The notes below the pieces were generated by a model. That model worked only from the letters and a program-made list of their open reading frames with translations. It was not told the DNA's origin and did no database searches. A stretch of 26,662 nt of DNA from Candidatus Bathyarchaeota archaeon (lineage in GTDB: Archaea; Thermoproteota; Bathyarchaeia; TCS64). Shown here piece by piece: positions 1-26,662 of this stretch. The stretch's first letter is position 1, and the number at the start of each line of letters is the position of its first letter. Both the position numbers and the translations under genes were made by a program. The stretch is from contig JBDRQD010000009.1 in the NCBI GenBank assembly GCA_043826455.1, positions 1 through 26,662 of the forward strand. Direction: 5' to 3'.

Positions 1-471
1 GTGCTCCTCCAGGTTCACCTTGAACATGGTCTCCAGGTAACCCTTCAGGTACTGGGGGGGCACAGCAGCGTTCTCCACCTTGATCTCGTCCTCTATCTTC
101 TCAAAGGTGCCCCACCCCATGTTCTGAAGCTCGTTGAGCACAAGGGGCCAGTTGGCCTTCTTGGTGAGGTTGATGTCCCTGAACTCAGGTTTCAGCACCT
201 TCCGTTTGAGGGCCGTCATGCTCCCCACCCTGTAGGTCTCATACTCCGTGAGGGACTCGAAGAGGTCCAGGAGCATCCCCCTGTCCATTATGATGACCCT
301 GTTGTCGCCTATGCGGTAGATGTCAGGGAGCCAGTCGTGCATGGAGAGCTTCCTGAAAAGGAGCAGAGCCTTGTGGAGGGCCTCGTTCTTGTTCTTGATG
401 TACCGTGTGCGCTCCAGGAACTCCAAGTAGTTGTAGAGGTCGTCATCCACACTGACGTTGAACTCCCTCAT
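1..471 (-). CDS. Ribbon-helix-helix plus V4R-like ligand-binding domain protein, putative regulator (3' end outside window)
   Basis: Hand translation of the minus strand from ATG 471 (SD-like CAGGTGG upstream, in-frame TAA just 5' of it): MREFNVSVDDDLYNYLEFLERTRYIKNKNEALHKAL (RHH pattern) ... RVIIMDRGMLLDLF ... LNELQNMGWGTFE (V4R-like GWG). Open to base 1, so absent from the ORF track. Confidence 0.7.
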   Translation of the reverse strand, partial: MREFNVSVDDDLYNYLEFLERTRYIKNKNEALHKALLLFRKLSMHDWLPDIYRIGDNRVIIMDRGMLLDLFESLTEYETYRVGSMTALKRKVLKPEFRDINLTKKANWPLVLNELQNMGWGTFEKIEDEIKVENAAVPPQYLKGYLETMFKVNLEEH

Positions 472-492
472 GATCCATCCACCTGCTTACTC

Positions 493-756
493 TCACTTAA
501 TCAATAAATCTTCTGAATTATTATCACTATTCTTGCTGAGGCTGTCTATCCGTTTGATCAGGAAGTAAACGAGTAGGCTATACTGGACCAGTAGAAACAG
601 GATCGCCCCAAGGGCAACCAACATGTTGCCTGGTCTCTTATACCAAATTAGACCCATGGCGATGAACATTCCCGCTATTGGGAAGCTGAGTAATACTATT
701 ATGACTTGGCGGTTCGCTTTCAGTATCTCGCTCATGCTGGGCTTCTTCTTAGCCAA
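493..756 (-). CDS. Small membrane protein with two predicted TM helices
   Basis: 87 aa with a basic N-terminus and two hydrophobic stretches (VIIVLLSFPIAGMFIAMGLIW; MLVALGAILFLLVQYSLLVYFLI). TTG start, 21 nt upstream of the next co-oriented gene. Confidence 0.65.
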   Translation of the reverse strand: MAKKKPSMSEILKANRQVIIVLLSFPIAGMFIAMGLIWYKRPGNMLVALGAILFLLVQYSLLVYFLIKRIDSLSKNSDNNSEDLLIK

Positions 757-785
757 GTAAATCCAATGATATCGGGGTTATAGAG

Positions 786-792
786 AAAAAAA
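786..792 (-). terminator. Archaeal oligo(dT) terminator candidate
   Basis: T7 run on the minus strand 2 nt after the stop codon at 795. Confidence 0.45.
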
Positions 793-794
793 GG

Positions 795-1202
795 TTATGA
801 TCTTTCCACGAGCCGAGCCTTGACCGGTTTCATGGTTATGATGGCGCGTCGGTCATCACTCAGCGGGGTGAACCAGAACCTCCTCTTCTGGGAGGGCCTC
901 CAGTAGAGGTACCACCACCTCCACTTCCTGTCCACGAAGCCTTGGTCGGCCAGGGTGGCCATCCCCTCGATCTCGTAGAACACCCCCTCAGTCTGGGCGG
1001 GGAAGGTTACCAGCACCTTGGGGTTACTCTGAATGTCCTTGATTTTTCTCGTTTCCTTCTCTGTCGGGAACCAGATTTCGCCGTAAGGGCTGTCATTGAA
1101 GTTAGTCATCTGCCTGGTGTTCTCCTTGTCCCCGTCGAAGGTGCTCAGGAAAACGACTCGAGCGTTCCTGAAAGCTTCCTCTAAACCATCAATCCTGTTC
1201 AT
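795..1202 (-). CDS. Pyridoxamine 5'-phosphate oxidase-like split-barrel flavin-binding protein (general stress protein 26 type)
   Basis: VFLST...TRQM...IWFPTEKETRKIKDIQSNPKVLVTF...IEGMA pattern. Start moved to ATG 1202 because the longer ORF overlaps tfb, and TTTTAAA lies at 1249-1243. Confidence 0.8.
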   Translation of the reverse strand: MNRIDGLEEAFRNARVVFLSTFDGDKENTRQMTNFNDSPYGEIWFPTEKETRKIKDIQSNPKVLVTFPAQTEGVFYEIEGMATLADQGFVDRKWRWWYLYWRPSQKRRFWFTPLSDDRRAIITMKPVKARLVERS

Positions 1203-1254
1203 TGTAAACGCTCCACACGGATACAGTATCATCGGAGCGGGGTTTAAAATTAGT

Positions 1255-2196
1255 TTACCCCGAGATGGCCGTAACCTGCTCCTGCTGCTTCTCCACCTCT
1301 CTGAGGGTCTCCTCCAGGCCCCTGAGCCTGTTCCTGAGGGTGACCTCCGTGGTGCCGGCGGCCTCAGCCACGTCCTTCTGTATCCTCCTGTCATCCATGC
1401 CCAGGCACGCCATGTACAGGGCCGCCGCGGCCAGGCCCCTGGGGTCCTTACCGGACAGGCCCTGAGCCTGCTTCGCCCTCCTCAGGATGTCCACGGCACG
1501 CTGCTCCGTGTCCCTCCTGAGCCTGAGCTTGGAGGCGATGCTGGGGATGAACTTCATGGGGTCATCTACGGGCATCTTGATCCTGAGCTCCCTGAGGAGA
1601 AGCCTGTAGGTGCGGGAGACCTCCCCCTGGTCCCTGGTGGAGGCCTTGGTGATCTCCTTGAGGGGCCTTGGCACCTTGGACTGGCGGCAGGCCGCGTATA
1701 TGCTGGCGGCGACGAAGGCGTCGATGCTCCTGCCCCTGATGAGGTCCTTCTTCAGGGCCCGCCTGTATATGAGGGCCGCAGCCTCCTTCACGTTCTGGGG
1801 CAGGTGGAGGGCCGCGCTCATCCTGTCCAGCTCCGCCATGGCTATGCTCAGGTTGCGCTTCCAGGTCTCGTCGAACTTGGTCCTGTTGTCGTACCTGCGG
1901 AGTCTGTCCATTTTTATCCGGGTCTCGTCCTTGAGTCTGTTGCCCTGGGCGTCCCTGTCGCCTTTGAAGACGGTTGATAGGCCCTTGTCGTAGAGTGAGT
2001 AGGAGATGCCTAAGCCTGTTCTGCTTCTTGTGTTCTTCTCGTCGGCCGTGAAGGCTCTCCACTCTGGGCCTCTGTCTAGGGGTGACTCGTCTACCACCAG
2101 TCCACAGTTGGCGCACACTGTCTCGCCGTTCTCTGGGTCGTGTACCAGGTTCCTGCTTCCGCAGCGTGCGCAGGCGGTGTTTGTGTTTTCGCTCAC
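1255..2196 (-). CDS. tfb: Transcription initiation factor IIB (TFB)
   Basis: Zn ribbon CARC...CANCG, B-reader GPEWRAF, DKGLST, two cyclin repeats (LIRGRSI, SGKDPRGLAAAALY) and HTH TEVTLRNR. Confidence 0.97.
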   Translation of the reverse strand: MSENTNTACARCGSRNLVHDPENGETVCANCGLVVDESPLDRGPEWRAFTADEKNTRSRTGLGISYSLYDKGLSTVFKGDRDAQGNRLKDETRIKMDRLRRYDNRTKFDETWKRNLSIAMAELDRMSAALHLPQNVKEAAALIYRRALKKDLIRGRSIDAFVAASIYAACRQSKVPRPLKEITKASTRDQGEVSRTYRLLLRELRIKMPVDDPMKFIPSIASKLRLRRDTEQRAVDILRRAKQAQGLSGKDPRGLAAAALYMACLGMDDRRIQKDVAEAAGTTEVTLRNRLRGLEETLREVEKQQEQVTAISG

Positions 2197-2231
2197 AGTG
2201 GTTTTCCTCGTTATTTAAAACAATGAGAACT

Positions 2232-2264
2232 TATGGATAATTTACCCATACGTAAATTATAAAT
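2232..2264. promoter_or_regulatory. Divergent promoter with palindromic operator candidates
   Basis: Perfect 9-bp inverted repeat ATAATTTAC-N6-GTAAATTAT (2237-2260) overlapping the near-palindrome TATGGATAATTTACCCATA (2232-2250) and TATA-like TTATAAAT (2257-2264). Confidence 0.6.
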
Positions 2265-2297
2265 ATTCCGCGGCTTTATAAGCATTTCGAGAAGCCC

Positions 2298-2630
2298 ATG
2301 CCCAAGCCCAAAGGAACCTGCGGCGCCACGAAGATGAAGATACTCGCCATCATGGCCCTAGACACAGGCATGGGCAAGGAGTCCTACGGGTACGACATCT
2401 GGCAGAGGCTCAAGGACCGCCTTTACACGTACATGGACGACAACGACGTCCGCAACGTCTACCACCACCTCAACGACCTGTGCAGCCTGGGCTACATTGC
2501 TAAGTGCCGGGAGGACGAGGAGTGCCCCAAGTGCTACTACACTCTGACACCCATGGGCAGCGGCCTCAGGCACCGCTATCAGCGCTTCCTGGACATACTT
2601 GAAAGCACGGCCGCATCCGGCTCAGGCTAG
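2298..2630 (+). CDS. PadR-like winged-helix transcriptional regulator, Cys-rich
   Basis: KILAIM...SYGYDIWQRL...VYHHLNDLCSLGYI...YYTLTPMG matches the PadR/wHTH layout. Confidence 0.75.
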   Translation: MPKPKGTCGATKMKILAIMALDTGMGKESYGYDIWQRLKDRLYTYMDDNDVRNVYHHLNDLCSLGYIAKCREDEECPKCYYTLTPMGSGLRHRYQRFLDILESTAASGSG

Positions 2631-3110
2631 GTATAACCCAATTCTCACGGCGTCCCCCGCGGTGAGCCCCTTGACGGCATCAGCCAGCACGCTGAGCCTG
2701 AGGGTGTCCCGGTCCAGCCTCACAGTCACCTGGGCCTCATCGCCTTTAACCCTGAACGACAGGATTACCCCCTCAACGGGCTCCGCATCCTGTACAGCTG
2801 AGACCCTGATCAGGGTTTCTCTCAGCTTCTCAAAGTCCTCCACCAGGCCTCTGCCCAGCTCGGTGATCTCGGTGCTTCCACCTCCCAGCCTTCCCCCCTT
2901 GGAGGCAGAGATGAGTGGCTCACCGATGGTCTCCTCCGCCCTGCGTATGAGGCCCCACGCGTAACGGTAGCTCATGCCCAGGCTCTGGGCGGCCTCCTTC
3001 AGGGTCCCCGTCTCATTGATCCTGGTGAGGAGGCTGAAGACGCCGGGCCCGAAGACGTGGCCTTCCTCCGTCTCCAGCCAGAGCTTGAAAGCGGGCCTTG
3101 TCCTCTTCAT
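2622..3110 (-). CDS. modE: ModE-family winged-helix regulator with a C-terminal TOBE/OB-like domain
   Basis: KLWLE...FGPGVFSLL..I.ETGTLKEAAQSLGMSYRYAWGLI...SKGGRLGGGSTEITELG is the ModE N-terminal signature, followed by a short beta-rich C-terminus. Start set at ATG 3110. Confidence 0.8.
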   Translation of the reverse strand: MKRTRPAFKLWLETEEGHVFGPGVFSLLTRINETGTLKEAAQSLGMSYRYAWGLIRRAEETIGEPLISASKGGRLGGGSTEITELGRGLVEDFEKLRETLIRVSAVQDAEPVEGVILSFRVKGDEAQVTVRLDRDTLRLSVLADAVKGLTAGDAVRIGLYLA

Positions 3111-3258
3111 GGTTAACTTGATCGCTTGATGGGTTGATAACGTTAAGGGTCGCCGTGTTTGTGTGGGGGGTTCTACACACATTTTCTTAATACTCTGCAC
3201 CAGAAAATATGGTCTAAACCCAGGTCACTGGATTAGTCAAGTCACGGAGAAATTGAAG

Positions 3259-3879
3259 ATGTGGAATAGACGCAGAGGTATGACGGGTCTCGAGACCGCC
3301 ATCATTCTAGTAGCTTTCGTTATCACGGCGGCTGCATTCGCTTTCGTGATCCTCAACATGGGTTTCCTGACCGCGGAGAAGGCCCAGTCGGTTATCTCGG
3401 CGGGCATGTCCGAGGCCAGCAGCTCCATGCTCATTGACAGCGGACTCGTGGGCTACTTCTCTAACACGACTGTCACACCTGTGAGCCAGGCTAACATATG
3501 CCTCACCAAGGTGGTGTTCTACATAAAGCTCAGCCAGGGCCACGAGCCCATAGACGTGGACGACAACAGGATGGTAGCCACCTATACCAACTCCAGGTGC
3601 CACGGCGAGGTGTACCAGCAGAACGGCACAATCATGACCATTAAGCGCATCACCGGAGACCCTGACACCCTCCTAGAGACGGGTGAGAAGTTCAGAGTCG
3701 AGATAGACTTCACTCAGATGGCCCTGACAGATGCGGACCCAATCCTTGCTACAAGGGCTGAGCTGTACGCCCACCCCTACGAGAAGTTCAGGATAGAGAT
3801 CAGGCCCAGTCAGGGCGCCGTGATGGCCATAGAGCGGCTCATCCCAGCGGTCTACTCCTCGGTCATGACCATAGAGTAG
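3259..3879 (+). CDS. flaB: Archaellin (archaeal flagellin, ArlB/FlaB family)
   Basis: Class III signal peptide MWNRRRG|MTGLETAIILVAFVITAAAFAFVILNMG with Glu at +5, and the conserved DTLLETGEK motif. Start set at ATG 3259. Confidence 0.92.
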   Translation: MWNRRRGMTGLETAIILVAFVITAAAFAFVILNMGFLTAEKAQSVISAGMSEASSSMLIDSGLVGYFSNTTVTPVSQANICLTKVVFYIKLSQGHEPIDVDDNRMVATYTNSRCHGEVYQQNGTIMTIKRITGDPDTLLETGEKFRVEIDFTQMALTDADPILATRAELYAHPYEKFRIEIRPSQGAVMAIERLIPAVYSSVMTIE

Positions 3880-3899
3880 CCCCCACCCACCTTCACCTC

Positions 3900-3906
3900 T
3901 TTTATA
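3900..3906 (+). promoter_or_regulatory. TATA box of a probably leaderless CoA-transferase transcript
   Basis: TTTTATA ending 22 nt before ATG 3929, with no SD motif. Confidence 0.55.
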
Positions 3907-3928
3907 GTATCTAGCCCAGTTATGGCAC

Positions 3929-5125
3929 ATGCTGAGCCGAGACGCCTTCCTGGGTGTCAGAGTACTTGACATGAGCCGGGTTCTTGCTGGCCCATTCTGC
4001 GGCATGCTCTTGGCGGACATGGGGGCCGACGTAATCAAGCTGGAGGTGCCTGGGACAGGCGACGACTCTAGGGAGTTTCCCCCCTTCAAGGACGGGCTGA
4101 GCCTCTACTACGTGAACCTGAACAGGGGCAAGAGGAGCATAACCCTGAACCTGAAGACGGGTGAGGGAAAAGCCATCTTTAAGGAGCTTGTTAAACGATG
4201 CGACGTACTCATAGAGAACTTCAGGCCCGGCACCATGGAGCGCCTCGGACTAAGCTACGATGAGCTTAAGATGGTCAACCCGCGCCTCGTCTACGCCGCC
4301 ATCTCAGGATTCGGCCAGACCGGGCCCTACAGGGACAGGCCCGGCTACGACATCATAGGCCAGGCCATGGGGGGCCTCCTCAGCATCACCGGGTGGCCCA
4401 ACTCGCCCCCCACCCGCTCAGGGACAGCCATCGGGGACATCCTGAGCAGCCTCTTCTGCTGCATAGGCATACTCGCCGCATTGAACATCCGTGACCGCAC
4501 CGGTGAGGGCCAGATGGTGGACGTCTCACTGGTGGACAGCGTCTTCGCGTCCCTGGAGAACATACCCCAGAAGTACTACATTGATGGCCGCCTGCCAGGC
4601 AGGATCGGCAACAGGTACGAGTTCGTCTACCCCTACGACACTTTCAGGGCGCGGGACGGCTGGGTGGTCATTGGGATAGCCAACGACGCCATCTGGGTCA
4701 GGTTCCTGGAGGCAACCGGGCTGAGGAGCCTAGGAGAAGACCCAAGGTACAGGACCAACAAGCTGAGGGTGGAGAACCATGAGCCGCTCAGGCAGGCTCT
4801 TGAGGAGTGGACGTTGGCCCACGACAAGGAGGGGATCGTGAGGCTCCTGAACGACAGCAGGGTGCCCTCATGCCCCATCTACGACATAAAGGAGGCCTCG
4901 GAGGACCCCCACATATCGGGCGCCAGGGAGATGGTGGTGGAAGTGGAGCAGCCCGGCCTGGGCAAGGTGAAGCTCCAGGGGAACCCCATCAAGATGAGCG
5001 CCACGAAACCTGCCCCCAGGGGGCCCGCGCCGGAGCTGGGCGGAGACACGGAGGAGGTTCTCCGAGAGTTTTTAGGGCTGGGCCCCGAGGAGTATAAGAG
5101 GCTCGTGGAGTCCGGTGTCGTCTAG
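3929..5125 (+). CDS. CoA-transferase family III (CaiB/BaiF/Frc type)
   Basis: RVLDMSRVLAGPFCGMLLADMGADVIKLE, NRGKRSITLNLK, ENFRPG, SGFGQTGP, GYD, and the catalytic Asp region AIGDI. Confidence 0.95.
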   Translation: MLSRDAFLGVRVLDMSRVLAGPFCGMLLADMGADVIKLEVPGTGDDSREFPPFKDGLSLYYVNLNRGKRSITLNLKTGEGKAIFKELVKRCDVLIENFRPGTMERLGLSYDELKMVNPRLVYAAISGFGQTGPYRDRPGYDIIGQAMGGLLSITGWPNSPPTRSGTAIGDILSSLFCCIGILAALNIRDRTGEGQMVDVSLVDSVFASLENIPQKYYIDGRLPGRIGNRYEFVYPYDTFRARDGWVVIGIANDAIWVRFLEATGLRSLGEDPRYRTNKLRVENHEPLRQALEEWTLAHDKEGIVRLLNDSRVPSCPIYDIKEASEDPHISGAREMVVEVEQPGLGKVKLQGNPIKMSATKPAPRGPAPELGGDTEEVLREFLGLGPEEYKRLVESGVV

Positions 5126-5715
5126 TGTTCACCAGCGTTGACCATACTAGGCTTGAACGCATGAGGGCCCTCAAGGAGAGGGCCGAGGCTTGCACCAGGT
5201 GTAATCTATATTCATCTAGGAGCAGCGTCGTCGTAGGCTCCGGGAGCCTGGACGCCGCCATAGTTCTTGTGGGTGAGGCGCCAGGCAGGAAAGAGGACGA
5301 GTCGGGGCTGCCCTTCGTGGGCTCCGCGGGCAAGCTCCTGGACAGGTTGCTTGAGGCTTCGGGGCTCCGACGTGAGGACGTGTTCATCATGAACATCGTG
5401 AAGTGCAGGCCCCCGGGGAACAGGAGGCCCAAGAGGGGTGAGGTGGAGGCTTGCCGGTCCTACTTGGAGGAGCAGCTGGACATCCTCAGGCCCAGGGTCA
5501 TCGCGCCCATGGGTAACAGCAGCCTCAGCTACTTCCTGGGCCGGTACGGCCTGGAGCCTGATGTGATAGGGGACGTCCACGGCTTGCCTATGAGTGTCCA
5601 GGAGAAGTGGGGCGCCGTCACATTGGTGCCCCTGTACCACCCGGCCGCGGCCATATACAACAGGAAGCTCCTCCAGGGTCTGGAGGAGGACATGAAGAAG
5701 CTGCCCAGGCTGTGA
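5125..5715 (+). CDS. udg: Uracil-DNA glycosylase family 4 (4Fe-4S)
   Basis: CTRC, GEAPG, PFVG.AG, NIVKCRPPGNR, HPAA. The start is either GTG 5125 (1-nt overlap with the upstream TAG) or ATG 5161. Confidence 0.95.
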   Translation: MFTSVDHTRLERMRALKERAEACTRCNLYSSRSSVVVGSGSLDAAIVLVGEAPGRKEDESGLPFVGSAGKLLDRLLEASGLRREDVFIMNIVKCRPPGNRRPKRGEVEACRSYLEEQLDILRPRVIAPMGNSSLSYFLGRYGLEPDVIGDVHGLPMSVQEKWGAVTLVPLYHPAAAIYNRKLLQGLEEDMKKLPRL

Positions 5716-5716
5716 C

Positions 5717-7651
5717 CTACATCCGCTCAGGGGCCTCGATCCCTAGGAGCTCCAGGGCGTTGCGTAGTGTTGCCCTCGTGGCATCCACTATGTCTACCCT
5801 GGCTCCTACGAGGCCGGGTGTCTCAGCGTTGATGACCCTCTGGGTGGCGTAGAAGCTGTTGAACTTGTCTGCGAGGCTGTTGGCGTAGGTGGTGATGTCC
5901 CCCGGCTGCAGCTCCGCGGCGGCCCCCTCGAAGACCTCGGGGAACCTGGCTAGCATGTTCACCAGCTCCCTCTCCTTCAGATCGGTGAGCTGCTCATAGT
6001 CAGGCTTGGGCCTCTCCTCGGCCTTCTTCAGTATGTTGCAGGTCCTGGCGTGGCTGTACTGGATGAAGGGGGCGCTGTTGGTTTCAAAGTTCAGCGCCTT
6101 GTCCCAGTCGAAGACCACGGTCTTGTTGGCGTCCACGCTGAGGAGAGTGTACTTCACAGCGCCGTAGCCCACCATCCGCGCGATACCCCTGCGCTGCTCC
6201 TCGGTGAGCTCAGGGGTCCTACGGGTGACCTCCTCGTAGGCAAGCTCCGTGGACTTCTCCACCACCTCCAAGAGGGTGACGTACCTGCCCAGGCGGCCGC
6301 TCATCTTCCCCATAGGGAGCTTCACGAACTCGTACCCGTAGTGGAGCTGGTTGTCACCCATTTGGGCCCTGCCTATGGCGACCAGGGCTATGCGTAGCTG
6401 CAGCTGGGCCAAGGCCTGCTCCTGGCCTATCACGTTGATGACTCTGTCCGCCTGCCCGAACTTGTAGATGCTGTAGGCTATGTCCCTGAGGGTGTACAGG
6501 GTGGTGCCGTCGCTGCGCACCAGGACCAGGCGGGGTATCTCATGGGCCTCGTTGAGCCCCCACTTCCGTTTGAGGTCGTAGTCGCGGGCGATGCCGTCGC
6601 AGTCCAGGACCAGGGCCCCCTGATCCACCTCCACGTAGGGCGTGTTCTTCAGGGCTAGCAGCACCTCGTCGGCTTTCTTGTCCCAGACCAGGTCGCTCTC
6701 GTAGTCGAAGGCGTCGTAGGTGATGCCCATCTCGCCCAGGCTCTCCTCGAATCCGTCCAGGCATATCTTGACCAGCCGCCTCACGGTCTCCACTGTTTCG
6801 GGCTCGTTATTCTCATAAGCTGTATTGATCCTGACTATCTCGTTGGCCGGGTCCGGCACCTTTCTGATCTTTTCCTTCAGCGAGTTGAATATCTCGGGGT
6901 AGCTTGCAGCCAGGTCGTCGGCGGCTGTCTGGAACTTCTCCAGCTCCTCCTGCAGTTCAGCACCACCATAGACGTTGCCCTGCTTCTCAGCCTCTCTGAG
7001 CTCCTTCTCTACCCTGAGGAGCTCCACGTTGATATTCACCCCCGCGTATATGGCTCCCACATAGAGTTCCCCCCTGATGTCCGGCTCAGGTTTCCCTAGG
7101 AGCATCCACCCGTATGTGGCGAGGGCCACCTGCCTACCCATGTCGTTTACCAGGAAGTGTACTAACGTGGGGTGGCCCCTCTTTCTCACTAGGTTGGCGA
7201 GGCAGGCGCCCAGGATCGAGTTGCGGGCGGTCCCTATGGTTATGGGGTGGATGGGGTTGGCGGATGTGTGCTCCACCATCACCCTCTCAGGGTTGGATGC
7301 CTTGAGGAACCCGTACTCCTCGTCCAGCTTGACGGCGGTCTCCAGCACCAGCTTCGAGTAGTTGCCCGTGTCGGCGTGGAAGTTGATGTATCCGTTCAGC
7401 GCCTCGGCCTTCGAGACCAGGGACGCCTTACCCGGCTTGATGCGGCCGACGATGGTCTCGGCTATCCTCTTGGGGGGCTGCCTCAGCTCCCTCGCCAGCT
7501 GGAAGCAGACCGGGGTCGATATGGCCCCCATCTCTGGGCTGGGGGGCTCACTGAACTTGGCTTCTGGTAGCTCCGCGCCAGGGTAGGCCACATCTAAGGC
7601 ACCCCGTAGGAGCTTCTCGCATTCATCTCTAAGCTGCGCGAGGGGATTCAT
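5717..7651 (-). CDS. argS: Arginyl-tRNA synthetase (archaeal type)
   Basis: EHTSANP, VNDMGRQ, RSDGTTLYTLRDIAY, KMSGR.G, PFIQYSHAR and terminal LLGIEAPERM. Start at ATG 7651 with SD AAGGTGA; the longer ORF runs into the tRNA. Confidence 0.95.
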   Translation of the reverse strand: MNPLAQLRDECEKLLRGALDVAYPGAELPEAKFSEPPSPEMGAISTPVCFQLARELRQPPKRIAETIVGRIKPGKASLVSKAEALNGYINFHADTGNYSKLVLETAVKLDEEYGFLKASNPERVMVEHTSANPIHPITIGTARNSILGACLANLVRKRGHPTLVHFLVNDMGRQVALATYGWMLLGKPEPDIRGELYVGAIYAGVNINVELLRVEKELREAEKQGNVYGGAELQEELEKFQTAADDLAASYPEIFNSLKEKIRKVPDPANEIVRINTAYENNEPETVETVRRLVKICLDGFEESLGEMGITYDAFDYESDLVWDKKADEVLLALKNTPYVEVDQGALVLDCDGIARDYDLKRKWGLNEAHEIPRLVLVRSDGTTLYTLRDIAYSIYKFGQADRVINVIGQEQALAQLQLRIALVAIGRAQMGDNQLHYGYEFVKLPMGKMSGRLGRYVTLLEVVEKSTELAYEEVTRRTPELTEEQRRGIARMVGYGAVKYTLLSVDANKTVVFDWDKALNFETNSAPFIQYSHARTCNILKKAEERPKPDYEQLTDLKERELVNMLARFPEVFEGAAAELQPGDITTYANSLADKFNSFYATQRVINAETPGLVGARVDIVDATRATLRNALELLGIEAPERM

Positions 7652-7665
7652 TATGTTCACCTTGT

Positions 7666-7741
7666 TGGCGGGCCCGGCAGGATTCGAACCCGCGATCTCC
7701 GGCTCCGGAGGCCGGTGCATTATCCACTCTGCTACGGGCCC
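7666..7741 (-). tRNA. tRNA-Arg (anticodon CCG), intronless, CCA encoded
   Basis: GGGCCCGTAGCAGAGTGGATAATGCACCGGCCTCCGGAGCCGGAGATCGCGGGTTCGAATCCTGCCGGGCCCGCCA: acceptor stem GGGCCCG/CGGGCCC, anticodon arm CCGGC-CT CCG GA-GCCGG, T loop TTCGAAT, Arg identity elements A20 and discriminator G. Confidence 0.97.
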
Positions 7742-7834
7742 GCACAGATAGAGACACAGGGCATCTCATTAAAGCGTTTCTCAATCTGAGGAGGGCGCGC
7801 AAACAGTATATTCTCATGCGACGCATCAAAGGCT

Positions 7835-10357
7835 ATGACCGTTCACGTTACGAGCCCCGAGTCGTTCTTCGGGTTCAAGCTGGGCAGCGATAGGAATATC
7901 GCGCGGTGGGACCGCATCGTAGAATACTTCAACCTCCTCGGGAGGGAAAGTGACCGGATAAAGGTCGTGGACGTTGGGCCATGCACCGAGGGGGCTCCTT
8001 TCCTGCTGGTCGTCATCTCCTCCCCTGAGAACCTCTCCCGTCTGGAGGAGCTGCGTAGGCTCAACCTGCGGCTGAGCGACCCCCGGGGGCTCTCGGAGGA
8101 GGAGGCCGAGGCCCTCATAGCCGAGGGGAAGGCCGTTGTCTGCCAGTCCATGAGCCTCCACGCCAGCGAGATAGCCCCCACCCAGATGGCCCCCGAGCTG
8201 GCCTACGAGCTCCTCAGCGGGGGGGACGAGGACACCCTCCGCGTCCTCGACAACGTGGTCTTCCTTATGGTGCCCTGCTTCAACCCCGACGGCCAGACTA
8301 TGGTCGCGGACTGGTACGAGAAGTGGAAGGGCACGGAGTACGAGGGTTGCGACCTGCCCTGGCTTTACCACAGGTACGGCGGCCACGACAACAACAGGGA
8401 CGCGTTTCAGACCAACATGGTGGAGTCCAGGTACATGGCCTCCATCCTCTTCAAGGAATGGGTGCCGCAGGCCTACGTGGACCACCACCAGATGGGGGGC
8501 TTCGGAGCCAGGTTCTACATACCCCCATACACTGAGCCCATGAGGCCCTACGCGGACCCCCTGGTCTACTGGGAGCACATGTGGTACGGCGGCCACATGG
8601 CGACCCTGCTGGAGCAGGAGGGCAAGGAGGGAGTCATAGCAGGCGGCTCCACGTTCCCGGCGTGGGGCCACCTAGGCTGGCACCGCATCACCAACCACCA
8701 CAACATCTGCGGCATGCTCACCGAGACGGCGAGCGCCAAGCTGGCCACCCCCGTCCACGTCCAGCGCGACCAGCTGAAGGGCAACCACTTCAGCTTCCCC
8801 CAATACGTCCCCCAGGTCAACTTCCCCCACCCTTGGATGGGAGGCTGGTGGAGGCTCCGGGAGATGGTGGAGCAGATCAAGGTCTCGGCCTGGGCCACAT
8901 TGGACCACGCTGCCCGCAACAGGGAGACTGTGCTCAGGAACGCTTACCTGAAGGCCGTGAGGCAGACGGAGAGGGGCTCCGAGGACCCGCACCGGGCCTA
9001 CGTGATACCGGCTGATCAGCATGACGCCTCCGCCGCCCACATGCTGGTGGAGAAGCTCCTCCTCCAGGGCATCGAGATTCACGTCGCGGAGGAGGGTTTC
9101 GAGGTGGAGAACACGAGGTACGCCGCGGGGTCCTACGTTATATTGTCTGCTCAGCCCAAGTACGGCGTCGTCAAGAGCCTGCTGGCGAGGACCTTCTACC
9201 CCGACAACGCGTGGACCAGGGAGAAGGATGGCACTCCGAGGGCGCCCAGAGACATGGCCACCGACACCATGCCCGAGTTCATGGGTGTGAAGGTATGCCC
9301 GGTTGGGTGCGCCCCGCAGGCTAAACTCACAATCATCGAGGAAGCCAATCGTCCCCGGGGGGAGGTCAAGGGCAGTTCCAGTCACGGCTACGCCCTGGAT
9401 TGCAGGCAGAACATCAGCTACAGGGCGGCCGTGGCTCTCCTGGACGCCGGAGCCCGCGTGAGGCGTGCGACGGAGCCCGTCCAGTGCGGTGACAGGAGCA
9501 TCCCTGCGGGCGCATTCATAGTTACGCACGACAGGAAGCTTCTGCAGGAAGTAGCGTCCAGTCTAGGCGTCACCTTCCACGCGGTGTCCGCTGAGCCCAA
9601 GGCGGATGAGGTGAAGAAGCCCCGGGTGGGGCTCTACCAGAGGTACCGTGGAGGCAACGCTGATGAGGGCTGGACGCGGCTGGTCCTGGAGCAGTTCGGC
9701 TTCGCCTACGAGACCCTGATGGACGAGGACATCGACGAGGGACTCCGTGAGAGGCTTGACGTCGTCGTCCTCCCCAGCGACCCAGCCTGGATACTAGTAG
9801 GCGACGACGTGGAGAAGCACTACGAGGAGACGGGGGCCCAGCCGCCCAAGGTGCCGCCTGAGTACAGGAGCGGCCTGCACAAGGAGGGCGTGGGTGCATT
9901 GGTGAGGTTCGTGTCGGAGGGCGGTACCCTGGTGTGCCTCAACGAGTCCAGCATGTTCGCAGTAGACGCGTTCCAGCTAAGCCTCGGCGACGCCATCAAG
10001 GGACTGCCTAGCAAGGAGTTCTTCTGCCCGGCGTCGACGCTCCACGCCACCGTGGACACTGGTCACGTGCTGGGGTACGGCATGCCGGAGGACTCCCTCC
10101 TGTTCTTCTGGGACAGCCCGGCCTTCACCGTCAAGCCCTGCGTGGACAGCGAACGGTACGAGGTGGTGGCACGGTACCCGGACCACCAGATACTTGAGAG
10201 CGGGTGGCTGGACGGCGAGAAGCATCTCGCAGGTAAAGCCGCCCTGGTGGTGGCCCGCGTGGGCAGCGGCAGGGTTGTCCTGTTCGGGCTCCGGCCCCAG
10301 CACAGGGCTCAGACCCACGGAACCTACAAGCTTCTCTTCAACAGCCTCCTAATGTAG
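7835..10357 (+). CDS. M14 family zinc carboxypeptidase with a C-terminal class I GATase-like domain
   Basis: HASE (HxxE), PCFNPDG, GHDNNRD, DHHQMG, LTETAS; C-terminal DEGWTR...FVSEGGTLV...RPQHRAQTHGTYKLLFN. Confidence 0.88.
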   Translation: MTVHVTSPESFFGFKLGSDRNIARWDRIVEYFNLLGRESDRIKVVDVGPCTEGAPFLLVVISSPENLSRLEELRRLNLRLSDPRGLSEEEAEALIAEGKAVVCQSMSLHASEIAPTQMAPELAYELLSGGDEDTLRVLDNVVFLMVPCFNPDGQTMVADWYEKWKGTEYEGCDLPWLYHRYGGHDNNRDAFQTNMVESRYMASILFKEWVPQAYVDHHQMGGFGARFYIPPYTEPMRPYADPLVYWEHMWYGGHMATLLEQEGKEGVIAGGSTFPAWGHLGWHRITNHHNICGMLTETASAKLATPVHVQRDQLKGNHFSFPQYVPQVNFPHPWMGGWWRLREMVEQIKVSAWATLDHAARNRETVLRNAYLKAVRQTERGSEDPHRAYVIPADQHDASAAHMLVEKLLLQGIEIHVAEEGFEVENTRYAAGSYVILSAQPKYGVVKSLLARTFYPDNAWTREKDGTPRAPRDMATDTMPEFMGVKVCPVGCAPQAKLTIIEEANRPRGEVKGSSSHGYALDCRQNISYRAAVALLDAGARVRRATEPVQCGDRSIPAGAFIVTHDRKLLQEVASSLGVTFHAVSAEPKADEVKKPRVGLYQRYRGGNADEGWTRLVLEQFGFAYETLMDEDIDEGLRERLDVVVLPSDPAWILVGDDVEKHYEETGAQPPKVPPEYRSGLHKEGVGALVRFVSEGGTLVCLNESSMFAVDAFQLSLGDAIKGLPSKEFFCPASTLHATVDTGHVLGYGMPEDSLLFFWDSPAFTVKPCVDSERYEVVARYPDHQILESGWLDGEKHLAGKAALVVARVGSGRVVLFGLRPQHRAQTHGTYKLLFNSLLM

Positions 10358-10372
10358 AGGCTGAACCAATAA

Positions 10373-10384
10373 TTTTTTTAAAAA
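10373..10384. terminator. Bidirectional oligo(dT) terminator candidate
   Basis: TTTTTTTAAAAA between the convergent stop codons at 10357 (+) and 10393 (-). Confidence 0.5.
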
Positions 10385-10392
10385 GGGTAGGC

Positions 10393-10590
10393 TTAGCCAC
10401 GTCTTGTTCTCCTCGCCACTAAAAAGGCACCCGCTAGGCCGACGGCGAAGGCCGCCGGGACAGGGATGCCTCCGCTGGGCTGAGTTGCCACCGACAACGT
10501 GTGGGCTTGGATGGTGGCGACGGACATCTCCAGTTCTAGTAGAATGGCCGCCGTCAAGGCTGTTGTCCTGAAACCTGCTCCGGGCTTCAT
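10393..10590 (-). pseudogene. Possible remnant of a secreted cell-surface protein gene (signal peptide plus C-terminal anchor only), or a mini-protein
   Basis: MKPGAGFRTTALTAAILL...IQA|HT followed directly by QPSGGIPVP, a hydrophobic stretch and the basic tail RRTRRG. Confidence 0.4.
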
Positions 10591-10769
10591 AATGTCGCAG
10601 GCATATGAGGCGCACAGAGGTACCTTTTTTCAGTGAGCCGCGTGTTAGCCGAGCAACGTGAGATGATTTTAATCCAACCTAAACTGGGTATACGTTTCTC
10701 CCATAAAGACGGGGTTTCTCTGATCATTTTTTATATCTTCTGCCTCGACTAAAGGTGAGTGGATAATAT

Positions 10770-12059
10770 TTGGAGGAGCATAGGCCTCTGAGCGAGTCTC
10801 TGGACTACATCCAGTTTCAGTTTACCACCATCTTCGGCACCTTGAGGGCCGTGGAGTTCCCTGCCTCCCTGTGGGGTGAGATGTGTGAGGGTGCGGGGGT
10901 GGACGGGTCTAGCCTGGGGTTCCTGAGGACGGAGCAGAGCGACATGAGGGTTATGCCTGATCCGGGGAGCTTCGCGGTCCTGCCGTGGGATGTGAGGGTG
11001 GCCCGGCTCATATGTGACATTCAGGATAATGATGGTTCTCCTCACTCCACCTGCCCCAGGACCATCCTGAAGAAGGTGGTGGCGTCGGCCCAGGAGAGGG
11101 GCTTCACGTACAAGACCCGGCCAGAGCTGGAGTGGTACTACGTGAACAGTGACGTGACCCCGGCGGATGCAGGTGGCTACATGGACACCATGCCCTACGA
11201 CACGTACAGCTATCTGAGGCGCTCCACCATGGACGACCTCCAGGCAATGGGGGCGGCCGTCAAGACTATTCACCACGAGAACGGGCCGGGCCAGCAGGAG
11301 TTCGAGTTCGTGGAGGGGGACGCCCTCAAGCAGGCTGATGACGTCCAGACGGCCAAGATGGTGGTGAAGACCAACGCCCTCATGGAGGAGGTTATAGCCA
11401 CATTCATGCCCAAGCCCTTCCCGGAGGAGGCTGGGAGCGGGCTCCACATACACCAGTACCTGACGAGGGGCGGGGAGAACATCTTCGCGGACCCCGACAG
11501 GGGCGTAAGCGAGTTCCTGGTTCACTTCGTGGGGGGCATCATGGACCACGTGGACGCCATGACCGCCTTCCTAAACCCCACCACCAACAGCTACAAGCGG
11601 CTTGTTCCGGGTCACGAGGCCCCCGTCTACAAGAGCTGGGGCGTGGCCAACCGCACGGCCCTCGTCCGCATTCCCGGCTACGAGAAGAGCGCCCGCGTAG
11701 AGTACAGGGCCCCTGATTGCTCAACAAACATCTACCTGGCCTCAGCTCTGCTCCTGGCGGCCGGCTTGGACGGCGTTGAGCGGAAGACGGAGCCCATGCA
11801 GCCCACCAGGGAGAACGTCGAGAAGATGACGGCGAAGCGGAGGAAGGAGCTAGGCATCACCCAGCTGCCCTCCAGCCTGGGGGATGCCCTGGACCACCTG
11901 GAGTCCAGCGGATTCGTGAGGAGGGTGCTGGGAGAGGAGATGGTGGACATATGCCTGGACAAGAAGAGACAGGAGCTCCGGGAGTACCTGGAGGCTGAAC
12001 GCCTGGGCGAGTCGGAGGCCAGGGCCTGGGAGATCAAGAGGTACCTGGAGAGAAGCTAG
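10770..12059 (+). CDS. glnA: Glutamine synthetase type I (GSI-alpha-like)
   Basis: DGSS, ELEWY, HHENGPGQQE, ATFMPKP, GSGLHIH, NSYKRLVPGHEAP, NRTALVRIP, RVEYRAPD. TTG start with SD GGTGA and an upstream TTTTATAT. Confidence 0.88.
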   Translation: MEEHRPLSESLDYIQFQFTTIFGTLRAVEFPASLWGEMCEGAGVDGSSLGFLRTEQSDMRVMPDPGSFAVLPWDVRVARLICDIQDNDGSPHSTCPRTILKKVVASAQERGFTYKTRPELEWYYVNSDVTPADAGGYMDTMPYDTYSYLRRSTMDDLQAMGAAVKTIHHENGPGQQEFEFVEGDALKQADDVQTAKMVVKTNALMEEVIATFMPKPFPEEAGSGLHIHQYLTRGGENIFADPDRGVSEFLVHFVGGIMDHVDAMTAFLNPTTNSYKRLVPGHEAPVYKSWGVANRTALVRIPGYEKSARVEYRAPDCSTNIYLASALLLAAGLDGVERKTEPMQPTRENVEKMTAKRRKELGITQLPSSLGDALDHLESSGFVRRVLGEEMVDICLDKKRQELREYLEAERLGESEARAWEIKRYLERS

Positions 12060-12784
12060 CTCTCCCTGGCGCACAGCGACAGGTATGACTCCTTCAGGAG
12101 CCTCTGGGCGTTCTCCACGATCACCGGGCCTATCCCCTTGACCTCAGTCAGTGGGCCAGCCAGCTTCCTGGTCTTCCCGGTCTTTGACACCTTCACCTCG
12201 GCCCTGGCGAACTCCTCCAGCACCCGCTGCGGGGTCTCGAAGTGGTAAAGGAGGTCCTGGGCCAGGGTTGTGCCTATCTGGGGCAGGCCGGCCAGGAGGT
12301 AGAGCTGCTGCTCGTGAAGAGGTAGGCTCCTGTCCACGTTGCGGAGCTGGATCACCCGCTCCTCCTTGGCCTGCTCCCTGTAGGCGAGCCTGTGTAGGAG
12401 GACCCCGGTGTGCTCAGGGGACTCGGTGGGTATGATGTTTAAACCGTAGTCCAGGGCCAGGCTGCTGAGGGCCCCGTAGACGCTGCTGGGCTTCATGGCG
12501 CTCCTCTTGAAGGCCCGGCTCAGCTGGCCCTCCAGGATCAGGATGGAGCGCTCGTATAGGCCGGCCATGTCCTTGGCCTGGCTGAAGAGGCGCCCGTCCC
12601 TCATGCTGCCCAGGAAGTCGGTGACGTTCTTGCGCTCCACGCCCACCCGGTCGCTGACCACGTAGTCGCAGACGTCCAGTTTCCTGATGTCCACGTTGAA
12701 GCCGTTGAACTTGAGGTAGGTGACTATGTCCGCGCGGCTGCTGGCCTCGTTGCTGTCTATGCAGATGCTGAGCTGCTCATCCAT
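12056..12784 (-). CDS. xpf: Short XPF/ERCC4-domain structure-specific endonuclease (nuclease plus HhH2, no helicase)
   Basis: DYVVSDRVGVERKNVTDF...DGRLFSQA nuclease motif; HhH motifs LPQIG and VKGIG. Confidence 0.9.
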   Translation of the reverse strand: MDEQLSICIDSNEASSRADIVTYLKFNGFNVDIRKLDVCDYVVSDRVGVERKNVTDFLGSMRDGRLFSQAKDMAGLYERSILILEGQLSRAFKRSAMKPSSVYGALSSLALDYGLNIIPTESPEHTGVLLHRLAYREQAKEERVIQLRNVDRSLPLHEQQLYLLAGLPQIGTTLAQDLLYHFETPQRVLEEFARAEVKVSKTGKTRKLAGPLTEVKGIGPVIVENAQRLLKESYLSLCARES

Positions 12785-13529
12785 CCTTATCCACCTCGAA
12801 GGCTAGCTCCACCCTCTCCGCCTTTTCCCCTCCTTTCAGGGTCTTGATGAAGCCCATGAGCATGTTGGTTAGCGCCCTCCTGGTGAAGTTGTTGAGGGGC
12901 ACGGACTCGTCGTTCACCTTCAACGTGAAGGCCATATAGTTCCGTATGCACTGGGTGGCGTCCGCGTCGCCGCCTAGGATGGCCTTGCCCAGGCTTCTGC
13001 AGTCGGGGTAACCGCAGCCGTGGCAGTTGGTCCCCGGCAGCATGGGGTAGGCCCTTGACTCCACTATGTCGGCTAATGTAGCTGGGTCGGATAACTCAAC
13101 CGCCTCGATTCCGCTGAACTTTGAGCCGGGTATCTTGACGGCGGCCACCTCCAAGCCGTTCCTGAGTTTGTCTACGTCGCCGTCTTCTCGCGGGACAAGT
13201 ATCCTGGCGTGGGTGTCCAGGGTCTTGAAGCCCTCGATGACTAGAAAATCTAGGGCGCCCAGGCATCTCACGGCGTCGTTTATCGTTACGTGGTCGTCCA
13301 TGAAGAAGGCGGCGGCGTTATCGTGGAGGATGGCCGTGGCCACGGCCCCCGCGTCCCTGTGCCTTCTGGTGTCTTTTCCGGGCGTGTCGAAGTCGATGTT
13401 CTCTGCGGTGTGCTTCACTGTGCCCACCCTGTGGCCTCTACGGGTGAGCTCGCCGACGAGGGCCTCCACCACCCTCGTCTTCCCGGAGTCCTTGAAGCCG
13501 ACGACGGCGATGGTCTTGGGGGGAGTCAT
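12777..13529 (-). CDS. mobB: Molybdopterin-guanine dinucleotide biosynthesis protein B with an Fe-S domain
   Basis: P-loop GFKDSGKT, VKH, DTPGKDT.RH..AGA, IEGFK, and NCHGCGYPDC...C cluster motif. ATG 13529 preferred; GTG 13541 is an alternative. Confidence 0.92.
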   Translation of the reverse strand: MTPPKTIAVVGFKDSGKTRVVEALVGELTRRGHRVGTVKHTAENIDFDTPGKDTRRHRDAGAVATAILHDNAAAFFMDDHVTINDAVRCLGALDFLVIEGFKTLDTHARILVPREDGDVDKLRNGLEVAAVKIPGSKFSGIEAVELSDPATLADIVESRAYPMLPGTNCHGCGYPDCRSLGKAILGGDADATQCIRNYMAFTLKVNDESVPLNNFTRRALTNMLMGFIKTLKGGEKAERVELAFEVDKDG

Positions 13530-13637
13530 GGTGATACCCACGGTCTCGCTTTATTTATCCTCTGGGTTCCCGGGGATACATTTAATATTTGGTGGATGAG
13601 CATCTGGACGCGTCGAAGGGACCGATATTTGAGGGAG

Positions 13638-14837
13638 ATGGCTGGGTTTAGAAAGATTTTCGCAGCGGACATGCCAGCCGTCTACTATGAGCTTCTCTTC
13701 ATAGGGTTCAGCATCATGACCGGGATGAGCCTGTCCTCCAGCTTCCTACCCATACTAGCCAACGACCTGGACCCGTCGGGGGTGCTGGTGGGCATGGTGG
13801 TCTCGGCCTGGTTCCTCTCCAGGATATTCATGGAGCTACCGGCTGGCATCATCAGCGACCGAATAGGTAGGAGGAGGCTACTGGTTGTGGGCCTGGGCCT
13901 CAGCCTGGTGGGGCCGCTGCTGTGCAGCCAGGCGACCAACATCTACATCCTCATACTGGCCAGGGGTTTGTGGGGCATGGGTACGGCCCTATACTTCATG
14001 AGCAATATGGCTCTCCTCATGGACATCCTCCCCCAGTCCACCAGGGGCAAGGCCCTGGGCGTCTTCCAGGGCATCGAGTTCATAGGCAGTTTCATCGGGG
14101 CTCCTGTGGGGGCCTTCCTCGCCGTTTACCTCAGCTACACCCAGGTCTTCTACTTCACCTTCGCCTTCATCCTCATCAGCTTCGTCCTGGCGATGAGGTC
14201 AAAGAACATGAGGGGCCTGGAGGTCCAGGAACACAAGTCCAAGCTCACCATGAAGCAGATCACCAGCAGCCTACGCAACTGGGGGATAATCATGGTGTGC
14301 CTCATCAACACGTCCAGGATGCTGGTGATGCAGGGCATCCACCAGACCGTCCTCCAGCTATACCTGAACCAGCAGATCGGGCTGTCAGTGGCCGGCATCG
14401 GGTGGGTGGTCAGCGCATTCGTGGCGGGCCAGGTGATGGCTCTGCTCGTGGCCGGCAACATGTCGGACAGGTTCGGCAGGAAGCCGGTCCTCTTGGTGGG
14501 CTTCACCGTCAGGCTGGCTGGGGTTCTCCTGTTCACCCTGCCAGGGGGCCTGGTCATGCCTCTACTGTCGGGCCTCGTGTCCGGTGTCGGTGAGGGCCTT
14601 ACCATGACCACCCTCCTGGCCATGCTGACGGACATCGCGCCCCAGGCGGCCAGGGGAGGAGCCGTCGGCCTCTACAGGACCTTCATGGACTTCGGCGGGT
14701 TCCTGGGGCCCATCGCCTTCATGGCCGTCTACCGCGACTACAGCCCCTTAACGCCTTTCTACGTGGCCGCGGGGCTCTGCGTTCTAAACATCGTTATGAC
14801 GTTCTTCGCCCGCACAGGGTCGGCTACCTCAACTTAA
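13638..14837 (+). CDS. Major facilitator superfamily transporter
   Basis: About 12 hydrophobic segments and motif A twice (GIISDRIGRR, GNMSDRFGRK). Start set at ATG 13638 after GAGGGAG. Confidence 0.92.
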   Translation: MAGFRKIFAADMPAVYYELLFIGFSIMTGMSLSSSFLPILANDLDPSGVLVGMVVSAWFLSRIFMELPAGIISDRIGRRRLLVVGLGLSLVGPLLCSQATNIYILILARGLWGMGTALYFMSNMALLMDILPQSTRGKALGVFQGIEFIGSFIGAPVGAFLAVYLSYTQVFYFTFAFILISFVLAMRSKNMRGLEVQEHKSKLTMKQITSSLRNWGIIMVCLINTSRMLVMQGIHQTVLQLYLNQQIGLSVAGIGWVVSAFVAGQVMALLVAGNMSDRFGRKPVLLVGFTVRLAGVLLFTLPGGLVMPLLSGLVSGVGEGLTMTTLLAMLTDIAPQAARGGAVGLYRTFMDFGGFLGPIAFMAVYRDYSPLTPFYVAAGLCVLNIVMTFFARTGSATST

Positions 14838-14862
14838 ATTGCCGTTCACCGATCATCCACAT

Positions 14863-16224
14863 ATGGCGTCGTTAACTTTCCACGGCGGGGTCAACGAGAT
14901 CGGGGGTAACAAGATCCTTCTGGAGGATGGTGGCACCCGTCTCTGGTTCGACTTCGGGCAGAGCTTCACCATGGGCCAGGAGTACTTCATCAACTACCTT
15001 CAGCCCAGGAGGAGCAACGGCCTCAAGGACTACTTCGAGTTCAACCTGCTGCCCAGGGTCGAGGGCCTCTACAGCGAGGGCGCCCTCAGCGGCACGGCCC
15101 TCAAACATTGCGAGCCCGGGTTCCAGGGCGTCTTCATAAGCCACGCCCACTTCGACCACGTGAACCACATATGCTTCATAGACCCCCGCATACCAGTCTT
15201 CACCGGCAAGGGCACCAAGCTGTTCATGGAGGCCATGGAGCAGACGAGCCCCTACGCCAGCTACGGTGAGCGCGACTACAGGGGCTTCAGGACCGGGGAC
15301 GTGGTGAGAGTGGACGGCGTCGAGGTGGAGCCCATCCACGTGGATCACAGTATCCCCGCTGCGTACGGCTACATTGTGCGCCTGCCCGAGGCCACCGTTG
15401 TCTACACCGGGGACATGAGGGCTCACGGACCCAGGGCGGACATGACTCAGGAGTTCCTGGAGGCCGCCGCCTACTCTGAGCCCGACGTGATGATCTGCGA
15501 GGGCACCCGGATGGCGCGGAGGGGCCGGCGCAGGAACCTGACGGAGGCCCAGGTTGAGGAGGGCGTCAAGAAGGTTTGCAGGGAGGCCGACGCCGGCGGC
15601 AAGGCCGTCATATACACTCACCCGGGAAGGGACATGGACAGGCTACGCACCTTCCACAGGGCGGCGGAGTCCTGTGGCAGGGTCATGGTCATCAACCCCA
15701 AGACGGCCCACCTCCTGAACCGGCTTATAGAGGACGAGCACCTGGACCTCCCCGACCCGAGGACCGACGACCTGATAAGGGTCTTCTACAAGCGCAAGAA
15801 GTCGGGGAGCTACGACGACAGGGACTACTATGTCTGGGAGCGGCCCTACCTGGACCGGATCATCACAGCGGAGGATGTCCATGTGAATCAGGCCGACTAC
15901 CTGGTGAGCCTGGACTTTTACAGCTTCGCCGAGCTCATAGACATCCGCCCAGAGCCTGGCAGCTACTTCATCTACAGCATGAGTGAGCCCTTCACCGAGG
16001 AGGACCTGGAGGAGGAGGTCCTCCACAACTGGCTGAGCCACTTCGGGCTAAGCTACCACCAGCTTCACGCGTCGGGCCACATGAGCCCCAAGGAGCTGGG
16101 TGAGGCCGTGAACATGGTGAAGCCGGGTACGCTGATTCCGGTCCACTGTGAGGAGCCGGGGCTCTTCAGAAAGCACTACAAGAGTGTTAAGCTGCCCAGG
16201 CTGGGCGAGGCCATCACTTTCTAG
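14863..16224 (+). CDS. Metallo-beta-lactamase fold, RNase J-related (beta-CASP-like) nuclease
   Basis: LTFHGGVNEIGGN, DFG, SHAHFDH, DHSIP, YTGD, HASGH, PVHCE. Confidence 0.85.
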   Translation: MASLTFHGGVNEIGGNKILLEDGGTRLWFDFGQSFTMGQEYFINYLQPRRSNGLKDYFEFNLLPRVEGLYSEGALSGTALKHCEPGFQGVFISHAHFDHVNHICFIDPRIPVFTGKGTKLFMEAMEQTSPYASYGERDYRGFRTGDVVRVDGVEVEPIHVDHSIPAAYGYIVRLPEATVVYTGDMRAHGPRADMTQEFLEAAAYSEPDVMICEGTRMARRGRRRNLTEAQVEEGVKKVCREADAGGKAVIYTHPGRDMDRLRTFHRAAESCGRVMVINPKTAHLLNRLIEDEHLDLPDPRTDDLIRVFYKRKKSGSYDDRDYYVWERPYLDRIITAEDVHVNQADYLVSLDFYSFAELIDIRPEPGSYFIYSMSEPFTEEDLEEEVLHNWLSHFGLSYHQLHASGHMSPKELGEAVNMVKPGTLIPVHCEEPGLFRKHYKSVKLPRLGEAITF

Positions 16225-16278
16225 GGGGCGCCCCACCAACCCGTCGAAGCCCATGCCCAACACGTCCAGAGGCTGCTC
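16225..16278 (-). repeat. Degenerate direct-repeat copy of polB 3' coding sequence (partner 17032-17085)
   Basis: Ungapped hand alignment gives 45/54 identical nt. It translates EQPLDVLGMGFDGLVGRP versus PolB EQLLDALDMSFDELVGRP. Confidence 0.9.
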
Positions 16279-16349
16279 GATATATGGCACCCCTCGGATG
16301 CGATCTAATATATGTGCACGCAAATCAACTATCAGCAGAGGCAAATAAC

Positions 16350-16805
16350 ATGAAAAACAGTACTCTCGAAATCAAGGTAGCCATACAAATACTGAAACCC
16401 GCAAGCGAGGTGTACGAGGCCATCGTCGACCCCACAAAAATGTCCAAGTACTTCATCTCGAAGAGCAGCGGGAGAATAGAGGAAGGCAAACAGATCATGT
16501 GGCGGTTCCCCGAGTTCGACGCGGAGTTCCCCATCCGCGTCGGCAAGGTGGAGAAGAACAAGTACATATCCTATCACTGGGACGTGGACGGCAGAGACCT
16601 CCTGGTAGAGATGATGCTGAGCCCCCGAGACGGCGACGCGACCGTCGTCACAGTCACCGAGAAGGGCATGGAGAACGACGAGGCGGGCATCAAATGGCTG
16701 ATGGGAAACACGGGGGGATGGGCCAACTTCCTGGCCTGCCTCAAGGCGTACCTCGAGTACGGCATCAACCTGAGAAAAGGGGCATTCGACTTCCTGAAAA
16801 ACTAA
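16350..16805 (+). CDS. SRPBCC (AHSA1/START-like) domain protein
   Basis: IQILKPASEVYEAIVDP..MSKYF...GWANFLACLKAYLEYG pattern. Start set at ATG 16350. Confidence 0.88.
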   Translation: MKNSTLEIKVAIQILKPASEVYEAIVDPTKMSKYFISKSSGRIEEGKQIMWRFPEFDAEFPIRVGKVEKNKYISYHWDVDGRDLLVEMMLSPRDGDATVVTVTEKGMENDEAGIKWLMGNTGGWANFLACLKAYLEYGINLRKGAFDFLKN

Positions 16806-16989
16806 CCACGGCAGAGCGTGACTGGACTAAGAGCACACGAAGAAAGCGATGACCACCACCGACCGCCACCGCCACCTAAAAACCCTGAAAAAGGCTCCGA
16901 TCAGTAAAACAAGCCCTAGAAACGGGGAAAAGTGGCGGCGGTGAAGGGACCCCCCCTCCCCCCCTCCACACACGCAACAGGAGAGACAC

Positions 16990-19539
16990 TCACCGCTTAA
17001 CACCGAAGAAGGCACCCAGGCTCGTCTGGATGGGCCGCCCCACCAACTCGTCGAAGCTCATGTCCAATGCATCCAGCAGCTGCTCAAAGGTACCCTCCAG
17101 GTACTCCTCATACTTCTTCACGTCCACATCCTTAGACTTGGCCGAGATAGCCGGCAGCACATCATCCTTGGTGACCACATAGCTGATGATGTCCCCAGCC
17201 ACCACCTCATAGCCCTGCTCCTCCAGCATCCGGCCCGCCTTCACGTGCTGAGGATTGGTATCATACTGCTTCAGGGGCTTACCCAGCTGCATCTGGAAGG
17301 CCACCTCCTCCACCTTGAACTCCCTCTCCTTGAGGCGCCTATGCACCTCCGACACCAGCCCCTTGATGTCCTCCTTGGCCGCCGGGAACTCGTCCTCCGT
17401 CTGGACGCTGCTGAGGATACCCGTGAGCTCGTCGAAGGCCGCCTTCAACATGGGCGGTATGTGGCGCTTCTTACCGGTCAGCCCCTTGACGTCCAGGCGT
17501 CCGTCCTTGTAGACTCCCAGATAGTTCTTCTTACGCCTGGAGAAGACGGCGTACCTGTACACCTTGTCCACCTCCAAGTCGATGCCCAGCCCCTGGTCAG
17601 CCCACGCTATCAGGGCGTCAGTCTGCTGCTTCGACGGATGGTTAAGGAACACGCTGTCCGTGTCCCCGTACAGCACCTCAATGCCGAGCTCAGCGCTCTT
17701 CTTGGTGGCCTCCTCCAAAGCGTATCGGCCCACAGCAGCCGTGCTCTCCGCCAGGGGCGGGCAGTAGAGAGGGAAGCTCTCCGAGCCAAAGACACCGTAG
17801 CTGGCGTTGAGGAAAACCTTCAGGGCCTGCTGGACCACGTCGTAGTACTGGCGCTCCCCGTCGGTGAGGCCCTTGTCCTTGCTGCGCGGCTTGTACCAGA
17901 GGACCCTCAGGTCCTTGAGGCTGCCTATGAGCTCGCTGGTCATCCCCCGCCTCTTGGTACAGACCCAGTGAGGGGTCCCCGGCACCAGATTACTCCTACA
18001 CTCCTCATGTGTACACAGGAGGGTGTCGTAGCTCAGGTTCCAGTTACGGATGGCAGAGGGGTAGAGGCTGGCGAAGTCCAGAACCGTCACCTCGAAGTGT
18101 ATGCCCGGCACAGGGTCCCTGACGATGGCGCCCTGGTACTTCTTGCCCTTGATGACGGCCTCCGTGGTGGTGCCTCCCTTGGCCTCGATGATGTCCTTGG
18201 TGTTGGGTATCAGCCAGCCCAGCCTGCGGTGCTCCCACTCCATGAGGCTGAGGATCCAGCGGCTCACCCCCATCCGTGACACGTCCTCCAGGATGCTCTT
18301 GCTTATCCTGCTGAGGAGCACCATGAGGTTCATCACTAGGTTGTCGTTGAAGGCTGTCAGGTAGTAGGTGATGTAGGCGTCCTGCATGCAGTAGTCGCCC
18401 AACTCCTTTATGCTCAGCTCGGCGATGTCCTGGACGGCTATCTTACCCTCCTTGAGGATGCTGGACGCTATCTCGTCAAGCGTATGCTCACGGTACACGT
18501 TGCCGAAGGCGTATCCCTGGATGCTGCGGTTCCTGAAGAACTGGTAGAGGTCAATATGGACGCCGTTGGTGAGGAAAGCGAATCTGCGGCCAAGGGTTAT
18601 GGGGTTCTCCTCGTTGGGCACGCCCAGGTTCCTGGCCCTGTTGCGCAGGTACTTGAAGTCGAAGTCGTCGCCGTTGAACGTAAGCACCACAGGGTACATG
18701 TCCAGCACCCTGAAGGTCTCCTGAATGATTTCCCGCTCAGACTCGTAGACCGTGACCTCGTCTGCCCCAGCGATCTGGGGCGTCTCCACGGACAGCCCCG
18801 AGTCGTTCAGCAGCAGGATCTTCCGGAGCCCGTTGCTGCCCGCGAAGGCCACCGCCGTAATGGGGTCCTTCGCCTCATCCGGGTTGGGCACCCTGTTCTT
18901 CACGGAGGACCTAACCTCGATGTCCACAGCCACGCGCCTGATGTGGGGCACAGGGTTCTGCAGAAGCCTAGCCCAGTCCCTCATGGGCTCCTTCAGGTGC
19001 TCCTCTGTGTGGCTCAGTATCTCGTTGAACTGGGCCTCCACGCTGGCCGGCAGGCTCCAGTCACCCTGGATCAGGTCCCCGTCCACTACCCTGTAGGGCA
19101 TCCCGGGGACCAGGTGCCTGTCGAAGGTGTAGCAGCTGTAGTACCTGATCCTGCTTTCCCAGCTCTCGTTCAGGTGGCTCCGTATGCAGCCCGGGCCTCC
19201 GCCGACGCTGAGGGGGTCCTTGGCCACCACCTTGGTGACCGTGATCTCCTCGTTGGCCAGGGCGTCGTACTTCTCCACTGGGTCCAGGCTCTTGAAACCT
19301 TCGTGGCCCATGACTCGCCTGTTACCCTTGAGCTCCTCGACAGACTGCTTAGATATTAGATAAGGCAGGTGGCCCGTGTTGTCGTACCAGAGGTAGATCT
19401 CCTGGCTCTCTGGCTCGTAGAGCCTCACGTAGGCCTTCTGGAGGGCCCCGTCGTAGCCGGCTGAGAGCAGGTAGCTGGTGCCCAGGTTGTCCGGGGCCAC
19501 CCTGCCCTTCGGCTGTATGATCTCCTCCTCTTCGCTCAT
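16990..19539 (-). CDS. polB1: Family B DNA polymerase, PolB1 (TACK type)
   Basis: N-terminal YDG...KA...LY...YDNTGH.PY typical of PolB1; exonuclease motifs DIE, FNGDDFD, YCMQDA; polymerase motifs DFASLYPS, KVFLNASYG, YGDTDS; C-terminal PIP box QTSLGAFF. Start ATG 19539. Confidence 0.95.
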   Translation of the reverse strand: MSEEEEIIQPKGRVAPDNLGTSYLLSAGYDGALQKAYVRLYEPESQEIYLWYDNTGHLPYLISKQSVEELKGNRRVMGHEGFKSLDPVEKYDALANEEITVTKVVAKDPLSVGGGPGCIRSHLNESWESRIRYYSCYTFDRHLVPGMPYRVVDGDLIQGDWSLPASVEAQFNEILSHTEEHLKEPMRDWARLLQNPVPHIRRVAVDIEVRSSVKNRVPNPDEAKDPITAVAFAGSNGLRKILLLNDSGLSVETPQIAGADEVTVYESEREIIQETFRVLDMYPVVLTFNGDDFDFKYLRNRARNLGVPNEENPITLGRRFAFLTNGVHIDLYQFFRNRSIQGYAFGNVYREHTLDEIASSILKEGKIAVQDIAELSIKELGDYCMQDAYITYYLTAFNDNLVMNLMVLLSRISKSILEDVSRMGVSRWILSLMEWEHRRLGWLIPNTKDIIEAKGGTTTEAVIKGKKYQGAIVRDPVPGIHFEVTVLDFASLYPSAIRNWNLSYDTLLCTHEECRSNLVPGTPHWVCTKRRGMTSELIGSLKDLRVLWYKPRSKDKGLTDGERQYYDVVQQALKVFLNASYGVFGSESFPLYCPPLAESTAAVGRYALEEATKKSAELGIEVLYGDTDSVFLNHPSKQQTDALIAWADQGLGIDLEVDKVYRYAVFSRRKKNYLGVYKDGRLDVKGLTGKKRHIPPMLKAAFDELTGILSSVQTEDEFPAAKEDIKGLVSEVHRRLKEREFKVEEVAFQMQLGKPLKQYDTNPQHVKAGRMLEEQGYEVVAGDIISYVVTKDDVLPAISAKSKDVDVKKYEEYLEGTFEQLLDALDMSFDELVGRPIQTSLGAFFGVKR

Positions 19540-19650
19540 CAGGCCACCTACACAGCGTAGATACCATGCGGCGCGATATAAAATAAGCATCGGCCACCAT
19601 GTTCCCCGTACGGTGGTGAACCCGGCTATCTAGCCATCGTCGGACCCGAA

Positions 19651-19696
19651 ATGTGATTACATATTGTGATTACCCCACGTAAACTGCCCTTAAATA
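19651..19696 (+). promoter_or_regulatory. OPT promoter with tandem operator candidates
   Basis: TGTGATTAC at 19652-19660 and 19665-19673; TATA-like CTTAAATA at 19689-19696, 21 nt before GTG 19718. Confidence 0.5.
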
Positions 19697-19717
19697 CCTG
19701 GGAGCCGGACCCATCGC

Positions 19718-21523
19718 GTGGAAGCCGTCATTCAAGCCGAAGAGCCAGAGGGGCCAGTCAAGGTCCGCGCGATCATCCTCGGGGCGCTCATGGCGCTGAT
19801 ATTCAGCGCCATCAACGGCTACCTCAGCATCAACATGGGCTGGAACTTCGGCTATGGCGCAGTGGCGGTGATGATCGGGTACAGCCTCTTCCACCGCCTC
19901 CGTGGAGGAAGCTGCAGAAGGGAGCTCAGCTTTCTGCTGATAACAAGTGTAAGCTCGATGGGGGTTTATCAGACACTCGGGTTCCTCATCTACATGCTGG
20001 AAACGGAGCCGTTGGCCTCATACCCATCATGGATCGCCCCTCCGATGGAGGTCATCCAGGCCAAGGACATAAGCCTACAACACTGGATCGCCCCCATAGC
20101 CTTCTTATTCATCGCGGTGACCATAAGCCTCATCGCGGGGCTAATCTACTACACTATCCTTCGGGACGAACTGATCCGAAGCCCCAAGATGGTGTGGCCA
20201 ACCGAGTCAGCCACCACCAAACTCGTGGACGCGTGCATGACTGGGGGAGGCTCAGCCAGGCTCGTCGCGGTTTCGGCGGCCGTCGGCTTCACCATAACCC
20301 TGCTGCAGCACCTACCATCCCTACGTGGTCTTGACCTCACCACATTAGACCTGTCGGGGCTCCTCCCCCCCGGCAGCATACTGGTCATCAGCCTCAGCCT
20401 AGGGTTCGCCTCCATCGGGTACCTCATCAGCTCAAGGACCTCGCTGAGCCTCCTAGCCTCAGGCATGATCAGCTACCTCTTCGTAACCCCGGCGCTGGTA
20501 CGCAGAGGCTTACTCGAACCCACAGGCGACGCCATGGCGCTCTACCAAGAGTATCTGATGAACTACTCAATGGGGCCCGCCATAGGCATACTTCTGCTGG
20601 GCGGCATCCTGCTATCAGTCGTCACGCTCGCCAAAAACAAATTTAAAAAAGGGGCGGAGGAAAACCTGGACAACGGCGAGACAGGGTACCTCGAACTCTA
20701 TAAGGTGCTCTTACAGGGAATACTCGGCAATAGAAAATACTTGGTCGCGATTCTAGGCATATTCGCCCTCCTGGCGTCCTTTGCGTACACCCTCAACCCC
20801 TTCGCACCGCTGCCGCCGGTCTTCGCGGTCGCCTTCACAGCCTACAGCTTCTTCATCGCGGGCTTCATGGAGGCGATATTCATCACCAAGATGCAGGGCG
20901 AGACGGGCATGGGCATGGGAGTAGCCTCCACACTACTATACGACCTACCCATATTCACCACCGGCTACAGGGCCTTCACAGGCTACTTCGTGTACCCGTA
21001 CCTGCGGCCCAACCCGTGGCTGAGTAGCGGCTCCCTACCCTACTACAAGTACAGGGATGAGACGCGGGTCAGCTGGAGGGACATAATTGTAGCCCAGATA
21101 ACGGGCTGGGTGCCCACCTTCATGTTCAGCATCTTCTTCACTCTCGTCCTCTGGAAATACGTGGGATTCGGCACCCCGATGATGCCCGCCGTCGGCCTCC
21201 TCCAGTCGAAAGTCTACATAACCATGCTGGCCACGGGAGACGTATCCACCGTTCTGAACCCATGGACGTTCCTCGCGGGCGGAGTGATCGGCGCCCTGCT
21301 CGAAGTCTTCACACCCATTAGCATGATGGGGCTCGGCATGGGCCTCCTGTTTCCGCCCCACTACATAATACCTTTAGGCGTCGGGGGCCTCGCTCGGCTC
21401 TACACTGAGAGGAGGTACGGGAAGGAGTTCTATAACGAGAGGGGCCGCCTTATAGTGGCGGGCCTCATGGCCAGCAGCCTCCTAGTCCAGGTGCTGATGA
21501 CTGTGGTCACCAATTTCTACTAG
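19718..21523 (+). CDS. OPT/YSL family oligopeptide or metal-chelate transporter
   Basis: VRAIILGALMALIFSAINGYLSINMG N-terminus, WPTESAT motif, many TM segments, and the C-terminal GLLFP...GGL...GRLIVAGLMA pattern. Confidence 0.8.
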   Translation: MEAVIQAEEPEGPVKVRAIILGALMALIFSAINGYLSINMGWNFGYGAVAVMIGYSLFHRLRGGSCRRELSFLLITSVSSMGVYQTLGFLIYMLETEPLASYPSWIAPPMEVIQAKDISLQHWIAPIAFLFIAVTISLIAGLIYYTILRDELIRSPKMVWPTESATTKLVDACMTGGGSARLVAVSAAVGFTITLLQHLPSLRGLDLTTLDLSGLLPPGSILVISLSLGFASIGYLISSRTSLSLLASGMISYLFVTPALVRRGLLEPTGDAMALYQEYLMNYSMGPAIGILLLGGILLSVVTLAKNKFKKGAEENLDNGETGYLELYKVLLQGILGNRKYLVAILGIFALLASFAYTLNPFAPLPPVFAVAFTAYSFFIAGFMEAIFITKMQGETGMGMGVASTLLYDLPIFTTGYRAFTGYFVYPYLRPNPWLSSGSLPYYKYRDETRVSWRDIIVAQITGWVPTFMFSIFFTLVLWKYVGFGTPMMPAVGLLQSKVYITMLATGDVSTVLNPWTFLAGGVIGALLEVFTPISMMGLGMGLLFPPHYIIPLGVGGLARLYTERRYGKEFYNERGRLIVAGLMASSLLVQVLMTVVTNFY

Positions 21524-22383
21524 TCGAGGCAGGAGGCTTTAACGTGGTAGTAAAGAGTCTCTAGAAGAAGATATGCGGCCGCGTTGGCTGTCTGGCCCGT
21601 GTCGTAGTGGGGGTACACCTCGTTCACGTCCAGGCCCACGAGTTTACCGTTGACGGCCGTCTCCATGATGTCCAGTACCTGGGTCGGGCTCAGGCCCTCC
21701 GGGTGAGGATTGCCCACCGCTGGGGCGTAGCATGGGTCAAGGGCGTCCATGTCCAAGCTTACGTACACCCGCCGGGCATCAGCCACCAGTCTCCCGGCTT
21801 CCTCGCATGGGTCCACCTGTCCTCTCATCATCTGGTGCGGCGTAATGTAGGCCACATCTGGGTTGGAGGCGGCGTATTCCACTTCCTCACCTGAGAGGGC
21901 CCTGGCCCCGATGATCAGCGCCTTGCAGCCGAGCTCCTCAAGTCCCCGCCTGAGGTACGTGGCGTGACACATGCGTTCACCGAAGAGTTCGTCTCTGAGG
22001 TCTAGGTGGGCGTCGAAGACGATGACCAGGTCAGGCTTGAGTTCTCTGATGGCTCCCAAGGTGACGGTGTGCTCGCCGCCCAGCATAACTGGAAGTCCTT
22101 TGACATTTGACACTGTTTCCTGAACTCCTCTAAGCGCCGCGTCAACGTCGGGGCAGTCCACGTCCCCGGCGTCGGCGAGGCTCACGTCGCCCCAGTCGAG
22201 GCCCGTCCTGGCGCTGTAGGTGTCCAGGTAGGTGCTCTCTACGCGGATGGCGTGGGGCCCGAACCTGGCGCCCCTCCTGTAGCTGGTGGTCTTGTCTAGG
22301 GGCGCCGCGAAGAGAAATATGTCAGCGCCCTCAGGGTCGGTCCCTTTGTCGAGGAAAGGCTGAAGAGTGGGTTTGAGGTGCAT
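21520..22383 (-). CDS. speB: Agmatinase (ureohydrolase family)
   Basis: TTSYRRGARFGP, GGEHT, DAHLD, SLDMDALDP..AP.VG.P.PEG, NEVYP.YD. Confidence 0.92.
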   Translation of the reverse strand: MHLKPTLQPFLDKGTDPEGADIFLFAAPLDKTTSYRRGARFGPHAIRVESTYLDTYSARTGLDWGDVSLADAGDVDCPDVDAALRGVQETVSNVKGLPVMLGGEHTVTLGAIRELKPDLVIVFDAHLDLRDELFGERMCHATYLRRGLEELGCKALIIGARALSGEEVEYAASNPDVAYITPHQMMRGQVDPCEEAGRLVADARRVYVSLDMDALDPCYAPAVGNPHPEGLSPTQVLDIMETAVNGKLVGLDVNEVYPHYDTGQTANAAAYLLLETLYYHVKASCLD

Positions 22384-22385
22384 TC

Positions 22386-22697
22386 CTACTCTACTACTAC
22401 CTGGTCCACGCTGTGGATGACGGCGCCCTGCTTGGCCATATGCGCCTTCAACTCGTCATAGTCCACGTTGTTGCCATAGATTATGACCCTTAGGCTCTCC
22501 GTCTTCTCATCCATCTCAACCACCGAGACATCTACTTTGCTAACGCCGCTCAGCTCGCCAATGAACATGGCGAACTCCGGCAACGCGGGCTGGTGCGGCT
22601 TAAGAACGTCTAGTACGACGTGTACTATCTTGGGTTTCTCCAATCTTTTCACATATCCTTCGGAAGGTTCCGGTAGATATTCAACGCGTATATGCAT
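22386..22697 (-). CDS. DUF211 family protein
   Basis: VLDVLKPHQP...GAVIHSVDQVV signature. The true start may lie further downstream (GTG/TTG near 22652-22643). Confidence 0.85.
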   Translation of the reverse strand: MHIRVEYLPEPSEGYVKRLEKPKIVHVVLDVLKPHQPALPEFAMFIGELSGVSKVDVSVVEMDEKTESLRVIIYGNNVDYDELKAHMAKQGAVIHSVDQVVVE

Positions 22698-22760
22698 GTT
22701 ACCTCCTTTTATATAATGTGGGTAGTGGGCGTTGCCTACACCCCGGACAATTTACGGGGC

Positions 22761-24263
22761 TCAGAGGTGTTCGGCGACAACCTCCGACAGGTCGGCCACC
22801 CTGAGCCCCGGCCTGTGCGCTCTGGCTGCGAGCCTCATGTTCAGAACGCATGTGGGGCACCCCGTGACGACGCAGCTGACGCCATCAGGCACGGCCTCGG
22901 TTACCTTCTGCTCCGCCACCCTGGAGGCCAGGGACTCGTTGTACATCCAGAGCCCACCCCCGGCGCCGCAGCAGACGGCGTGCTCCTTCGAGAGCACGGG
23001 GTCCACCAGCTTCGAGCCCTTGACCGCGGCTAGGACCCTCCGCGGGGGGTTGTAGACGTGGCTGTGCCTCCCCAGGTCGCATGGGTCGTGCCACATGTAA
23101 GCCTCATCGCCTCTCATGGGTGGGAGTCTGCCCTCCTTCAGCAGCCCGTGGTAGAGCTCCGAGGTGTGCAGCACCTTGAATGGCGGGGCCGCCCCTAAGT
23201 TTGGGTAGACCTTCTTGAAGGCGTAGTAGCATCCAGCGCAGCTGGTCACCAGCACCTCGGGCAACTGCTCTCCAAGCTCCTTGACGAGCTGGGCCGCGTA
23301 ACTTCTTGCCTCATCCCACTGGCCCAGCAGGTACAGGGCTAACCCGCAGCACCTCTCACGCTCCCCGAGCACACCGAAGTCCACGCCTGTGTAGGCCAGC
23401 ACCTTGGCGGTGGCCTCCGCTGTCTCAGGCAGCCTGTAGCTGGTGGTGCAGCCGGGCCAGTAGAGGACGCTGTTGTTTCTGTAAGCGAACTCGTCGGCGA
23501 CGTCCTCGTACCACAGTGTGCGGTCCTCGGGCTCTAATCCCATGGGGTTGCCGCTTTCCAGCAGGTTCCGTAGTATGGGTCTGCATCTGTTTGGCTGTCT
23601 CCCCTGAGATACTATCTTGTGCCTGGCCTCCACTATGGCGTTGTTGATCTCCAGCGGGCTCTGGGTGTGCTGGCCGTAGCACTGGCCGCAGGCTGTGCAG
23701 CTGAAGACGGAGTCCACCAGCCTCTCCGAGGCCGTCAGGTCGCCGCTGGCCAGGCCCCTGCACAGCAGAAGCCTTCCTTTCGATGAGTACGTCTCGCCGC
23801 CGTCGAGGAACCGGTGGACGACGCAGTAGCCGGCGTCCGCTTCCAGTCGGAACCCCTCCTTTGATTGGAGGAAGGCTACAGCGAAGTGGGGGGCTGATCC
23901 TGCTGACTTCCTGGCGTCCCTGTTCTCGTCTCGTCGCCGCCTCTGCTCGATGATGGCGTCCTCCAGCTCGGTCAAGCTCAGAGCCTCTCTGTCATCTAGC
24001 AGCAAGTAGGGTTCGTCCTTTGGGATCATGTGAGGCTCACCCAGGCGCACAATGGGTAGCCCTAGCTCCTCCGCGGCTCCAGTGAGGGCGCCAAGTCCTG
24101 GCTCTGGCCTCAGCACAGCCAAGGGCTCCGGCACCCGTTCAACGCCCATGAGTCCCACGTGCGAGTAGACGTAGAGGTCCTCCGTGGCCGTGAGCACCTC
24201 GATACCGTGGAGCCCCTTCAGCCGTCTCAGCAGCGTCGCCTGGGTAGAGCCTGGGTCAGTCAA
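22761..24263 (-). CDS. CCG-domain Fe-S oxidoreductase (GlpC/HdrD/GlcF-like) with atypical N-terminus
   Basis: Two CCG domains (YWPGC, ERCCG, TSCAGC; HDPCDL, CCGAGGG, TGCPTC) and a partial ferredoxin motif CTACGQC. Confidence 0.85.
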   Translation of the reverse strand: MTDPGSTQATLLRRLKGLHGIEVLTATEDLYVYSHVGLMGVERVPEPLAVLRPEPGLGALTGAAEELGLPIVRLGEPHMIPKDEPYLLLDDREALSLTELEDAIIEQRRRRDENRDARKSAGSAPHFAVAFLQSKEGFRLEADAGYCVVHRFLDGGETYSSKGRLLLCRGLASGDLTASERLVDSVFSCTACGQCYGQHTQSPLEINNAIVEARHKIVSQGRQPNRCRPILRNLLESGNPMGLEPEDRTLWYEDVADEFAYRNNSVLYWPGCTTSYRLPETAEATAKVLAYTGVDFGVLGERERCCGLALYLLGQWDEARSYAAQLVKELGEQLPEVLVTSCAGCYYAFKKVYPNLGAAPPFKVLHTSELYHGLLKEGRLPPMRGDEAYMWHDPCDLGRHSHVYNPPRRVLAAVKGSKLVDPVLSKEHAVCCGAGGGLWMYNESLASRVAEQKVTEAVPDGVSCVVTGCPTCVLNMRLAARAHRPGLRVADLSEVVAEHL

Positions 24264-24385
24264 ATACTGTCTGGAACATATTGGCTGTTTTTGGTTTTAA
24301 AGGGTCGCAGCGCTGAAGCCTTTCAAGGCGCCCGCAGCCCCAAACTATTTAGAATAAATACCACATACGGATAGGTGGCGATTTC

Positions 24386-26389
24386 ATGGTTTATGGTTGG
24401 GCCGGTAAGACACTTCAGGTGGACCTGGGCACAGGTAAGGCGTCCACGGTCCCCTGGGACAAGGAAGGAAGACGGTTCCTGGGGGGCAGAGGGGGAAACG
24501 CCTGGCTCTTCTGGAAGCACACAAAGGCGGGCATGAACCCCTACGACCCCGAGGCACCCGTGATCTTCGGGTCGGGGGCCCTGGCGGCCACCGGGCTCAT
24601 CGGCGCCTCGAGGATGGAGGTCACTGTGGTCTCGGCGGCTAAGACGGAGACCCACAGCATAGGCAACGTGGGGATGGGGGGCCACTGGGCGCCGGAGCTG
24701 AAGTACGCGGGGTACGACAACATAGTCATCAAGGGCAGGGCCGAGAAGCCCGTGTACCTGTACGTGTACAACGACGAGGTGGAGATCAGGGACGCGTCAG
24801 GTGTCTGGGGCAAGGGGACCTTCGACACCGAGACCCTGCTCCAGGAGGAGGTGGATGACGAGGACGCCCAGGTGGCGTCCATAGGGCCCGCCGGTGAGAA
24901 CCTGGCGGTCCAGGCCACCGTTGAGCACGGGTACAGGAGTGGCACCCCCGTGGGCTCATCGATGGGCGCCAAGAAGCTCAAGGCCGTGGTGGTGAGGGGC
25001 ACCGGGGCGGTGAACGTCCACGACTCCGACGCGGTGATGGAACTCAACAGGCAGCTCGTCAACACGGTGAAGGACACCAAGAAGCGGCTGGGTGAGGCCA
25101 TACCCAGGGGCGAGGGCAAAGACGCGTACCTCCAGGGCTTCCTGGTGGGGGACGCGGGCGTCGTGGGCAACTACGAGAGCCACGAGTGGAGGGAGAGGCC
25201 TGACGTGAAGAAGGCCTACGAGGAGAACTACCTTGAGGAGTACTTCGTGAAGAACGTAGGCTGCTATGGCTGCCCCTTCCCCTGCCAGCCTCTGTACGAG
25301 ATACCTGATGTGGGGGCCTGCATCTGGCGGTGCTACCCCACGTACTGGCCCTGGAAGCTCTGGATGACTGACCTGGCCTCGGCCTTCAAGGGCACCAGGA
25401 TGATGTCCGACCTGGGGATGGACAACAAGGAGGTGGCCACGGTCGTCTCCTGGCTGATGCATCTGTACAACGAAGGCCTGGTGGACGCGAAGGACTTGGA
25501 CGGCGTCTCCTTCGAGCGCGGGGACCCTGAGGCCCTGTTCGAGACCGCCCGGAGGATAGCCTACCGGGATGGTTACGGGGACGCCCTGGCCGACGGGCCG
25601 GTGACCCTGGCCAAGAAGCTGGGCAAGAAGGCCACGGACTACCTTTACCACAACCAGGGGCTTACCATGAGGACCTTCGAGTTCAGGGCCGAGCCCGGCA
25701 CAGCCCTCGGCGAGGTCATATCCGCCAGGGGCAACAGCCTGCGGGCCACCACGTACCACGTGGTGCTCTGGGACAAGCCCGCCAGAGAGGGATACGCCGG
25801 CGTCGACCCCAAGGAGAGGGACGCCAGCTACGAGTGGAGCAAGCGCATGTTCGGCACCGAGAAGGCCATCATGGCCACGGAGTACGAGGGGAAGCCGGCC
25901 GCCCTCATCTACGAGATGAACGGCGCGGCCATAGCCGACTCATTGGGCTACTGCGCCACCATGATCCGGCCCGGGCGGACGGGGGCCCCGGGGTCCCAGT
26001 TCGGTGAGGCGTCCTACCAGTTCGCGGCTGACAGGTTCAAGGCGGTAACAGGCCTGGACGCGGACGAGGCAGCTCTCTTCCAGTACGCTGAGAGGATATG
26101 CAACCTGGAGCGAGCCATAGTGGTCAGGGATGGGCGGACCCGGGCGGCGGAGACGCTGCCCGACTTCTTCTTTGAGGCCCCCATACTGGATGGGCCTCAG
26201 GCGGGCAAGAAGCTGGACCGGGGCAGGTTCGAGAAGATGAAGGACGAGTACTACGCCCTCAGAGGCTGGGACCCCGAGACAGGCACCCAGAGAGAGCCCA
26301 CCCTCAACAAGCTGGGGATGGCTGACGTGGCGAAGGAGCTGAAGAAGATGAAGAAGCTGGCCCAGGAGAAGGCCGCCAAGGAGGGATAA
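24386..26389 (+). CDS. Aldehyde:ferredoxin oxidoreductase (tungstopterin WOR/AOR) family enzyme, divergent active site
   Basis: GWAGK.L.VDL, FLGGRG, ELKYAGYD, IGPAGEN, MGAKKLKAV, CYGCPFPC, DLGMD, DSLGYC, YYALRGWD. Confidence 0.93.
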   Translation: MVYGWAGKTLQVDLGTGKASTVPWDKEGRRFLGGRGGNAWLFWKHTKAGMNPYDPEAPVIFGSGALAATGLIGASRMEVTVVSAAKTETHSIGNVGMGGHWAPELKYAGYDNIVIKGRAEKPVYLYVYNDEVEIRDASGVWGKGTFDTETLLQEEVDDEDAQVASIGPAGENLAVQATVEHGYRSGTPVGSSMGAKKLKAVVVRGTGAVNVHDSDAVMELNRQLVNTVKDTKKRLGEAIPRGEGKDAYLQGFLVGDAGVVGNYESHEWRERPDVKKAYEENYLEEYFVKNVGCYGCPFPCQPLYEIPDVGACIWRCYPTYWPWKLWMTDLASAFKGTRMMSDLGMDNKEVATVVSWLMHLYNEGLVDAKDLDGVSFERGDPEALFETARRIAYRDGYGDALADGPVTLAKKLGKKATDYLYHNQGLTMRTFEFRAEPGTALGEVISARGNSLRATTYHVVLWDKPAREGYAGVDPKERDASYEWSKRMFGTEKAIMATEYEGKPAALIYEMNGAAIADSLGYCATMIRPGRTGAPGSQFGEASYQFAADRFKAVTGLDADEAALFQYAERICNLERAIVVRDGRTRAAETLPDFFFEAPILDGPQAGKKLDRGRFEKMKDEYYALRGWDPETGTQREPTLNKLGMADVAKELKKMKKLAQEKAAKEG

Positions 26390-26391
26390 GC

Positions 26392-26662
26392 GTGGAGAAG
26401 GTACTACAGGTGGACATGGAAAAGTGCACCGGGTGCAGAACCTGCGAGGCGGCGTGCAGCCTCAAGAACACGGGCCGGGCCCAACCAGCTAGGTCTAGGA
26501 TAAAGGTCATCAGGTACGAGACGCGGGGAGAGTACCACAACTACATCCCCATGGTGTGCCAGCAGTGCACCACGCCCCTGTGCATGGAGGCGTGTCCAAC
26601 AAACGCCATCTCCCGGAGCCCTGATACGGGGGCCCTCCTGGTGGACGAGAAGGCGTGTATCG
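26392..26662 (+). CDS. 4Fe-4S polyferredoxin-type subunit of the AOR-family enzyme (runs off window end)
   Basis: Hand translation from GTG 26392: MEKVLQVDMEKCTGCRTCEAACS...PARSRIKV...CQQCTTPLCMEACPTNAI...VDEKACI. Starts 2 nt after the AOR stop. Confidence 0.92.
   Translation, partial: MEKVLQVDMEKCTGCRTCEAACSLKNTGRAQPARSRIKVIRYETRGEYHNYIPMVCQQCTTPLCMEACPTNAISRSPDTGALLVDEKACI

Follow-up and report, generated by a model that had tools for sequence, protein, structure and literature searches.

The locus studied here raises the question of why the 3' end of polB, the gene of a replicative DNA polymerase, is present twice in the genome of an uncultured Bathyarchaeia archaeon, once as the working end of the gene and once as a decayed copy, termed the ghost below, directly after the stop codon of an RNase J-like neighbour. 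The original prediction, made on the window (the whole stretch of 26,662 nucleotides analysed), had described a direct, ungapped repeat and read it as the trace of a decayed islet at the polB 3' end. The repeat itself was confirmed: the search recovered the pair with 45 of 54 nt identical (83%) at a spacing of 807 bp, while in 60 first-order Markov shuffles of positions 15001-18500 the best 54-nt window held at most 34 matches (mean 31.4). The first copy is a true homologue of the polB 3' end. The layout was also as described, since the first copy abuts the stop codon of the RNase J-like gene, the second encodes the PolB residues just before the PIP box (EQLLDALDMSFDELVGRP, then IQTSLGAFFGVKR and the stop codon), and the SRPBCC gene, an intergenic stretch and the polB tail were all located between them (Table 1).

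Table 1. Positions of the features around the duplicated polB end in the window.
Feature	Position	Strand	Basis or remark
RNase J-like metallo-beta-lactamase/beta-CASP gene	14839..16224	+	stop TAG 16222-16224; Pfam Lactamase_B_2 1.3e-14, RMMBL 0.0097
Ghost, decayed original polB 3' end, reads EQPLDVLGMGFDGLVGRP	16225..16278	-	45/54 to 17032-17085
Junction, ghost to SRPBCC unit	16279..16294		further ghost sequence no longer recognisable
SRPBCC/AHSA1 unit	16295..16856	+	55 nt upstream, gene 16350-16805, 51 nt downstream
Dispersed C-rich hairpin repeat, ~130 nt	16846..16975		31 further genome matches, 75-88%
polB, family B replicative DNA polymerase, PolB1 type	16990..19590	-	Pfam DNA_pol_B 1.2e-44, exonuclease domain 4.2e-17
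Working polB tail PIQTSLGAFFGVKR and stop (16990-16992)	16990..17031	-	translation
Working copy of the repeat, within polB, EQLLDALDMSFDELVGRP	17032..17085	-	repeat search, translation

The genome is a fragmented MAG of 81 contigs with 7% contamination. A contig of 10,571 nt from run X1, produced by another assembler, covered positions 15700-17600 with 0 differences; run X1 is probably the window's source sample and so not an independent one. A misjoin through the repeat is unlikely because the copies are only 83% alike, and the junction of ghost and RNase J-like gene was also present in independent assemblies of relatives (genome G036, metagenome contig L181 and runs X2/X3).

The product of polB has family B polymerase and exonuclease domains, is closest to the PolB1 group and ends in a PIP-box pattern. 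It scored 1059.9 bits against NCBIfam NF004417 (cut-off 780), and its best solved structure was 1s5j (E 1e-200), which we take to be PolB1. Alignments with relatives begin at residue 17-20, and the true start probably lies near codon 18. The C-terminal PIP-box motif is defined as Qxx[LIM]xx[FY][FY]; the working tail carries the PIP-box-like QTSLGAFF, a PCNA-binding motif by prediction, and QxSLxxFFG is kept in all aligned polB ends. The neighbouring gene scored 60 bits against the NCBIfam RNase J family, below the cut-off of 400, and its product is best described as a predicted beta-lactamase-fold or beta-CASP-like hydrolase only. Orthologues of this gene convergent to polB were found in G013, G018, G016, G007, G017, G031, G037, G043 and G036.

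The two genes were once in direct contact, as indicated by G017, in which polB converges on the RNase J-like gene and the two stop codons share CTAG, in a contig that includes only 56 residues of the RNase J-like neighbour. This is the predicted empty-site allele, with polB joined directly to its neighbour, and polB and the RNase J-like gene were shown to be ancestrally convergent in the genus, with stops touching or overlapping; it is precisely this former contact that the ghost preserves. A trace of the overlap persists in the window, where the working polB tail includes a remnant of the neighbour's last codons, and four extra codons before TGA are common to G008, G031 and the G036 ghost. 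The dispersed repeat was considered as a source of the VKR-stop tail of polB and rejected: the repeat consensus stops earlier, and the tail matches the old overlap.

Longer ghosts were found in relatives. In the sister genome G036 and in L181, an independent metagenome contig, the ghost is ~130 nt long with the PIP box included, at the same junction, in the order RNase J-like stop, GGGGCGCCCC, PIP-box codons, ~100 nt more of the polB end and then unrelated DNA. Aligned with these two, the window lacks 37 columns between GGGGCGCCCC and GGTCGCACC, two words that resemble each other. The window's ghost, whose minus-strand reading continues opposite the RNase J-like coding sequence, is the longer ghost minus ~36 nt, its PIP-box codons lost by a deletion of that size immediately behind the neighbour's stop. 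The G036 ghost shows frame-breaking decay. Its identity to the polB ends of G000, G008, G013 and G031 is 85-86%, and lower to all others, so the ghost is native to the clade. The closest relative seen, a single 20-kb contig from runs X2/X3, has the order RNase J-like gene, ghost, repeat-B piece, SRPBCC and polB; 44 nt of its ghost are identical to 17007-17050, and its gap matching 16279-16294 spans ~219-245 nt, with more ghost and part of another dispersed repeat. The stretch is covered only in part by runs X5 and X6; a 215-nt contig of X6, in which the end of the RNase J-like gene continues into polB-like sequence of 183 nt or more, may represent either an empty site or a long ghost. The empty site in G017 and these longer ghosts identify the ghost as the end that polB had originally, and the working end with its PIP box as the second copy.

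When the last 100 polB residues were searched across the order, 68 of 79 genomes matched at E <= 1e-6, and among the 79 genomes partial extra copies of the polB end occurred only in genus g1 (G004, contig C248 of G015, G036, and, at the ends of contigs, G043). Two matches of full-length type, each on its own contig, were obtained in G054. An exact 17-mer of the polB end matched 121 stretches in metagenome contigs; the 80 fetched contained seven polB-related loci on six contigs, the rest being chance matches, and no polB-end fragment was found among 14 matches of the same 17-mer in viral contigs.

The DNA between the copies gives a more mixed picture. The AHSA1/SRPBCC gene (Pfam AHSA1 8.9e-14) lies in a unit that, from its first base at 16295, is 85% identical over 563 nt to contig C3 of G013, which is not the polB contig. 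Orthologues were found in 11 of 31 other genomes of the genus, always with different neighbours and with identity that roughly tracks relatedness (84% in G013), so that the bracketed gene is not foreign to the host lineage. SRPBCC probably arrived as cargo after the original insert; runs X2/X3 carry it at the same locus together with a fuller ghost. The stretch upstream of SRPBCC was rejected as a dispersed junction repeat, as 16270-16352 is unique in the genome. The hairpin repeat, of which 28 copies were aligned, stands at the same place beside polB in G013 and G031. No Rfam family was found in 16100-17200, dispersed repeat included, and a sigma-70 and terminator pattern scan, with patterns ill-suited to an archaeon, gave nothing informative. 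The bracketed DNA is remodelled by deletions and by the dispersed repeat, and the original insert is not readable from the window.

A fresh insertion was found in G004, another species, in which a 158-nt duplication of the polB end (98.1% identity, 1993 bp apart) brackets only an AbiEi/AbiEii pair, and a metagenome contig 97.9% identical to G004 has the same layout. The bracketed genes matched AbiEi (PADLOC 2.3e-74) and AbiEii (PADLOC 9e-96; Pfam AbiEii 1.6e-27); they are adjacent with a 35-nt overlap and are predicted from sequence to form an AbiE toxin-antitoxin or abortive infection pair. The module occurs in few genomes, with related AbiEi genes in 7 of 32, and no relative of the G004 AbiEi was found in viral contigs. 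In a five-way alignment, the downstream flank of the G004 ghost was that of unoccupied polB ends (G002 and G037), and the flank of the working end was element DNA; the other end of the AbiE element is conserved in C248 of G015. Homology stops at the polB stop codon in both events, in the window lineage and in G004, as expected if only the gene-restoring part was kept. The only attP-like junction, with one element end, a polB fragment and the other element end in succession, was seen in C248, a MAG contig of 4 kb whose ends do not overlap and whose last bases are adapter-like; it may reflect a tandem copy or an assembly misjoin at the 160-nt repeat.

The G004 insertion suggests that the window holds the scar of inserted DNA that carried its own copy of the polB end. 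In the mechanism we propose, a circular DNA that itself bore a copy of the final 40-54 codons of polB would recombine into the polB end by a Campbell-type event, stranding the original end beside the RNase J-like gene and leaving the polymerase with a complete PCNA-binding tail. The insert would have come as one piece with the polB-end copy, an attP-like site, by recombination that may have been site-specific or homologous; in the window lineage the original cargo would later have been replaced, leaving the SRPBCC unit and the dispersed repeat. The distance from polB to the RNase J-like gene varies from 0 to ~4.4 kb in nine genomes of the genus, with unrelated cargo. Downstream of other polB ends lie a HEPN-type gene (G002) and HEPN+MNT (L170), L182 has a D12 methylase beyond its ghost, NYN is also among the modules in this polB-side slot, and ordinary host genes (SRPBCC, M24 peptidase, GNAT) occur as well. 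On balance, we consider it probable that the polB 3' end is a recurrent insertion hotspot in the genus and that the window holds a decayed Campbell-type integration scar. The islet originally predicted at the polB 3' end has stood in part: the relic, the empty site and duplicated polB ends around other cargo in relatives were found, and the foreign look of SRPBCC and the replacement of the PIP tail did not hold, the latter because the tail is orthologous to those of G013, G031 and G008 and has lineage-specific bases in common with the ghost.

Integrating elements typically leave a duplicated gene end as their footprint. Archaeal integrative plasmids and proviruses that target tRNA genes, with SSV-type or pNOB8-type integrases, copy the 3' part of their target; there, as here, the target remains complete while its displaced original portion lies at the far end. 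The target in our case is instead a protein-coding replication gene, and neither end showed an integrase gene, be it whole or split. Searches for an integrase, transposase or other recombinase found none in the window, bracketed DNA included, in the G004 insert or among the 64 ORFs scanned beyond polB in relatives, in agreement with the original prediction. A transposon or casposon target-site duplication was also considered and rejected: the duplications measure 54-163 nt against up to ~15 bp, and no inverted repeat pair was found at the insert boundaries. In a Campbell-type single crossover, the whole shared segment is duplicated as direct repeats and no enzyme of the element is needed; ~160 nt of homology would in principle be enough. 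In G004 the working copy looks wholly element-type and the ghost wholly native, which places the crossover at the 5' edge; a fixed crossover site accounts for this one case better than homologous exchange at random. Defence-gene hotspots are fixed slots between conserved core genes, and here too differing modules (AbiE, HEPN+MNT, D12 methylase, NYN and a HEPN-type protein) occupy a slot beside a core gene, but the slot is entered through the core gene's own end and each fresh entry leaves a duplicated end. In the part of Krupovic et al. (2019, PMC6563490) used here, attL/attR scars in 3'-distal archaeal protein genes resemble our case in that direct repeats surround the insert (as in the window and G004), one repeat forms the working 3' end, possibly with a new stop codon, and a related genome with the site unoccupied serves as verification. 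The archaeal att sites given in the same part of that paper have a median of 17 bp in Thaumarchaeota and measure 29-69 bp in Crenarchaeota, and polB is not among the target genes named there. Against such scars, the repeats here are far longer (130-163 nt), no integrase lies in the bracketed DNA, and the window's scar is old, with its cargo replaced. The repeat length, the missing recombinase, the ambiguity of the C248 junction and the viral contigs without a polB-end fragment speak against integration, and so do G013 and G031, which share the polB-side junction with the window and have no ghost at the RNase J-like gene, so that two losses or a more complex history are needed.

A local tandem duplication of the overlap (~130 nt of polB and 11 nt of the neighbour's end), with no mobile element and with the gap filled later by unrelated DNA, would give the same final layout of RNase J-like gene, ghost, gap and complete polB. 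It would suit the neighbour's last-codon remnant retained in the working tails of G008, G031, G013 and the window, the lack of a recombinase and the heterogeneous, partly ordinary cargo. We consider it unlikely, as two steps are needed each time, the G004 copies are still 98% identical with a whole two-gene AbiE module already filling the gap, and the block ends at the polB stop codon in two independent events, where an arbitrary duplication predicts otherwise. Less probable still is an imported ghost, in which a fragment of an empty-site strain (RNase J-like gene plus polB end) replaced the resident region through homologous recombination at one end and illegitimate joining at the opposite end. 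A later gain of the ghost in the G000/G036 line would easily explain the ghost-free G013 and G031, but the RNase J-like gene bears no import mark, being 87% identical in amino acids to G013/G031 like its neighbours (82-88%), and the ghost shares lineage-specific bases (GAGTTGGTGG and CCCATCCAGACGA) with the window's own working polB end and not with another clade. That the ghost is kept for a function, as part of the SRPBCC upstream region or as a small antisense ORF (16048-16344, 98 aa), is very improbable: it does lie 72 nt upstream of the SRPBCC start with an open frame passing through it, but this frame has no family and runs for the most part opposite a conserved gene, the upstream region common with C3 of G013 begins beyond the ghost, and the ghost has decayed in G036 and lost 36 nt in the window, so it is most likely without function now. 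Chance similarity or an assembly artefact, for which the fragmentation and contamination of the MAG could be cited, has a negligible probability and is in practice refuted by the longer ghosts of relatives at the same junction, together with the shuffles and the second assembler's contig.

Returning to the integration scar, we also entertain a bolder version of it, which is tentative: small defence cassettes without an integrase, AbiE among them, may use the polB 3' end as their dedicated docking site, each carrying and installing its own last ~54 codons, so that the PCNA-binding tail would be mobile-encoded and exchanged at each cassette entry or exit through a recombinase acting in trans. 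In this locus the target is a replicative polymerase, the duplicated part includes the PCNA-binding motif, the repeats are unusually long and none of the inserts encodes a recombinase. The window itself holds an old, inert scar, the record of a separation of two overlapping convergent genes. Should our view of the fresh AbiE case be right, these archaea obtain a functional part of their replisome from mobile DNA, and the polB end would be a predictable slot for defence genes in Bathyarchaeia metagenomes.

The direct, ungapped repeat originally noted was confirmed: 16225-16278 matches 17032-17085 at 45/54 positions, 807 bp apart, while first-order Markov shuffling of 15001-18500 (60 replicates) gave best 54-nt windows with at most 34 matches (mean 31.4). 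The first copy, the ghost, reads EQPLDVLGMGFDGLVGRP and begins immediately past the TAG stop (16222-16224) of the plus-strand RNase J-like gene, and the second encodes EQLLDALDMSFDELVGRP, then IQTSLGAFFGVKR and the stop codon of polB. A contig built by a different assembler from the public run X1, probably the source sample, covers 15700-17600 with 0 differences. The polB gene encodes a PolB1-type family B polymerase; its product scores 1059.9 bits against NCBIfam NF004417 (cut-off 780), and its best solved structure is 1s5j (E 1e-200), which we take to be PolB1. The neighbour's product has a beta-lactamase fold (Pfam 1.3e-14) and is far under the curated RNase J cut-off (60 vs 400 bits), so the name "RNase J-like" applies only loosely. 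The listed polB ORF extends 17 codons upstream past the point at which alignments to all relatives begin (residues 17-20; 19540-19590), and translation probably starts at the second ATG (MSEEEE...) instead. L237, filed under a bacterial genus name, contains a polB fragment 97% identical to this archaeal polB; faulty binning or labelling of that MAG is the probable cause.

Features of the window and spacers between polB and the RNase J-like gene in related genomes
Feature	Genome	Position or length	Strand	Remark
polB	window	16990-19590	minus	holds second repeat copy
AHSA1/SRPBCC protein gene	window	between copies		Pfam 8.9e-14
C-rich hairpin repeat, ~130 nt	window	16846-16975		family of at least 28-31 members within the window's genome
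Spacer	G007	~0.33 kb
Spacer	G037	~0.45 kb
Spacer	G043	~1.6 kb
Spacer	G031	~1.85 kb
Spacer	G013	~2.6 kb
Spacer	G018	~3.9 kb
Spacer	G016	~4.4 kb

The genomes compared are all fragmented MAGs, and the evidence consists of contigs. The empty-site allele that the original prediction had called for, with polB joined directly to the RNase J-like gene, is present in G017: the pair converge there with CTAG common to both stops, on a contig that holds just the C-terminal 56 residues of the neighbour. The convergent pair is retained in all genomes with a tabulated spacer, and the spacer cargo is unrelated from one to the next. The ancestral genes overlap tail to tail, by 11 nt in the window's clade (window 16222-16234 vs L089 and L057) and by CTAG in G017. 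Any insertion between them must duplicate the overlap to leave both genes whole. The 450-bp spacer of G037 (L094) is largely filled by two tandem copies of a ~95-nt unit (GGATCGACGACTTGGCGTTTCCCTTATA...). Masked N stretches occur in the G031 spacer and the G010 polB end, contig breaks fall inside the polB end in G043 and G040, the G008 contig stops short of the RNase J-like gene, and the polB body of G036 is unassembled.

G036, whose RNase J-like protein shares 96% identity with that of the window, is the nearest of the genomes compared. Directly past the same stop it carries GGGGCGCCCC, the PIP-box codons and then ~100 nt of further polB end (...YLEYTFDQLLDALDMSFDELVVRPIQTNLGAFFGAPP), with a frameshift close to the 5' limit of the ghost and unrelated AT-rich DNA next; the independent metagenome contig L181 has the same arrangement. 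In the alignment, the window ghost equals the G036 ghost minus ~36 nt, the loss lying between two words that resemble each other, GGGGCGCCCC and GGTCGCACC. Read in frame, the G036 ghost gives an old polB end, ...FFGAPPRK and stop, overlapping the neighbour's last codons by 11 nt, and this overlap stretch persists at the ends of working tails (VPTRR in G008, VPPKR in G031, VQR in G013 and VKR in the window). Because G036 and L181 hold a fuller ghost and the tails carry the old overlap, the sequences identify the ghost as the displaced original end of polB, still in its old junction, and show that the second copy now serves as the working end. The nearest relative among the public runs is a single contig of 20 kb in X2 (8.3 kb in X3, a second sample of the same study) that spans the locus in this order: the end of the RNase J-like gene, 12 nt, a ghost segment that matches 17007-17050 exactly and includes the PIP codons, more ghost, 43 nt from a second dispersed repeat, the SRPBCC unit, 163 nt and polB; from this layout, the window looks like its deletion derivative. 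The polB-side junction (tail plus dispersed repeat) is common to G013, G031 and the window, and the ghost at the RNase J-like gene is absent in G013 and G031. Compared with polB ends, the G036 ghost reaches 85-86% identity for the window, G008, G013 and G031 but 61-82% in every other case; by this comparison the ghost is native to that clade, with a divergence about that among orthologues, and the event that formed it is old. At the start of a metagenome contig (L170:1-2428) lies a polB tail whose protein sequence matches that of the window at 96.7%; after it come ~20 nt similar to the end of the RNase J-like gene, then a HEPN and nucleotidyltransferase (MNT-type) pair.

Partial extra copies of the polB end were found in G004, G015:C248 and G036 among 32 genomes of the genus (27 with a polB-end match, E <= 1), and none elsewhere in the order (79 genomes, E <= 1e-6). 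G004 carries two copies of the final 158 nt of polB (98.1% identity, spacing 1993 bp), with only AbiEi (PADLOC 2.3e-74) and AbiEii (9e-96; Pfam 1.6e-27) between them, on the polB strand. A metagenome contig (L182/L183), 97.9% identical to G004, has the same layout, and identity to the MAG (L182:1-4131 vs L041:1-697) breaks off exactly at the ghost end, past which lie a NYN gene in G004 and a D12 DNA methylase, a TPR protein and unknown ORFs in the contig, as if this ghost end had again acted as a recombination boundary. In a five-way alignment, the downstream flank of the G004 ghost is common to the unoccupied polB ends of G002 and G037, and element DNA comes after the working end. The ~30 nt preceding the ghost are kept in G015:C248, where a polB fragment of G004 type lies between both element ends. 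The entire working copy matches the C248 fragment in its variants and the entire ghost matches G002, which would place the point of exchange at the repeat's 5' edge in this one case. The 4-kb MAG contig C248 has no terminal overlap, and its final bases (L088:3945-3987) resemble what we take to be a Nextera-type sequencing adapter, so that this contig end is presumably artefactual; its attP-like junction could reflect a circular form, a tandem copy or an assembly misjoin across the repeat.

The polB end is a recurrent insertion point. We propose a single-step, Campbell-type recombination between the chromosomal polB end and DNA that bore a copy of that end; this would have restored polB and pushed the old end aside. 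The duplicated block terminates at the polB stop codon in two independent events, and one-step integration of this kind would explain why only the gene-restoring part is duplicated. A local duplication followed by insertions would need two steps instead of one; a further alternative is that a fragment with the empty site came in from a different strain. Against the Campbell-type reading stand the missing ghost of G013 and G031, the length of the repeats, far beyond the archaeal att sites quoted in PMC6563490, and the failure to find a recombinase in any insert or in the 64 ORFs scanned downstream of polB in relatives. As originally noted, no integrase remains: neither integrase nor transposase was found among the window's other 19 scanned ORFs, all ordinary housekeeping genes. 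Among the papers that a full-text literature search listed, none was seen, by title and opening of the abstract, to treat archaeal polB as a target for integration.

The SRPBCC gene had been taken as the signature of a foreign islet, which did not hold. Its orthologues occur in 11 of 31 other genomes of the genus (84% identity in G013, 73% and below elsewhere), with neighbours that vary from genome to genome, so the gene is native to the genus, though mobile in position. In G013 it lies on another contig, at 85% DNA identity over 16295-16856, and there too a copy of the C-rich dispersed repeat comes next. The upstream region 16295-16349, conserved with G013:C3, has a TATA-like TAATATAT ~35 nt ahead of the ATG, and the longer ORF from 16284 probably does not mark the real start. 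The C-rich repeat has an internal stem (CACCGCCACC...GGTGGCGGTG), a C7TC7 tract and a fold z-score of -2.5 on the plus strand; it has no Rfam match, and several copies adjoin apparent tRNA gene 3' ends. The second dispersed family adjoins the G036 ghost (L181:1435-1587; also L089:1-150), with ~30 matches in the window's genome.

Considering these results, the integration-scar reading has partial support, in the form of an old, inert scar left by insertion at the polB end, and falls for the SRPBCC gene as foreign cargo. In this genus the polB end is a place where small cassettes enter repeatedly.
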